This document shows positions 1-64,000 of a stretch of 64,000 bases of DNA, piece after piece. The notes beneath the pieces were generated by a model. It worked only from the letters and a program-made list of their open reading frames with translations. It ran no database searches and had not been told where the DNA came from. Numbering within the stretch: the stretch's first letter is position 1; each line of letters begins with the position of its first letter. This DNA is from a virus. The position numbers were made by a program, and so were the translations under genes. The stretch spans positions 1 through 64,000 of the IMG/VR virus record IMGVR_UViG_3300024966_000001. One strand, 5' to 3'.

Positions 1-419
1 GCATCGACAACCAGAAAACCGCCTTTAGGGTCGATATAAGCGTAAGTCTTGTTCGAGAAGGTGAAGGCTCTGGGCAGCAATTCAAAGATCAGCTCATCCT
101 TGATTGCAGTGCGTTCTTTTTTGGATAGCTTACGTCCTTGTTGTTCTTCCTTTTCGTCAATTTCTTTTTGAACCATTTCGTTGACGACAGAAGAGGGGAG
201 AACGCGTTCTTCTTTCTTACTGCACAGCATCATAAAGCCGTTTGATGCGTGTACCAGCTGTTCGGATGATTTGCCCAGCGGAGAAGTCCAGCCTAAACTA
301 AATTCTTCATGACTTCCGCAGGGGCGGAAAGCCATTTGTCCCAGTTTTTCCTCCAGCTCTGCCGGAGTCAGCGCGAAGCCTTCCGTCAGCCTGAATATTG
401 CTAAGTTTTTAAACCACAT
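1..419 (-). CDS. rdgC: Recombination-associated protein RdgC (3' end outside window)
   Basis: Hand translation from ATG at 419: MWFKNLAIFRLTEGFALTPAELEEKL...GWTSPLG...EERVLPSSVVNE...IKDELIFELLPRAF, a typical RdgC N-terminus. Confidence 0.92.
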   Translation of the reverse strand, partial: MWFKNLAIFRLTEGFALTPAELEEKLGQMAFRPCGSHEEFSLGWTSPLGKSSEQLVHASNGFMMLCSKKEERVLPSSVVNEMVQKEIDEKEEQQGRKLSKKERTAIKDELIFELLPRAFTFSNKTYAYIDPKGGFLVVD

Positions 420-596
420 ATTGATTCCTTTGTTGTCGAGTTTTTTAAAGCATCTATTTCAAAATGCTTTAAAAAAAGCCCCGGAGGTGCGCTGATCAAG
501 ATAGAAGCGTCCGGGTGAGTAGTTACTTTTTAAATTTGAAATATAAAACCAATCCGACAACAGCGATTAGCGCAATAGCATCAAGAAACAAACACA

Positions 597-1031
597 TTAC
601 GCCGCGGCCTCAATGCCGTAGTCTTTAAGGTTCAAACCGAGACGCCGGCCAATTTCAATCAGCACGTCCAGTTCTTTTGGCTCAATTTCGCCGTCAGCTT
701 CGGCGATTGAAATGGCAGTTACAAAAACTTCTTCAGCATCGCCAGCGTTTTCAGCGATGTCTTCAATTTCCTTGAGCATCTTGATTTTGCCCATGCGGAA
801 ATCTGTTTCAACGGTTGCCGAATACTTACTGACAAGGCGCTGTATTTCAGTTTTTTTGAATGACGACAAGCTGTCATTGTTCGAAAGCATCTTTTCCAGC
901 TTCTCACTTTCCTTTTTTTCGATTTCGCCATCAGCGGCGGCGACCAGTACACTTGCCGCCACAATGGCTTCGAAAACATTTTGCTTGGCTATCGACTTTG
1001 CCGACTTACCAAGTTTGCTAAAAAATCCCAT
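597..1031 (-). CDS. TerB-family (tellurite resistance-like) protein
   Basis: Two ADGEIE motifs (VAAADGEIEKKE, IAEADGEIEPKE). Confidence 0.85.
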   Translation of the reverse strand: MGFFSKLGKSAKSIAKQNVFEAIVAASVLVAAADGEIEKKESEKLEKMLSNNDSLSSFKKTEIQRLVSKYSATVETDFRMGKIKMLKEIEDIAENAGDAEEVFVTAISIAEADGEIEPKELDVLIEIGRRLGLNLKDYGIEAAA

Positions 1032-1083
1032 AAATCACTCCAGGTTAAAGTTAATCTTTGTAAAACGCCCGACTTGGACGCTT

Positions 1084-1116
1084 TAAAAAGACCCGGCATA
1101 ATAGAATCGCCGGGTT
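1084..1116 (-). terminator. Rho-independent terminator of leftward operon
   Basis: ACCCGGC...GCCGGGT stem followed on the minus strand by CTTTTT. Confidence 0.6.
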
Positions 1117-1555
1117 AAGGTTATGACTGATACTGACTACGCCCGTCTTTTTTCGGTGCAAGCGGACACCGGTCATAGTTTCATCTTCAGGATTTGCATA
1201 AGTGACACACACATTTGCTGAATAGCCACTCTATGAATGGATATTCAGCAAGCGACTCTTTAAATCGCTTGCTAACGTGCTTCTGGTTTTAAGCAGATAA
1301 CCACATGCATCTTGTTATGCAGTCACCGTTGTTCTTTGCAATATTTCCAATAAATGTCGTGCTGTTTTATTGTTTACACAATCGATTTTTTATCTTGGTA
1401 TTACAGGTACTTTTCGGATTTTGTAGTTCGTTGTTATGGTGTTCGCCATAACCCCACACGTACCCATCCAGCTTGGTATATTTTCAAGATTGAGCGACTA
1501 TCTAACGCAACAAGTGCGCAGTCTCGCTCTGCCAGTGGATCGGGATTTACCAGTT

Positions 1556-1567
1556 TGTTAAAGAGCA
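1556..1567 (-). promoter_or_regulatory. boxA antitermination element (nutL-like)
   Basis: Minus strand reads TGCTCTTTAACA, the consensus boxA, downstream of PL. Confidence 0.75.
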
Positions 1568-1693
1568 TGGCATTGCTGCCCGGTTCGGTGACTCCGTGTC
1601 GTCGATCTGTTTTTTTAAAGAACCCTATTACTAAGGATCTTTAAAAAACCCACTCCGAAGAGTGGTAGCGTTTCAGAGGTAGCTGAAATATTT

Positions 1694-1861
1694 TTAAGCG
1701 CTTACAAAAGATTCGTAGCCGCCTTGAGTTCTGACTGCGTACACACCCCATCCATCCGAGATCTTTTCAAAAGCGATTCTTCTGGCGTGTCCCATGTCCC
1801 ATGCTTCGATTGATAATGAAGATTCTTGTCCGCCTTGTAGCATTAAAAAATAAGTGTTCAT
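1694..1861 (-). CDS. 55-aa hypothetical protein, first ORF after PL
   Basis: MNTYFLMLQGGQESSLSIEAWDMGHARRIAFEKISDGWGVYAVRTQGGYESFVSA*, with AGGA RBS; below the ORF-track cutoff. Confidence 0.6.
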   Translation of the reverse strand: MNTYFLMLQGGQESSLSIEAWDMGHARRIAFEKISDGWGVYAVRTQGGYESFVSA

Positions 1862-1918
1862 GGTCTTAATCCTAGGTAGCTGAAATATTTTGGAGCGGTG
1901 ATTTGTTTCGATGGCTAA

Positions 1919-1970
1919 AGTTTAGCAAAACGCTAAATTAAGTCAAATTAAATTTATAGCAAAATGCTAA
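1919..1970 (-). promoter_or_regulatory. PL promoter with OL operators
   Basis: Minus-strand TTGACT-N16-TAAACT; operators TTAGCAAAACGCTAA (1922-1936) and ATAGCAAAATGCTAA (1956-1970). Confidence 0.75.
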
Positions 1971-2094
1971 ATAATAGGTAAATATGCATATCTTGAATTT
2001 AATGTTTTGAAAAATAACGGCTATTTATTTTGAAATAAAACATAGAAGGGCGGCAATCGTTGCCGAAGAGCGCAGAATTTAAAATTTCAGGCAA

Positions 2095-2126
2095 TAAAAA
2101 ACCCGCTCATGGCGGGTTGGTTTTTT
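2095..2126. terminator. Bidirectional terminator ending the cI operon
   Basis: AAAAAACCCGC-TCATG-GCGGGTTGGTTTTTT. Confidence 0.75.
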
Positions 2127-2220
2127 CATCTATAGGGAAAATCGGCTTAAGCCTGCCTTTCGGCATCGATATAATTCAGCAGCATCGATACCCACCATTA
2201 TCATAATGAAATTATTAAAG

Positions 2221-2676
2221 CTAATTATGTGTTCCAGGCTTCCATCCTGTCATGACGTTTTTCTTGCAATGGTCACAGACAAGGCGCGTGCCATTAAGAG
2301 CAAGTTGCAAAAGAACCATTCTTTTATTGCGGGCGCATTCTGTGCAAATATAGGTAGGGTGATTTTCAGCTTCATGCTCAGGCTTAATTTTATAAACGAG
2401 CATTCCAGATTTGAGTTTGTGAAGAGCATAACGCGATATTTCTCTATCAAATTTTTCCTCGCTGGAGTTTTTTTCTCGCATCTCGGCTATTTGTTGCTTG
2501 AGAAGCACATTCTCGGTCTCAAGATCAGACAGTAATTTCTGGGCTAAATTTAATTTTGAATATACATCAGAAACAGCAACGTTTAATTCGTTATATTTTA
2601 AAAGCTCTTTATTGGCCTTAATAATGTCATGCGCAGTTTTTGCGGCCTGAATTGCAGCATTTATTTCTGTAAACAT
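2221..2676 (-). CDS. Hypothetical coiled-coil/zinc-ribbon protein in the cI operon
   Basis: 151-aa ORF with CTEC...CDHC; rex-like position downstream of cI. Confidence 0.75.
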   Translation of the reverse strand: MFTEINAAIQAAKTAHDIIKANKELLKYNELNVAVSDVYSKLNLAQKLLSDLETENVLLKQQIAEMREKNSSEEKFDREISRYALHKLKSGMLVYKIKPEHEAENHPTYICTECARNKRMVLLQLALNGTRLVCDHCKKNVMTGWKPGTHN

Positions 2677-2761
2677 GTTTAGTTGTTAATGTAGGTAATT
2701 ACTTCCGCCGTAGCTGAATGGATATTTTTTATTATGAATAATAGAGACGCTGAAAAAAAAC

Positions 2762-3028
2762 TTATTGCTTTGAGTGGTGCCAGGATTCGACTTTGGTTAA
2801 GTAATCGCGAAGAAAAGTATGAGCAATTACAGAATCAGTTATTTCCTGATCATAAAATTGCTCAAAGTACATCAAATCTCGATCCGCCGAATGTAAGCGC
2901 TCGAAAGTCTTAATGACCTCTTTCAATTTATCAGAATGCGCAAATAACGCAGCTATAAGATGTTGGTGCGCTTCAAGCATTGCTTGCATTCGTCCAACTT
3001 GAACCTTTAAATCCTCAATCTCAGTCAT
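2762..3028 (-). CDS. Hypothetical protein in the cI operon
   Basis: 88-aa ORF co-oriented with cI. Confidence 0.65.
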   Translation of the reverse strand: MTEIEDLKVQVGRMQAMLEAHQHLIAALFAHSDKLKEVIKTFERLHSADRDLMYFEQFYDQEITDSVIAHTFLRDYLTKVESWHHSKQ

Positions 3029-3101
3029 AGTTAATTTTATTAGTAAGTAATTGCTTACGCCGTAGCTGATTCGACAAATTCAATAAAATAACACTTAAAT
3101 T

Positions 3102-3872
3102 TCAAGCATATCTACGTTTTGGTAATGTCGACCACCAGAATACCCAGCCTATTACCTTTACGCTTTTTGCCTCTTCAAAAGATAGTGTTTCATCAGGCCA
3201 CTCATCTCTGTTTTCACTTCTCAAGCGTAAAGCTCCGCCGGGCATTTTGTATAAGTACTTAACCCTTAATGAGCCATCGTGATCAATAGCGTACATTTCG
3301 CCATCAATAATATTAGTTGTTCCTTTGTCGATCCCTATGGCAGTGCCGTTGTGTAATTTTGGTTCCATGCTGTTTCCAGAAATAGTTGCACACGCGGCAT
3401 TGCACTCAAGAACAGCCTGGTTCTTAAGCGTTGACTTCGCAAATCTTAATTTCATCCCACAATTTTCTATAACTTCGTGGCGACTTGATCCGGCAGCCAA
3501 CTCAACTTCTCTAAAATATGGCAGCGCCACTTCATCGTCTCTCAGCGGCGTGCTGCCATCCCATAATTCTAATTCACCGAGCACATAATTAGGGGTAGGG
3601 CTTGGTAGTTCTATTCGAGTTGTCGTGCTATCGATGTAGTCAGCCAAGTCTTCGTGCATTACATCCATCCATCCAATATCTTTACCGACAGCCTGTTCTA
3701 TTTTTCGTGCCAGCGCTAAGCCAATATTCCTTTTGCTTTTCTCGCTAAAAATTTGGCTCATATATGAAGGGTCTGTGCCTATTTTTTCGGCAAACTTACC
3801 CTTATCAAGCCCAGATTCTTTTCTAAGGATCTCGTAATTTATTTTTCTGATTTCGTTAATTGTCAGTTCCAT
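3102..3872 (-). CDS. cI: CI-like repressor (XRE HTH plus S24 autopeptidase)
   Basis: N-terminal HTH, AAG cleavage site, GNSMEP serine motif, RVKYL lysine motif; divergent from cro. Confidence 0.93.
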   Translation of the reverse strand: MELTINEIRKINYEILRKESGLDKGKFAEKIGTDPSYMSQIFSEKSKRNIGLALARKIEQAVGKDIGWMDVMHEDLADYIDSTTTRIELPSPTPNYVLGELELWDGSTPLRDDEVALPYFREVELAAGSSRHEVIENCGMKLRFAKSTLKNQAVLECNAACATISGNSMEPKLHNGTAIGIDKGTTNIIDGEMYAIDHDGSLRVKYLYKMPGGALRLRSENRDEWPDETLSFEEAKSVKVIGWVFWWSTLPKRRYA

Positions 3873-3892
3873 TTTTTTTATTTAAACAGTAA

Positions 3893-3960
3893 TTAGCAAA
3901 TTGATAAATGTACATAACGCTAAAATTAATCTTGAATAAAAATTAGCATTACGCTAAAGT
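3893..3960 (+). promoter_or_regulatory. OR operators and PR promoter
   Basis: TTAGCAAATTGATAA (3893-3907), TGTACATAACGCTAA (3909-3923), TTAGCATTACGCTAA (3943-3957); TTGAAT-N17-TAAAGT at 3932-3960. Confidence 0.8.
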
Positions 3961-3967
3961 TACAAAC

Positions 3968-4171
3968 ATGGATATGAAAACTTTTGTCAAAACGACACCG
4001 AAGCCAGAAAGAGAGCGAATCGCCGAGATCGCAGGGACAACCGATGCGTATTTACAGCAATTAGCTGGTGGGCATCGAAAACCCAGTGCATTACTGGCTA
4101 AGCGCCTTGAAAAAGCTTCGGATAAAAAACTTACTCGAGCCGAATTACTTCCTGAAGAGTTCGGAGAATAA
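3968..4171 (+). CDS. cro: Cro/YdaS-like repressor
   Basis: 67-aa HTH (IAEIAGTTDAYLQQLAGGHRKPS...LTRAELLPE), divergent from cI. Confidence 0.9.
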   Translation: MDMKTFVKTTPKPERERIAEIAGTTDAYLQQLAGGHRKPSALLAKRLEKASDKKLTRAELLPEEFGE

Positions 4172-4194
4172 ACAATCACACCCCGGTCCGAACA

Positions 4195-4530
4195 ATGAAC
4201 AATATTTCACGCGAAAAACCAATTGATTACGAAAAATTGAGCGAAGGACTCTGTGAAGCCCGTAATAGCTCTCTTGAGATGTTTTCTCGCTCAATTCGCG
4301 ACCAATTCAACAAAAAAGGAAAAGCCATGCCTAGCCCAAATATGTCAAACACGAAGAAAGACCACGTTGGCTTGATATACCAGCATGTTGCTAGCCACGT
4401 TATGACACATAGCTGCGTCCATATAGATGAAAAGGGCGCTAGCACCATGCTAATTCCATCGGCAGATGAAATTGCTGAGAAATTATGCTCAGCATTTGAA
4501 AAGCTCAACGACCGCGTAAAAGAGTGGTGA
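4195..4530 (+). CDS. Hypothetical protein
   Basis: 111-aa ORF following cro. Confidence 0.55.
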   Translation: MNNISREKPIDYEKLSEGLCEARNSSLEMFSRSIRDQFNKKGKAMPSPNMSNTKKDHVGLIYQHVASHVMTHSCVHIDEKGASTMLIPSADEIAEKLCSAFEKLNDRVKEW

Positions 4531-4702
4531 GATCTTTGATTTCTCTGGTAAGTGCCATAACGATTCCTTTTTTTGATGCTAATGGGTCTTCCTGAATGGA
4601 TATGGCTTTTAAACATAGCGGGCAAGAGTACGCGGCGAGTTTTATTTTCTCTGCTACTGATTGGAAAGCTTTTCCGCAATGAGGACAATTTATGTTTTCC
4701 AT
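4505..4702 (-). CDS. Small zinc-ribbon protein
   Basis: MENINCPHCGK...CPLCLK, with AGGGG RBS before the ATG at 4702. Confidence 0.55.
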   Translation of the reverse strand: MENINCPHCGKAFQSVAEKIKLAAYSCPLCLKAISIQEDPLASKKGIVMALTREIKDLTTLLRGR

Positions 4703-4859
4703 GGTTTTACCCCTGTGTTGGTTGATAAATGTGAGAGTTTTAATTCTAACATTGGGGGTAATTTTTAAAGTAAAAAATGGAGGGTACATAACCCCCATTA
4801 TGAATCGTGCGCCTAATTTTAGAGGCACCCGGCGGGCAATAGAATCCGCATAACTACTT

Positions 4860-4905
4860 AGGCCGGTAGCTTAACCGGTAAAAGCACCCCGCTCATAACG
4901 GGGAG
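4860..4905 (+). tRNA. 5' part of an interrupted tRNA(CAT), Ile2 or Met
   Basis: AGGCCGG acceptor strand, TA, D arm GCTT-AACCGGTAA-AAGC, anticodon arm CCCCG-CTCATAA-CGGGG, then AG of the variable loop. Confidence 0.88.
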
Positions 4906-4927
4906 CTTATTTGCAACAAAAATAAAT

Positions 4928-5341
4928 ATGAAGCACTGTAATCGCTGCGACACAACTTTATCTAAAGATAGTTTTGGAAAGAATATATCTAACAGTGACG
5001 GACTCCAATCGCAATGCAAGCAATGCAGAAAACATGTAAATAATGAGCAATATGCTAATAATCCTAATCGCAGAGCAAACATAAGAAGAAACCAAGATAA
5101 ATTTTATAAAGAATCAAGAGATTACGTTAATAGCATTAAGGATGTTAGTTCATGTGCTGTATGTGGAGAAAATGCTAATTGCGCATTGGATTTTCATCAT
5201 TTTGATAATAATAAAGAATTTGGAGTTTCTGAGAATATAGGTAGATTCAGTTTAACCAGGTTAAAAGTAGAAATATCAAAATGCATAATTCTGTGCGCAA
5301 ATTGCCATAGGAAAGTACATGCAAGATTACTGATTTTATAG
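4928..5341 (+). CDS. HNH endonuclease with N-terminal zinc finger, inserted within the tRNA
   Basis: CNRC...CKQC, then CAVCG...LDFHH...LCANCHRKVH; AT-rich. Confidence 0.9.
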   Translation: MKHCNRCDTTLSKDSFGKNISNSDGLQSQCKQCRKHVNNEQYANNPNRRANIRRNQDKFYKESRDYVNSIKDVSSCAVCGENANCALDFHHFDNNKEFGVSENIGRFSLTRLKVEISKCIILCANCHRKVHARLLIL

Positions 5342-5368
5342 TCGGTTCGACACCGACACGGCCTACCA
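5338..5368 (+). tRNA. 3' part of the interrupted tRNA(CAT)
   Basis: ATA, T arm GTCGG-TTCGACA-CCGAC, ACGGCCT pairing with 4860-4866, discriminator A, encoded CCA. Confidence 0.88.
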
Positions 5369-5427
5369 GATCACCCGATTGCACAGCGGGTTAATACTGC
5401 GCAGCTTGTTTTACTTTCCTGGGTTTT

Positions 5428-5455
5428 GCCCCGAGCAATCGGCGGGGCTTTTTTT
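5428..5455 (+). terminator. Rho-independent terminator (tR1-like)
   Basis: GCCCCG...CGGGGC followed by TTTTTTT. Confidence 0.75.
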
Positions 5456-5491
5456 AGACGGATTAATTTTAACAAAAAAGAGGAAGAATCT

Positions 5492-6133
5492 ATGCGAGAT
5501 CAGCCGCAGTCAGGTCAAGTTTATTCATTGACTCAGGTTATTAGGGGGCATTTGCAGAAACTGCAACATGATACTGGCATCACGATAAGTGCCTTTGTTA
5601 GTAATGTGCGTAAACATTACGAAGACACCTATTTGCTTAATTCCCAATCCATCGAATGGAGTCAATTTTCTGACCCCTACATTCGCATGACGCGTGATGC
5701 CGAAAAGTTTAACCGCTGGCTCGGTGACGACATGCTTAAGCAGCTGCCGATTGATTTGCTTGAATCAATTGTCGCCGCTTTCCCGCCCGATCGCCGGTTT
5801 CGGCTTCAAATAGAACTGTCCGGTAGGCAGGGCATGATGGCTATCCCAATGCCGACCGGAAACCCGTATGAAGACTGTGTTTTTCTTGGAAAAATCGCAA
5901 AGCAAACCGGGGAAGCCATTATTGCCATTTCCCCGTTGCTTGAGGACGGCGCCATTGATAGCCGTGATAAAGCCAAAGCGCCGTCTGCGATTGCTGAACT
6001 TGATGAGGCTATTGCCGTGATGTTTGCAATGAAGGCCATTATCGAAAGGAAAGCGCTTGGGAAGCCATCGTTTGTCATCATGGGAGTCGACCTCATGACT
6101 CCACCAAAAGCGGACCCAACAAAAATCGATTAA
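5492..6133 (+). CDS. CII/YdaT-like regulatory protein
   Basis: Position after cro; LPIDLLESIVAAFP and GEAIIAISPLLEDGAID segments resemble CII-like phage regulators; GAGG RBS. Confidence 0.55.
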   Translation: MRDQPQSGQVYSLTQVIRGHLQKLQHDTGITISAFVSNVRKHYEDTYLLNSQSIEWSQFSDPYIRMTRDAEKFNRWLGDDMLKQLPIDLLESIVAAFPPDRRFRLQIELSGRQGMMAIPMPTGNPYEDCVFLGKIAKQTGEAIIAISPLLEDGAIDSRDKAKAPSAIAELDEAIAVMFAMKAIIERKALGKPSFVIMGVDLMTPPKADPTKID

Positions 6134-6135
6134 GG

Positions 6136-6564
6136 GTGTTGATCATCATGCCAAATTCAAAAGTCGAGCAGTGGCTAATTGACAATCCTGATGTGTCTTT
6201 TAATTACGAAAATTTAGTTAAATTGATGAGGTCGAAAGGGAGTGTTGAGTGCGTTATAGAGATTAATGGAAGAAGCCAATTAGCCCGCGCTGAATACACA
6301 AAAACACCTTGGGTCACCACATTTAATATCGTGACAGATGAGGTGCAATTTACTCATTCGTCATTCAATCAATTCATTAATTTCTGCGAAGAAAGCAATG
6401 TCCTTTTCAGCAAGCAAGACTTTCTCGAAAGTACCAGAAAAATGCTCGAAATCGCGAAGAACGCTGCTCAATTTAAAGCTGTCTCGGTGCCGTTGAATAC
6501 GCCGCAGGATGTTGAGGCATTGCTGGCGTTGATGGATCGAGCAAATGCAGTTAGTCCGCTGTGA
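6136..6564 (+). CDS. Hypothetical protein
   Basis: ORF in the early right operon. Confidence 0.6.
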   Translation: MLIIMPNSKVEQWLIDNPDVSFNYENLVKLMRSKGSVECVIEINGRSQLARAEYTKTPWVTTFNIVTDEVQFTHSSFNQFINFCEESNVLFSKQDFLESTRKMLEIAKNAAQFKAVSVPLNTPQDVEALLALMDRANAVSPL

Positions 6565-6817
6565 TGACTGCACTCTTTTTATTCCAAACAACATTACTCC
6601 GACAGGACTTGGGGATTGCCGGGTATATCGGCACTATTTAGAAAAGGGCGTTAAGGGCGCTGATATGGACGCGCTACTAAGAAGGCTAGGTAACAAGCCT
6701 GATATTGTTTTACGTACTTATTACCCGCTGTTCTGGGCTACTACGTTGATAGATAGAAAGTGCGAAAAATATAAACAAATCAGTTATCCGGAATTACCGG
6801 ATAACTCAAACGATTAA
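6545..6817 (+). CDS. Hypothetical Cys-containing protein
   Basis: Overlapping co-oriented ORF with CDDC. Confidence 0.55.
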   Translation: MQLVRCDDCTLFIPNNITPTGLGDCRVYRHYLEKGVKGADMDALLRRLGNKPDIVLRTYYPLFWATTLIDRKCEKYKQISYPELPDNSND

Positions 6818-6968
6818 CAGTTCTCAGTTGCTCGAAATTTTAGAGTAACTGATTTGATTAACAGTTTTAAACCCGATACCGGCCTAGTCTGGCCAGACAA
6901 AAAGCGTTTCCTTCGTGCGCTGGCCGGTATCAACTTTTAACGAAGACTAACGAAAGGAAAGAATAATC

Positions 6969-7559
6969 ATGGCAAAGGTATTGTGGGAGTCACAGAAGGA
7001 GCTAGAGGATTATGTTTTTAATTTTATTATTAAAAATTCACAAAATCCTATTAACGGAAATAGTGTAGATGGAGTTTATCGGCAGGTTGAACTTGGATCT
7101 TATGGAATTGCAGATTTAATTACTTTCTCTTATGAAAATCATTTTTTATATATATCCATAATTGAGCTAAAGAAAGAAGTCATTGATATAAAAACAATGG
7201 CTCAGCTTTCAAGATACCACAAGGCGGTTTCAAAATATTTTGAAAAATATCATCCTGAATGCAGCATTAGAATCAGTCTTTTAGCTGTTTCTACCGATAT
7301 AAATCAAAATGATGATTCAGTATGGTTAAGTGATTATCTATTCATTAATAACGATTTTGATGTTTTTTTATGTGACTTTGATCTTGATTCTGGGGTTAGT
7401 TTTTCTAGGACCGGACGATGGTATAAAAAAAATGAAGAATTCGATAAATTTAATAAAACGATAGGACAGATTGAAGTAAATTCGTTTATGTCCTTTGGTG
7501 AAGCGGCCGTTAAGGCCGACACTGAAATATCAAAAATATTTAGTGATAACAATGGCTAG
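6969..7559 (+). CDS. Putative PD-(D/E)XK nuclease-fold protein
   Basis: E-LED...RQVELGSYGIADL...IIELKK...QLSRY pattern; AT-rich. Confidence 0.65.
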   Translation: MAKVLWESQKELEDYVFNFIIKNSQNPINGNSVDGVYRQVELGSYGIADLITFSYENHFLYISIIELKKEVIDIKTMAQLSRYHKAVSKYFEKYHPECSIRISLLAVSTDINQNDDSVWLSDYLFINNDFDVFLCDFDLDSGVSFSRTGRWYKKNEEFDKFNKTIGQIEVNSFMSFGEAAVKADTEISKIFSDNNG

Positions 7560-8448
7560 AATCAGGACAGTTAAGCCTGAATTATTCAGGCATGAGGATC
7601 TGTTCGAGCTTGAGCAAACATCTAGGCTTCCTGTGCGGCTTTCTTTTATTGCTTTGTTTACCGCATGCGATAGAGAGGGTCGGTTCAAATGGAGGTCAAG
7701 GCAATTAAAACTAGATTGTCTTCCTTATGATGAAGTTGATTTTTCACGCGTGCTTGACGCGTTAGCAACAGGCGGATTTGTTGTGAAGTATTCCGTTTTA
7801 GGCGTTGATTACGGAGTTATTCCATCATTCAAGAGCCATCAAATCATTAATAACAGGGAATCTGAAAGTGTATTGCCATCACCACCTGAATTACTTGGTG
7901 AAAAGCTTATAAAGCCAGAAAATTTGGCACCATTAGAGCCATTAATTGATGACAAACCACGCGTAGATGACGCGTGCGGCACGCCCCTTAATCTAGATCA
8001 AGGGGAAAGGGAAGGGAAGGGAAGGGAAAAGGAAGGGGAAAAGGAAGGGGAAAAGAATACTCCTAATCACAATGCGGAAAAATTCGATGAAGACAAAATT
8101 CCGCAAACTACTGGCGAGTGGATGGAGTTCTTTGTCAACCAACATGGCTTTCAATTTCACGAAGTCCAGACTGCAAAAACTATCCCGATGTATGCCGACT
8201 GGGTTAAGCGAGAAATCAGCATCGGCATTGTTGAATCCGCTATCAATGCCACGGCAAGCTGGCTTGAGCGAAGGGGAGAAAAGGGCAAGCCCGATAATCC
8301 GGGTATTTATGAAAAATTCGTAAACACAATAATCAACGAACAATCCAGATTGGAGCTAAAAAATGAACGCAGCCCGACAAGAAATCAAAAGCCCAAGGTC
8401 GATTCGGTGTTTTCTGAAAAATATGCCGGAATCGGGTCCATCCCTTAG
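7552..8448 (+). CDS. Phage replication initiator (O-like)
   Basis: MARIRTVKPELF...CDREGRF N-terminus, low-complexity linker, directly upstream of a DnaC-like ATPase. Confidence 0.8.
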   Translation: MARIRTVKPELFRHEDLFELEQTSRLPVRLSFIALFTACDREGRFKWRSRQLKLDCLPYDEVDFSRVLDALATGGFVVKYSVLGVDYGVIPSFKSHQIINNRESESVLPSPPELLGEKLIKPENLAPLEPLIDDKPRVDDACGTPLNLDQGEREGKGREKEGEKEGEKNTPNHNAEKFDEDKIPQTTGEWMEFFVNQHGFQFHEVQTAKTIPMYADWVKREISIGIVESAINATASWLERRGEKGKPDNPGIYEKFVNTIINEQSRLELKNERSPTRNQKPKVDSVFSEKYAGIGSIP

Positions 8449-9112
8449 CTCAGAAGAGCTCATGCTACAGGCGGCTGAGATAAGCAGGGAAGCAGCCGAA
8501 AAACTGGCGGAAGAGCGTCAAGCTATGCGCCAAAGTAGAGCTGAAGGACTTATGAGCAGAACTGCGATTCCGGCTCGATACAGGGATGCAGACTTGATGC
8601 CAAAGACTTCTGCGCAGGTAAAGGCGTATGCAGAAGGGAAGGCTTTTGTTGACGGATTTCAAGACAGACTGAAAACGGGTGCAGGCATGGTGATATGGGG
8701 AGATGTGGGTACCGGGAAGACGCATATGGCTTGCGCTATAGCCAATGCACTTATCGCCCAATTGCGTCCGGCGCTTTACTGCACGGCGCTTGAAGCGATT
8801 ATGTTAGTTAAATCGACCTGGAAGCGCACTGCTGGCATGTCGGAGTATGACGTATACGGGCGATTCGGAGAGCCGCAATTGCTAATCATCGATGAAATTG
8901 GGGTTCAGTGCGGAACTGATTTCGAGCGCATGGTGCTGACAAGTATCGCGGATATTCGGAGCCGTAATTGCCTACCTACAATCATTATCTCGAACCTTAA
9001 CCCAGAGGAAATGTACGGTGTTTTAGGCGAGAGAATGTTTGATCGCTTAGTTGGGTTTGGAGCGAATATTACTCACATGCCTGGGCGGTCATTGCGGTTA
9101 CGTGCAGTTTGA
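8363..9112 (+). CDS. DnaC/IstB-like AAA+ helicase loader
   Basis: GDVGTGKT Walker A, LLIIDEIG Walker B, TIIISNL, R-x-FDRL. Confidence 0.9.
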   Translation: MNAARQEIKSPRSIRCFLKNMPESGPSLSSEELMLQAAEISREAAEKLAEERQAMRQSRAEGLMSRTAIPARYRDADLMPKTSAQVKAYAEGKAFVDGFQDRLKTGAGMVIWGDVGTGKTHMACAIANALIAQLRPALYCTALEAIMLVKSTWKRTAGMSEYDVYGRFGEPQLLIIDEIGVQCGTDFERMVLTSIADIRSRNCLPTIIISNLNPEEMYGVLGERMFDRLVGFGANITHMPGRSLRLRAV

Positions 9113-10665
9113 TGAGGTATTTATCTCTGTTCAGCGGCATTGAGTCCGCAACAATGGCTTGGCACGATCTTAACTGGGAGCCGGTGGCGTTCGCAGAAAT
9201 TGAGCCATTCCCTTGTGCGGTGCTTGCTCATCACTACCCGGATGTACCCAATCTCGGTGATGTTACAAAAATAACAGAAGAGCAAATCAAGTCATTGGGG
9301 GAAATCGACTTAGTTGTGTTTGGTTCGCCATGTACCGATTTATCAATTGCAGGAAAACGAGCAGGATTTAAAGATGCAGACGGCAACGACACGCGCAGCG
9401 GCTTATTCACCACAGCAATTAGAATTATTCGATGGGCAAGGAAAAATAACGGATGTCGTTTTGCATTATGGGAAAACGTCCCCGGCGCTTTCAGTTCCAA
9501 CAAAGGAGCAGACTTTGCGCGAGTGGTTAGCGAAATGGCAGGACTCGACGACGTTGCAGCCCCCAAAAACGGTTGGGGCACAGAAGGCGCAGCGGTTGGC
9601 GACAATGGAATGCTCGAGTGGGCTTGTTTGGACGCGCAATGGTCCGGACTGGCGCAGCGGCGCAAGCGCGTGTTCGCTCTCGTCGATTTTGGAGACTGGG
9701 CCAGTAGACCGCCGATACTACTTGAGCGCCACAGCTTGCGCGGGGATACTCCGCCGAGCCGAGAAACGGGGCAAGGAGTTACCTATGATGTTGCACCATG
9801 CCTTACAAGCAGTGGCAGAGGGGTTGAGCGAGCAGGGGATACTAGAGGACAAGATCCGGTAGTGGCCGTAGCTTTGCGCGGAAGAAATGGCGGAGCAACA
9901 GCAGAGCTTGGTGATGATGTTGGGTTTGCTCTTCGCGCTTCAGGCGGGGGAGGCGATAAGCCGCATGTGTTGTGTTTTGGTGGAAATAACACCAGTGGTC
10001 CTGTAGAGGTTTCGTCAACTCTTAACGCACATGGTGTTCGACTTGATTTTGAGTCTGAATTATTTATTGCTCAACAAGATTCTTATCACAACCTCCCTGG
10101 TCCCGACGTATCGGGATGCCTTAACTCAAGCATGGGTAATGGCAAGAATGGACAGGATACTGGCTTGCTGGTACCTGTGCCATATCACTCAACCGGCACC
10201 GGATATTGGCAGGAAGGTTTCGGCACTCTAAGAGCGCGGGCTCAGGACAGTCATGAGAACTTAATAGCTTTTTCGTGCAAAGACAGCGGCGCGGATGCTG
10301 GGGCAATAAGTCCAACTTTGCGTAGCATGAATAGCGTAAACAGCAATCAAAATGCGGGTGGTCAAGTAGCAATTGCCCTGCAAACCGATGTAACGCCAAA
10401 AGCAAGCGTGGAGTTAGCATTTACACTTAAATTGCCGAGTAAAACCGGTGGTGGTCAGCCAGCAGCTGTAATGGCTCCGGATATGGTGGTCCGCAGATTA
10501 ACGGCAAGGGAGTGCGAGAGATTGATGGGTTTTCCTGACGATTTCACATTGATTTCTGTTCGCGGCAAGCCAGCAGCAGATGGGCCAAGGTACAAGGCTT
10601 TGGGAAATAGTATGGCGGTATCGGTTATGGCTTATATCGGCCGGCAGATAATTCGGTGCTTATAG
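9112..10665 (+). CDS. C5-cytosine DNA methyltransferase with a long variable region
   Basis: FSGIE (I), GSPCTD (IV), WENVPG (VI), QRRKRVF (VIII), RRLTARECERLMGFPD (IX), YKALGNS (X). Confidence 0.93.
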   Translation: MRYLSLFSGIESATMAWHDLNWEPVAFAEIEPFPCAVLAHHYPDVPNLGDVTKITEEQIKSLGEIDLVVFGSPCTDLSIAGKRAGFKDADGNDTRSGLFTTAIRIIRWARKNNGCRFALWENVPGAFSSNKGADFARVVSEMAGLDDVAAPKNGWGTEGAAVGDNGMLEWACLDAQWSGLAQRRKRVFALVDFGDWASRPPILLERHSLRGDTPPSRETGQGVTYDVAPCLTSSGRGVERAGDTRGQDPVVAVALRGRNGGATAELGDDVGFALRASGGGGDKPHVLCFGGNNTSGPVEVSSTLNAHGVRLDFESELFIAQQDSYHNLPGPDVSGCLNSSMGNGKNGQDTGLLVPVPYHSTGTGYWQEGFGTLRARAQDSHENLIAFSCKDSGADAGAISPTLRSMNSVNSNQNAGGQVAIALQTDVTPKASVELAFTLKLPSKTGGGQPAAVMAPDMVVRRLTARECERLMGFPDDFTLISVRGKPAADGPRYKALGNSMAVSVMAYIGRQIIRCL

Positions 10666-10724
10666 AGTCATCAGCATTCAGCACTATCAAGTCAATTTTG
10701 TAATCAGTAATCAGGAAAGCACTA

Positions 10725-11024
10725 ATGAGCAATTTAAGTTTGATTGGAAATAAAACAATGTCCAGTGTTGAGCCGGTGAAAACATTACTCGATATTGTGA
10801 AAGTAGGTTTAGTCGAGTCTGGATTTGATGGGCTTTTTAATGAATGCGGTGAGTGCGGGTGTGAGGTTTCAGATCTTGCGCCGGGTGACAAATGTTTTAA
10901 CGAAGATTGTATTCCAGCTTACAAGCACACTCACTCAAGCAGTAAAGATTTTATCATGAGTACAAAAAAAGAAGGTTTTACCGACGCGGATATAGAGGGC
11001 GTATTGAATGAAAGCTCTATTTGA
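10725..11024 (+). CDS. Hypothetical Cys-rich protein
   Basis: GFDGLFNECGECGC...C...C. Confidence 0.65.
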   Translation: MSNLSLIGNKTMSSVEPVKTLLDIVKVGLVESGFDGLFNECGECGCEVSDLAPGDKCFNEDCIPAYKHTHSSSKDFIMSTKKEGFTDADIEGVLNESSI

Positions 11025-11123
11025 AACCCTACAAATAGCCGTTGTGATAGCTATTTGCATGTTTGGATTATTCGCGGTGTTGTGCGTAACAGCACCAAAG
11101 CCGCCTATCTCAAGTGGAATTGA

Positions 11124-11588
11124 TTGATGGCACTGGAGATATTTTTCAGAAAACTCTATGACAAGCTGGTACCCGCTGATGAATACCAGCTGGAGCTTAT
11201 GGAAAGCTTGAAAATGAACGGCGAGTACAAGGCTGTTTTAACCCAGCCGCGCAATTATCTATTTCATAAGAAATTCTTTAAGTTTTTAAATAAGTGCTAT
11301 CAAAACTATGAGCAGCCGGAAGTTTTTTATCAGGACATTAGGGTGTTTAAAAGTTTTGATCGGTTTCGCGATGAAATCATCATTGCTTGCGGGTATTGGG
11401 AATTGGGTCTTGATAAGAGAAACAGAGTTATCCAGGTAGCTAAGTCAATCAGCTTTGCAAAGATGGATCAGGTTCAATTTGAGCAACTTTTCAGCAAAGC
11501 CATTGACGTTATTTTAGCTGATTATTTGCCGAACTATGGGCGTGAAGATATGGATGCGCTGGTTGCTGAGATTTTGAGGTTTTCGTGA
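11124..11588 (+). CDS. DUF1367-like nin-region protein
   Basis: PRNYLFHKKFF, AKSISFAKMDQVQFEQLF. Confidence 0.8.
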   Translation: MMALEIFFRKLYDKLVPADEYQLELMESLKMNGEYKAVLTQPRNYLFHKKFFKFLNKCYQNYEQPEVFYQDIRVFKSFDRFRDEIIIACGYWELGLDKRNRVIQVAKSISFAKMDQVQFEQLFSKAIDVILADYLPNYGREDMDALVAEILRFS

Positions 11589-11839
11589 TGAGCACAGCAA
11601 CGGAAAAACGGCACATGGGAAGGGTCGCCGCGCTTGGCTGTTTGATTTGCCAGCAGCCAGCCAATGTGCATCACATTCGCACAGAGCGGATCAAGAGCGA
11701 TTTCCTGGTGATACCGCTTTGCAGAGAGCACCACCAAGGGGATTTTAGTATTCACATGAGTAAGCGTCAGTTTGAGGGTGTTTACGGCTCTGAGTTACAT
11801 CTTTTGGCTCAGACGATAGAGAGATTAACAAAAATATGA
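11585..11839 (+). CDS. Ref/DUF968-like HNH-fold nuclease
   Basis: RVAALGCLIC...HHIR...IPLCREHH...YGSELHLL. Confidence 0.8.
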   Translation: MMSTATEKRHMGRVAALGCLICQQPANVHHIRTERIKSDFLVIPLCREHHQGDFSIHMSKRQFEGVYGSELHLLAQTIERLTKI

Positions 11840-11841
11840 AT

Positions 11842-12115
11842 TTGACATGCGCCTGTAACCACGGCTATCCTTTACTCACTGCCCCACATTGGGCAGGCGG
11901 GTTTTTGCAGGCTCGGTTGGAACTGGCGCAAAGAAGATATGCGTCAACAGGCGTATGTCTTTTTTTATGCCCTCACTTTTTATGGTGGGCGGCGTATTTG
12001 GGAGGCGAAAGCCTGGCGGCCAGTTCCCGCTCTGCAAACCCGGATATGTTGTCCACCGCCCAAGTTTTTGCAGGCTTGTTCGGTGGCTTTAATTCACTGA
12101 ACTGGAGTCTGAAAA
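11842..12115 (+). ncRNA. C4-like antisense RNA immunity cassette 1 (promoter, targets, structured RNA)
   Basis: TTGACA-N18-TATCCT; TTTGCAGG and GAACTGG occur both upstream and downstream of their complements CTGCAAA and CCAGTTC. Confidence 0.65.
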
Positions 12116-12193
12116 TGAATAACCAATCCCAAGTTACGCCCGTAATCCGCGTAGAAAACACCGACATCCCCGTAACCGTTTACCAAGCAGATA

Positions 12194-12420
12194 TTGACAG
12201 CCCGCAAAAACCGGATGATACTGACCGCACTACAACGTTAAGCGGCCAACCGCACCCGACAGCCTTTGCGGTTTTTTTACGCCCAAAATTTCATTATGGG
12301 CGGGACGATAGGCCAAAATACAAGACCTTCGGGGAATATGCCAGCCGTCTTAACGCGGTAGTTGAGTCCCGCCTTCCCACTACTAATGGGAAGGTTTTCA
12401 AACTAAACGTTAAGGAGACC
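12194..12420 (+). ncRNA. C4-like antisense RNA immunity cassette 2
   Basis: TTGACA-N17-GATACT; AACGTTAAG at 12234 and 12406 flank the complement CTTAACG at 12349; terminator-like CCGCA...TGCGGTTTTTTT. Confidence 0.7.
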
Positions 12421-12424
12421 TTCA

Positions 12425-13153
12425 ATGGTTGCTCAATCTAGTCACACCCAAAATCCGTCCACCGTTTGCGTGGAAAATATCCAAATTCCGGTTGTTGTTT
12501 ATCAAGATGCTCGTGTAATTACCACGGACTTGCTTGCTCAGGTCTATGGTTCAGAATCAAGACGTATAACAGAAAATTTCACTCGCAATCAAGACCGCTT
12601 TGAAGTGGGCAAGCACTATTTCAAACTAGAAGGCGAAGAACTAACACGCTTTAAGCGTAGTAGTCCGCAAATCTCAAAACAAGCTCGTCATTTAATCCTT
12701 TGGACCGAACGCGGCGCAGCCCGCCACGCCAAGATGCTCGACACCGACCAAGCCTGGGACGTGTTCGACAAACTGGAGTCGGCTTACTTCGAGCCGACAA
12801 AAGCGCTACCCACACAGGAACCCGCCAAGCTGCCGCCTGCCGACGACCTCCCTCCCGACGTTTTAGCGGTGATTGACCACCGCGCAATGGCGATGTCTAT
12901 CCGGCACTATGACAAATACAGACAAGAATTGCGCAAGGCGATCAAAAGCTGGGGGCAACATCTGACCGGGCAAATGCTGGTCGAATTCGTCAAAACCATC
13001 GAGATGAAGGACAGCCAGCTGGTTATCGTCCACAGTGACACGTTGTGGCGGCTGTCCACCCGGCTGTCCACGCTGGAAGTCGTGCAACGCGAAGCGCTGG
13101 ATGCCGTGCATACGCTGGAGCAAGAAACAGGAAGGTCCTGGTACGGAAGGTAA
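12425..13153 (+). CDS. ORF6N-domain antirepressor-like protein
   Basis: VITTDLLAQVYG...NFTRNQDRF...LWTERGAARHAKMLDTDQAWDVF. Confidence 0.88.
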   Translation: MVAQSSHTQNPSTVCVENIQIPVVVYQDARVITTDLLAQVYGSESRRITENFTRNQDRFEVGKHYFKLEGEELTRFKRSSPQISKQARHLILWTERGAARHAKMLDTDQAWDVFDKLESAYFEPTKALPTQEPAKLPPADDLPPDVLAVIDHRAMAMSIRHYDKYRQELRKAIKSWGQHLTGQMLVEFVKTIEMKDSQLVIVHSDTLWRLSTRLSTLEVVQREALDAVHTLEQETGRSWYGR

Positions 13154-13264
13154 GGAATATTAACGGCCAGGGATGGCTATATGAAAACAGTTTAAATAGT
13201 TTGTCAAGTAATTAATTTTAAAGGATAAGTTGTATAATATTGGCTTAAAAATAAAGGATAAAAC

Positions 13265-13759
13265 ATGCTCAATAAAGTTATGTTAATTGGCCGATTGGGA
13301 GCTGATCCCGAAGTTCGCTACATGCCGAGCGGCGGAGCCGTTACCACAATTCGCATGGCAACGTCGAGGCGCTGGAAAGATAAGCAATCGGGTGAGCGCC
13401 GCGAAGAAACCGAATGGCATAGGGTGGTGTTTTATAATCGTTTGGCTGAAATTGCCGGCGAGTATTTAAAAAAAGGCAGTCAGGCTTATGTTGAGGGGCG
13501 TATTCGCACTCAGAAATGGCAAGGTCAAGACGGTCAGGATCGCTACACCACGGAAATCATTGCCGATACCATGAATATGCTGGATAGCCGCAGCGGCGGC
13601 ACTTCCGAGTTTGGCGGCGAACAGCCGCAGGGCGGATATTCCGCTCCCGCATCAAGACCGGACAACCCGCCCCAGCCATCGGCGCCGCAAAGCAGTTCCG
13701 GCTCCATGCCGCCGCCACCGCCAAATTATGACGATTTTGATGATGATATCCCGTTCTAG
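13265..13759 (+). CDS. ssb: Single-stranded DNA-binding protein
   Basis: [18 protein letters not shown]...TEWHRVV, C-terminal DFDDDIPF. Confidence 0.97.
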
Positions 13760-13862
13760 AGGTCACCTAGCATGGTTCTTTTAATGGTTTTTATATGGGC
13801 GGCTCTTAGTAATCATTGGATGGTTGCTTTGGCGCTGCTTTATTGCATGCTGACATATTAAT

Positions 13863-14294
13863 ATGACTAAAGTTATCGGCATTGACCCAGGCAAGACAAC
13901 TGGTTTCGCTCTTTGCATTGATGGTCAGTTGACGCATGTTATACCTACTGATTTCTGGGGGTGTATTAGGCTGATTGATGATTGCCCGGATGCAACTATA
14001 GTTGTCGAACTGCCATTAACAAAGCACGTTTGGCACAACGGCGCTACATCAAAGAGAGCAGTACAGCGTACTGGCGTCAATGTTGGGTCGTGTATCCGGG
14101 AGGCCGAATTGATAGTCGAGTATCTTCAAAAAAATGGCCGCAACTACATTACTCAAAAACCCAAAGGAAAATTAAATGCTGAGTCATTTAAAAAAATAAC
14201 TGGATGGAAAGGACCGACAAACCAGCATGCAAGAGATGCAGCGATGCTGTGCTTTGGGTTAAAAAATTTAAATAAAGTACAGGTGAGTCAATGA
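13863..14294 (+). CDS. RuvC-like (RNase H fold) Holliday junction resolvase
   Basis: VIGIDPGKTTGFA, VVE, NQHARDAA. Confidence 0.75.
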   Translation: MTKVIGIDPGKTTGFALCIDGQLTHVIPTDFWGCIRLIDDCPDATIVVELPLTKHVWHNGATSKRAVQRTGVNVGSCIREAELIVEYLQKNGRNYITQKPKGKLNAESFKKITGWKGPTNQHARDAAMLCFGLKNLNKVQVSQ

Positions 14295-14494
14295 TCGATC
14301 AGAATGAGTTCGCGCATAACGGCGTGGCCTATGTGGCCGAATCATCGCCATCGGTAGGCAGTGTATGTTTTGGCTGTGCATTTTTTGATTATGGTTGCTT
14401 TTCGCCTGTAGTTGATAGTTATTCGTGTAGATCAAGCGTTAGAACCGATAAGCGCGACATAATCTGGAAAAGAAAGCTTGGTGCTCATGAGTAA
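14291..14494 (+). CDS. Hypothetical protein
   Basis: ATGA overlap with the previous gene; CFGCAF. Confidence 0.6.
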   Translation: MIDQNEFAHNGVAYVAESSPSVGSVCFGCAFFDYGCFSPVVDSYSCRSSVRTDKRDIIWKRKLGAHE

Positions 14495-14657
14495 CGATCT
14501 TGACACGCATTGGTTCAGGGCTAAGTGCGATGCCAACTATATCCCTGCAAATGCCGACAAAGAGCACGACTTTATCGAGCGTGTTGGCATGAAGAATGAT
14601 AGCGGCACTAGCTTAGAGGATTCGAGAAACGAAGCTTGGAAGGAGTGTTTTGCATGA
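14487..14657 (+). CDS. 56-aa hypothetical protein
   Basis: Hand translation MSNDLDTHWFRAKC...EAWKECFA*; overlaps both neighbours. Confidence 0.55.
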   Translation: MSNDLDTHWFRAKCDANYIPANADKEHDFIERVGMKNDSGTSLEDSRNEAWKECFA

Positions 14658-14902
14658 GCAGGGTTATAGTTATTGGAACTGGCATATCTGCGAACGTAAG
14701 AGCTTTGATGTTGGCTAAATTATCGCTTATTTGCATAGTTCAAGAGCAAACCAAAATTGATAGCGAGGTTGGGGCACCGGTGATTATTAGGTGTTTTGAT
14801 CATCATGACATCGATGCTTCATCTTTTATCAAAAAAAAACACTGTGATGGCCGTGGTTCGTGGCCCGATACTCGAAAAAGACATAATTCCAGGAAAAAAT
14901 GA
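14654..14902 (+). CDS. Hypothetical protein
   Basis: AGGAG RBS and ATGA overlap. Confidence 0.55.
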   Translation: MSRVIVIGTGISANVRALMLAKLSLICIVQEQTKIDSEVGAPVIIRCFDHHDIDASSFIKKKHCDGRGSWPDTRKRHNSRKK

Positions 14903-15140
14903 TAGAAACAATAATTGTATTAACCGGTACGGCTGTACTGGTTTATTTTTGGGTTAAGGAGTGGTTGAGTGAGCATGAAGCCAAAAATTAAAAAGCAGTA
15001 CGGCAGCTGGGTATGTGTGTGCGATATGGGCATTATTGGGGAAGGCGACATACCGATAATCGCGTTTCTTGATTGGCAGTTAAAGCGTAAAAAACAAAGG
15101 TAAAACAATTTCTGGTTTATTAAAGGAACTTAATCTGCTT

Positions 15141-16190
15141 ATGGTAAGTCAATCCGTTATTGATGATGTAAATGAAACCGTTCAGTTGATTATTGCTGAT
15201 ATGGTTATTGCAAGTGGCGATGATAACAGAGAGTATTTTGAACGACGTTTTTACCGGGAGCCAGGTATTTACCGGTTACCGGAACCAATACAGCCGATCA
15301 TGGTTGATATGGCGCGAAAGATGGGTACCGTACCGGCAATCAAAGCCATGCAACGGGCTTTTACAGCGCATGGCTGCTATTTAAAGCCTGATGGCATTAT
15401 TGGGCCGATCACTGTTTCGGTGTCAAACCTGATGTACCCGGTTTACGGACAACAAGTAAAAGATGCATTGGTAAAGGAAGTCGTTGAATTTTATGCCCGC
15501 AGGTCCGATAAAAAAACAGCTCATAAGCCAATTCTGGATAACCGGATTACCGCGGCATCGTTGAGGGCTGAGCAGGTCGAAATGGTGAAGGTCATGGGGT
15601 CAAGATTCAAGGAAGCCCGTGAGATTTGCAATATGTCGCAGATATTGGCCGCCAAGGAACTGGGTTACTCAAACTCATCGAAGCTGGCCAAGATCGAGGG
15701 TAGCACTGACACCATTTCAGTGCCGCTATGGGTAATACGCCGAGCGGCCAGGTTGTACGATGTATCTATTGATTTCTTATTCGGGGAAACCGACGACTGG
15801 GAGCGGGATATAACCGCTTCCCGGCAGAACAATGTTGCGCGCTGGCTGGTTGAGTACGGAAAACAGGCTGACGCGGCCAAGATAAGCGCCTTCCTGGTTC
15901 TAAACAATAAGCTTTCAGCGCTGGAAAAGGCGGTCGATGTAGCGGTTAAGCGGTCAAATGAGAATTTAACTGTGTTGCGGCGCATTCAAGAGCTGAACCC
16001 GGAATTTGATGAGCTGAAGGGTGGTTCCAAGCTTGTATTATGTGCTCAAGAGTCAGTGGTTGATGCAAATAAGGCGATGGCCGAGCTTAAGCGGTTTCAT
16101 TGTTTGATTGAGGCTTCTCATTCAAATGGGGTTGTGTTGTTCAAGAACGTGGATCTTTTTGATTATAAGGATGATGGGTTTGATTACTAA
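15141..16190 (+). CDS. Fusion of a GH108-like/peptidoglycan-binding region and an XRE HTH; candidate late activator
   Basis: MVDMARKMG...AIKAMQRA...PDGIIGPIT, then RFKEAREICNMSQILAAKELG...YDVSIDFLFGETD. Confidence 0.65.
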   Translation: MVSQSVIDDVNETVQLIIADMVIASGDDNREYFERRFYREPGIYRLPEPIQPIMVDMARKMGTVPAIKAMQRAFTAHGCYLKPDGIIGPITVSVSNLMYPVYGQQVKDALVKEVVEFYARRSDKKTAHKPILDNRITAASLRAEQVEMVKVMGSRFKEAREICNMSQILAAKELGYSNSSKLAKIEGSTDTISVPLWVIRRAARLYDVSIDFLFGETDDWERDITASRQNNVARWLVEYGKQADAAKISAFLVLNNKLSALEKAVDVAVKRSNENLTVLRRIQELNPEFDELKGGSKLVLCAQESVVDANKAMAELKRFHCLIEASHSNGVVLFKNVDLFDYKDDGFDY

Positions 16191-16202
16191 GGTTTGTTTT
16201 TA

Positions 16203-17030
16203 ATGGCACGGCTAACTAAACAGCAATGGTCCGATGCCCGCAAGGTATGGGAACTTGACCCGCGTGAAGGCCATCAGTGGCTTGCCGATGATTTGATTGG
16301 TAAGGGCTTTGATGTAAACCGGGTAGCCATTGCCAAGGCTGCAAAAAGACAGGAATGGGCTAAGGTCACTCAGGGCGAAAAAGTCACTGAAAGCGTCACT
16401 CAAAAAGTCACTCAGAGTGACAAAAAGTCACTTAAAAAAGTTACTACTAAAAAAACAAAAACGGTACCAGTTATTACCGATGCGGTGTGGGAAGAGGTAG
16501 ATGAAAAGACCGAGCGATTGCATGGGAATTCTCTTTATAAACATGAATATGCTGAGCAAGTTTATAAGTTGTGCTTGTTGAGTGCTACTGATGTTGAGAT
16601 AGCAGACTTTTTTAGAGTGTCTGAGCAAACAATTAACAACTGGAAGCATGGTTATCCCGATTTCCTTGAGTCCCTGCACCGTGGCAAGCTCATGGCTGAT
16701 GCCAATGTAACGGACAGGCTTTATCAGCGAGCTATGGGCTATTCGCATGCTGATGAAAAGATATTTAATAACATGGGTGAGATTGTCAGGGCTGAAACCA
16801 TTAAACACTATCCTCCCGACACTGGCGCTATAAAGTTATGGTTGTTCAATCGTCGACCTAAAGATTGGAAAGCCAACGTTGAGGCTCCTATTGAAATCAA
16901 TCTGAATGTATTCCCAGCAAAAGAAGTGCTGGATGGTATTTATGAAAAAGCGCTTGAAGAAGCAGCCAAGCGTGATCAAAAGCTAATCGGCAGGCGTGAG
17001 CGGCTGGGTATATTGATCGAGCACGATTAA
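16203..17030 (+). CDS. Terminase small subunit
   Basis: LLSATDVEIADFFRVSEQTINNWK, KHYPPDTGAIKLWLFNRRP; directly upstream of the large terminase. Confidence 0.85.
   Translation: MARLTKQQWSDARKVWELDPREGHQWLADDLIGKGFDVNRVAIAKAAKRQEWAKVTQGEKVTESVTQKVTQSDKKSLKKVTTKKTKTVPVITDAVWEEVDEKTERLHGNSLYKHEYAEQVYKLCLLSATDVEIADFFRVSEQTINNWKHGYPDFLESLHRGKLMADANVTDRLYQRAMGYSHADEKIFNNMGEIVRAETIKHYPPDTGAIKLWLFNRRPKDWKANVEAPIEINLNVFPAKEVLDGIYEKALEEAAKRDQKLIGRRERLGILIEHD
16365..16445 (+). repeat. GTCACT hexamer cluster, candidate pac site
   Basis: GTCACT at 16365, 16383, 16395, 16407 and 16427; inverted AGTGAC at 16416; GTTACT at 16440. Confidence 0.65.
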
Positions 17031-18556
17031 TGTCCGATAAGCGCGTACTACTTCCTGAAGATCCGCGATGGCTTCCGTTTTGCGAGCGATACGCGGGCGA
17101 CTTGGAAAAGTTCGCCATTGAAGTGCAGGGGGTTATTCCATCCTCGCAACAAGTTGAGTTATTTGCAAGTGTTTCGCCGTCACGGTCACGCACGTCGGTG
17201 GCTTCTGGTCATGGGACTGGAAAAACCTTTTCAATCGCCAATATCGTACTTTGGCATCTTCTCTGTTACCCGATGTCCGTAACATTGCTCACGGCAAACG
17301 ACATGGACCAGCTGAAGGTAACGGTATGGAAAGAAATTGGCATAGCACTGGAGCGTATCAGGCGAGGGCCGCATGGATGGATTGCCGAGCACGTTGATAT
17401 TTTAGCCGACGCTACGTGCCGTGTTGTTGGTTTTGAGGCGGTATGGTTTGTAGAATCTAAGACAGCCAATGAAAAGACTGCAAACAAGATGGCCGGGCGC
17501 CACGGCGAATGGCTGTTAATTATCGGCGACGAAGCATCCTCATTGCCCGAGATTGTGCTGACAACGCTCTCAGGAGCACTTACTGAGCAGCACAACCGGA
17601 TGATGTTGACCAGTCAGCCGACCCGTAACGCCGGTTTTTTCTACCGAACACACAATGACCTTTCAAGCAATAACGGCGGCGAATGGACATCGTTAGTATT
17701 TGATTCGTTTGATTCTCCGTTTGTTAGCGATGAGTCGCTTATGGAACTGTGGAATCAGTACGAGGATGACGAGCGTAATGTCAGGTTGCTTGGCCGGTTT
17801 CCACAGGATTCATCAAAGCACATGATGAGCCGGGCTGTTGCTGAGTCAATGTACACGCGAGGCCGTATTATTCAAGATAATGAGAATTACGGCTGGCTTT
17901 CCCTGGGTGATATTGCGTCTGGTGAGGGGTTACGCGATAAGTCGGCAAACGTCATCGCAAAGGTTGTCGGTTATGGCGATATTGGCCCGGATGCGCGGCG
18001 GGTAGAGGTCGTCATCATCCCGCTGTTGACCAATAAAATACGCTCAAATCAGTTTGCGTGGTCAATGGTCGACAATGGTTCTGATTTTCATAATATTACC
18101 TATACGGTTGACTCGGGTGGTCTTGGTATTAATGTGTGCCAGGATCTCGAAGATGCCGATAAGGTTGTTCACCGGGTCAACTGGGGCAATCCTTGTTTCA
18201 AGAAAAGCAATAAGGATCGATACCTTAATCTTAGGGCTCAAGCCATGCACCAAGCGGCTAGGGCGGCTAAAGAGGGGCGTTTATCTGTACTGACTGTTGA
18301 TTTTAAGAACGTAATGCTGGATCAGTCATCGCGCATACCGAAAGACTTTACCGATAAGGGGCGTATTCGAGTGCCGCCCAAGGGATCTAAAGAATGGGAT
18401 GGCCTGGGCAGTCCGGATTTGTGGGACGCAGTGTGCTTTGCGTTTCTTGAGAACGTAAATTACATGGTTTGTGAGAGCGATAAAGGCGGAGATGGGATTA
18501 CGGCAGCCGACACAGCCAAGGCCGAGGCCGCGAATATGTTTGCTGATGTGGCTTAA
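17030..18556 (+). CDS. Terminase large subunit (P1 PacB-like)
   Basis: SVASGHGTGKT Walker A, IIGDEAS Walker B, SQPTRNAGFFY, C-terminal SPDLWDA nuclease motif. Confidence 0.92.
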   Translation: MSDKRVLLPEDPRWLPFCERYAGDLEKFAIEVQGVIPSSQQVELFASVSPSRSRTSVASGHGTGKTFSIANIVLWHLLCYPMSVTLLTANDMDQLKVTVWKEIGIALERIRRGPHGWIAEHVDILADATCRVVGFEAVWFVESKTANEKTANKMAGRHGEWLLIIGDEASSLPEIVLTTLSGALTEQHNRMMLTSQPTRNAGFFYRTHNDLSSNNGGEWTSLVFDSFDSPFVSDESLMELWNQYEDDERNVRLLGRFPQDSSKHMMSRAVAESMYTRGRIIQDNENYGWLSLGDIASGEGLRDKSANVIAKVVGYGDIGPDARRVEVVIIPLLTNKIRSNQFAWSMVDNGSDFHNITYTVDSGGLGINVCQDLEDADKVVHRVNWGNPCFKKSNKDRYLNLRAQAMHQAARAAKEGRLSVLTVDFKNVMLDQSSRIPKDFTDKGRIRVPPKGSKEWDGLGSPDLWDAVCFAFLENVNYMVCESDKGGDGITAADTAKAEAANMFADVA

Positions 18557-18557
18557 T

Positions 18558-18825
18558 TTGACAACTGCTATAGGTGCGGCTATGCTTTGTCTCGGAGTCT
18601 CGAAATCTCCTCTCAAAGCGGAACCCGCACCCGAAAGACCATGCGGTATTTTTTTGCCTTGCATTTTTCAGATTATCGATCAATGTTGGGGATAGGCTAA
18701 TACAAGACCCGAAAGGGAAATAGGCCTGACTGTCTTTGAGCAGTTTCGAGTCCCCGACACCAAACGGAATAGGGGGTATATGGATAATCCACATACCCCT
18801 TTAATAATCGAAAATAACTCAAGGA
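18558..18825 (+). ncRNA. C4-like antisense RNA immunity cassette 3
   Basis: TTGACA-N17-TATGCT; CTCGAAA/CTCAAAG (18599-18618) and TCGAAA/CTCAAG (18808-18823) flank complements CTTTGAG/TTTCGAG (18734-18750); shares CCGCACCCGA and AATACAAGACC with cassette 2. Confidence 0.7.
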
Positions 18826-18831
18826 ACCATC

Positions 18832-19851
18832 ATGACCACTCAAACATTAACCATCAATTTCCACGGCACTGATTTATTCATCGTTGAACACGACGGACAG
18901 CCTTATACTCCAATGAAAACCATCGTTGAAGGAATGGGTTTAAATTGGGCAAGTCAGTTTGTAAAACTGAAATCAAATGAACAAAGATGGGGTATTGTGA
19001 AAATCGCAATCCCCACCCTTGGCGACATGCAAGAGGCTATATGTATGCCTTTGCGCAAACTAGCTGGGTGGCTATCAACAATCAGCCCAAACAAGGTTAA
19101 GGCAGATTTACGCGATACCATTATCTATTATCAAAATGAATGCGATGATGTCTTATGGAATCACTGGACAAAAGAACATGTTCAATACGGCCTAAAACAA
19201 CTCCCAGAACCTAAAACCAAAAAAGCCCTGCCCGGCGGACTGACTCTTGAAATGCAGGACGAAATCAAAGCTCTGATCAAAGAGCGCGTCGAAATGCTAC
19301 CGCAAGAGAAATGGCGTGGTGCATCAATGCAGCTTTGGGGTAGCATTAAAAAGAAATTCAGCTTAACCAAAGAGCAATCTTACAAAGATTTATCGCCAGA
19401 GCATTATGCCAGCTGCCTTTCCATGCTTACCAGATTGGAGCTAAAAGGCGACCCACTACTTCACGTCACGCCGCTGGAACTTGCCGCCCTGGTAGATGAG
19501 CGGGTTAAGGCGATTGAGGGCGAATTATTGCCCAAAACAAAGCCCGTGCAATACAACAGCATCACACTAAACCTTGTACCGATTACCGACGGCAAGATGA
19601 AGCGCTTTATGGTAACTCAACATCCTGAGGGTGGGATGGATTTTTGGGCGGTCGGTGACGATAAGAAAATCATGACCGACGAGCAAATGATCTTGCATTT
19701 ACAAAATAATAATTATGTCGTTGTCGAGCGCACACCCGGCGGCATGACCCGTATGGTTGCGCACTATTTGCCTCATCAGGTCTTGCCGGTTCTATTACGA
19801 GCTATTGGTGAGCGAATTGAAAGAACTGAAACGGGTAAATTGCAGGCTTAA
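18832..19851 (+). CDS. P22 Ant-like antirepressor (P22_AR_N domain plus ORF6C-like region)
   Basis: INFHGTDL...PYTPMKTIVEGMGLNW...CMPLRKLAGWLSTISPNKV...YQNECDDVLWNHW. Confidence 0.88.
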   Translation: MTTQTLTINFHGTDLFIVEHDGQPYTPMKTIVEGMGLNWASQFVKLKSNEQRWGIVKIAIPTLGDMQEAICMPLRKLAGWLSTISPNKVKADLRDTIIYYQNECDDVLWNHWTKEHVQYGLKQLPEPKTKKALPGGLTLEMQDEIKALIKERVEMLPQEKWRGASMQLWGSIKKKFSLTKEQSYKDLSPEHYASCLSMLTRLELKGDPLLHVTPLELAALVDERVKAIEGELLPKTKPVQYNSITLNLVPITDGKMKRFMVTQHPEGGMDFWAVGDDKKIMTDEQMILHLQNNNYVVVERTPGGMTRMVAHYLPHQVLPVLLRAIGERIERTETGKLQA

Positions 19852-19886
19852 TTGCCGAGTGCCATCAAGCCAAGGATGGCGTACTC

Positions 19887-19926
19887 GGAAAACGCCAAAA
19901 ATCATTAATCCAAATCCAATTAACCT
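19887..19926 (+). promoter_or_regulatory. Late-type promoter motif copy 1
   Basis: GGAAAAC-N27-TAACCT. Confidence 0.7.
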
Positions 19927-19975
19927 ATCCGCTCATTGTAAAAAAAATGAATTAGTTAATTTTAGGAGACATATC

Positions 19976-20281
19976 TTGAAGAAAATACCTTATCTTGTTG
20001 CACTCATGATTGCGTTTTTTGTTAGCTTGGCTGCTCCAGTAGCCGCTATGGCTGATACCGAAACCGGCTGGGTGGCGCAACATCAAAGTAATGAGGTTTC
20101 GGCCATTTACGCTGAGCCGGTTATCTTGCATGCAAATCGAAGCGGTATCACAGATACTGTTTTGGATTTTTATGCTGTATTGCCTAACGATAGAGGCTAT
20201 TCTCGACCGAGTTCAGATCAGGTTATGGGTTATAACGGCAAGGCTGTTGTGGCTGGTTACAAAGATCGACCGGGTTGGTAA
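19976..20281 (+). CDS. Small secreted protein
   Basis: AGGAG RBS, TTG start, signal peptide MKKIPYLVALMIAFFVSLAAPVAAMA. Confidence 0.65.
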   Translation: MKKIPYLVALMIAFFVSLAAPVAAMADTETGWVAQHQSNEVSAIYAEPVILHANRSGITDTVLDFYAVLPNDRGYSRPSSDQVMGYNGKAVVAGYKDRPGW

Positions 20282-20300
20282 ATGTAGTTTTGACCAACAC

Positions 20301-20340
20301 AAAAAGCCCCTTGCATGAAGAATGTTAAGGGGCTTTTTTA
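20301..20340. terminator. Bidirectional terminator
   Basis: AAAAAGCCCCTT...AAGGGGCTTTTT. Confidence 0.8.
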
Positions 20341-20355
20341 TTGCCCGGCGCATTC

Positions 20356-20395
20356 GGAAAACCGCAAATAAATAGGCAATTTACCCGCCTATCAT
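20356..20395 (+). promoter_or_regulatory. Late-type promoter motif copy 2
   Basis: GGAAAAC-N27-TATCAT, upstream of the protease gene. Confidence 0.75.
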
Positions 20396-20425
20396 TGCCC
20401 TGACAGTTTTTAATAGGGTAATGCC

Positions 20426-21292
20426 ATGCCAAAGTCAATCGTACAGCCACCGCTGATAACCTACAACCTGAATGACCGCGGCCGTAAGCATCGTGGAAAG
20501 GACAGAAATTTCAATATCAAGGCTATTTGTGACGCGATAAATAGTCCTGCCTGTCAGGAGCGTGTCAAGACTCGCGCTATGCTGGGCTACTACGGGCATT
20601 TACCAAGGCGATTAGCCGGACTGGAGCCGGTTGAAAGCTTGGTCAATTCTGGAAAGTACAATGAAATAGAACCGGCCATCGTAACGACAAGCCTTGAAGC
20701 GTTTCCGGATGGAACAATCAGGCATCAAACTGAATTCCTTGATTCTTTTCCAGGCAGAAAAGCCGCTCGAATGTTTGCCAATAAGGTCGGCGGATTCAGT
20801 TCGGCCATTGATAAAAATAAGCCTGAAATGTTTGGTTTTGACTATGTTTTGGACCCGAACTACTCCACTAACCGTGGATTCACGCTGGATTCAGCGGGCG
20901 TTACCTTTGATGACGCATCCGGGGAAGAGTTAGCGCTTGATCAGGTTATCGAAATTGTTCAGAGTGAGGAGCAAGAGTCTTTGCTTTCAATAATCGAGCA
21001 AAAAAACGCCCAAATCGAGCAAATGGCGCAGGCACTTGATAGCGCAAACGCCGAAAATGAAGAACTGCTTTCGATACTGGCATCCAAGAACACCAACGCC
21101 GTTCTCGATAGCGCGTCTATAGCGCCAATAGCTGTGTCTTTGGATAGCATTGACCGTATCAAAAAAGACACCGAATTCTTCAGACAGACAGCGAAATTGC
21201 CTGGCTTTGTAGCGCCGTTATCCGGCGACCAAAAACAGGCCGAAAAAGAAACTAACGACCTGTTTGGTCGGATGAGTCAGCGCAATGTTTGA
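20426..21292 (+). CDS. Prohead processing protease (P1 Pro-like)
   Basis: QERV...MLGYYGH, GGFSSA, FGFDYVLDPNY; acidic coiled-coil C-terminus. Confidence 0.75.
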   Translation: MPKSIVQPPLITYNLNDRGRKHRGKDRNFNIKAICDAINSPACQERVKTRAMLGYYGHLPRRLAGLEPVESLVNSGKYNEIEPAIVTTSLEAFPDGTIRHQTEFLDSFPGRKAARMFANKVGGFSSAIDKNKPEMFGFDYVLDPNYSTNRGFTLDSAGVTFDDASGEELALDQVIEIVQSEEQESLLSIIEQKNAQIEQMAQALDSANAENEELLSILASKNTNAVLDSASIAPIAVSLDSIDRIKKDTEFFRQTAKLPGFVAPLSGDQKQAEKETNDLFGRMSQRNV

Positions 21293-22013
21293 GGCGGTTA
21301 AGGTTGGCTTTGGTGGCTACATGGGGGCATTTTATACGTCCATTTCGTCAACAACAATGAAGTCGCTGCATGAGTACACAGCGCGTGGACTTGCAAAGAG
21401 TATCGTTTGGGCGCCATCCAGAATGATTGACCAGGCCGAAGATATGCTGTCTTTATGGCAGCGTAACGATACCGATAGCAGCGACACTCATCCAGCCAAG
21501 TTGCCGGTGGTTATTGTAGCCGTTGCCAGGGATTACACGCCAACTGGCAGGGATTTTACGCGGCAGATTTCTGACTCCACACACGTCATTATCCCAGGCG
21601 ATACCAAAGAGCGTCATTTTGGCTTACGGACTATTGCCGGGGACATTCGCGCGCAAGTAGCCATATTCGCAGCCGACGAGCCGACAGCGCACTCTCTTGC
21701 ATCCCAGTTTTGCCTATTCCTTGATGCTATGCCGAATCGGCGCTTTCATGCCGATTATGCTTTTGCCGGTGTAACGACCGGGTGGCCGGTGCAGATCGAG
21801 TCTCCCGATAGTCCAGTAGCATCCGTCCAAACCGGGTTAAAAAACGTAGTGATTATGGTTGTCGACTTAACTTTAAAGGCCTCAATCCCGCTATTCGATG
21901 CGCCTAAAGTTGGCGACCCTTATAACGACGGCAAAGGAACTCCAGGAACCGATGACCCGGCCGGTTATCAACTGGTTGTCCAGGTTGATGTGACCGATAC
22001 GGAGATTCAATGA
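21285..22013 (+). CDS. Virion morphogenesis protein (neck/tail completion-like)
   Basis: Position in the late operon, overlapping the previous stop codon. Confidence 0.55.
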   Translation: MFEAVKVGFGGYMGAFYTSISSTTMKSLHEYTARGLAKSIVWAPSRMIDQAEDMLSLWQRNDTDSSDTHPAKLPVVIVAVARDYTPTGRDFTRQISDSTHVIIPGDTKERHFGLRTIAGDIRAQVAIFAADEPTAHSLASQFCLFLDAMPNRRFHADYAFAGVTTGWPVQIESPDSPVASVQTGLKNVVIMVVDLTLKASIPLFDAPKVGDPYNDGKGTPGTDDPAGYQLVVQVDVTDTEIQ

Positions 22014-22225
22014 TGGTTTTAACGCTAATTGATTTTTCGTTGCGGTACTTCGTGATTGGTTTGGTAACCCTGCTTGTCTTGATTCAGATCGCTAAAAAGG
22101 ATGATTACGACTATCAAAGCATGTCTGAAAATCTTGGTCGATTTGTTATTTTTGGGATACTTGGGTGGCCTTATGTGGCGGTTGTGTGGGTTTTCTCGTG
22201 GTCAATCTGGCTCAAGAAATTATGA
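22010..22225 (+). CDS. Small two-TM membrane protein
   Basis: Two hydrophobic segments; ATGA overlaps on both sides. Confidence 0.6.
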   Translation: MMVLTLIDFSLRYFVIGLVTLLVLIQIAKKDDYDYQSMSENLGRFVIFGILGWPYVAVVWVFSWSIWLKKL

Positions 22226-22722
22226 TTGCCATACAAACCACAATAGTCGGCTATTCGGGCAAGCCCTGTACGCTATTTTCGGCATATGACCAAGAATCTC
22301 AGGTATTGGTTGTGTCGGTCGAGGCGGCATACCGTCGGGACCGGCGCGATGGCTGTATGGTCATTACCAATGATGACAATATCGAACGTGACGGACTGTT
22401 CTCGGAAGAAGATTTGCAAACATCCATTACTTCATATTTCAGCATGCTGGGCAGTGTGGCCTTGGACGGAAAAAGCTCCAGGGTTGTGTTCGCCGACAAG
22501 GCGGCGCGGGCAAACCCGGCGCAATCGATTGAAAAAGACGGAATGGACTCGAGTGGTCAGCGCTACCGAATTGCCGAAACCATTACCAGTGCTCAAATTG
22601 CCGCATTGGCAACCTGTTGGTATACCTCATCACGAGTCAACACCATAGACAAAATGCTAATCATGGCAGACAAGCTGTTAGACATAGAGCTTCTTAATCG
22701 TGGCGGGATTTTAACAATATGA
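22222..22722 (+). CDS. Phage hypothetical protein
   Basis: Translationally coupled ORF in the late operon. Confidence 0.65.
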   Translation: MIAIQTTIVGYSGKPCTLFSAYDQESQVLVVSVEAAYRRDRRDGCMVITNDDNIERDGLFSEEDLQTSITSYFSMLGSVALDGKSSRVVFADKAARANPAQSIEKDGMDSSGQRYRIAETITSAQIAALATCWYTSSRVNTIDKMLIMADKLLDIELLNRGGILTI

Positions 22723-23174
22723 ACCAATTAACTTATGCGCGAAAAACGTCGATACTTTTTGCTTTGGCTTTGATGTATTCGTGCTCGCATCCTGATCCTG
22801 TTATGGCGGTCGAATACGGAGATAAGCCAGCAACGGTAATCAAGGTACATGACGGCGATACTATCGCTGTATCAATACCTGATTGGCCCAGCGTGATCGG
22901 CAATAAAATTCCTGTCCGTGTTTATGGGATCGATACGCCGGAACTATTGGGCAAATGCGCCAATGAAAAAGCAAAAGCGCTATTGGCTAAAGCGTTCACT
23001 GAAAACTTTGTCAATTCAAAGCTGGTCACGTTAAAGGCGATCAAGCGCGACAAGTATTTCAGAATCCTGGCAAGTGTTTACGTGGGCGATAGCAGCCTTG
23101 CCGATGGATTACTTAAAGCAAATCTGGCTCGACCGTATTTTGGCAGTAGCAAATCGAATTGGTGTGCGCCTTAA
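22719..23174 (+). CDS. Thermonuclease (SNase family) with signal/lipoprotein-like N-terminus
   Basis: VHDGDTI, VRVYGIDTPE, DKYFRILA. Confidence 0.9.
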   Translation: MNQLTYARKTSILFALALMYSCSHPDPVMAVEYGDKPATVIKVHDGDTIAVSIPDWPSVIGNKIPVRVYGIDTPELLGKCANEKAKALLAKAFTENFVNSKLVTLKAIKRDKYFRILASVYVGDSSLADGLLKANLARPYFGSSKSNWCAP

Positions 23175-23509
23175 TGAGCGATGTAGACAGCCAGGCCGCA
23201 AAGGACTTTTACAGGGAAGTACGGCGGTTTTCTGAGCGCACAAAGCTTTGGGAGAAAGCAATATTTCACGAAGTAACGCCGGATGAAATGCGGGACTTTA
23301 CCCTTGTTTCGGCGCGTGTTTATGGTCGGCGCGATGAGTATTTGGCTGTTATGGCAGCGGCCGGTATAGATACTGTCGATCAGCCTTTGCCACAAAAGAC
23401 GCTGGTATTGCCGACCGACTCGCAGTTGAGCGTAATTAAGCGCCTGACCGGCTTTGAAAGCCGGGATGAATATCGTCAGGATGGCAAGCCAACTTGGAGT
23501 GAGGATTAA
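23174..23509 (+). CDS. Baseplate wedge protein (LysM-like/P1 gp26-like)
   Basis: VTPDE...TLVSARVYG...LVLPT pattern. Confidence 0.6.
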   Translation: MSDVDSQAAKDFYREVRRFSERTKLWEKAIFHEVTPDEMRDFTLVSARVYGRRDEYLAVMAAAGIDTVDQPLPQKTLVLPTDSQLSVIKRLTGFESRDEYRQDGKPTWSED

Positions 23510-23511
23510 AT

Positions 23512-24618
23512 ATGGCCGATAACTCATGGCTTGGTAGCTTAAAAGGGTCGGCTTCAGAGGCGAAGCAGCGGGCAAAAGAAGATGCCGCACAGCGCAAGGC
23601 TGAAGGGCAGCGAAAGGATAGTATCATCCTAAATCAGAAGGATATACAAACCGGCAGCTGGGATGCAACAAAGGTTTTATTTACAACTATCGGCGGGCAG
23701 CTTCGACCTATAACGGCCGATGATTTGGCAGCATTCCGGCGCAACATTGCTTCGGCGCAGTCACAAACAGGAAGATTTGCAAAAGGTGTTACAGCAAAGC
23801 AGGTTATAGACTGGTCGGCCGGTATTGTTCAGGGCACACAGTTTGCAGTTTATGGTATTCAAAAATCTGATTTAGACCGGGCAACTCGCGAGATAACGAT
23901 GGCCGTCCCGGTATCGGCTCAAAACAGTGTCGATGGGCAGGGCGCAAAGGTACGATTTATCACCAATGCTGGACCTGATTCCGATGTGTCTCGGCATCAT
24001 ATCCTGGTTGAGTTCATGAACTATGGCCCCGAAGCAGCATCCGGGCTTACCGATCCGCGTAAATCAGCTATGCGCTTACGCAACGGCCCGCTAAAAATTG
24101 AGTGCGATTGCGGTCGCTGGCGCTACTGGTTTAGATATTTGGCTACGATCGGCGGCTATAACGCCGGGCGACCAGAAACGGGTTACCCAAAAATACGCAA
24201 CCCAAAACTACAAGGAATAGCCTGTAAGCACATTGTCAGGGTTATGTCTGAGGTTAAGTCTGGATCGGCAACGCTTAATTTTTTAACCAAATTAATGGAC
24301 AAGGCCAAGTCAAGCGACGAGGCCAAGGCGGCTCTACGAAGTAAACAATCAGAGGCCGAAAAACTAATTAAAAACCAATCCAGGCGCACGGCCGGCAACG
24401 AGATTAAAGCCAGTGAACAAAAACGACTGGAGCGCTCAGCAAAGAACGCCGCCAACGCCACCAAGCAAGCCGCAAAACCGAAAAAAGAAAAGCGCATGTC
24501 CAAAAAAATAGCCGGAATGACTCCAGATCAAAGGGAGGCGGCTTTACGCGCGTCGATGGCTCAGTTTGGAGCGGTGCCGACACCTGAGCAGATATCCGGA
24601 GTAAGAAATGCTAAATAA
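23512..24618 (+). CDS. SWIM-type zinc-finger phage protein
   Basis: CDCGRWRYWFRY...IRNPKLQGIACKH. Confidence 0.7.
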   Translation: MADNSWLGSLKGSASEAKQRAKEDAAQRKAEGQRKDSIILNQKDIQTGSWDATKVLFTTIGGQLRPITADDLAAFRRNIASAQSQTGRFAKGVTAKQVIDWSAGIVQGTQFAVYGIQKSDLDRATREITMAVPVSAQNSVDGQGAKVRFITNAGPDSDVSRHHILVEFMNYGPEAASGLTDPRKSAMRLRNGPLKIECDCGRWRYWFRYLATIGGYNAGRPETGYPKIRNPKLQGIACKHIVRVMSEVKSGSATLNFLTKLMDKAKSSDEAKAALRSKQSEAEKLIKNQSRRTAGNEIKASEQKRLERSAKNAANATKQAAKPKKEKRMSKKIAGMTPDQREAALRASMAQFGAVPTPEQISGVRNAK

Positions 24619-25081
24619 TGTCCCTGAAGCCATTAATAAAATGGCTCGAAATGTCGTCATCAATCACCCTAATTCTTACAACTGCATTGCAGTGCGCAAG
24701 CGGGTAACTCGTCCGGGCGCAGTAGTCAGTGGATTGCCAACTCTTGGCGGCATGGGTGTAATCAGTTCGGACGATGAAGAGTCTATCGAATGGGATTTAC
24801 TGGGCAACGGCTATGCGCTAAAAGCAGATCCGTTCGGCGTTTCGCAGATGATGGACCGGCAGGATGCAAACAATGGATCGGAGGACGAGTTCCGGTTCTT
24901 AATCGAACCCGAAGAGGAAGGTTTGTTCGCCATAAAAAAACACGACGTAATCTACCTTGTGTTCGGTGATGTTCGCTTGGCCTTCCAGATTGTCGGCGTT
25001 GAAACAACCAGTGATATTCCGCCATACACCCAGCGCTATGTCTGCAACCGGCGGGATGATCTGCATTTCGTAGAAGGATAG
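24608..25081 (+). CDS. Putative head closure/morphogenesis protein
   Basis: Late operon position; beta-rich C-terminus. Confidence 0.5.
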   Translation: MLNNVPEAINKMARNVVINHPNSYNCIAVRKRVTRPGAVVSGLPTLGGMGVISSDDEESIEWDLLGNGYALKADPFGVSQMMDRQDANNGSEDEFRFLIEPEEEGLFAIKKHDVIYLVFGDVRLAFQIVGVETTSDIPPYTQRYVCNRRDDLHFVEG

Positions 25082-25120
25082 CCCATTAAATTACAGGGCG
25101 AACTTGTACTTTTCACACTC

Positions 25121-25160
25121 GGAAAACCTCACAAAAAGGCAAATTTTTAGAACTCAGAAT
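25121..25160 (+). promoter_or_regulatory. Late-type promoter motif copy 3
   Basis: GGAAAAC-N27-CAGAAT, upstream of the capsid gene. Confidence 0.75.
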
Positions 25161-25212
25161 TAAACCATGCCGTTGAAGACGGCATTTGTTTAACTTCTTG
25201 GGACATAAAAAA

Positions 25213-26916
25213 ATGCCAACTTCTATCCGGCGCTCGCAGCGCATCGTAAACAGCGCCACGGCTATCGGCGCGGCTCAATTCTTTGATAGTTTGAAAGACA
25301 ATAAAATTGCAACATTTGATTCCGCTAATGACGCTTCATTGGCTGTATTCGACTCGGCGGCGGCCAATGAGCTTGTTTCGGCTACGGATACGAATGTGCC
25401 GGAAAACCTGCAAATGGTTTTCGACGAAATCGGCGCTGAAAAAACAGCCGATGTTGTTAAGGCGATTCTTTGCGGGGCAAACGAATACGAAAGCAGACAT
25501 GGCGTATCGGTCCCAGCTGACGTACTGAATTATGCGTTTAGCTTGGCGGCCGGAACAACCGATCAAGCCCGTGCGGTGATGGCCCTCGACTCGGCCAACA
25601 GCTTGCATGGCGACAACTTATCGATGCAACCCAATCGCGCAGTGATCGCTGTTTATGCAGCCTTAATGGAAGCGATTCCTTTTGCGCATTATCTGCCGGT
25701 GGATATTGGCTCCAATGAAGCAAAGTTGGGCATTGTTACGCACCAAGCTGGCGGCCATTTCGGTATGTATGCGGCTAACGGCGGCATGGACGGCATCTCT
25801 TCTGGCGATCCGTACATCACGTCTTCGCGTATCCATGCCACGACCAATAGTTCCGGTGCTCATACCGGACAATTAACTTCCGTTCAAACCGACCGCGACA
25901 CTTGCGCCGCAGTCAGTGGCGATGTGGTTGCTGTTAAGTTGCTGCGAGGCCGTACTCAGGTTTACGTCAATGGCCGTATCGTTGCCCGCGAGGTCAGTTC
26001 GGCTGGCTCTGGCTTATCGACCGTTAGCGGTTCCGTGGTTATCTCCGGCACAACCTATCAAATCGGCGGAACAGTAAACACCGATACGGGCGCCATTGCA
26101 CTGACCTCTACGCCTGCGCTTGGCGACAGCGTACCGGTGCATGTTGAAGGCTTCCTCGATTACGACCGCCAACCCTCGTTGACACCAACTATCGTAACCA
26201 ACGCGGAAATGTTCTCCATTTTTGCCAAACCTTGGCAGGTGGCTACACAAATCGGCATGTCGAGCAGAACGCAAATGGCGAACGAGCTTGGTTTGGATGC
26301 GCATTGCGAAAGCTTGCTGACTATTCAGTCCCAGTTCGCGAACGAGCGTCATTACGAGGTGCTGGATAAAGCGCTGCGCCTTGCTACTTACAGCGGCAAT
26401 ACCGCTACTTTCGACTTTGCCTGGTCAACCCAAAGCGCGCAAAAAACGCGTGCCGATGTGTTGCAGGATCTCCAGTCTCACTTGGGCGTCGTGTCTCAAC
26501 AAATGGCAATTGACACCATGTCTTACGGCGTTACACACCTCTACGTCGGTAAGTATCTCGGCGCAATGATGTTGGGATTGCCTACAACCATCTGGCAGCC
26601 GTCCGGTGTGCGTCATCGCCCAAGCATTTACCGCTTAGGCCGCTTGTTTGGTCTGTACGACGTTTACTACACGCCAAAAATCATCACCGAATCCAGCTCA
26701 GCCGGTCAAATCCTGTGTATCGGTCAAGCGCCTGACGTTGCTCGCAACCCGTTTGTCTTGGGTGATGCGGTTCCACCAACACTGGTTGTATTGGGTGTTG
26801 GCATGGACCTGAAACAAGGTAACGGCTTCTACGGTCGTAACTTTACTGAAACCAATCCGCACGGACCTTCTTCAATGGGTTGCGCACTGATTAATGTCAC
26901 CAACATGGGTCTTTAA
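25213..26916 (+). CDS. Major capsid protein (P1 gp23-like)
   Basis: About 567 aa, strongly biased codons, QMANELGLD, RLGRLFGLYDVYYTP; upstream of the sheath gene. Confidence 0.8.
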   Translation: MPTSIRRSQRIVNSATAIGAAQFFDSLKDNKIATFDSANDASLAVFDSAAANELVSATDTNVPENLQMVFDEIGAEKTADVVKAILCGANEYESRHGVSVPADVLNYAFSLAAGTTDQARAVMALDSANSLHGDNLSMQPNRAVIAVYAALMEAIPFAHYLPVDIGSNEAKLGIVTHQAGGHFGMYAANGGMDGISSGDPYITSSRIHATTNSSGAHTGQLTSVQTDRDTCAAVSGDVVAVKLLRGRTQVYVNGRIVAREVSSAGSGLSTVSGSVVISGTTYQIGGTVNTDTGAIALTSTPALGDSVPVHVEGFLDYDRQPSLTPTIVTNAEMFSIFAKPWQVATQIGMSSRTQMANELGLDAHCESLLTIQSQFANERHYEVLDKALRLATYSGNTATFDFAWSTQSAQKTRADVLQDLQSHLGVVSQQMAIDTMSYGVTHLYVGKYLGAMMLGLPTTIWQPSGVRHRPSIYRLGRLFGLYDVYYTPKIITESSSAGQILCIGQAPDVARNPFVLGDAVPPTLVVLGVGMDLKQGNGFYGRNFTETNPHGPSSMGCALINVTNMGL

Positions 26917-26945
26917 GACACCGGTCTTAGCTTAGGAGCGAACTA

Positions 26946-27368
26946 ATGAATATTGTGAAATTAGGCGCTCCTTCCCTAACCGGGAAGGACGCAAACGATT
27001 TAGTGGCAGAAGCTTTCAAAGATGCCGCATTCCCATTACAGATTAAAGCAACGAATTTAGTTGCTCATCCGCTGAGCTTTCCTGAAGTGTCCGGTATGTA
27101 TTTGGATCCTTGCACGCATGGCGACAAAGCGACCGTAGTGGTCACCGTGACAAGCAACGACGCGCTGCAAAGACTGGCTTCCAGTATCGAGCAAATCGCG
27201 GAATTGAATCATCATGAGGCAATGCTGGAGCTGTCGGCATATGACGCCGAAGCGAAATTGGTTGACGAAGCGTCGGAAGAGCAACCGGAAGTAGACGCTA
27301 CCGGTTCCGATACTGATACAGCCGAAGCGGGTGACAAAAAAACTCGTTCTGCAAAATCAAAAATCTAA
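26946..27368 (+). CDS. Hypothetical virion-associated protein
   Basis: AGGAG RBS; lies between capsid and sheath. Confidence 0.7.
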   Translation: MNIVKLGAPSLTGKDANDLVAEAFKDAAFPLQIKATNLVAHPLSFPEVSGMYLDPCTHGDKATVVVTVTSNDALQRLASSIEQIAELNHHEAMLELSAYDAEAKLVDEASEEQPEVDATGSDTDTAEAGDKKTRSAKSKI

Positions 27369-27382
27369 CTGGAGTTTAGGCT

Positions 27383-29230
27383 ATGACAACCGCTTTTGTT
27401 AGGCAATTAGGTGCGGAAGCGGGTGTTCAGCTGAACCCGTTACGCGACAATTCAGAAATACCGACACAGGACAATTACGATCAGGTGTTTGGAATCATGA
27501 TGCGGGCCACACGCGGACGCATCGATAAACCGTTTAAAGTTAACCGTGCCAACGTAGCAAGTAAGCTCGGCAAGGGCGAACAAATCCGCGTTTCAGCGTT
27601 AAATGAAGCGTGGGTGCATGTGGTCGAGGCGTTAAACAATGGCGCTTATGAGGCCGTTGTTCAGCGCCTGATAACTTCGTCAGCGGTAATTAAGTACGCC
27701 GTCTGCTACATGGGTTCTGGTTTGGTTTTGGGTACGCCGGTTGTTTCCAGCGGTGCCGTTACCAGCATTCCGATTACCAGTGGCGGTACCGGTTACGGCG
27801 TTGCACCTGACATCACTATTACTGGCGTTGGAACAGGGGCATCGGCAACGGCAACTGTTGTTGCCGGTGTGGTTACCGCGCTGACCATAGTGGGCGGAAC
27901 CGGTTATACCTCAGCTCCGACTGTCACTGTAGCAGATACGCCTAAATTTTTGGCCGAAACGGCGTTACCCAGCATCCCATACCTGTTTGCCGTTAAGCAT
28001 CTTGAATGCTTTAACGACGGCATTAAAGTTGATTTTAGGGCGGATGAAAAACGCTCTGGCGGCGTCAGTGCTGCCAACGATCAAATCACGCTGATTATCA
28101 GGGATATTGACGGCAATGCGCTGTATGAGTTTACCGGTTCGCTAAGTTCTACGGCACAGGATGATTATAACAATTCGGCCTATCTGGCTGATGTTGTATC
28201 GGGCAGGACCGATGCTGTCGAGGTGACTGTTGGCTTGCTGGGCACGATTCCGACTACATCAACCGCATATGGCTACAGCGACACGACCGGTCAGCCCAAT
28301 TGGGCAAAATCCGGCACGCTGGCTTGCTTTACCGAGGGCGGTACCGGTTATTCGACATCCGATTACTCGGCTGCGCGAGTAAAACTGCAATATTCGCCTC
28401 AGAATTATGCCTATATCAGTTCTGGCGGCTCTCAGTCGGCGGCATTATTGGCACAGCTGGCGCAATTGTCATTTGATACCAACAGACAGCTAAGATTAGA
28501 CGTGCCCGGCGGACTTACTGTGGACGCAGCCATTACATTCGTTGAGCAGTTAAACATGGGGGCAAGCCAGACATCGCATTTGATGCATCAGTTTTGGCCT
28601 TTGTTTAAGTCTGATGACCCTACAGGCATCAACGGTAAGGGATATTACGGAACGGCAACACTGAATATTGCTTATGCCTGTGCGCGTAACGCTCAAACCA
28701 ATGCTAAGGGATTTGCGCCAAAGAACTATCCGATAGCTGGTAAGCAATGGCCAGTAAGGCGCACAGGTATTGTTCATGATGCACGGCCTTCTGATCAGGA
28801 TTTAAACGCCCTGGCCAGAGCCAAGATCAACCCTGTTATGTTTGAAACTTACACCGGTGGCGGCCGTACTGTGTTTCGCGATTCTTTAACTGCGGCACAG
28901 GTTGAATCAAGCTCGAAAAAACTGATCGCTGTTGCAGACATGTCTTCGTCAATTGATGATGCCGTGACCCGGTTTAGCAACGACGCGTTGCAGCTGCCGA
29001 TGGATATTGCAGTGAAGCGCACCAAGGATTATCTGAAGGCGTTATTTGAAGGCGCTCAGGCGGCTGGCTGGATTGTTCCATCGTCTGATCCGAGCATGAA
29101 TGGTGCTGCGTTTATCTATGAGGTCAAGCCAAATGATGTAAGGCCGTATGACCGTATGGATGTGAGCTATGGCTTGCGCTACGACGGCACCGTAAGGCAA
29201 ATTTTTGTAACTCAAACGCTACCCAAATAA
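27383..29230 (+). CDS. Contractile tail sheath protein (P1 gp22-like)
   Basis: [24 protein letters not shown]-terminal [18 protein letters not shown]. Confidence 0.8.
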
Positions 29231-29243
29231 GGGGCAATAAAAA

Positions 29244-29933
29244 ATGAACGACTTTTTACGAGAAATGCTGAAGCCTAAAAAAGCGGCCAAAAACAAACCG
29301 GCTTTGGATGGCTGCGGCGAGGATAAAGACAAGGAAATGCCGGTTCTGGATGGCGCTGTTGATTACACAACGGCCGACATTTCGCTGAAGTCAGTGGCGG
29401 CGGTACAGCAATGGGTTGAAACCGATGACCTTGACGAAGGCGAAACTTTGGTCGACCGCCTGATGAATATGTTTGTCGGCATTGCCGACGCCAATAAAGA
29501 CGGCGAAATCAGTGAAGACGAGCAGGGCGTAGTTGATATTGCCCTGAACGAAGCCTGGGGTTATCTGGAGCAGTACGGCGTTGCAGAGGACGATATTTCA
29601 GCGTTACTGAACGACTGGGATAACGATGCCGCTGAACGCATTCGCGATTTACTGGCCGCGTCTTTGCCGGAAGGCGAAGCGGCCGATGCTGATATTGACG
29701 GCTTTGTTTTCGGTAGCGGCGATCAAGAGCCAGCCCTGGATGCTGTCTATAAAAAGACCATGGCAGTCCGTGACGGCAAAAAAGTCAGAATCAATAAGCG
29801 TATCAGTGGAACTGTTAGGCTTTCAGCCAAGCAAAAAATAGCTATCCGCAAGGCCGGAATGAAATCGCATAGCGCAATGGCAATGATGCATCGCGCTAAA
29901 TCAATGAAAGTCCGCAAAAGAACCGGGCTGTAA
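29244..29933 (+). CDS. Prohead core/scaffold-like protein
   Basis: Acidic body with a basic tail ending RAKSMKVRKRTGL, reminiscent of T4 gp68. Confidence 0.55.
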   Translation: MNDFLREMLKPKKAAKNKPALDGCGEDKDKEMPVLDGAVDYTTADISLKSVAAVQQWVETDDLDEGETLVDRLMNMFVGIADANKDGEISEDEQGVVDIALNEAWGYLEQYGVAEDDISALLNDWDNDAAERIRDLLAASLPEGEAADADIDGFVFGSGDQEPALDAVYKKTMAVRDGKKVRINKRISGTVRLSAKQKIAIRKAGMKSHSAMAMMHRAKSMKVRKRTGL

Positions 29934-29935
29934 TT

Positions 29936-30655
29936 GTGGCTGAGCCGCCGCTGTCATCCTTATGGGACGGGCTATCGCCGCATCTGATCGCCTCGTTCTA
30001 TGAAGTTAATCGTGACGGCTCTCGCGTTAATTACGACTTGACCGTTAAAGCGCCGTTGATGGATGTCAATATCGACGTGACGCAGAACTGGCAAAGCCCT
30101 TTTGAGAATGTAGGGCAAAGCAATTTCCCTACGTTGCAGCAATTGTTACAGAGCGGAGCCGCTTTACCGTTAGCGCAAATAGCGGATGACAAATTAGGCA
30201 CGGATCTTAAGAGGCTGGTTGCATCCGTCGATGGCAAGAGCAGCGTAACCAAGCTGAACTCTATTCAGGTATGGAGCGGCGCGCCGCCGGCAAAAATTCA
30301 AGGCACGGCGGTTTTTCGCGCCTGGAAAGATGCCGTGTCAGAAGTTGAAAACCCTGTCGATCAACTCATGAAGTGGTCCTTGCCAGTTAATCTGGCCGCT
30401 GACGGGTTAATTTTTTCCAGGCTTGCCGACAAAGGCGCGAGCGTGGATACCGTGCTTCCGTCCGAAGTGCCAGTGCTGATCGCCATGAAATACAAAAACA
30501 GAACTTATTCGCCAATGGTTATCGAATCCATAGGTATGCCGTTGTCCAGCCCGGTTAATGCCGATGGCCGGTATGTTGAGTTATCCGTGCCAATTACGCT
30601 CTGCACTTTAACCGCCATTGACCGGTCAGACTGGATCAACTACACAAAAATCTAA
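29936..30655 (+). CDS. Baseplate/tail-tube-initiator-like protein
   Basis: NWQSPFE, QVWSG, YSPMVIESI; tail gene context. Confidence 0.55.
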   Translation: MAEPPLSSLWDGLSPHLIASFYEVNRDGSRVNYDLTVKAPLMDVNIDVTQNWQSPFENVGQSNFPTLQQLLQSGAALPLAQIADDKLGTDLKRLVASVDGKSSVTKLNSIQVWSGAPPAKIQGTAVFRAWKDAVSEVENPVDQLMKWSLPVNLAADGLIFSRLADKGASVDTVLPSEVPVLIAMKYKNRTYSPMVIESIGMPLSSPVNADGRYVELSVPITLCTLTAIDRSDWINYTKI

Positions 30656-30669
30656 CAAGGTATAGCGTC

Positions 30670-31446
30670 TTGAAACACTTTCCCATCCTGAGAACCCGGC
30701 GATTAACGGTACAGCTCAAAGAGCTGAGTATCGGTGACGCTATTGCAATTGCCAATATGCCTGAGCACATGGCAGAGGCTGAACTCGCTGCATTTATTCG
30801 CTGCATAACCGCCGAAGTAACGGCCGGACCGACTGATCCGGCAGACTGGACCGTGCAGGAACGAACATTGGTTGTTTCTCATTATTTAGCATCCGTAGTC
30901 GATGATGGCCCGGACTTTTCATTAGGCGCTGGTAAATACTCGGATTACCTGGACGGTGCCGCCGATATATCGCTGGCGTTTACGCAAGTGCCTATTGGCG
31001 AAGTAGGCGGAGACCGGTGGGAAATAAGACACTTAACCGGCGCAATGGCGGAATCTATCGAGCGGCTACAGGGTGAAATCGACCGGCTTGAATCGAGGCT
31101 GCACTGGATTGTCGGCGCTATGGCCGCGCAATTAACAAGGTCCGGGGAAGAAATACCGGAGCTATCGGCAGACGGTGGCTATGATGAATGGCTTTTAGGG
31201 CGCATTAATATCCTGATTGGATTCCCTGAAAGCGACTTTGAGAAGTTGATGGGCAGCTATCAGGCGGGGCGCGAAAAGCTGCATCATCTATTCGCCTTTA
31301 CCTTTGATGATGGCGGTATTGTTATCTTGCCGAAACAAGGAGGTGCGGAAGGATTACCTCCCGCACGATTTCCGGTACGCACCTGCTTGTCAAAACTCGC
31401 GTGCTCAATGGCGGGAAAACCTAACGGATTTGGCAGTCAGCCTTAG
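30670..31446 (+). CDS. Tail/baseplate assembly chaperone-like protein
   Basis: LKELSIGDAI, WTVQER; tail gene context. Confidence 0.55.
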   Translation: MKHFPILRTRRLTVQLKELSIGDAIAIANMPEHMAEAELAAFIRCITAEVTAGPTDPADWTVQERTLVVSHYLASVVDDGPDFSLGAGKYSDYLDGAADISLAFTQVPIGEVGGDRWEIRHLTGAMAESIERLQGEIDRLESRLHWIVGAMAAQLTRSGEEIPELSADGGYDEWLLGRINILIGFPESDFEKLMGSYQAGREKLHHLFAFTFDDGGIVILPKQGGAEGLPPARFPVRTCLSKLACSMAGKPNGFGSQP

Positions 31447-31648
31447 TTTATATTCGTCAACGTCGCTTAATGATGCACTAAATTTGCCGGTTTCCATAGC
31501 AATGCGGTTTTTCGAATCAAAGCCGTTTTCGGACTGGAAAAAATCAAGAGAATCTGAAAACAAAATACAGGTAGCCATCATCGACAGGCTGAACGGGGTC
31601 ATTAGGTCGTTCGGAGTTTTTGCAAAAGCAATCGCGGGGAGGAGATAA
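31304..31648 (+). CDS. Small tail-assembly ORF overlapping the upstream gene; start uncertain
   Basis: LNLPVSIAMRFFESKPFSDWKK; no clear RBS plus ATG. Confidence 0.5.
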   Translation: MMMAVLLSCRNKEVRKDYLPHDFRYAPACQNSRAQWRENLTDLAVSLSLYSSTSLNDALNLPVSIAMRFFESKPFSDWKKSRESENKIQVAIIDRLNGVIRSFGVFAKAIAGRR

Positions 31649-31650
31649 AT

Positions 31651-31824
31651 ATGACATTAGGTATAGATTTTAGTCAACGTACAACAAGACTTGGCGCTCT
31701 AGTGTTGCTGGGCGTTGTTATAGCACTGCTTTTTTTGGCATTCAGCACGCCTGAAAAAGCCTTTGCCGTCATGACGATCATTGGAACTGCATCTGGACTA
31801 TTGGGTCTGGCAGTAAAAGACTAA
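31651..31824 (+). CDS. Putative holin (57 aa, two TM helices)
   Basis: GGAGGAG RBS; MTLGIDFSQRTTRLGALVLLGVVIALLFLAFSTPEKAFAVMTIIGTASGLLGLAVKD*. Confidence 0.7.
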   Translation: MTLGIDFSQRTTRLGALVLLGVVIALLFLAFSTPEKAFAVMTIIGTASGLLGLAVKD

Positions 31825-32324
31825 TGCCAATCATGACCGAGGTTAAGTTAGTCGTATTGGCGTTATCCGCGGCTTCCATTTTTGGGGCTGGATTTGGACT
31901 TTCGCATAAAATCGATGAGGCTAAAATTCAGCGCATGGAGTTTGGTATTTTGATGGCTAACAATGAGGCGAAATCACTGCTTCAGTTAGCCTCAGAACGA
32001 GCGGAAACGGCCACGGCCAATGCAAAAAAGTTAAATTCAGAGTTGGATGAAGCCCATGAAGCATTTATTAAAACTGCTGTTGATTACGATCAGCAGCTTG
32101 ATTCTATCCGCTTGTACGCCGACCGTAGGCCGTGTGGTTCTGGCGCCGCGACAGCAAGTAATTCTACCGGAATTTCTCAAGAAGCCGCCCGTGAAGCCGA
32201 ACTTGACTCAGAAATTGATAGAACTATCAAAGAGGCGGCAGTTGTTGCGGACATTGCCGCCGACTACGCTCACAACGCCTACACGTTCGCCAATGTAAAT
32301 AACTGCGGAATACTAAGGGAATGA
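31824..32324 (+). CDS. Rz-like inner-membrane spanin
   Basis: N-terminal TM plus coiled coil, with a nested lipoprotein ORF. Confidence 0.75.
   Translation: MPIMTEVKLVVLALSAASIFGAGFGLSHKIDEAKIQRMEFGILMANNEAKSLLQLASERAETATANAKKLNSELDEAHEAFIKTAVDYDQQLDSIRLYADRRPCGSGAATASNSTGISQEAAREAELDSEIDRTIKEAAVVADIAADYAHNAYTFANVNNCGILRE
32047..32298 (+). CDS. Rz1-like outer-membrane lipoprotein spanin
   Basis: Nested in the +1 frame; lipobox LSAC; Pro-rich. Confidence 0.7.
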   Translation: MKPMKHLLKLLLITISSLILSACTPTVGRVVLAPRQQVILPEFLKKPPVKPNLTQKLIELSKRRQLLRTLPPTTLTTPTRSPM

Positions 32325-32569
32325 ATATGCCAAGTGATGAATGTAGAATTGCAAAACTTGAACAGCGCATGGATGGTTTGTGCCGTGAACGCAATGAAGA
32401 TAAAGCCGAAACCAAAGATCTGATCGATAAAATATTCGCCAAGCTTGATGCGATTCTCGATACACAATCAAAACAAAAAGGATTCTGGTCTGGAGTGGCT
32501 TTTATCCTATCTGCGATAGCAGGATCATTCGGCATTATTATATATTTTGTAACGGGGAAGTCGGCATGA
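32321..32569 (+). CDS. Coiled-coil plus C-terminal TM protein (holin/XhlA-like)
   Basis: Immediately upstream of the endolysin. Confidence 0.6.
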   Translation: MNMPSDECRIAKLEQRMDGLCRERNEDKAETKDLIDKIFAKLDAILDTQSKQKGFWSGVAFILSAIAGSFGIIIYFVTGKSA

Positions 32570-32979
32570 TAAACAGCAGAAACATTAATGATTTAACGAC
32601 AAAGGCTGCCGACTTGTGTTACTTGTTTATCGCTAAATGCGCCAAGCAGGGAATTGACGTTATCGTTACCAGCACCTATCGCGACGCCGATTCTCAAAAT
32701 GCTTTGTACGCTCAAGGACGCACAAAGCCAGGGCCTAAAGTAACAAATGCTAAAGCTGGAGAATCCTTTCATAACTACCGTGTTGCTTTTGACTTTTGCC
32801 CAATTGTCAACGGCAAGGCAGCCTGGAACGATACCATGTTGTTTGAGCGTTGCGGTGAGATAGCCGAATCAATCGGCCTGGAGTGGGCTGGACGCTGGAA
32901 GTCATTTAAAGAGCTGGCGCATTGTCAAATGAGCGGCTACACGCTTGCCGAATTAAAGGCAGGAAAGGCGGTTGTTTAA
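32566..32979 (+). CDS. M15-family peptidase endolysin
   Basis: STYRD...QNALYAQGRT...SFHNYRVAFD...WAGRW...ELAHCQ. Confidence 0.92.
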   Translation: MINSRNINDLTTKAADLCYLFIAKCAKQGIDVIVTSTYRDADSQNALYAQGRTKPGPKVTNAKAGESFHNYRVAFDFCPIVNGKAAWNDTMLFERCGEIAESIGLEWAGRWKSFKELAHCQMSGYTLAELKAGKAVV

Positions 32980-32982
32980 TTT

Positions 32983-33345
32983 ATGAGTCAATTATCTGCA
33001 ATTTTGCGAGATACCGAAGGCAACGGGATTATGTTCTGGTGCCCCGGTTGTGATGGCGCTCACCGTATCCAGCATGGCGCTGGTACTGGGCCGCGCTGGG
33101 GTTGGAACGGCGATACTGAAAAGCCAACGTTTACACCTTCTGTTTTGGTTAACGCTACTGAGCTGACCGAAAAAGGCGAACAAGAGCGTCGGGATTGGGT
33201 TGATGCCGGTTATCCGAAGCTTGAAAAACCTTTAGACTCGGTACCGACTGTTTGTCACTCATTCGTAACCGATGGAAACATCCAATTCTTAACTGATAGC
33301 ACTCATTCGCTGTCCGGACAAACCGTACCATTGCCAGAGTGGTAA
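32983..33345 (+). CDS. DUF6527-like protein
   Basis: FWCPGC...WGWNGDTEKPTFTPSVL...CHSFVTDGNIQFLTDSTH. Confidence 0.75.
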   Translation: MSQLSAILRDTEGNGIMFWCPGCDGAHRIQHGAGTGPRWGWNGDTEKPTFTPSVLVNATELTEKGEQERRDWVDAGYPKLEKPLDSVPTVCHSFVTDGNIQFLTDSTHSLSGQTVPLPEW

Positions 33346-33455
33346 AAATCGCCATAATCCTGTGCGAAAACCCTATGCATCAACTCTAATTAGGGCAATC
33401 AATCCAGGCTGCCGTGGGCGATTTAATACGCGGCAGACAAATATTAGTAACACTC

Positions 33456-33495
33456 GGAAAACCCCACCAAAACCAAAAAATTCACATAATAAAGT
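33456..33495 (+). promoter_or_regulatory. Late-type promoter motif copy 4
   Basis: GGAAAAC-N27-TAAAGT. Confidence 0.7.
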
Positions 33496-33527
33496 TATGG
33501 CACATTTTCAATTACTGGAATACCGCC

Positions 33528-34028
33528 ATGACCATCAGCAACGCCGCTTACTTGAAAATCTTTCACGATACCGCAAAAGCAAGCGGCGCGAAGGCTATTT
33601 CATCTGACTTTTCTTTCGAGATTGAAGGGTTTGAAGCCAACTGGATACTGACCAAGCAATGCCCTTGGCCGGTAGTTTCCACCGCTGGCGAAATTGAAGT
33701 ACCCATGCCGCTGGGATCAACCGGATGGGAAATGCAGCAAGCCAAGGTTAATCAGCAAGGGGCCATTGCCTTTATGGAAACCACCGTGGGCAGTATTGAT
33801 CAGATGATGGTCAATTTAATCGCTCAAGGCGGCAAGTTCAACGCCAAAATCTATGAAGGAACTCCGCAGAAATTCTTGCGGGCAAAGCGTATTGAAGATT
33901 GTTACATTCAGCTCGATAACGCAGACCGTGATTGGGAAAACCGTTCGCAAATTTTAATGTTCAGCGGAACCCTGTTTTTCCACTATTTTGGAGAAATTAT
34001 TCAAGGCAATTCCAACGATTACCGCTAA
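33528..34028 (+). CDS. Tail tube protein (P1 BplB/Tub-like)
   Basis: 166 aa; EIEVPMPLG, FMETTVG, tube-like beta pattern. Confidence 0.6.
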   Translation: MTISNAAYLKIFHDTAKASGAKAISSDFSFEIEGFEANWILTKQCPWPVVSTAGEIEVPMPLGSTGWEMQQAKVNQQGAIAFMETTVGSIDQMMVNLIAQGGKFNAKIYEGTPQKFLRAKRIEDCYIQLDNADRDWENRSQILMFSGTLFFHYFGEIIQGNSNDYR

Positions 34029-34064
34029 TTTTATTTTTAACTTACTTAAAGAGGATTAAATCTC

Positions 34065-34427
34065 ATGCCAGGACCAAATGATTCACCGGCTTATATTGGA
34101 CCAATCTCCGTTCCTCCTGGAGCAACAGGCGACTTGGTTCCACAGCGCCAAGAAATTGATGCGGAATTTACAAAGAAAACCGGGCTTGTTATTTCCGAGG
34201 CGGCAAATGGCAAGCAGGGCGTAGCAACATTAGTAGCTGGAACCCAGGTGGTTTCAAATACCAGTATCACGGCAAACAGCCGCATCTTTTTGACCACCAA
34301 CACGCCAGGCGGTACACCGGGTTGGTTACAGGTTTCCGCAAGAACAGCCGGAACAAACTTTACAATTTTATCTAGCAGCAATACCGATACCAGTGTTGTT
34401 GCTTATGAAATTTTCGAGCCAGCTTAA
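34065..34427 (+). CDS. Virion decoration/fibre-like protein
   Basis: GVATLVAGTQVVSNTSITANSRIFLT...FTILSS. Confidence 0.65.
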   Translation: MPGPNDSPAYIGPISVPPGATGDLVPQRQEIDAEFTKKTGLVISEAANGKQGVATLVAGTQVVSNTSITANSRIFLTTNTPGGTPGWLQVSARTAGTNFTILSSSNTDTSVVAYEIFEPA

Positions 34428-34447
34428 GTAAATGACAACTACTGGCA

Positions 34448-34762
34448 ATGGCGTTTCTTAAAATAAAACAAGGTGAGTCATTTACTCTGAATGGGCGGTA
34501 TTTGGAGGATGATGGGATTACCTCTAAATCACTGGACGGAGTAACACTGAAAAGCCAGATAAGGCTTGAAAGCAAACTAATATCGACCTTGACAGTTACA
34601 GTACTTAATTCAGCGGAAGGCACTTACAGGCTCGATGCAGTAGAAGGCACCGCAAATTGGCCTGTCGGCACTTTATCTTGGGATATAAAAGAACGGGTAT
34701 TAGGGGTTGATAGGCTAACGGAAACCCATCAGATCAGCGTAAAAAAAGCGGTTACGATATGA
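34448..34762 (+). CDS. BppU-N-like adaptor protein
   Basis: IKQGESF...SQIR...TANWPVG...WDI. Confidence 0.6.
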   Translation: MAFLKIKQGESFTLNGRYLEDDGITSKSLDGVTLKSQIRLESKLISTLTVTVLNSAEGTYRLDAVEGTANWPVGTLSWDIKERVLGVDRLTETHQISVKKAVTI

Positions 34763-35238
34763 GCATGCATAGATTTGCCATCCCCCCATCATCAACTATT
34801 CAGGTAGTCGGTGGGGGGGCGGGTAATGTTGTAGTATTTTCATCTTTTTCGCCACCACCAGGCCTTAGTGCGTATCAGATCGCCGTTAAAAACGGCTTTA
34901 TAGGTGGCGAAGCTGAATGGCTGGTGTCGTTATCCGGTCCGGCAGGTAATCCATCGGGTAGCGATATAGATGCGCTGCTAGAGCAAAGGTTATCCGATTT
35001 GGCCGCTGCGGTCGCCATTGATATAGCCGACCTCAATCAAAAAACAGCCAAGTATGAACACCATCAAGCGACACCGGAAGTGCAATGGGTGGCGCAGCAC
35101 AACTTGAACAAAATACCAAGTATTACCGTGCTTGACTCGGCGGGGAGCGAAGTGGAAGGGGACTACAGCTACCCTTCATTGGATCAAACACATCTACAAT
35201 TTTCCTCACCGTTTGGTGGGGTGGCTTACTTTAAATAA
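34759..35238 (+). CDS. Fibre-associated structural protein
   Basis: GLSAYQIAVKNGFIGGEAEWLVSL, WVAQHNLNKIPSITV. Confidence 0.7.
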   Translation: MSMHRFAIPPSSTIQVVGGGAGNVVVFSSFSPPPGLSAYQIAVKNGFIGGEAEWLVSLSGPAGNPSGSDIDALLEQRLSDLAAAVAIDIADLNQKTAKYEHHQATPEVQWVAQHNLNKIPSITVLDSAGSEVEGDYSYPSLDQTHLQFSSPFGGVAYFK

Positions 35239-35247
35239 GGATCAATC

Positions 35248-36345
35248 ATGGCGAAGAAACTGCTGACCAATTTGGATCTCAATAAAAACGAACTGCAAAA
35301 TGCCAGGACTCAGAATTTAGCGGCGCCCCCAGGTGCCCCCGTCGCGGGTTTGCGCTACCACGATACCCTTTTACTGTCTGAGCATTTTTACAACGGAACC
35401 AGCTGGGTGCCGTGCGATGCGCGACTCCGTAACGGCATCCCTATAACCAATTTAGCCACCGACCCGCTGGCCCGAGGCAATCATACCGGCACTCAAGTCG
35501 CTTCGACTATTTCCGACTTGGCTACGGTTGTGCAGACTTATCGACTTGATCAGTTTGCAATGCCGACCGCGTCTGTCGCTTTTAATGGACAGAAAATTAC
35601 CGGCTTAGGGACTCCGACGGCGGGCTCCAATGATGCCGCCCGTATTGTGGATGTTGAGAACGCCGTCCAGTCGTCGGCTGCGGGGATTGACTCCAAGCCG
35701 TCGGTGCGGGTGGTCTCGGTTGCCAACATCGCCACCTTGTCCGGATTACCTACTATCGATGGCATTACATTGCTATCAGGGGAGCGCATCTTGTTGACGG
35801 GACAGACGACTTCAGCCCAGAACGGCCCGTATTCCGTGGCAGCGGGGGCCTGGTCGCGCGTGGTCGATGCCGATCAAACCGGAGAAGTCACCCCTGGCGC
35901 ATTTTGGATGATAGAAGAAGGTACGCTGTACAATAAGACTCAATGGCGGTGCGGCAACTCCGGGGCCATTACATTAGGCACTACGGCCATCACTATCACC
36001 CAATTTGGTGCGGCCAGTATGTACACGGGGGGCGCAGGTCTAGTGCTGACCGGTGTGGATTTCTCTGTCGGCCAAGGCGCAGGCATTATTGTTGCGGACG
36101 ATACGGTCAGTATCGATACCGCTGTCGTGGTCCGCAAGTATGCAGCAACGATTGGCGACGGCGCAGCTACTTCGATCACTGTCACGCACAGTCTTAACAC
36201 GCAAGATGTTACTTACAGTATTCGCGAGGTGGCGACTAATAGTATGGTGGATTGCGACGTGCAAGCTAACGGGGTTAATACGGTAGTGCTCACCTTCGCC
36301 AGCGCCCCGGCTAATAACTCATTACGTGTTGTGGTGCATGGCTAA
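35248..36345 (+). CDS. Head or tail fibre-like structural protein
   Basis: ARGNHTGTQ, KITGLGTPT, KPSVRVV...QNGPY, ITVTHSLNT. Confidence 0.75.
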   Translation: MAKKLLTNLDLNKNELQNARTQNLAAPPGAPVAGLRYHDTLLLSEHFYNGTSWVPCDARLRNGIPITNLATDPLARGNHTGTQVASTISDLATVVQTYRLDQFAMPTASVAFNGQKITGLGTPTAGSNDAARIVDVENAVQSSAAGIDSKPSVRVVSVANIATLSGLPTIDGITLLSGERILLTGQTTSAQNGPYSVAAGAWSRVVDADQTGEVTPGAFWMIEEGTLYNKTQWRCGNSGAITLGTTAITITQFGAASMYTGGAGLVLTGVDFSVGQGAGIIVADDTVSIDTAVVVRKYAATIGDGAATSITVTHSLNTQDVTYSIREVATNSMVDCDVQANGVNTVVLTFASAPANNSLRVVVHG

Positions 36346-37082
36346 TGAAGAGCTTATCGTATAAAACAGCTCCTAGTATTGCGACTTTGCCTGAAGCAAT
36401 TAGTGCGTTGGCAGGAGCTATCGCCAGGCTAACTAACAATAACCGTCCATTTTGGTGTACAGGTTCGACGTGGATTGACCTAATGCCGGTACCCGGCGAA
36501 ATACGCATGTACGCCGGAGCCTCCGCCCCGGAAGGCTGGTTGATCTGCGATGGATCGCAAATACTGATAGCGACGTACCCGGCACTGGCCGCTGCGATCG
36601 GCACCACGTACGGAGGTAATGGCACGACGCACGTGGCGCTGCCCGATTTGCGTGGTCGCATGGCGATGGGCGCGAGCACCGCACATGCCCTTGGAGCTAC
36701 AGGCGGGGCAGAGTCAGCTACCCTGACTACCGCGCAAGTGCCGCTGGCTGCGCATACGCACACGGCTACGTTTACACCCGGCGCGGATGTTTCGGTTAAT
36801 ATCGCTATCCCTGCGGTTTCCGGCGCTGACGCAACAACCAATTCACCCGGTACAGGAGTAAACCTTGGCGTAGGCTTGGCGGATCTTAACGGTGTTGGAG
36901 CCGGTACCGGGCCAGCCAATATTTACAGCACCAGCGCAGCGAATACCACATTGAAACCGTTTTCGGTGTCGGTGCCTGCCAGCTCCGGTACGGTTGCGGT
37001 CAACGCCAACACTGCATCGTCCGCAAGCCCCGTTTCGCTACTGAACCCGTTCTGTGCGCTGAATTTCATTATTGCTACATGA
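36345..37082 (+). CDS. Tail collar domain protein
   Basis: GEIRMYAG...PEGWLICDG...YGGNGTTHVALPDLRGR...LNFIIA. Confidence 0.9.
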   Translation: MKSLSYKTAPSIATLPEAISALAGAIARLTNNNRPFWCTGSTWIDLMPVPGEIRMYAGASAPEGWLICDGSQILIATYPALAAAIGTTYGGNGTTHVALPDLRGRMAMGASTAHALGATGGAESATLTTAQVPLAAHTHTATFTPGADVSVNIAIPAVSGADATTNSPGTGVNLGVGLADLNGVGAGTGPANIYSTSAANTTLKPFSVSVPASSGTVAVNANTASSASPVSLLNPFCALNFIIAT

Positions 37083-37107
37083 AAGAACGTGGTGAAAAGG
37101 AAGTAAA

Positions 37108-37521
37108 ATGCTCTTAATTGAACTTGTAGATCGCTTTGAATCTCAGGAACATCCAATCGGAATGCTGGACACCACAGTTATTCTTGCGCAGGCTATCGCC
37201 GCCGTCAGCTTTTACGCGGGTTATGCTGTACTTGCTGCGCATCTGGCAATACCGATTGCCGATCCTGCGCCGGTAACGCCGACTCCATACCCGGAGATAA
37301 CGGAGGCCACCGATATAAGCGTGTCTGAATGGGCACTTATCCGGCCACTTTTTCTGTTGTATGTAGAGCGAGAAAATGCATTGCAGCTTGAAGCATCGCG
37401 CGGTATGGGTATTGACCCATTTGGTCGGACATCGTCCGAGGTTGCCGCCGATATTGCGCTAATGGAAAGCAGTACGGAGCTGCCGCATAGGGCATCTTGT
37501 AGTCCTATTATTACAATTTAG
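37108..37521 (+). CDS. Putative head-tail adaptor/morphogenesis protein
   Basis: SEWALIRPLFLLYVERENA; late operon context. Confidence 0.55.
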   Translation: MLLIELVDRFESQEHPIGMLDTTVILAQAIAAVSFYAGYAVLAAHLAIPIADPAPVTPTPYPEITEATDISVSEWALIRPLFLLYVERENALQLEASRGMGIDPFGRTSSEVAADIALMESSTELPHRASCSPIITI

Positions 37522-37531
37522 CAGAACCGCA

Positions 37532-38422
37532 ATGATCCTAACCCCATCTAACGGCAAAGCCTTACGCGGCGATATTATCAAATCGGCAGTATTGCGCTAC
37601 GACCTGTCACCGGTGCCGTCCACACTTGAGGCCGAAATACGCGTTGATGATGAATTGCGCAAGTTATTGGCCGAAGGTCAGATAATCAACTGCAACGGCG
37701 ATGATTTTCGCATCATCAAGCCCGTGGGCGGATCGGGTAAAGATGCCCAGGGGCAGCACGATTTAAGCGTTTTGCAGATCACAGCTTTGCTGAATGCTTG
37801 CCATGCGGTAACGTTCGTGCGGCAAAGGGCCATTATTAAAGAAAACGCGGTGTTATCTGAAATCTACCGTGCGGCCGGGGCGACGCTTCGACCTGTGGAC
37901 GGTGATTTTAAGGTTGACCGGTTTAACTGCATGGTCGGCGGCACGCCAAGCTTTCATATCGCAAAATTATTGCAGGAAGAGGGCGGCGTGGTGCGTTGGA
38001 AAAACGGCAAGCTCGGATTTTTACGCCTGCCTGATTTGTTTAAGCAGAAAGCGGCCATGTTGCTACCGGACAACGCCAGTGAAAACGTAGTCAGTGGATT
38101 CCTTGAGCGCCATGAAATAGCGGCGTTTTATTCAATTTCTCCGACCGGAGAAGTTGTACATGGCAATCGTGAAAAGCCACGGTCGGCCGAATTTGTGCTG
38201 GGCAAAAACCAATTGCAGCTGATTAATATGTCGCGTTGCTTGGTTCAGCGAAAAATATCAAAGACTTCATATAACGAAAAGCTGCACGCCGGTGACCTGA
38301 TTGATTTTGTCGGTTCCGGTCCGCTGGTTATCGTTACCGCTGCGCATGTCTTTCAAGGCGGAACTGATGGGGCAGGCAGCAATCAGTACACAAAGCTCTG
38401 GTTGAGCGGATTATCATCATGA
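37532..38422 (+). CDS. Baseplate hub protein
   Basis: Directly upstream of the spike gene; DLSPVPSTLE, LQEEGGVV. Confidence 0.6.
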   Translation: MILTPSNGKALRGDIIKSAVLRYDLSPVPSTLEAEIRVDDELRKLLAEGQIINCNGDDFRIIKPVGGSGKDAQGQHDLSVLQITALLNACHAVTFVRQRAIIKENAVLSEIYRAAGATLRPVDGDFKVDRFNCMVGGTPSFHIAKLLQEEGGVVRWKNGKLGFLRLPDLFKQKAAMLLPDNASENVVSGFLERHEIAAFYSISPTGEVVHGNREKPRSAEFVLGKNQLQLINMSRCLVQRKISKTSYNEKLHAGDLIDFVGSGPLVIVTAAHVFQGGTDGAGSNQYTKLWLSGLSS

Positions 38423-38958
38423 CAAGTTACGGAACCTATCCGGGGAAATACCCGGCCTTCGTCGAATCCTACGAAAAAACAACCCGGCAGGTGCGCGTGT
38501 CGATACCCGGTATTACCGACGGAAAGGACGTGTTCCCGGTGTCCGAAATCGAATACCCAATAGGCGACAAGTCGCGCATTGTAGAGGGGCAGCATTCAAC
38601 TGAAATAGAAATTCTGCCCGGTGACCATGTTTGGGTGATGTTTATCCGCGGCGATGAACGCTGTCCGATTATTACCGGCTACCGAAACCCCAATGCGCCC
38701 AGTTCAAATTCAATCGACTGGCGCCGGTTTCATCATGCCAACATAGAACTGACAGCCGACGGCGTTATGCGCCTTAATGCGAATGCCATTGAGATTAATG
38801 CAGCGACGACAATTACTACCAATGCGGCCAATGCCATTATTAACGCCAATACCGACATTAACGGATCAACGCTAACCCACAACGACAAGTCAGTGGGAGA
38901 CAATCATCAGCATTCTGGGGTTCAACCAGGATCAGGAAACACAGGGGCACCAACATAA
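38419..38958 (+). CDS. Baseplate spike protein (gpV/gp5-like)
   Basis: OB-fold PGDHVWVMFIRGDERCPII; C-terminal HQHSGVQPGSGNTGAP metal-binding tip. Confidence 0.88.
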   Translation: MTSYGTYPGKYPAFVESYEKTTRQVRVSIPGITDGKDVFPVSEIEYPIGDKSRIVEGQHSTEIEILPGDHVWVMFIRGDERCPIITGYRNPNAPSSNSIDWRRFHHANIELTADGVMRLNANAIEINAATTITTNAANAIINANTDINGSTLTHNDKSVGDNHQHSGVQPGSGNTGAPT

Positions 38959-39461
38959 TGAACCAGCCAAGCAAATCAAATTTATTGTTCACCTTCGCCG
39001 ATATGTCGGTTAAGGACAAAGCCGCCAAGCAGGTAATGAAATACTTCGCCAGAGCTGGCACTAATGTCGTATCGCAAGATGTATCGACGCAGGTAAAACG
39101 CACATCCGGTATCAGTTACCGGGAAATGCTATTGACCTTTGGTGACTCTCAAAAAGTGCTGTTTAGAATTAAGCAGTCTGGCGACATTTATCAAGTATTG
39201 CTGAACGGCAAGCTGGTCCCGATCAAACGCCAAGATGACCATATTGGTGCTGTCACCGAGATAGTGCAAATGATGGACTCCGGACGCACTAAGTTTCAAG
39301 CAAAGCTGGCGGCCGCGGTGGTCAAGATTCCGCCGGCTATAAAAACAGCTGCACCGAAAATGCTTCAGGTGTTGACTGAAAAGCGCGATAGCCTGAGGTC
39401 GGCCATTGCCGATGTTAGGGCTGAAATAGCGCAGATTCGCGGCGATTCTGCCAGTGCATAA
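38958..39461 (+). CDS. Hdf/DarA-N-like anti-restriction accessory protein
   Basis: KRTSGISYRE...FRIKQSGDIYQVLLNGK; directly upstream of darA. Confidence 0.7.
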   Translation: MNQPSKSNLLFTFADMSVKDKAAKQVMKYFARAGTNVVSQDVSTQVKRTSGISYREMLLTFGDSQKVLFRIKQSGDIYQVLLNGKLVPIKRQDDHIGAVTEIVQMMDSGRTKFQAKLAAAVVKIPPAIKTAAPKMLQVLTEKRDSLRSAIADVRAEIAQIRGDSASA

Positions 39462-39593
39462 TGCCCATGTAGCCCTGCATTACCGGTTCCTATGTTGGCT
39501 TTCCGAAAAGCAGCGTAAGCCAGGCGCAGCTTCACTATTACACGCTGGCGATGCGTGAAGAAGATCCGGAATGGAAGCCTGCCCACTTGCCCA

Positions 39594-39633
39594 GGAAAAC
39601 CGGCCAATAATTCCACTAAGTCATGGCGATAAT
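39594..39633 (+). promoter_or_regulatory. Late-type promoter motif copy 5
   Basis: GGAAAAC-N27-GATAAT; ATG follows at 39640. Confidence 0.75.
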
Positions 39634-39639
39634 ACCGTC

Positions 39640-42477
39640 ATGACTAAAAATATAATCAACGACTTCATTAAGATCGAAAACGCCGCGCATGACGGCGCTT
39701 TCGGTGACAATCCGCGAGCAATCCCCACCGATGCTCAGTCCGTAGCGGGAAATTATAAACTTGGCCGGGTTACCGCTTACGGGCTACCTATCGCCATCGA
39801 ACAACCACGCAATTCATATCGTACCGGCATAGACCAGAAGACCGGCAAGCGCTGGACAAACCGAATGGCGGCGCATTATGGCTACTTTTCCGGCACCAAA
39901 GGCGCAGACGGTGACGGAGTAGACTGCTTTATCGGTTTCTATCCGCAATCGGAGTACGTTTACATCATCAATCAGTTTGTTGGTGGGCGTTTCGATGAGC
40001 ACAAGGTTTGTCTTGCGTTTCCTGATGAACAATCCGCAATAAACGCATACCTGAATAGTTACGACAAAGGCTGGAAAGGTTTGCACTCAATTATTACAGC
40101 ATCCATCACCCAATTTAAGTGGTGGCTAAAAAACGGCAACATGAAGAACCCAATTGCACTCAATCATTTACCCTTTGAAGGACTTGAAACCATGAGACAA
40201 CAAGTAGCCTGGGACAGCACTGAAAACCCAAAAGGCATGACCTTGGATAAGGTGCTGTACGAAATAAAGCGCGCCGATGGCGGCAATAATTTGATATTCG
40301 ACGCAATCTGTATGCGGGATATTTTGGATGATGCTGACAGCGTAATTACGTTTGATGCCCTGGTTACGCCTTACGCACAACTTGAGCGAAAGATGCAGGT
40401 ACTAAAAAACATAATGGATCGTTCTGGTGGTGCAATCAAGACAGCGGCGCTACAGATCAGTGACCCATTCAAGCAAAGCGGAGTAGCGCAAGTGGCGGCG
40501 GTATTTGAGCTATCGGACGGGCAAACTGTATCGATATTTTTCCATAACCCGGATGTGGACCCGCGCAAGATCCAGCAAGGCGACGAATTGATCAGCTGGA
40601 AGTGGCTGCTCAATAAAAAGGACATCACAATTGTGGTTGCCCCAGAAAAAGGCGTTGACTTGAACATCATGAATGTTGCCCAGCGCATCATGAAGCTGGC
40701 GGAGAAAAACAGCGCGGCATTTATCCGTGCGAACGGTAAGCGGGCAGAAAAAATGCAGGCTATTGAGGATATAAAGGTTGAAATTGTTGGTCTTGAGGCT
40801 GAATTAAAGACAGTTCTACATGAACTTGAAGTCGCCAAGGTTGAGGCCGAGGATGTGGCGGTTGTTGACCCCGTTGTTGATCCACAGTCCGTTGAAGGTG
40901 ATGACGCAGACCCAGTAATAACGCCTGAATCTGAATTAACTCCTGCCCCTGAGATTACTCCTGACCCAGCGGCCGAAACAGAAGCGCTAAAACAAGCAAC
41001 CTTACAAGCTCTGGTTGATAATTTTGGCTGGAAAAATCAGTCAACCGTTGGCGGCCCGTTATTTTGGGTGACCAAAGAAATTGGCGGCGGACACAAGGGC
41101 GGAATGGTTAACCCTGATGGAATTCGCCGGGTAAGCGCCAAGTTTGAGGAATCTAGCATGATTGCCATGCACGGCGACAATGTTGTGGCTCGGTCATGGT
41201 TTGATGTTAGCAAAACCCCTGAAGAAAACGCAGATGAACTCAACCGGGTAGTTAATTCGATTGATCCCAATTATGTTAAGCCTGATGAAAGCGAGGTTGT
41301 TGACCCTAAGCCGGAACTAGAATTAACGCCTGTGCCAGAAATTACACCTGATCCTGAAGTAATTCCAGAACCAGAAACAATAATTCCAACTGAAGAGCAA
41401 ACCAATGAGCAAGAAAACGAGCAAGCAGAAATTACGCCGGAAACAGAAACGGGCGGAGCGGAAGGCGATTTAGTTTCGACCAAACCATTTGATGATTATG
41501 TGTCGGATGCCAATGGCGATTTATATGATGCAGCAAAAAATTATTTCAAGTCAGAATTACAGAATAAGGTTGTAAGAACAGTTATTGGTGATGTTTATAT
41601 TATTGGATCAACCTTTACCGAAATGAAGCGTGGATTAAAACGCGATGAGATTAAGGCTAATTTATTTTCGTTTATTGAGCCTATCTTGACGAATGGATCT
41701 TATAAAGGAAAAGAGGAGCTAAATAAACTACGCAATGATAGTTTTATAGCATTTCACTTTTTTGAATTGGATAATATTAAGATAGGTGAGTATTTAGTCA
41801 ATGCGGGTGTTACCGTTGCTCAGCGAGTAAGCGGAGAGCTTGAGTTTGATTTATCTGCCTATGGGTTAGGCCATAGTAATGAAGTAAGGTGGCAAAAAAG
41901 AAAAGGGGGTAGCCCGCTACTCCGGTCAAGAGCCGAAGACGAATTACCCCCCATAGAGTCAGCAGAGCCAGCTCTTGATTCAAGTTTAGATCAAGAAAGC
42001 GAATCAATCAATTTAATCATCTTAAAAGTAACGGATTTAGATGGTAATGAGCTTGTAGAGTTGGAGGATGATGTTAATGAGCATGAGCAAATCGACGAAC
42101 CTGAAACAGAAAACGAACCCATACCGGTTACCGCCGGTAGTGACGAAACTATTACTCCTGCGGGCGAAAAGTCCGACGAAATGGATAGCCAAGTTAAAGA
42201 ACCGATCAACGAAGCCCAAGCGGTGGAAGATCTGGCACCGGCCGTAAGTGAAGCGGCAATAGAGCCACAAGTTAACCCAATAAAAGCGGGATTTGAGGCG
42301 GAGCTTGAGGCGCTAAAGCTTGAAACCGACATTGAGACATACGATAAGCGACTGGATGAGATTTATGAGCGCATTGAAGCTGCCGGGTTAGCTGAAGAAA
42401 TGGATGCTAAACTGCATGAAACGGCTGACGTACTGACTGAGTTACTGATGGAGGCTGAGAAGAATTTCCAGGAATAG
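39640..42477 (+). CDS. darA: DarA-like polyvalent protein (pyrophosphatase-like N domain, DarA core, LPD-like domain)
   Basis: AHYGYFSGTKGADGDGVDCF...FDEHKV; FELSDGQTVSIFFHNPD...KWLLNKKDITIVVAPE...LAEKNSAAF. Confidence 0.8.
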   Translation: MTKNIINDFIKIENAAHDGAFGDNPRAIPTDAQSVAGNYKLGRVTAYGLPIAIEQPRNSYRTGIDQKTGKRWTNRMAAHYGYFSGTKGADGDGVDCFIGFYPQSEYVYIINQFVGGRFDEHKVCLAFPDEQSAINAYLNSYDKGWKGLHSIITASITQFKWWLKNGNMKNPIALNHLPFEGLETMRQQVAWDSTENPKGMTLDKVLYEIKRADGGNNLIFDAICMRDILDDADSVITFDALVTPYAQLERKMQVLKNIMDRSGGAIKTAALQISDPFKQSGVAQVAAVFELSDGQTVSIFFHNPDVDPRKIQQGDELISWKWLLNKKDITIVVAPEKGVDLNIMNVAQRIMKLAEKNSAAFIRANGKRAEKMQAIEDIKVEIVGLEAELKTVLHELEVAKVEAEDVAVVDPVVDPQSVEGDDADPVITPESELTPAPEITPDPAAETEALKQATLQALVDNFGWKNQSTVGGPLFWVTKEIGGGHKGGMVNPDGIRRVSAKFEESSMIAMHGDNVVARSWFDVSKTPEENADELNRVVNSIDPNYVKPDESEVVDPKPELELTPVPEITPDPEVIPEPETIIPTEEQTNEQENEQAEITPETETGGAEGDLVSTKPFDDYVSDANGDLYDAAKNYFKSELQNKVVRTVIGDVYIIGSTFTEMKRGLKRDEIKANLFSFIEPILTNGSYKGKEELNKLRNDSFIAFHFFELDNIKIGEYLVNAGVTVAQRVSGELEFDLSAYGLGHSNEVRWQKRKGGSPLLRSRAEDELPPIESAEPALDSSLDQESESINLIILKVTDLDGNELVELEDDVNEHEQIDEPETENEPIPVTAGSDETITPAGEKSDEMDSQVKEPINEAQAVEDLAPAVSEAAIEPQVNPIKAGFEAELEALKLETDIETYDKRLDEIYERIEAAGLAEEMDAKLHETADVLTELLMEAEKNFQE

Positions 42478-42536
42478 TCTTGCTAAAATGACGGTCAAGA
42501 TTGGTTAAGCGTCATTCTTACCGGTTTTTTAATAAC

Positions 42537-42560
42537 AAGCCTCTTAATTGAGGCTTTTTT
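42537..42560 (+). terminator. Rho-independent terminator
   Basis: AAGCCTC-TTAATT-GAGGCTTTTTT. Confidence 0.75.
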
Positions 42561-42569
42561 ATGCGAGCA

Positions 42570-42609
42570 GGAAAAGCGGGCGTTTCCATGCTCCGCAGCG
42601 CCCTAAGAT
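42570..42609 (+). promoter_or_regulatory. Late-type promoter motif copy 6
   Basis: GGAAAAG-N27-TAAGAT, upstream of darB. Confidence 0.7.
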
Positions 42610-42633
42610 ATTGGCACAATCGCCATTATCAGG

Positions 42634-45600
42634 ATGCAACAAATGCTATCGTTTTCAGAAAAAAGAACCTCCCAGCGCATTATCGTTGAGCAAAACAAAA
42701 TCCTTTCTGGTTCTCCATTATTTACAGCTAAACGCAACGCCCAAAAGGTCAAGCTTGAGGCTATGGCTAAGTTGGGGATGGTTGCAAAAACTGTTGCAGG
42801 GATACAGCTTGAGCCAAGCGATGATGGTGCTTTTTATGAAATAAAAAATGCAACACCAGGGCGAGAAGATCAGTTTATTAATAAGTCACCGCTTTGGGAG
42901 CGCACCGGGCCCAGTGCGTCGTCAGAATCCGAAGATCAGACCTTCTTACTCCCAGAAGCCAAAGACGGCTTAAATAAAAGTGTAGACCAAAATTCAAATA
43001 TCAGCAACTCAAACTACGGGCTGCAAACCAGCGGCATTAAGACCAGAGAAAAAATAAACGACCAAGTTAAAGCCGTTGCCAATCAAATCCAAGCTGGGAA
43101 AGACCCGGCAACATTGACTGCTGACGAGGTGGCGCTGCTTAAGCAGTATTCCGGAAAGGGCGGCTTAACCATCAATTCGCAGTTCGAGTATTTTACACCA
43201 ACCCCGGTTGCTGAGGGTACTTGGGATGCACTTAAAATTAACGGGTTTGAAAACGGGAATGTTCTTGAGCCGAGTACCGGTGCAGGCGTGTTCCTGGCTA
43301 CCAAGCCGGCCGGCGTTATTGCCACCGGTACCGAGATTGACCCGACAAGCGCCACAGTCGCCCAAGTGCTTAACCCGACCGATCAAGTTTCAAACCAGTC
43401 TTTTGAAAAGCTGGCGGTCAATGCCCCGGATAACAGCTTCGATGCAGTCATCGGCAACGTTCCGTTCGGTAACGCGCGCGGTCCGTCAGCGCACGATGAT
43501 CCGGCCTATAAATCAGAAAAGCTGATTGAGCGCTATTTTGTCAACCGGGTTATTGATAAGGTTCGTCCGGGCGGCTTGATTGCGTTGGTTGTGCCGGTCA
43601 ATATCATCCGGGCCAAAGGCAAGGCTTGGGAAAAGTTTCGCATTGCAATCAGCAAAAAAGCCGAGTTTTTGGGCGCCCATAAGCTTCCTTCGAAAACTTT
43701 CGCCAAGCAAGGCACCGATACCGTTGTTGATGTTCTGGTTATGCGTAAGCACAGCGCCGATTTCCTGAGCACTATTAACGACCTTCCATTCGATACATTG
43801 ATAGCGGCCAATGTGGTATGGCCGGAATTCATCGAAGGCCGATACTGGCAAGGCGAAGGCAAGCGCTTTATTCATGGTGAATTTGTACCCAAAGACCCGA
43901 CCAAGTTCCGCGACACGGACAAGGTTATTGCCGGCGAGAATTTTACTGACGAGTCATTAAAGCGCGCGCTGGCTGTTAAGTTTTCCAGTCGCATTGACTG
44001 GACCATGTTGGATGCCGCCGAGCCCATTGTCCGTAATTATACCGAAGGCGACCGCCGGGAAATGAACGGCCTTGATTATGAACTGAAAGACGGCGTATGG
44101 ATGAAGGTCGCTTATACAGACAATACGGTTGCGCTGGATTCGGCCATCTATGGCGTTGAATCTATGACCGCATTGCAGTCAATCATGCAATCGGAATCGG
44201 GCATTTTGTCGCTTGGCTGGGGGCATATTGAGTCAATAGCAGAAACATTCCCGAACATGGTCCCGCAAAGCGTTAAAGATGCGCTCAAGTTCTCCCGCCT
44301 ACAGCCGGATGATGTGCAGTGGAGGGCATTCCGAGGCGCTGTCATCGGAGCAAAGATTGAGGCCTATACCAATGGCCGAACCGACGATCCAGGCGAATTG
44401 GCTGAATTAAAAGAGCTGATTCTGCATGAAGTTATCCAGTATGGCCCCCCGAAAGATATTAAGGGTTTGGTACTGGCCGGAAACGACTCTAAGCGCCTGG
44501 GCATGTTTATCAACTCAGTGGACGAGTCCGGTAATTTCTCCGCTTTGATCGAAGCTGGCTCCATCCAGCAAGAAACCGACAGCTTTAACTCTAAAGACGT
44601 GCTGTCGATTATCGATTACTTGTTCGAGCAGAACCAATACCCGATTGAACTTGGGGTCGTACTATCACTTTACGACGGCGACATGCTCATAGAGGACCTT
44701 GGCGACATAGTTACCAAAATACCTGGACTGGCCGTTTCTCCGGATGGATTCATTTACCCATTCGACCAATACTGTTCTGGGCTGATTTATCCAAAACTCA
44801 ACGCGATGCGCGATGCGATGGTGCAGGAAAAGGACAAGCGCATTATTGAGCAGTACAAAAAGCAAATTGAAAGCATTGATACTAAGTGCCGCAAAACGCC
44901 GACCGAAAATATTACGTTTGGGATGCGGCAAAAATGGTTCAACCATACTGCTTACGCGCTGGAGTTCTTGAAAGCCAACGGCTATAACCGAGCCATCGAC
45001 TATAACGAAGAGCGCGGCGAATTCGTATCCAACAGCACCGGTGGCATTGCATCACAAATCGTCAATTATCTGAACGATAAGCCGGTAATGGGCGGCGTCA
45101 AGGTATCTGAGTACAAAGACGGTATTCGTGCGCTGGAAGAGCAATTTGACGCCTTCATGAAGTCGCACGCCGATAGCGAAGACTTGACCAGCGAATATAA
45201 TCGTAAATTTAACGGTTATGTCGAGTTCGATTACAGTTCAAGTGATTTGAAGCTGAAAAATATCGATGATAGATTGGTTCCGCACAGCTATCAAAACGAG
45301 GCGATACGACGATTATCACGTGAAGGGATCGGTATTTTAGGGTTCGATGTCGGCCTGTGAAAAACCCTAAGTTCGTTTGCGCTGCAAGCTTACAACGAAC
45401 AAATGGACCGGTCTAAGCGGACTTGTATCGTGGTTCCTGATGCGGTGCTGGCGAATTGGTATCATGAACACCGGGCGTTTTATAAAGACACATCGAAGAT
45501 GCTGTTTGTTGGCATGTCGCCTAAAACAAATAAAGACGGCGGCATTCAACGCGAGCCAATACTGGACGAGCAGGGCAATCCAAAGCTGGTCAATGATAAG

Positions 45601-48600
45601 GAAATCTATCAAGACATCCTGACTAAGGACAACAAGGACATTATCTGGGATAAGATGCACAAAATCCCGCAGTCTAACTTTTCCTTGGTGGTGATGTCGC
45701 ATTCTCGGTTCGGCATGATTCCGGTAAAGGGCGACACCAAGCGTAAATACGCAGACCTGATGATGTCGCGTGAGTTATTAAGTGCCGGCGAGGCCGACAA
45801 GCTGATGAGCGCGAATCCAGGGAAAGTATCGTATGCAGATGCGCAAAATAATGACCGGTTAGGGCAGAAATACTCGGACGAAGGCACGACCAAGCAGGAT
45901 GCTTACCCATATTTTGAAGATATGGGTTTTGATACGGTTATCGTGGATGAGGCGCATTTTTTTAAAAATTCATTTTCTCCGGGTAAAGAATCGCAACGCA
46001 TAGCGTACCTGCCAACACCGAACCCATCACAACGCGCTATCGATATGTCGCTGAAAATGTCCCATATCCGGGAGATTAATGGCGGTAGGGGAGTAATTTT
46101 ACTTTCAGCCACTCCTGTTACAAACAGTCCTTTGGAGATTTACAACATGCTGTCTTTGTTGATCCCAATGGAAGAGTTTGAGGCGTTTGGGGTGTACACG
46201 CCTGATGATTTCGTACGCGTGTTCGGCGATATTCAGCACATAGAAAAAATGAAGGTATCCGGGGAAATCGGCAATGTTGATGCAATGGTTGGCTTCCAGA
46301 ACCTTGACGGTTTGCGTTCGCTGTTCCACAAATATTCCATTATCAAGAATGCCGACGATGTGAAACTGCCATTGCCGGATTCAGAAGAAGTTCAGGCAAC
46401 CGTGGAATTGTCGGATGAGCAACAGGAAATTTATGTAGGGTTAAGAGCTGAAGCCAAAGACGCCACATCAGGCGATCAGAAGGTACGCGAAGCGGCAAGG
46501 CCGCTTTTTTCCATCATCCGGGACATGGATAGGACTACGACAGACCTTGATATGTTCCACAAGCGCATTACCTTTATTTTCAAATCAGAGTTTAAAGATG
46601 CTGTTAATTCAGCGCTGGTTAAGATGCCAAAAACCGTGCAGCGCAAAGAATACGACTCCGATCAGGAAAAGGATGTTGTTATCACAGTACCGTTTGAATA
46701 TGAAGTCACCGAGAATAATGGCAAGATTATTGTGATGATGACCGATGCCGGCGAAGAGGATATGGTTAATGCTATCCAGAAAGTCGGTATTCCAGAAGAT
46801 GAGGTAGCGCACCCAATTACGCCAAAGTATGCCGAGTTGCTTAAAAATCTGGCTCATGAAATGGAATTGGGCGGCAAGCAGATCATTTTTATCGAGGAAA
46901 AAACCCAGCACAAAAAGTTGGCTCGAATCCTGGTCCATTTTCTGCCGATTACCTTAGCGAACATTGGCATTATCAATGCAACCGATGCCGCCGGCGAAAA
47001 GTTGCAGCGTATTTCCGACGATTATAATGCTGGAAAAATCAAGATTGTGATTGCCAACAAAAAAGCCGAGGTCGGAGTAAACCTGCAAAAAGGTACGTCA
47101 GCGATCCACCATTTAACTTTCCCTTGGGTACCGGCCAGTATGCAGCAGCGCAATGGCCGAGGCATCAGGCAAGGCAATACCGTCGAAACAGTGCGTATTT
47201 ACCATTATATCGGCAAGGGTTCGTTTGACCTATTCAGGCTAAACCTGATCAACCAAAAAGGCAGCTGGATTAACGATATTTTGCGCGGTACCGAGTCCAA
47301 TATGGAAAGCAAGGGCGACGGGCATTTGTCGGCCGAAGATGTGATGGTGCTGCTGTCGGATAATCCAGAAGAAGCGCGCGCGAGAATGGAAGAGTCCAAG
47401 GCCAAGCGCGAGAAGGCTAAAAAGGGAAAAGCCGATAAAGCGATGGTGATTAACTTGAACCAGCTTATCGAAGCGCGGCGCAAGTTATCCTTGCTGTCTG
47501 GATGGAAAGCTGACGAAAAAACCAAGATTGAAGACGAAATCAGCAAGCTGAATGCCCGCATCGAGGCCCACCAAGACGACGGCACCGAAGATGCCAAAAA
47601 CAAACTGATCGACTTAAAACGCAAGCGTACGATTCAGGCGAATAAACTATCAGGGCTGGATGCCAAATACCAAGCTATCGAAGAATCGGCGGCGTCTTCC
47701 GTGAAGCAGAAGACAGTATTCCTAAAGGCTAAGGCTGCTTCCGGTGAACTGCCGTTTGATACCGGTGCCATTGATAACCCGGATTCCGTGTTGATTACTC
47801 GGGATGGCCGGGTAATACGTGCCGGCATGGTGTTCGATTTCACCACGGAAAAATACGGCGGAACGGCCATTACCGGGTTGCGCCTGGTTTCGGCGATTGA
47901 TTCAAAAACTCAAGCGGTATCGTTGCTGTCCAAGGGCTCAACCTATGTGCAAAATATCGGCCTGGGCGAGCTTTACCGTTACGCTATGAAGACGGTGGCG
48001 ATGACAACCGAAGAATGGGATCTAATGTCTAAATTGTCGCGGGAATTATCGCTACAGGAAGTCATTGACCTGGGCCGCGATACCGTTGATAAATTCAAGT
48101 CCGAAATCAAGCTGAAGTACGCTGAATATTACCTTGTGGATGCCGGTGACGGCGAAGTGCTGATAGTAAAAAACAACAGCTCTTATGAGACACTGGACAA
48201 AAAGGCGTTCACTTGGCCGGAACTGAAAAACGAGGCGCAAAAATGTAGCGTTGCCAAGTATTACCTGGGCAATACGCTGTATGGTGTTGATGATTTTATG
48301 GCGTTATTGTTTGGCGCTGAATGGAAAACGGTGATTGAGCAATTTGCCGAAAATGCGACTCAAGAGGATGTTATTAAATCCTGCAATGCGGCTTATCTGG
48401 ACATTGTTAAGCGTGTTTCTAGTGGCGATGAATTTCTATTTATGTCATCAAACGCCAATTACAACCTATCGAGTGTTATAAATCAGATTGTACCGGATAT
48501 TACTGGCGACAACCGGCAGCAAATAAAAACTTGGGTTTCCGAGTTTATATCCGGCCGTAAAGTCTGGTACGACGAAGAGAGTATTAAGCGCAAAGCCGAA

Positions 48601-49143
48601 GCCGACCAAAAAGCACGAGAAGCGCTTAAAAGCAGTCCTGACTACAAAGAGGTTCCTGCTGATGTGACCAGCCGACTCGCAGCAAAAGGCATTACAGCAA
48701 AATACAATGCCAGTTCTATTTATGCACGCCGTAATTGGCCTGCTTTCTCGTTGCTATTACTTCAAGATGAAAGCGGTAAGAATGGCTTGCTGTTTGCTAC
48801 CAAGGACCGGTTAAAGAGTTCATTTGGCGCTCAGTTTGGTGCCGATATTTCCGGTGATTTCCGGGGCGCTTGGTGGTATGTTTCATCTAGCACTGATATT
48901 AATGCGCTGGTTTCGGTTGTGCTTGATGAAAAAGAAGTAGAGCTGGTTAATGCCAACAAGGGCGCCCCAGAAAAACTTAAAATCCCGGCTGGCAAGGTTG
49001 CTGTTGGCGATATGTTAGCGGGATTTACCGTAAATAGCCTAGGAAAAACCTGGGAAGCCAAAAGCTATGATATAAGTTCAGTAAAACGAGATTCCGGCTT
49101 CGATATTGAAGAAGGTGATTTAATTCAATATGCAAGGTTCTAA
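42634..49143 (+). pseudogene. darB: DarB-like N6-methyltransferase/SNF2 helicase interrupted by an in-frame TGA at 45358-45360
   Basis: EYFTP, LEPSTGAG and IGNVPFG methyltransferase motifs; FDVGL*KT Walker A; then, in the same frame, VDEAH, LSATP, EVGVNLQ, QQRNGRGIRQGN. Confidence 0.85.
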
Positions 49144-49144
49144 C

Positions 49145-49552
49145 ATGCGACTTTATAACAAACAGGATTTACAGGACCCATTATTCGAGGCGCTGGACAA
49201 TAACAAAAGCGAGGTCGAATTTATCAAAAAATACGCTACCAATGTCGGTAAAATCATCAAGAAAAAGCCGCAGTTTTACCGCTATTTTGGTCCGTACTGG
49301 TGGGCTTTAAAAGCCATTATGCTTAAGTATGATGTGCCGGGAATTGATGACTTTATCGACTTGGAGTGGCTTGATCGAATCAATCTTGCCGGCGATTCTT
49401 ACGTTTGTGTAGCGGCATGGGCCATGCAGGAGAGCCGAATAGAGGCCATGGAGTTACCTACTAATTTGGTTATGTTGGAAGATGAAGACGGCAATGTAAC
49501 CGAGTGCGTAGTCATTGACCCATTTCTTGAGGCGCTAGTTAAGAGCGGTTGA
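49145..49552 (+). CDS. ulx: Ulx-like protein
   Basis: KPQFYRYFGPYWWALK resembles P1 Ulx; immediately follows darB as in P1. Confidence 0.7.
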   Translation: MRLYNKQDLQDPLFEALDNNKSEVEFIKKYATNVGKIIKKKPQFYRYFGPYWWALKAIMLKYDVPGIDDFIDLEWLDRINLAGDSYVCVAAWAMQESRIEAMELPTNLVMLEDEDGNVTECVVIDPFLEALVKSG

Positions 49553-49605
49553 ATGCAATTAATGCGACTTCGATAAGTCATAACATCGACTAGCCATATT
49601 CCACC

Positions 49606-49645
49606 GGAAAACCAACCAAAAAAACCACAACTGACGCTCCATAAT
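49606..49645 (+). promoter_or_regulatory. Late-type promoter motif copy 7
   Basis: GGAAAAC-N27-CATAAT, upstream of the portal gene. Confidence 0.75.
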
Positions 49646-49674
49646 TAGCCAAACTACCATCATAGCGGCTAATT

Positions 49675-51210
49675 ATGGCGAAAATCTTCTCACAGCTTGG
49701 TATATCAAAGCGTCAATTTATGACGACGCATGTTGATCCTGCTAAGCAAATTTCACAGGCCGATACATTCCTTTACGGTTCTGGAACCACCACAGTAGCA
49801 ACGCTGTTAGGTTCCGGTAGGCGCGTAGCCAAGGCCCGGCAACTGATCTATGAAAAGTGGTCGACCATGGAGGCTGACGCAATATGCTCATCGGCTTTGA
49901 TGCTACTTGTTACCACGGCACTCGGCGGGCATGAAACCACCGGGCAAATGGTCTTCATCGAAAAAAACCCAAAGCACCAAGACGACAAGCGCATGACTGC
50001 TATGGTCGACGAGATTGCCGAAGATTTGACCGGGCTATTTAATCGTGTCGCCTATCAAATGGCCTATACCGGGTCCGCATTCGGCGACTCTTATGCACGT
50101 ATTTACAGCAATGGCCGTGGCGTTATCGACCTTTACACGGACGAAATGGTTCGTCCGCCACTGGTACAGCCGTTTGAGCGCGGTAGTCGCACTGTCGGCT
50201 ACGCGGTCTATGTCGGAGAGCGTAATTTCGAAAAACTGGACGTTACCCAGCTGGCCCGGTTAAAAATGCCGCGTACCCAGTGGGTGCCGCAGAACGGCGT
50301 TGTCGAAAAATCATTGCGGATTGCGATTACTGAAGACGATCCTGATAAGCTGCCAATTATGCCCGCTATGGCCGGCGGCTCATTGCTTTATAACGCCGAA
50401 GAATCATATGACAACATGGTTGCATCCTTAATGGGCTTGGTCGGCCAGCGCTGGATGGATTCGATTGATGAAAAAATGCTCTCGGTCAATCTGGAGTCCA
50501 TGACCGTTGACCAACAAGACAAGTTCGTCGGCTCGATTGTAAAAATGCTCAAGCGGTCAAAGGAGCTGGCCGAAAATGCCGTCAAGGGCGGAAAGCCGAT
50601 CATGGAGCGTATCCGGCATATCATTCCGGTATTCAATGAAAAGCAAGTCACGCAAATTGACGCATCCGGCGCACAAACAGGCCGTTCCGGGACTATTTCC
50701 ATTGAAGATGTCATCCTACATGCCCGGCTAATGTCCGGCGCTATTGGCGTTGATTTGGCGATGCTGGGTTTTGCCGACCAGCTCAGCGGCGGACTTGGTG
50801 ATGGTGGTTTTTTCAGGGTATCGGCTCAGGCCGCAGAGCGCGCGCGGGTGATTCGTTCGGCACTGGCCGATTTCTTCAACGATGTCATCGATATTCATAC
50901 CCTTAAGCGCTATGGCGTGGTTTTCCCGGCCAATGACCGGCCTTGGGCAATGAATTTTTATGGCTCCATTTCCTCACTCGAAGCCGAAAGGCAGCGCAGC
51001 AAAGTAGACGGCGCCAACGCGGGAATGGTCTTGGCGCAAGCCATTCAAATGTTCAAAGACATGGGCTGCACGTCTGAAATTTTAGCGGACATACTCAGCA
51101 AAGAATTTCTGCTAGACGAAGAGCAAGCCAAAATGTACGCCAAGATTTTGGATGTTAAGCCGCCCGAGCCGCCTGAAGGCGATGGCGGCAATGGCGGTGG
51201 GTTTCGATGA
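49675..51210 (+). CDS. Portal protein (P1 Prt-like)
   Basis: 511 aa; FGDSYARIY, GGSLL, IEDVI...GVDLAMLGFADQLSGGLGDGGFFRVS. Confidence 0.82.
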   Translation: MAKIFSQLGISKRQFMTTHVDPAKQISQADTFLYGSGTTTVATLLGSGRRVAKARQLIYEKWSTMEADAICSSALMLLVTTALGGHETTGQMVFIEKNPKHQDDKRMTAMVDEIAEDLTGLFNRVAYQMAYTGSAFGDSYARIYSNGRGVIDLYTDEMVRPPLVQPFERGSRTVGYAVYVGERNFEKLDVTQLARLKMPRTQWVPQNGVVEKSLRIAITEDDPDKLPIMPAMAGGSLLYNAEESYDNMVASLMGLVGQRWMDSIDEKMLSVNLESMTVDQQDKFVGSIVKMLKRSKELAENAVKGGKPIMERIRHIIPVFNEKQVTQIDASGAQTGRSGTISIEDVILHARLMSGAIGVDLAMLGFADQLSGGLGDGGFFRVSAQAAERARVIRSALADFFNDVIDIHTLKRYGVVFPANDRPWAMNFYGSISSLEAERQRSKVDGANAGMVLAQAIQMFKDMGCTSEILADILSKEFLLDEEQAKMYAKILDVKPPEPPEGDGGNGGGFR

Positions 51211-52112
51211 GCCTATACGACGACATTTCAAACTCACTTTCCACAAAAGGACTGACAACCGCAGTAGGCGACGGAGTTAACTCGGCGCTGGGCGGCGTCG
51301 GTGAAGGTATAGCTGGAGCGCTGGGTGGCGGCACATTCGGCAAGGCCGTTTCCAATATCGGCACCAGCATGGCTCGTAATGCCGCCGTCGGCCTGGTCAA
51401 TAAATACGTACCAGCCAAAGTGCAGCGCCTGGCGAATGCCGGTACCGGTGCATTGGGCGACATCATGAACGGCGATTTTAACAATGCCGGTCTTCGCCTG
51501 CTGGATTCTGGACTGCTCAGCGAGTTTCTGCCCGGCATGGATGGCGTCGGTTCTCAAGCTCGATACTGGGGAACGCCGACGCCGCTATTTGGCGGCATAA
51601 CCCCGGCAGAAGCACGAAGCATCTATCAAGAAATGCGCAGCAATCAATATTGTCGTAAGAATTTATGGCTGATTGAGGTTGAAAGCTGGCTGCTTGATGA
51701 TGTTTCAGGCCGATTCAATATGTTTGCTATCGATCTTGAATATACGCCGCTGACTATCTCCGGCGAAAAACGTAAGATCGGCGCAGCCCATGTGGATTGC
51801 GTCAACTCGTCCGATCCGATTGAACTGCGAATGACCACGATGGATGATACCAGTGGATTTGTTAAAAGCTGGTTCCGCACCCATTGCGCCGCCGCAGCCG
51901 CACCAGACGGCACTGTAGGCGTTCCATCCGAATATGCTATCAAGATAAAAGTCGTTCACGGCTTCATTACCCAGAGCAGTAACCTTGGCGGTTATCAGGA
52001 TCTTGGGTTATTCCGTTGCGCATCAATGGACGTAAGCCTGTCCCGTCGTGAAGATGGGTTGCAAGAACTACCGTTAACATTTGTCCAGTTGGACACCTTT
52101 ATTAAACCGTAA
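51207..52112 (+). CDS. Tail-tube-fold baseplate protein with Gly-rich N-terminus
   Basis: FNMFAIDLEY...ELRMTTMDD...LPLTFVQ. Confidence 0.55.
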   Translation: MSLYDDISNSLSTKGLTTAVGDGVNSALGGVGEGIAGALGGGTFGKAVSNIGTSMARNAAVGLVNKYVPAKVQRLANAGTGALGDIMNGDFNNAGLRLLDSGLLSEFLPGMDGVGSQARYWGTPTPLFGGITPAEARSIYQEMRSNQYCRKNLWLIEVESWLLDDVSGRFNMFAIDLEYTPLTISGEKRKIGAAHVDCVNSSDPIELRMTTMDDTSGFVKSWFRTHCAAAAAPDGTVGVPSEYAIKIKVVHGFITQSSNLGGYQDLGLFRCASMDVSLSRREDGLQELPLTFVQLDTFIKP

Positions 52113-52115
52113 ATC

Positions 52116-54692
52116 ATGCCTCTACAATCCGACTCACAAGGCTTTTTAATCGGCGATGTCGTTACCGATATTCGCCGTGCAACCGATCATCTTCTGGCAA
52201 TCCGCGCCGATATAAGGGCAATTAAAAACGCAGTTTCCGGCGTGTCGCCTGGGAGCCGAGAAAGCGGCAATGCTCGCGGTTCCGACAGCGGAGGCAGTAT
52301 CCGCGCCAATAGTCTCCGCAGTAGCACTGCTACACCAACCGGCTCGGTAGGTGGAAATCCAAGTCCGGCGATTAGGGATTTATCATTGATAAATTCCAAT
52401 GAAGTGGCTACGCCAGGTGGAAGAACCCGTGATGCTTCTGGAAGATTTATTGCAAACAGAAATGCCGGGGCGGATTCATCTGGAGCGCCAGGTGATGATC
52501 CCGAGGATAAAAATAAAAATAAAGAAAAAGAACAGGGTCGCCTTTTAAATGGCTTCGCAAACCGGATTGCCACAGCCATAACCGCAACAACTGCTGGCGC
52601 CGAAGAAGCCGATCCAACCATCAAAGCATTTAAAGAAGTCGCTGAACCGCTTGCCCGAGGTTATGAAATATTTGCCGGTGGTGACAAAAAAGAGCGCTGG
52701 TATAGGAAAATATTTGGCGTACTCAATAAGATTAGAGGAGAAGAATCGATATTCAACCGCATAGCCAGAAGTTTGCATAATATTGAGAATAACCCTGGCG
52801 GATCGGGTGGTGCCGGTGGAAGTGGCGGTAGTGGTGGAGTAGGTGGCGGCTTAATAGGCATGTTGGCCGGGCTGATGGGTGGTAGAGGCTTGCTTGGCGC
52901 GGGTAGAGGATTGCTTGGTGCTGGAGCGGGATTATTAGGCGGCGCAGGAAGGGGTTTGCTTGGTGCAGGCAAGGGATTATTTAAGAGAATACCTATTCTT
53001 GGCGCCCTACTTGGTGGCATGACAGCCGCTTCTGATGTTTACGGGGCTGAAAATGATAATACCTTAGCGCGCGGGGAAAAAGACAGGCGAGACGGCAAAG
53101 CGGCCGGCGGCTTGGCCGGAAGCTTCGCGGGGATGGCAGCAGGAGCTAAGCTGGGTGCAATGGCGGGAGCTTTTGGTGGCCCCATTGGTGCGGCTATAGG
53201 GGGGGTAGTCGGCGGCGCAGCGGGAATGTTCTTCGGTGATCAAGCTGGGCAAATTATCGGCGAGAAAATGGGGGAATGGACAACCCAACTTCGTGAGGCG
53301 GACATACCTGGCAAGATTGTTGGGGCGTGGGAAACAACAACCAGTGCCATAAAAAGCGGCTGGGACGGCGCTTTAAAGCTGATGTCAGATACTTGGGGCA
53401 AAGCCAAAGACCTTGGCAATGCGGCTAATGACTTTGTGAAGGACAAGACCGGGATTGATGTAAAAGCAGAAGTTAAAAACGCCTATGACGACGTAGTTAA
53501 ATATACCACAGATACCGTTATTCCATCCTTAGTAGACCTGAAAAACAAGGGGGTTGATGCAGCGGGAAAGGGTGCTCAATGGGTTGGTGAGAACACGACA
53601 GTAGGCAAAGGAGCCAAGGCCGCATGGAATGGAATGAAATCAATTGGTGATATTTTACGTGGTGGCGAAAGTGGTAAGGAGGGCTATAACGCATATAACC
53701 GCGGTACTGGGTTAGGATCAAATGGGCATAGAGATTTAACCAATATGACCATTGCTGATATTCAATCAGCTCAAGAATTACCAAAGAGCGATAAAGGCAG
53801 ATTAATGGCTGTTGGCAAATATCAAATGATGCCGTCAACATTAAAAGAGGGGGCTGAAGCATTGAAGCTTGGGTCGGATGCAAAATTCGATGAAGCAACT
53901 CAAGAGAAGCTATTTAGTCAGTACCTACTTGGCAAGAAGCGCCCACAAATTCAAGATTACATCACAGGTAAAAGCGATGATGCGCAAGCTGCTCAAATAG
54001 CCGGCGCAAAAGAATGGAGGTCGATTGCTGACCCGCGAACAGGAAAAACCTATGCAGATAAAGGCGCTTCCGGCAATAAAGCATCTATTTCATCGGATGA
54101 CTGGTTGTCGTCGATGGATGCAGCTAAAAAACAATACCAAGAGAACCTAAAGCTGGGTTTAAATGAAACAGAGGCATACAGCAAGGCCGTTTCCGGACTA
54201 CAAGCGGTCACCGCTATTAATGAAGCGGGAACGCCAACCGCCATGCCGTCTTTAGCCGACGATCCAACCCAGAGCGGCCGCTTCAAATACGAAACGCTTG
54301 AAGGCGGAACTGTTCAAGTAACTGATAGTCAAGATGGTACGATTTCACTTGCCAGCGACGAGCAGGCCAACGCCTACAGAAAGCAGCAGGGTAAGCCGTA
54401 TTTAGATGCGTTTGCTAAGGCCAATAACCCGGATTCTTACAGGTCGCTTAATAGCTTCGTATCGGGACCAGGCAACGCCGCCCAGGTGCAAGTTGCCTCA
54501 GCACCGCCCATAAAACCGCCGGTATTCGCGCCGCCTCCGCCAATTCCCGAAGCACCGCCGATAATCGAGCCGCTGGCCAGTAATTCAAACCGCAGTATGA
54601 CGGTATCGATGCCAGCACAGGATGTTGGACAGGATGTTAAGGATAGAGGGATTGCGCACATTGTTACAGGAGGATATTCAAGTCGCGGGTAA
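52116..54692 (+). CDS. Tape measure protein with lysozyme-like domain (P1 Sit-like)
   Basis: GRGLLGA repeats, Gly/Ala-rich TM region, GES...YNAYN...AVGKYQMMPSTL...FDEATQE. Confidence 0.8.
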   Translation: MPLQSDSQGFLIGDVVTDIRRATDHLLAIRADIRAIKNAVSGVSPGSRESGNARGSDSGGSIRANSLRSSTATPTGSVGGNPSPAIRDLSLINSNEVATPGGRTRDASGRFIANRNAGADSSGAPGDDPEDKNKNKEKEQGRLLNGFANRIATAITATTAGAEEADPTIKAFKEVAEPLARGYEIFAGGDKKERWYRKIFGVLNKIRGEESIFNRIARSLHNIENNPGGSGGAGGSGGSGGVGGGLIGMLAGLMGGRGLLGAGRGLLGAGAGLLGGAGRGLLGAGKGLFKRIPILGALLGGMTAASDVYGAENDNTLARGEKDRRDGKAAGGLAGSFAGMAAGAKLGAMAGAFGGPIGAAIGGVVGGAAGMFFGDQAGQIIGEKMGEWTTQLREADIPGKIVGAWETTTSAIKSGWDGALKLMSDTWGKAKDLGNAANDFVKDKTGIDVKAEVKNAYDDVVKYTTDTVIPSLVDLKNKGVDAAGKGAQWVGENTTVGKGAKAAWNGMKSIGDILRGGESGKEGYNAYNRGTGLGSNGHRDLTNMTIADIQSAQELPKSDKGRLMAVGKYQMMPSTLKEGAEALKLGSDAKFDEATQEKLFSQYLLGKKRPQIQDYITGKSDDAQAAQIAGAKEWRSIADPRTGKTYADKGASGNKASISSDDWLSSMDAAKKQYQENLKLGLNETEAYSKAVSGLQAVTAINEAGTPTAMPSLADDPTQSGRFKYETLEGGTVQVTDSQDGTISLASDEQANAYRKQQGKPYLDAFAKANNPDSYRSLNSFVSGPGNAAQVQVASAPPIKPPVFAPPPPIPEAPPIIEPLASNSNRSMTVSMPAQDVGQDVKDRGIAHIVTGGYSSRG

Positions 54693-54693
54693 A

Positions 54694-55390
54694 TCATTTT
54701 CCTTTCAAAGCATCCCGTAAGCCAGCAATTCCTTTTTTATGGGATTCTGCGTTAAACGCTTTTGGCTCTGTTTTTTTCGGTGCTTTTGAACGTGAATCTT
54801 CGAGCGCTTTGCGAACAGATAGTCCTTTATCAAACGATACCTGCGCGCAATCTTGAATACCGCGAACATCAAATTCATCTATTTCTTCGGAAGCCAAAGC
54901 TTCGGCAAGGCCAATGGCCGCCAATGAAGACATTTTTGCATGGTCGCGGATGTTTATTTTTTTTGGAAGATTTGGCTTGTTCTCGCGAATGCCTTGTTCT
55001 ATTTCAGATTTATTCTTGTTAAAAATGCCCTTGTAAATCTTATTGGTGCATTGGCCTATTTCATGGCCGGGCTTAACATCATGCTCTATCAGAGTTGATG
55101 TATAAACTTTACGTGTGTCGATATACTGCTCGCGCTTAGAGATCCATTGATCGTCATGCCCTTGATTTTTCCATGACGCCTTTGCTCTTTCTCGGCTCCG
55201 AGTTATACCAAGCTCGGGATCTATAGTTTCTTCGAGTCTTTCCTTAAACACCTGATTAACAGCAAGATGAAGCTCTGGAGAAAGATATTGCGCATAAGAC
55301 AAAGCGAGCTGCCAGTGCGCCCAGGTGCCGCCATTAACTCCACGTCTTGTTTTTAAAACGGGGGATTTACCCCCATTTATTGATTCTATT
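54694..55390 (-). pseudogene. KilA-N domain protein, apparently 5'-truncated
   Basis: KTRRGVNGGTWAHWQLALSYAQYLSPELH is present, but the first half of KilA-N and a credible start are missing. Confidence 0.6.
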
Positions 55391-55430
55391 ACCTTTTTGG
55401 CACTAATTAACCTGACATGAGATTTAAACC

Positions 55431-55652
55431 ATGCAAACACAAGACTGGCAGGCGACCGCAAAGAACATTCTAAAAGCAGAGCTAAAGCGTAAGGGGGTTG
55501 ATTACGAAACCCTTGCTGAGAAGCTTAAGGGATTTGGGATAGAGGAAAGCTATAACAGCATCAATACCAAGATCAACCGGGGAACCTTTACCTTTCAGTT
55601 CTTCTTGCAGTGCATGAAGGCTATCGGAGTTAATGACATTAGACTTTACTAG
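55431..55652 (+). CDS. DUF6471-like small HTH protein
   Basis: WQATAKNILKAELKRKGVDYETLAEKL...KINRGTFTFQFFLQCMKAIG. Confidence 0.85.
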   Translation: MQTQDWQATAKNILKAELKRKGVDYETLAEKLKGFGIEESYNSINTKINRGTFTFQFFLQCMKAIGVNDIRLY

Positions 55653-55751
55653 AGGAAGCATAAAAATATAAATGGGAATAATTTGGGAATATTTTGCTAT
55701 AAATTTTCAGTTTTTGTGTATAATGGATTATCGAAAAAAGGTAAGAGGATT

Positions 55752-56375
55752 ATGATGATTTCAAGCGCTGAAGCTGTAGAAATTTTAGAGTTACATTTTG
55801 CTGCATTTCATAAAGTCGCGCATGATGCGTGGGATGCATATTTGGAAATACCTGAGAAATCCAGAATGGGACTCTCCAAGCGTTCAAGAGCTAGCATAGT
55901 GCATGATTACATGATTCTTGAAGCTGCAAAATATGCGGACTCAGCAGATGGAATTAAGTTATTTAATCTTAAAATGCTATACGGATTGGTAATTGACAAT
56001 GTTGCCATAAGGTTTAAAAAATTTAATGAGCTCAATTTATCAAGCAATAATTTAACCGCTCAAGTTAAAAATTTTAGGAACCAGCTTCAAATAGAAGGAA
56101 TTCCAGCCATTTGCCACCTAGAAGTTGGATATAGCCTAGATGATCATGAAAAAGAAATTTCTCAAGTTACGCTGGCATGTCCGGGTGGAGTAAGAAGTAA
56201 CATTTGGGAAATGGAGCTCAATGGGGCAGAAGCTATTCCATTAGTTGAAAACATATTTGATTCAATTAAAAAGGACGACATAAAACCTTCAATAATCAAA
56301 TCGAAGAAAAAAGGCGAGGTTATCCCGATTGGAATAGCCTCAGGAGAGCAAAAAGATGGTAACGACGACAAGTAA
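55752..56375 (+). CDS. Hypothetical protein coupled to the ImmA/IrrE gene
   Basis: GAGG RBS; IRFKKF...SSNNLT motif; overlaps the next gene. Confidence 0.75.
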   Translation: MMISSAEAVEILELHFAAFHKVAHDAWDAYLEIPEKSRMGLSKRSRASIVHDYMILEAAKYADSADGIKLFNLKMLYGLVIDNVAIRFKKFNELNLSSNNLTAQVKNFRNQLQIEGIPAICHLEVGYSLDDHEKEISQVTLACPGGVRSNIWEMELNGAEAIPLVENIFDSIKKDDIKPSIIKSKKKGEVIPIGIASGEQKDGNDDK

Positions 56376-57462
56376 AATTAATGGAGACCTACTAATTCTT
56401 GCTAGAGAATATCGTGCAATAACGCAAGAAGAACTCGCAAAAAAAATAAATATTGCCCAATCTACTATCGCAAAAATTGAAAATGGCATTAAAAATGATG
56501 TTGATAATGAGATGGCTGAATTAATATCCAGAGAACTAGACTTTCCCGTCGAGTTTTTTTATCAGCAAGAGGATATTTTGAGTTTTGGATCGAGCGCTTA
56601 TTTTTATAGAAAGAGGGCAACAATGCCTGCATCTGAGCGAAAAAGAATCCATAGCATTGTTAATATCACAAGAATAGGTATAAAAAAAATTCTTAAATTT
56701 GTTGATATTGAGCCTACCTTGTCTCTTCCTGAAGTAGAAATTGATGAATATGGCAATAGCGCCTCACAAGTTGCAAAAGCGATCAGGGTTTTTTGGCATT
56801 TAGCCGACGGCCCAATAAAAAATCTTACAGGATTGTTAGAAAGCGCAGGAATTATAATAATTCCATGTGATTTTGGCACGAGAGCAATCGACGCGACCAG
56901 CTTAAGACTCTCTGAGATGCCGCCGCTTATCTTTATAAATAGAGACATTCCTGGGGATAGATGGCGATTTACTTTAGCTCATGAGTTAGCTCATCTGATC
57001 ATGCATCGAATTCCTCACGAGAGAATGGAGCAAGAGGCAGATGAATTCGCAGCAGAATTTTTAGTTCCTGAAATTGAGGTTAAACCCCAATTCAGAATGA
57101 TTCCAACTTTAAAACTACCGGATTTAATAAAATTAAAAGAATTTTGGAAGGTTTCTATAGCTATGCTTGTAATGCGCGCAAAGTCGCTGGATATAATTAA
57201 TGACACACAAGTGCGCTATCAATTCATGATGTTAAGTAAAAGTGGTTATCGTATTAATGAACCAGCTCCTTTACAAAAAGAAGTTACAAGTAGTATTGGC
57301 AGGATTCTATCTGCAATGGTTGATGACAGCGGATTAACAAAAGAAGATATAGCAACAGCACTCAAGTGGTCTGTTCGCGATACGGAATATTTACTTCCTT
57401 TACCGTTTCAGGTCAATAGAACTCAGTTACGACTTGTAAGGCAGGGTAATAAAAGATATTAA
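56356..57462 (+). CDS. XRE HTH plus ImmA/IrrE metallopeptidase
   Basis: LAREYRAITQEELAKK HTH; RWRFTLAHELAHLIMH; EADEFAAEFL. Confidence 0.92.
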   Translation: MVTTTSKINGDLLILAREYRAITQEELAKKINIAQSTIAKIENGIKNDVDNEMAELISRELDFPVEFFYQQEDILSFGSSAYFYRKRATMPASERKRIHSIVNITRIGIKKILKFVDIEPTLSLPEVEIDEYGNSASQVAKAIRVFWHLADGPIKNLTGLLESAGIIIIPCDFGTRAIDATSLRLSEMPPLIFINRDIPGDRWRFTLAHELAHLIMHRIPHERMEQEADEFAAEFLVPEIEVKPQFRMIPTLKLPDLIKLKEFWKVSIAMLVMRAKSLDIINDTQVRYQFMMLSKSGYRINEPAPLQKEVTSSIGRILSAMVDDSGLTKEDIATALKWSVRDTEYLLPLPFQVNRTQLRLVRQGNKRY

Positions 57463-57470
57463 TAAGATTC

Positions 57471-57500
57471 GAGCCAATGACGCGCCAACGTCATTGGCTC
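57471..57500. other. Perfect 12-bp hairpin
   Basis: GAGCCAATGACG-CGCCAA-CGTCATTGGCTC, without a U tract. Confidence 0.8.
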
Positions 57501-57622
57501 CTAGTGACATGGAAGTCGAGCATCCCTCTGTCACCTACAGCTTGTCCTAGCAGACTCCATGAATAATAGTCTATTCATAGGTTGTAGGCAAATATTGCTC
57601 TCCATATTACTTGGAGATAAAC

Positions 57623-57751
57623 ATGAGAAATGTTTACAACAGAGTAAAAGATGTATTTGTTAACAAATATACTCGATTCCGTTTCGGACGTATCGAGCAT
57701 GTTTGCCAACATTGGCGGTCGCATCCTGGGCAGCTAGATTTGTTTAATTAA
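57623..57751 (+). CDS. 42-aa peptide with a C-terminal beta-clamp-binding motif
   Basis: GGAG RBS; MRNVYNRVKDVFVNKYTRFRFGRIEHVCQHWRSHPGQLDLFN*; followed by a terminator-like hairpin at about 57763-57802. Confidence 0.7.
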   Translation: MRNVYNRVKDVFVNKYTRFRFGRIEHVCQHWRSHPGQLDLFN

Positions 57752-57853
57752 TACTGCTATTTTGCCGTGCCATTTGAAAATAATGGCGCGGCATTTTTAT
57801 TTCCGCCTTTGTGCGGCTGCTACATAATACTGAAAAATAACGAAAGTTGTCAA

Positions 57854-58147
57854 TTACTCGGATTTTTTAACAAGTTCAACTGATATTAATTTTTTAAGTG
57901 TTCCGCCATATTCATTTTTTTCCACCATTGCAGTGGCTTTGCAAACATCGCCGCCATGACATTTATCAAATATTTTTTTTGACTTTGGGTCATTAGAAAT
58001 AAAGGTTATGTCATTGCCACTTTCGTCAGTAATTGATGAGTCTAACGTACCGTATTGCAATACTCCGGTGACAGTTACTTTCTCATCTTTTGCTTGAGCA
58101 GAAAACGCAATAAATAATCCTAACGCCATAACAACAACTTTTTTCAT
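57854..58147 (-). CDS. Small secreted protein
   Basis: GGAG RBS; signal peptide MKKVVVMALGLFIAFSAQA. Confidence 0.75.
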   Translation of the reverse strand: MKKVVVMALGLFIAFSAQAKDEKVTVTGVLQYGTLDSSITDESGNDITFISNDPKSKKIFDKCHGGDVCKATAMVEKNEYGGTLKKLISVELVKKSE

Positions 58148-58242
58148 ACCATTCTCCAAATTTAATCGCTAACAAAAATCATAAGCCGCGCATGGTCGCC
58201 GAAGCTGGGCGTTATGTCAATCGTGTTAGGGTGCATAAAGTC

Positions 58243-58282
58243 GGAAAATCAGAGAAAAGCTTTATAAATCCATGAATATAAT
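58243..58282 (+). promoter_or_regulatory. Late-type promoter motif copy 8
   Basis: GGAAAAT-N27-TATAAT. Confidence 0.6.
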
Positions 58283-58321
58283 AAAGCCAACTATCGGGGC
58301 GTGTCGCTTGCTCGGTCGTAC

Positions 58322-58636
58322 TTAGTTTGTTTGCAGTAAAGACATGACATTGCAGGCCAAGCCAATAATTTGCATGAAAAAACCGGCTGCTAATAACTTG
58401 GTCCCGGTTTTTTCTGCCTCATTGACTTGGTTATGCATACCATGAATCTGAATATTACGAATATTCTCCCCCCTTGCTCTGGCGGCATTGACTTGAAAAT
58501 TAATATCCAGCGCCCGGACAGCCAAAGAGAGCGAGCCAAGAATTTTTGTAACCCTCCACGATACAAGCAAGGTTCCAATAAACATGAAAACAGCACTCAG
58601 TATTTTTAATAGATTTACATCAATTTCGAGGATCAT
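58322..58636 (-). CDS. Two-TM membrane protein
   Basis: N- and C-terminal hydrophobic helices. Confidence 0.6.
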   Translation of the reverse strand: MILEIDVNLLKILSAVFMFIGTLLVSWRVTKILGSLSLAVRALDINFQVNAARARGENIRNIQIHGMHNQVNEAEKTGTKLLAAGFFMQIIGLACNVMSLLQTN

Positions 58637-58640
58637 AAAA

Positions 58641-58856
58641 ATGTGGCCATTTAAAAAAAGTAAAAAATCAGAACCTGTAAAAGATTTATATTCGTTTACT
58701 CCTCAAGACGATATTACCGCTCTTGAATGTGCTGATTTCTTAAGTGATTCGACTAGGTTCAGAATTATAACCGAAGACTATGTAAGCAATCTTCCCGACT
58801 CGATGAAAAGGCATTTCCAAAAAATATCTGCATCCGATTGCGAGTCCAAGCAATAG
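58641..58856 (+). CDS. Hypothetical protein
   Basis: GAGG RBS; MWPFKKSKK...FTPQDDITALE. Confidence 0.6.
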   Translation: MWPFKKSKKSEPVKDLYSFTPQDDITALECADFLSDSTRFRIITEDYVSNLPDSMKRHFQKISASDCESKQ

Positions 58857-58884
58857 CTCGGGATAAGCCGCTTTTTTCGCCATA

Positions 58885-58924
58885 GGAAAACGGTGTAAAT
58901 ACAACTAAATTTAGGCAATAACAT
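58885..58924 (+). promoter_or_regulatory. Late-type promoter motif copy 9
   Basis: GGAAAAC-N27-TAACAT. Confidence 0.7.
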
Positions 58925-58954
58925 AATGACTCTATAATTTTTACGGAGTCAATT

Positions 58955-59581
58955 GTGAGCAATTTAATCAAAAGCAACGCGGTCGCAAGACTTCTTTCTG
59001 TGACCATGCATACTATCCGCGACATGCGGCGTGACGGACTTCTTCCGCTGCCTGTTGTTGTTGGAAAAAGCGAGTTATGGGTTGATGCTGAGATCGAATC
59101 CTGGCTAAAGTGCAAGTTAGCCGAAAGAGAGGGGTGCAACATGGATGTTGTTAACGACCTGCCTTGGCCTCCTGTTTTGTTGAGTGGCAGACAGGTAGCA
59201 AGTATTTTTAAGGTAATGGATGATACCGTCTTGGTCCTTGCCAAGGCCGGTAAATTACCAGGCGCAATTATCATCGCAAAGAAAAATTCTTACCGATGGG
59301 TTAAGTCTGAAGTTTATGACCTCATTAAAAAGCTTCTTTTAGAGAGAGGTTGCGCTAATGAAATACCTTCCGAGCCTGTTTTGATTGGCGCAAATGAAGT
59401 CGCTATAAAATTAGGTTTCACAAATTCCGGCTATATATCAGCGCTCAGCAAGAAAGGGGTACTGCCCAAGCCAATCACGATAGGAGGCAAGCTACTTTTT
59501 TGGGTTGAGTCTGAGATTCAGGAATATGCTGACAGCAAAATAGCGGAGCGTGACGCGGCTGTTGATGGGGGTGCGGAATGA
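58955..59581 (+). CDS. Protein with three tandem AlpA/excisionase-like HTH domains
   Basis: Three repeats ending GLLPLPVVVG..WVDAEI, GKLPGAIII..WVKSEV and GVLPKPITIG..WVESEI. Confidence 0.8.
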   Translation: MSNLIKSNAVARLLSVTMHTIRDMRRDGLLPLPVVVGKSELWVDAEIESWLKCKLAEREGCNMDVVNDLPWPPVLLSGRQVASIFKVMDDTVLVLAKAGKLPGAIIIAKKNSYRWVKSEVYDLIKKLLLERGCANEIPSEPVLIGANEVAIKLGFTNSGYISALSKKGVLPKPITIGGKLLFWVESEIQEYADSKIAERDAAVDGGAE

Positions 59582-60333
59582 GCCAGTTAATTCCATTCGA
59601 GTTTGAAAGTTCGTCTGTTCGCATAATTACCAATGATAATGGCGATCCATTATTTGTGGCGAAGGATGTTTCTGAAGCGCTGGGTTACGCTTGGTCCGGT
59701 GCCGCTACGATCAGGCATATACCGAATGAATGGAAGGGGGTTGATTCGGTTCCAACCCCCTCCGGAAACCAAGAAATGTCAGTACTTACAGAGCAAGGCT
59801 TGTACTTTTTCCTTGGTAGAAGTGACAAGCCAAAAGCGCTCCCAATGCAAAAATGGATTGCAGGCGATGTTTTGCCATCAATCCGCAAAACCGGCAAATA
59901 CGAACTAAATCCAGCTGATCAACAATACAAATTGCCCGGCAATTATATCGAAGCTCTTGAGGCTCTACTTGAGTCTGAAAAGCAAAGAGCCCTGGATGCG
60001 CCAAAAGTCCGACTAGCCACACTCATTTCAGAGTCATCAAATTCTCGCTGCATTAGGGTTTGGGTTAAAGCCATGAAAAACGAGAATAACCTATGTGTTG
60101 GTGAGCGCGACGTTTTCAAATATTTGATCGATAAAAAGTACATCTTCAAGCCGAAAGGTGAAAAAGGCTATCTCCCATATTCCCGCCACGAATCAACAGG
60201 AACGGGTTTTTTCGCGGTTGTTGTCGATGAAATTAACGGAAAGCCAAGGCGAATGCTCAAGATAACAGGAAAAGGGGTTTTGAACTTAACCGCCAAAGTG
60301 ATTGAGCATTTCAATGAGGATATAGCTGCTTAG
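59578..60333 (+). CDS. BRO-N plus KilAC/ANT antirepressor-like protein
   Basis: PLFVAKDVSEALGY...LTEQGLY...DVLPSIRKTGKY; LPGNYIEAL; KITGKG. Confidence 0.9.
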   Translation: MSQLIPFEFESSSVRIITNDNGDPLFVAKDVSEALGYAWSGAATIRHIPNEWKGVDSVPTPSGNQEMSVLTEQGLYFFLGRSDKPKALPMQKWIAGDVLPSIRKTGKYELNPADQQYKLPGNYIEALEALLESEKQRALDAPKVRLATLISESSNSRCIRVWVKAMKNENNLCVGERDVFKYLIDKKYIFKPKGEKGYLPYSRHESTGTGFFAVVVDEINGKPRRMLKITGKGVLNLTAKVIEHFNEDIAA

Positions 60334-60339
60334 CTACTC

Positions 60340-60379
60340 GGAAAACCCGACAAAGCAACAGAATCATGCCTCATATACT
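60340..60379 (+). promoter_or_regulatory. Late-type promoter motif copy 10
   Basis: GGAAAAC-N27-TATACT; ATG follows at 60386. Confidence 0.75.
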
Positions 60380-60385
60380 TGAGCC

Positions 60386-60679
60386 ATGAATAAAATTACC
60401 GGAAGTGAAGTTCAGGGTATGGTTGAGCACTGGCTGAATACGCCAACCTGCGGCTATTTGGGGTCCGACTACGGTCAGGATGCTAAGGCATTACTGCAAC
60501 TTCCGCAATCCGACGGTGCAGCCGATGACTTCCTGCGAAAATTGCGCGATGACGTTCAGATTTTGCAGGCATACCCGCCTGGAAGCCTGAATATTTACGG
60601 TGTGCACTCTGGAGCTGACCGGTTGGATCTATTTATCGAGGTAGCCGGGCCGGCTATTTCTGTGCCGGGCGTCAAATAA
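60386..60679 (+). CDS. Baseplate wedge/sheath initiator (gp25-like)
   Basis: HWLNTPTCGYLGSDYG; upstream of the baseplate J-like gene. Confidence 0.65.
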   Translation: MNKITGSEVQGMVEHWLNTPTCGYLGSDYGQDAKALLQLPQSDGAADDFLRKLRDDVQILQAYPPGSLNIYGVHSGADRLDLFIEVAGPAISVPGVK

Positions 60680-62172
60680 TGCTGATTAAGGCTGATTTTT
60701 CAAAAGCGATTGCTGATTCTATAGTCAAATACCCGGCTATCGGCCCATTGTACCAGGCGGGAGATCCACGCATATTACAAGGACTAGATGCCATGGCAAC
60801 CATGCTGGCAATGATGTCGGCGCAAATGGAAGCAGCCCAAGCCGAACCCTTTGAAAAAGTGCGTGACGCTACTGTGCTGGCCGACTCGGCCATGCGCGGC
60901 ATCATCCGTAAGGCGGCACCGGGCCGGGTTAGAGTACGGGTCAGTAATAGCAACAACTCCAGTTTTACTGTGGAAACCGGCCGGGTTATCTTTGATTCGG
61001 TCGGCAATCCCTATATTGTCGAAACGGCGGCGGTTATTGCGGCGGGCAACAGCGGTACTTTTTACGCGATCCAGGTTAAGCACGACGTGATTACCCATAC
61101 CGTTACCGGCAGCGTGCCGTTTTACGCCATTGAAATTACCGATCCCGGCGACGGCTCTTATTTAAGCGGGATTGCCGTCAGTGATTCGGGCGGCGAATAT
61201 GAATACCGTGAGCGTTACGTCAACACTTGGCCGGATGAGCGGGTTTTTCACGTTGAGGTGGATGATAAGCAGCGAGTTTATGTGCGCTTCGGGCAAACTG
61301 ATATTGTCAGTGTTCAGCCGTTGGACGGGCAGGTTATAACGCTCACTATTTCGCGCACGGACGGGGAAATAGCGCCGGCATCCGGCTCGCCGTTTTCGTT
61401 TGAATACCTTCAGTCGCCCTTGGAGTCCGGCATTGATCTGACAATGGATGCCTTGGTATTTAAGGGCCAAAACCCGCCCGATATGGCGACTTTGCGCGAC
61501 CTGATTAAATACCCCTCTGTTTACGACCATAACGCGGTTTACCTGGGCGAGTTCGATTTCGTGGTGCGCCGGGCCTATCCCGATGTGAAATTTTTGTCGG
61601 TCTGGAATGAGTCTATTGAAGAAATGGTGCGCGGCGCTGATGTCGATAACATTAATACGCTGTTTGTCGCGGTGCTGTCAGCCGATGATAGCGAAACGGT
61701 TTTAACGGAGCCGGACCCAAATAATCCGGTAAGCCCAATAGTCATTCCTGAGTCTGAGTATACGGCAACTCATGTGGGTATAAAAAACACGATAAATGCA
61801 GCAGATGATAGCTACCGCGTAAGGTTTTTAACGCCGGTCAGATCGTTAATAGAAGTAACAGTCTCGGCTACGGTATCGACCAGCTATGTTGCCAGTGATG
61901 TCAGGTCAAAAATTATTGATGTCTTGCTTGCTGAATACGGTGAAGGCGCTGCGGCGTCAAGCCGGGGCTCGAATAAACTACTGTACCGCCTCATATATGC
62001 CTTACTGAAAGAAAGGGTGCCAGCGCTATCCGATGGCAATGCCGATATTAGACTCACGGTTGCTGATCCAGTTGGCGAGTTACGTCCTGAACTTTGGCGT
62101 TGCGTTTCGACCGACAGTCTTACTGTGACCGTTACGCCGGTGAATATCACCCTGCCATCCTGGGGCCGATAG
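60679..62172 (+). CDS. Baseplate wedge protein (P1 BplA/gpJ-like)
   Basis: TVLADSAMRG, VYVRFG, AVYLGEFDFVVR. Confidence 0.75.
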   Translation: MLIKADFSKAIADSIVKYPAIGPLYQAGDPRILQGLDAMATMLAMMSAQMEAAQAEPFEKVRDATVLADSAMRGIIRKAAPGRVRVRVSNSNNSSFTVETGRVIFDSVGNPYIVETAAVIAAGNSGTFYAIQVKHDVITHTVTGSVPFYAIEITDPGDGSYLSGIAVSDSGGEYEYRERYVNTWPDERVFHVEVDDKQRVYVRFGQTDIVSVQPLDGQVITLTISRTDGEIAPASGSPFSFEYLQSPLESGIDLTMDALVFKGQNPPDMATLRDLIKYPSVYDHNAVYLGEFDFVVRRAYPDVKFLSVWNESIEEMVRGADVDNINTLFVAVLSADDSETVLTEPDPNNPVSPIVIPESEYTATHVGIKNTINAADDSYRVRFLTPVRSLIEVTVSATVSTSYVASDVRSKIIDVLLAEYGEGAAASSRGSNKLLYRLIYALLKERVPALSDGNADIRLTVADPVGELRPELWRCVSTDSLTVTVTPVNITLPSWGR

Positions 62173-62883
62173 ATGGATTTTCAAAACACCGAACTGCCTA
62201 AATTAACGCCGTTAAAATACAGTTTTGCGGCTGATGACGTTGAAAATGACCTACGCAATTTATTCATCGACCTATTTGAGACGTTACTGGCCGGTCAGGC
62301 ATTCGATATAAATGTCTTGGGCGCGGCGCATCTTGGTAGCCTTGATCTGGTTCGTAAAATGGTCAATGCGGACGGTTTGGTTCTGATTGAAGGTGACCGG
62401 GAAGAGGCGGCAACCCGCTACCTGTATCGGGCATGGAAAGCTAGGAACTGTCAGGGCAGGGGCTTTCATTTCCTACGCACTTACTTACAGTTGCTGTTCC
62501 CGAATGCGGCTACGGTTGAGCAAATGGCACAATCAAAAATATCGCCATATCCAACCGGATTAAAGCCACTTCAAAGCACCGAGCCAGCAAGCCATTATTC
62601 CACAAGCCGAGTACGAGTAACCATAGATGCAAGGGTTACGTCATGGGAAAACGTCGAGAAAATGCACCCCATACTGCGCTCTATAATACCCGCACGGTTT
62701 TTACTCTATTTCACACTGCTTACTGTCTGGAACCAAAAGACTTATGCCGGGGCCGCAATGCTGTCATCTGGTATCGCAACGATTTATCCGGCAGCCAGTC
62801 AGCCTACGGAATGGAGTAGCAATACATTTATAGGTGCAGCAATGTCCAGTATTTCAACGATTACTATCTACCCACAATCATGA
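62173..62883 (+). CDS. Baseplate protein (gpI/P1 gp16-like)
   Basis: RGFHFLRTYLQLL, LRSIIPAR; upstream of the tail fibre. Confidence 0.65.
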   Translation: MDFQNTELPKLTPLKYSFAADDVENDLRNLFIDLFETLLAGQAFDINVLGAAHLGSLDLVRKMVNADGLVLIEGDREEAATRYLYRAWKARNCQGRGFHFLRTYLQLLFPNAATVEQMAQSKISPYPTGLKPLQSTEPASHYSTSRVRVTIDARVTSWENVEKMHPILRSIIPARFLLYFTLLTVWNQKTYAGAAMLSSGIATIYPAASQPTEWSSNTFIGAAMSSISTITIYPQS

Positions 62884-64000
62884 GTGTTTACTACACCCTA
62901 TTAACAGCTGTAGGCGCGTCTGCGATGTCATACGCCGCCGCTCACGGCACGCCAGTAGTGCTGACCGAAATCGCCCTGGGTGATGGCGGCGGGTCGGTGC
63001 CGTCACCGACAAAAGACACGACTGCGCTGGTCAACGAGGTATACCGAGCTGACATTAATTCGATAACTCAAGATCCTGTGAATTCATCCTGGTTTATCGT
63101 TGAGTTGGTTATTCCGCCCGAGGTGGGCGGATTTACGATACGCGAATTCAGGATCGACGATGCAGCCGGAAATGCAATTTACGTCGGTAACTGCGCGGCC
63201 GAAACCAAGCCGGTTTTGCCCGAAGGTATGACACGAGACAGTATTTATCGCTTAATTGTTGAAACCAGCAATGCAGCGACAATCAATCTATCGGTTGACC
63301 CTACAATAGCCATTGCTACGCATGATTACGTACAGGGCGAGCTACAGAAACTTGATCATAAACAGTCGGTAAGAGTTGCTTCAACCGCCAATATCCCAAC
63401 GCTATCCGGGCTGTTAACGATTGACGGCGTATTGCTTGTTGAGGGTGATCGGGTACTTGTCAAAAACAATACCACGGCCAGCCAAAACGGGATTTATATC
63501 GCATCGCCCGGTGGATGGTTGCGTGACGTCGATGCTAATTCAGCATTAAAAATCAATGCCGGAATGACGTTTGTTATTGAGGCCGGTACCGCCAATGCGG
63601 ATACGGTTTGGATGTTGCTGACTAATAACCCCATTACGATCGGCACTACGGCACTGACATTCGACTGGATTGCCGGTGTTAGGGTCACAATGCCATTAGG
63701 GACCAGTGATGCTACAAATGCGTCAACCGCATTTGTGCAAAATACCGTAGGCGGCATGGTAACAAAGTCGGTCACAGGCGTTGGCGCAACCTTAACGCTG
63801 ACTTCAGTTGAAGCTGGCAACGCAACAATTAAGCTGACCGGAACGTTAACGACAAACCTGAATGTTATTGTCCCGGCCGCCGTAACGCGCGGCTGGACCG
63901 TCATTAATGCGACTACTGGGGCTTATTCGCTCACCGTTAAACCTTCTGGCGGTGCTGGAATAGTCACCACCCAGGGTAATTCGATCAAGGTTTACTCTGA
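62880..64000 (+). CDS. Tail fibre protein (P2 gpH-like N-terminus); 3' end outside window
   Basis: Hand translation MSVYYTLLTAVG...IALGDGGG...IPPEVGGFTIRE; frame stays open to the end of the window. Confidence 0.9.
   Translation, partial: MSVYYTLLTAVGASAMSYAAAHGTPVVLTEIALGDGGGSVPSPTKDTTALVNEVYRADINSITQDPVNSSWFIVELVIPPEVGGFTIREFRIDDAAGNAIYVGNCAAETKPVLPEGMTRDSIYRLIVETSNAATINLSVDPTIAIATHDYVQGELQKLDHKQSVRVASTANIPTLSGLLTIDGVLLVEGDRVLVKNNTTASQNGIYIASPGGWLRDVDANSALKINAGMTFVIEAGTANADTVWMLLTNNPITIGTTALTFDWIAGVRVTMPLGTSDATNASTAFVQNTVGGMVTKSVTGVGATLTLTSVEAGNATIKLTGTLTTNLNVIVPAAVTRGWTVINATTGAYSLTVKPSGGAGIVTTQGNSIKVYS

What the first reader, a model, noticed from the sequence alone, without database searches (positions are those of the whole stretch)
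4860..5368. tRNA(CAT) with an HNH endonuclease gene inserted in its variable loop and no intron ribozyme
Seen: joining 4860-4905 to 5338-5368 gives a 77-nt cloverleaf. It has intact D, anticodon and T arms, a normal 5-nt variable loop (AG|ATA), an encoded CCA, and a single acceptor mismatch (G7:A66). The 432-nt insert is a 22-nt leader plus the HNH ORF, whose TAG stop overlaps the start of the T arm. Known: bacterial tRNA introns are usually group I or II ribozymes, and free-standing phage homing endonucleases usually lie between tRNA genes. Here there is no room for a ribozyme core. C4:G69 and C5:G68 match the E. coli TilS determinants, so this may be tRNA-Ile2. Inference: the conservation of both halves suggests either a recent homing insertion or a tolerated design. 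Options are a tRNA whose ends fold around an mRNA in tmRNA-like fashion, a two-piece tRNA left after the loop is trimmed, protein-dependent splicing, or a tRNA scaffold that stabilises or controls the nuclease mRNA.
Basis: partly seen in the sequence, partly recalled or inferred. Interest (0 to 1): 0.92.

Follow-up and report, generated by a model that had tools for sequence, protein, structure and literature searches.

The report
Nuclease gene splitting a phage tRNA
A selfish DNA-cutting-enzyme gene has landed cleanly inside the only tRNA gene of this temperate phage and has most likely broken it, as its relatives have done to other phage tRNA genes.

Summary
Joining 4860-4905 to 5338-5368 gives a canonical 77-nt tRNA(CAT). 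The 432-nt insert is a 22-nt leader plus a 137-aa HNH ORF, and its TAG stop is tRNA positions 47-49. No Rfam intron, tmRNA or other ribozyme family matched. The insert ends do not pair.

The HNH belongs to a family closely tied to tRNA genes. A tRNA lies within 150 nt in 126 of 232 relatives' loci, and 53 of 232 ORFs end inside or against the next tRNA.

A second case occurs in enterobacterial phages. An HNH that is 41% identical splits tRNA-Thr(TGT) at the same region in four genomic contexts. Two contexts share a 100% identical ORF, which is evidence of homing. There the HNH is under purifying selection (dN/dS 0.08-0.09), but the anticodon-stem strand next to the cassette has decayed.

Best reading (about 0.7): an intron-less homing insertion by a tRNA-gene-targeting endonuclease, driven by the tRNA promoter, which leaves a dead tRNA-Ile2-like gene. 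A working composite RNA is not excluded.

This scan has noted similar HNH-split phage tRNAs in at least 20 other genomes. I rate it a new variant of a known kind, of moderate interest.

The parts
4818..4845 (+). Sigma-70-like promoter (TTTAGA, 16-nt spacer, TAGAAT). It ends 14 nt before tRNA position 1 and is the likely original tRNA promoter, now driving the HNH gene.
   Evidence: Consensus scan, 9 of 12 matches. A consensus match only; promoter function is inferred.
4860..4905 (+). tRNA(CAT) 5' half: acceptor 5' strand, D arm, anticodon arm and the first two variable-loop bases (positions 1-45).
   Evidence: ARAGORN on the script-joined halves. Rfam tRNA partial hit at 4860-4913, 22.6 bits. 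The anticodon arm is identical to 8 uninterrupted phage tRNA(CAT) genes.
4906..4927 (+). A-rich 22-nt leader of the HNH gene, with no obvious Shine-Dalgarno sequence.
   Evidence: Read directly from the sequence.
4928..5341 (+). HNH endonuclease gene, 137 aa. It has an N-terminal CxxC...CxxC zinc ribbon and a C-terminal HNH domain. The TAG stop is supplied by tRNA positions 47-49.
   Evidence: ORF list. PHROG phrog_2255 'HNH endonuclease', E 1.3e-31. Invariant Cys, His and Asn columns in a 14-sequence alignment. AlphaFold2 pLDDT 94.2. The best structural rows are HNH nucleases but weak: Gme HNH Z 4.8, rmsd 2.9, 60 residues aligned. No Pfam hit. GC is 0.30-0.35 against 0.42-0.52 in the flanks.
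5338..5368 (+). tRNA(CAT) 3' half: the last three variable-loop bases, the T arm, the acceptor 3' strand, A73 and an encoded CCA.
   Evidence: ARAGORN on the joined halves. Covered by an RNA-library contig, 5246-5433.
5428..5455 (+). Intrinsic terminator: GCCCCG, a 9-nt loop, CGGGGC, then seven T. It closes the small promoter-tRNA-terminator unit upstream of the CII-like gene at 5492-6133.
   Evidence: Read. The scan missed it because its loop limit is 8. Terminator-type Rfam near-hits fall on this spot. The CII-like assignment is phrog_4834, E 3.9e-19.

Best explanation
An intron-less homing endonuclease gene has inserted into a dispensable phage tRNA gene.

The phage carried a small self-contained unit of promoter, tRNA-Ile2-like tRNA(CAT) and terminator. 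It lies between its cro-side genes and its CII-like gene. A minimal mobile cassette (a short leader plus an HNH ORF that borrows its stop codon from the target) entered the gene between tRNA positions 45 and 46.

The enzyme belongs to a family that lives in and beside tRNA genes. It presumably cuts uninterrupted tRNA alleles, so that repair copies the cassette in; this step is inferred. The cassette is now transcribed from the tRNA promoter; this is also inferred.

The tRNA is most likely non-functional. Its halves look intact because the insertion is recent, or because homing keeps placing the cassette into fresh alleles.
For: 1. There is no splicing machinery. Rfam gave no intron, ribozyme or tmRNA hit at E<=10. 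Only 22 non-coding nt lie in the insert. The insert ends pair no better than shuffles (208 of 500 as good).

2. The family habit is to sit at tRNA genes. Of 232 relatives' loci with a callable ORF, 126 have a tRNA within 150 nt (30 of 78 viral, 59 of 74 genomic, 37 of 80 metagenomic). In 53 the ORF ends inside or against the next same-strand tRNA. In all 18 with offset -10 the stop is the tRNA's U8-A9-G10 TAG. The cassette layout, a short leader plus an ORF with a borrowed stop, matches the window.

3. There is an independent second case. An HNH 41% identical splits tRNA-Thr(TGT) in P1-like phage-plasmids and other enterobacterial elements (L004-6, L082, L083, L179-181). The full element is in 4 of 5426 E. 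coli genomes, and 552 hold only the upstream part.

4. Mobility is shown. L179 and L180 have 100% identical ORFs but different flanks and D loops.

5. The neighbouring tRNA decays while the nuclease is kept. dN/dS is 0.08-0.09 at dS 0.38-0.76. The anticodon-stem 3' strand beside the cassette pairs 4, 3 and 0-1 of 5 in the three lineages (read by eye).

6. The insert looks foreign and recent. The insert has lower GC than its flanks, the ORF keeps every invariant residue, and the join is gapless.

7. A published precedent exists for endonucleases that recognise tRNA-gene DNA: T4 SegB recognises the T-psi-C motif (PMC2330249, passages).
Against: - The window's halves are unusually perfect, with 20 of 21 stem pairs. 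The predicted fold of the 509-nt RNA keeps the acceptor, anticodon and T helices (z -2.68).
- In the Thr family the acceptor, D and T stems stay paired, with different acceptor sequences, across dS up to 0.76. Simple neutral decay would not give this. It needs repeated re-homing or selection on the tRNA-like ends.
- No uninterrupted allele of this particular tRNA or phage was found. Recency and presence/absence polymorphism are therefore not shown for the window itself.
- Nuclease activity and target are untested.
- The closest relative (P0002, 70% identical) could not be placed in its DNA context.
Confidence: 0.7

Rival explanations
1. The tRNA-like ends are kept because they serve the selfish element, not translation. 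One possibility is an RNA role: RNase P and 3'-end processing would give the HNH mRNA defined, structured and protected ends. The other is a DNA role: the halves act as homology arms that must match the target tRNA population for homing to succeed. Decoding by the tRNA is lost.
For: - In the Thr family the acceptor stem (6-7 of 7 pairs), D stem (4 of 4) and T stem (4-5 of 5) stay paired in three lineages separated by dS 0.38-0.76. The acceptor sequences differ but remain complementary, while only the anticodon stem decays.
- The MFE fold of the window RNA brings the ends together.
- The promoter and terminator frame the unit.
Against: - The same pattern follows from repeated homing into fresh alleles with variable co-conversion tracts.
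- One RNA-library contig runs through the tRNA 3' end into the trailer (5246-5433), so at least that molecule was not trimmed there.
- There are no data on RNA ends.
Confidence: 0.15
2. The gene still yields a working tRNA-Ile2. This could be one RNA whose variable arm is the 432-nt mRNA, a two-piece tRNA after the loop is cut, or a product of host- or phage-protein-dependent cutting and ligation.
For: - All four stems and the CCA are intact, and nothing is lost at the junction.
- The variable loop is the site where class II tRNAs tolerate extra arms (general knowledge).
- The phage has no other tRNA, and its genes use ATA codons, for example 7 of 257 codons in the repressor gene.
Against: - The insert ends form no closing helix or bulge-helix-bulge-like pairing (208 of 500 shuffles as good). 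An archaeal relative (L092) does have such pairing (0 of 500).
- No joined form was seen in the RNA run laid (contigs only, so weak).
- The sister Thr family has lost its anticodon stem.
- No precedent was found in four literature searches.
Confidence: 0.07
3. It is a degenerate or unrecognised self-splicing (group I or II) or other known intron whose core overlaps the ORF.
For: - One distant relative (L197) has a sub-threshold group I intron hit directly after its HNH ORF (27.9 bits against a gathering score of 50). Some family members may therefore be intron-borne.
Against: - There is no Rfam intron hit at E<=10 over 4600-5600 with permissive filters.
- 414 of the 432 nt belong to the ORF with its stop, leaving only the 22-nt leader non-coding.
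- The position is in the variable loop, not the anticodon loop used by known bacterial tRNA group I introns (general knowledge).
Confidence: 0.03
4. It is a metagenome assembly chimera that joins an HNH gene to tRNA fragments.
For: - The record is a metagenome-derived virus contig.
- The 5' junction has no independent read support.
Against: - An RNA-library contig from another sample and study spans the 3' junction with 92 nt and 96 nt on either side.
- The two halves fit each other as one tRNA.
- The same architecture exists in complete E. coli plasmid records.
Confidence: 0.02

Closest known systems
T4 SegB, a free-standing GIY-YIG homing endonuclease of the T4 tRNA gene cluster (PMC2330249; abstract and passages read)
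   Same: It is a selfish nuclease gene living among phage tRNA genes. It recognises tRNA-gene DNA (the conserved T-psi-C motif GGTTCRANTCC) and cuts within tRNA genes of phages that lack it, driving its own inheritance. The paper discusses tRNA maturation of the primary transcript as a brake on SegB expression.
   Different: SegB has a different nuclease fold (GIY-YIG, not HNH). It lies between tRNA genes and breaks none. The window's enzyme has no tested activity or target.
T5 F-TflI, F-TflII and F-TflIV, homing endonucleases whose ORFs lie in the T5 tRNA gene cluster (named in PMC2330249; their HNH family is recalled)
   Same: They are homing endonuclease genes that sit inside a phage tRNA region.
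   Different: The T5 genome has no match to the window's HNH at E<=0.01, so this is not the same lineage. The T5 genes lie between tRNA genes.
HNH homing endonuclease genes linked to bacterial long tRNA arrays (all8564 of Anabaena; PMC8421152, passages read)
   Same: An HNH gene is conserved next to tRNA genes and is proposed to spread them. The window's family is also found beside tRNA genes in cellular genomes (59 of 74 loci).
   Different: There the gene sits upstream of an array and no tRNA is interrupted. Homology of all8564 to this family was not tested.
Group I introns in bacterial tRNA genes
   Same: They are mobile insertions inside a tRNA gene and can carry an endonuclease ORF.
   Different: They sit in the anticodon loop and carry a ribozyme core (general knowledge). 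Here the site is the variable loop, only 22 nt are non-coding, and no Rfam intron hit was found.
Archaeal bulge-helix-bulge introns and split tRNAs
   Same: They interrupt tRNA genes without a ribozyme. An archaeal relative of this HNH (L092) sits after the anticodon loop of tRNA-Gln(CTG), with a 12-bp helix joining the insert ends.
   Different: The window's insert ends do not pair. It is a bacterial-type temperate phage, with an S24 CI-like repressor and a CII-like activator. Bacteria lack the archaeal splicing endonuclease (general knowledge).
'Enigmatic' introns in Lak megaphage tRNAs (PMC6784885; abstract and passages read)
   Same: They are inserts in phage tRNA genes that fit no known intron class.
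   Different: Those inserts are described as short and in one case tRNA-like. The words HNH and endonuclease do not occur in that main text. Its supplementary tables were not seen.
tmRNA
   Same: It has tRNA-like ends enclosing a coding region.
   Different: There is no ARAGORN or Rfam tmRNA hit. A complete anticodon arm is present, and the ORF is an ordinary gene with its own ATG and family.

Membership tests
HNH (beta-beta-alpha-Me) endonuclease | An HNH motif with catalytic His and Asn, plus zinc-binding CxxC pairs | tested here: met
   Invariant C76, C79, H90, H91, C123, N125, C126, H127 and H131 in a 14-sequence alignment. phrog_2255 'HNH endonuclease', E 1.3e-31. No Pfam hit, and no PDB sequence hit with the profile.
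HNH (beta-beta-alpha-Me) endonuclease | HNH fold | tested here: inconclusive
   The model has pLDDT 94.2. Foldseek gave no match at E<=0.001. In VIA-align the best rows are HNH nucleases, but all have Z below 5: Gme HNH Z 4.8, rmsd 2.9, 60 residues aligned.
Free-standing homing endonuclease gene | Not embedded in a self-splicing intron or an intein | tested here: met
   No intron family hit at E<=10. The ORF stands alone with a 22-nt leader.
Free-standing homing endonuclease gene | Presence/absence polymorphism among otherwise related genomes | tested here: inconclusive
   For the window, no close relative of the phage or tRNA was found. For the sister Thr family the feature is met: the full element is in 4 of 5426 E. 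coli genomes and only the upstream part in 552, and an identical ORF occurs in two different contexts.
Free-standing homing endonuclease gene | The enzyme cuts the allele that lacks it, and repair copies the gene in | not testable with these tools
   This needs purified enzyme and phage crosses.
T5 F-Tfl lineage of tRNA-region HNH genes | Detectable sequence homology | tested here: not met
   No match in NC_005859 at E<=0.01.
Group I or group II intron | Ribozyme core | tested here: not met
   cmscan with permissive filters at E<=10 over 4600-5600 gave no intron family. The non-coding part of the insert is 22 nt.
Archaeal-type (bulge-helix-bulge) intron | The exon-intron junctions are brought together by pairing of the insert ends | tested here: not met
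   The duplex of the first and last 45 nt has dG -11.5, and 208 of 500 shuffles are as good. The positive contrast L092 has dG -22.3 and 0 of 500. The exact bulge-helix-bulge geometry was not modelled.
tmRNA | A tRNA-like domain without an anticodon arm, plus a tag reading frame | tested here: not met
   ARAGORN finds no tmRNA in the window. No tmRNA family appears among the Rfam hits. A full anticodon arm is present.
tRNA-Ile2 (CAU, lysidine) | G3 or A3 paired with C70 or T70, plus C4-G69 and C5-G68 (PMC1635315) | tested here: met
   The acceptor stem is A1-T72, G2-C71, G3-C70, C4-G69, C5-G68, G6-C67, G7.A66. The criteria come from passages of PMC1635315. These are indicators from bacterial tRNAs, and the host is unknown.
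Functional tRNA | A mature RNA of tRNA size that is charged | not testable with these tools
   The only RNA data are assembled contigs of one metatranscriptome. They show neither RNA ends nor small RNAs.

The most novel reading that the evidence does not exclude
The interrupted gene still makes a useful RNA. Its transcript closes its ends into a tRNA-Ile2 cloverleaf whose variable arm is a translatable 432-nt HNH mRNA, or is nicked into a two-piece tRNA. That would be a ribozyme-free way for a selfish gene to live inside a tRNA without killing it. In the related Thr family the acceptor, D and T arms stay paired over large synonymous divergence. This leaves room for selection on at least the tRNA-like ends.
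Probability: 0.07. Interest if true: 0.85.

Novelty: new variant of a known kind. Interest (0 to 1): 0.4.

Why it matters
Homing endonucleases in phage tRNA clusters are known to sit between genes and to recognise tRNA-gene DNA. This case shows a widespread HNH family whose members also land inside tRNA genes with no intron to repair the damage. In one lineage they have persisted there for a long time under purifying selection.

That bears on three matters:
- Accessory phage tRNA sets turn over this way: genes are broken, replaced and made chimeric by recombination within tRNA sequence.
- Annotation errors follow. PGAP calls a 99-nt 'tRNA-Thr' over half a tRNA plus the start of the nuclease gene, and leaves the nuclease gene unannotated.
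- It is unclear whether the tRNA-like ends of such cassettes are merely scars or are used by the element.

If the composite RNA proved functional, it would be a new way of hosting a gene inside a tRNA.

Tried and rejected
**Searches for an uninterrupted allele or a close relative of this phage**
- A 39-mer and a 23-mer of the two halves gave 0 hits in viral contigs.
- A 23-mer of the anticodon arm found 8 unrelated phage tRNA(CAT) genes only.
- Relatives of the downstream CII-like gene (L166, L167, 54-65% identical) carry no tRNA there.
- blastn of 4700-5500 and of 2500-8500 against named phages gave nothing useful.

**Context of the closest HNH relative (P0002, 70% identical, on an 880-bp contig)**
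- The metagenome, viral and genome scans did not return that contig.
- It remains unknown whether P0002 is also bracketed by tRNA halves.

**Reads**
- The DNA run X1, which may be the source, laid only two short unrelated pieces at 90-95% likeness, so it says nothing on polymorphism.
- The RNA run X2 gave no joint and no cover over 4837-5170. These are contigs, so neither absence counts as evidence.

**Structure**
- Foldseek against the PDB found no match at E<=0.001.
- VIA-align Z values were all under 5.
- The profile against PDB sequences gave 0 hits.
- The HNH assignment therefore rests on motifs and the PHROG family.

**Deletion scan false leads**
- L036 (379 combinations), L084, L209 and L233 have intact tRNAs on both sides. 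I take their hits as chimeras of two real tRNAs, judged from coordinates only.
- L048 (129) was inspected, and no clear remnant was seen.
- The crAss-like group with no tRNA in the locus showed no tRNA pieces in the 4 such loci tested with Rfam, L014, L017, L031 and L042.

**Literature**
- Four searches for an HNH or homing endonuclease gene inside a tRNA gene found no paper that describes it.
- PMC5418858 was checked by passages and concerns protein genes.
Supplementary Table 6 of PMC6784885 (Lak tRNA introns) might bear on the comparison.

Full report
**What is there**

The window is the first 64 kb of a 73,380-base IMG/VR virus record from a freshwater sediment metagenome.

The region lies in the immunity and early region of a temperate phage:
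- An S24/HTH CI-like repressor at 3102-3872 on the minus strand.
- A Cro-like gene at 3968-4171.
- An unknown ORF at 4195-4530.
- The feature itself.
- A CII-like activator at 5492-6133 (phrog_4834, E 3.9e-19).

ARAGORN finds no tRNA or tmRNA in the window. The Rfam tRNA model finds none at E<=1 in the whole record.

Joining 4860-4905 to 5338-5368 in a script gives a 77-nt tRNA(CAT). It has 20 of 21 stem pairs, a G7.A66 mismatch, a 5-nt variable loop and an encoded CCA.

The joined sequence aligns gaplessly, at 77% identity, with an uninterrupted 77-nt phage tRNA(CAT) in L171. The variable loops are AGATA and AGACA, so the insertion is clean.

G3-C70, C4-G69 and C5-G68 point to tRNA-Ile2 by the criteria of PMC1635315 (passages).

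A promoter-like site at 4818-4845 and a strong terminator at 5428-5455 frame the unit.

**The insert**

The insert spans 4906-5337, which is 432 nt. It consists of a 22-nt A-rich leader and a 137-aa ORF (4928-5341). The ORF's TAG stop is tRNA positions 47-49.

The protein has no Pfam hit. It matches phrog_2255 'HNH endonuclease' at 1.3e-31 and keeps every invariant Cys, His and Asn of its family.

The AlphaFold2 model is confident (pLDDT 94.2). Its structural neighbours are HNH nucleases only at weak scores, with a best Z of 4.8.

The insert has a GC content of 0.30-0.35, against 0.42-0.52 around it.

Rfam, run with permissive filters at E<=10 over 4600-5600, lists no intron, ribozyme or tmRNA family. 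The only relevant hit is the partial tRNA at 22.6 bits.

The first and last 45 nt of the insert pair no better than shuffled versions (208 of 500 as good). There is therefore no helix that would present the junctions to a splicing enzyme.

**The family**

Relatives were collected from three collections. In each, the best 80 loci were kept:
- Viral contigs: 106 relatives among 118 pattern matches.
- Species-representative genomes: 226 of 256.
- Metagenome contigs: 285 of 389.

All kept loci are at most 51% identical to the window's protein. One 70% relative, P0002, is known only as a protein.

Of 232 loci with a callable ORF, a tRNA gene lies within 150 nt in 30 of 78, 59 of 74 and 37 of 80 respectively. 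The ORF ends inside or against the next same-strand tRNA in 17, 10 and 26.

In all 18 loci with an offset of -10, the stop codon is the TAG formed by tRNA positions 8-10.

The mobile unit is thus a short leader plus an ORF that borrows its stop from a tRNA. The window has exactly this layout, except that the borrowed TAG lies at positions 47-49.

Named phages with tRNA arrays carry the same family, annotated as HNH endonuclease (196 records). An example is Pectobacterium phage Wc4, where it lies between tRNA-Cys and tRNA-Leu.

A large gut-phage group has the gene with no tRNA nearby, and no tRNA pieces were seen by Rfam in the 4 such loci tested. The association is therefore strong but not universal.

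**Other split tRNAs**

I ran a deletion scan. It joined every cut point upstream of each ORF to every start point around its stop, ran ARAGORN, and kept only hits that spanned the junction.

- The window gave 432 combinations and L004/L005/L006 gave 544-546, against a maximum of 98 in 78 mismatched controls.
- In the second set, L082, L083 and L181 (523-546) and L179/L180 (209-227) gave the same signal.

All eight of these loci hold one cassette, whose HNH is 41% identical to the window's (L004), inside tRNA-Thr(TGT). It occurs in four contexts:
- P1-like phage-plasmids. The whole element is in 4 of 5426 complete E. coli genomes, while 552 hold only the upstream backbone.
- An enterobacterial chromosome (L082).
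- Two further metagenome contexts (L179, L180).

The 3' junction again lies at the variable loop, directly before the T stem.

L179 and L180 have 100% identical ORFs, but their D loops differ and their flanks beyond the tRNA are unrelated. This is direct evidence that the cassette moves between tRNA-Thr genes.

Between lineages, dS is 0.38-0.76 and dN/dS is 0.08-0.09, so the nuclease is kept by selection.

The stems, read by eye, fare as follows:
- The acceptor stems differ between lineages but remain complementary: GCTGATT/AATCAGC, GCTGGTT/AACCAGC, and GATGGTG/AACCATC with a G7.A66 mismatch.
- The D and T stems hold.
- The anticodon-stem strand that adjoins the cassette reads GCAGT, GTATT or TGACC against CTGC-type partners. 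That gives 4, 3 and 0-1 pairs of 5.

A tRNA that had to decode would not lose that stem. In the P1-like copy the 5' 26 nt equal P1 trnA, and the anticodon arm resembles P1 trnT, which shows recombination within tRNA sequence.

A second class of locus shows a decayed 5' half, then the HNH, then an intact or near-intact tRNA whose 5' part overlaps the end of the ORF (by eye). In three of them the intact tRNA has the remnant's anticodon: L195 (Pro), L218 (Trp) and L254 (Gly). L242 is the fourth; its tRNA scores 27.1 bits.

One archaeal genome (L092) has the HNH after the anticodon loop of tRNA-Gln(CTG). Its insert ends form a 12-bp helix (0 of 500 shuffles as good).

**RNA data**

One metatranscriptome from the same kind of habitat, but from another sample and study, holds matching contigs. 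Two are identical to the window (3085-3840, the repressor gene, and 4197-4716) and the third, 5246-5433, differs by one letter.

The last contig bridges the HNH/3'-half junction and the tRNA 3' end, and runs into the terminator stem. This confirms the 3' junction. If the contig is RNA, it shows a molecule that was not trimmed at the tRNA 3' end.

No joined form was seen. These are contigs, so that absence carries no weight.

**Reading**

The simplest account is an intron-less homing insertion by a tRNA-gene-associated HNH endonuclease into a dispensable accessory tRNA. The cassette takes over the tRNA promoter.

T4 SegB is the published model for a phage endonuclease that recognises tRNA-gene DNA (PMC2330249). 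HNH genes beside tRNA arrays are also in print (PMC8421152).

What differs here is the position inside the gene without any ribozyme. I found this in no paper. Earlier notes of this scan report it in at least 20 other genomes. These include the P1-like Thr case, which I re-derived independently.

What remains open:
- Why the cassette-distal stems stay so well paired over large divergence. Repeated homing into fresh alleles explains it, but selection on the tRNA-like ends, as RNA or as homology arms, is not excluded.
- Whether the window's unusually perfect cloverleaf still yields any tRNA.

I put the pseudogene reading at about 0.7, the 'ends serve the element' reading at 0.15, and a working tRNA at 0.07.

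Noticed in passing
L092:2856-3288 (Pacearchaeota genome contig): tRNA-Gln(CTG) is interrupted right after the anticodon loop by a 118-aa HNH ORF. The first and last bases of the insert form a 12-bp helix next to the anticodon stem (dG -22.3, 0 of 500 shuffles as good). It may be an archaeal-type tRNA intron that carries an HNH gene.
   Followed up: partly
L197:1107-1780 (metagenome contig): A 147-aa relative of the HNH is followed directly by a sub-threshold group I intron hit at 1569-1780 (27.9 bits, gathering score 50, E 0.004). It lies between two phage ORFs, so some family members may be intron-borne.
   Followed up: no
L162:2603-2701 (NZ_CP046005.1, E. coli plasmid p1919D3-2): RefSeq annotates a 99-nt 'tRNA-Thr' that covers the 5' tRNA half plus the first ~50 nt of the HNH ORF. 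The HNH gene itself is not annotated. This looks like an annotation artefact of the split gene.
   Followed up: partly
L195, L218, L254, L242: In these loci a decayed 5' tRNA half precedes the HNH gene, and an intact or near-intact tRNA follows whose first bases are the last codons of the HNH ORF. In L195, L218 and L254 it has the remnant's anticodon. The cassette seems to bring a replacement for the gene it breaks.
   Followed up: partly
18 loci with offset -10, e.g. L002:3405-3414: The HNH stop codon is always the TAG formed by tRNA positions U8-A9-G10 of the next tRNA gene (18 of 18). The nuclease ORF has no stop codon of its own.
   Followed up: yes
L082-L161: In cellular genomes the HNH sits beside one particular tRNA per lineage: tRNA-Gln(CTG) downstream in haloarchaea, tRNA-Met(CAT) on the opposite strand in Pyrinomonadaceae, and tRNA-Lys(CTT) or tRNA-Arg(TCG) about 80-250 nt upstream in Anaerolineae.
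   Followed up: no
L163:2600-2753, L164 and L165:1600-1848: P1-like phage-plasmids carry different tRNA sets at the trnA-trnT site: Asn-Thr in P1, and Arg(TCT)-Tyr-Thr-Ser in others. The first tRNA always has the same acceptor stem (GATGGTG/CACCATC), which suggests array swapping by recombination inside tRNA genes.
   Followed up: partly
window 3085-3840, 4197-4716, 5246-5433: A freshwater-sediment metatranscriptome holds contigs for the repressor gene, the 4197-4716 stretch, and the HNH 3' end plus tRNA 3' half plus trailer; the first two are identical to the window and the third has one differing letter. The phage, or a near-identical one, was present and probably transcribed in a second sample.
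   Followed up: no
window 4505-4828 (-): A 107-aa minus-strand ORF with CxxC pairs (weak zinc-ribbon hits only) overlaps the end of the 4195-4530 ORF and abuts the tRNA promoter region. Terminator-like hairpins on the minus strand lie at 4799-4776 and 4494-4473.
   Followed up: no
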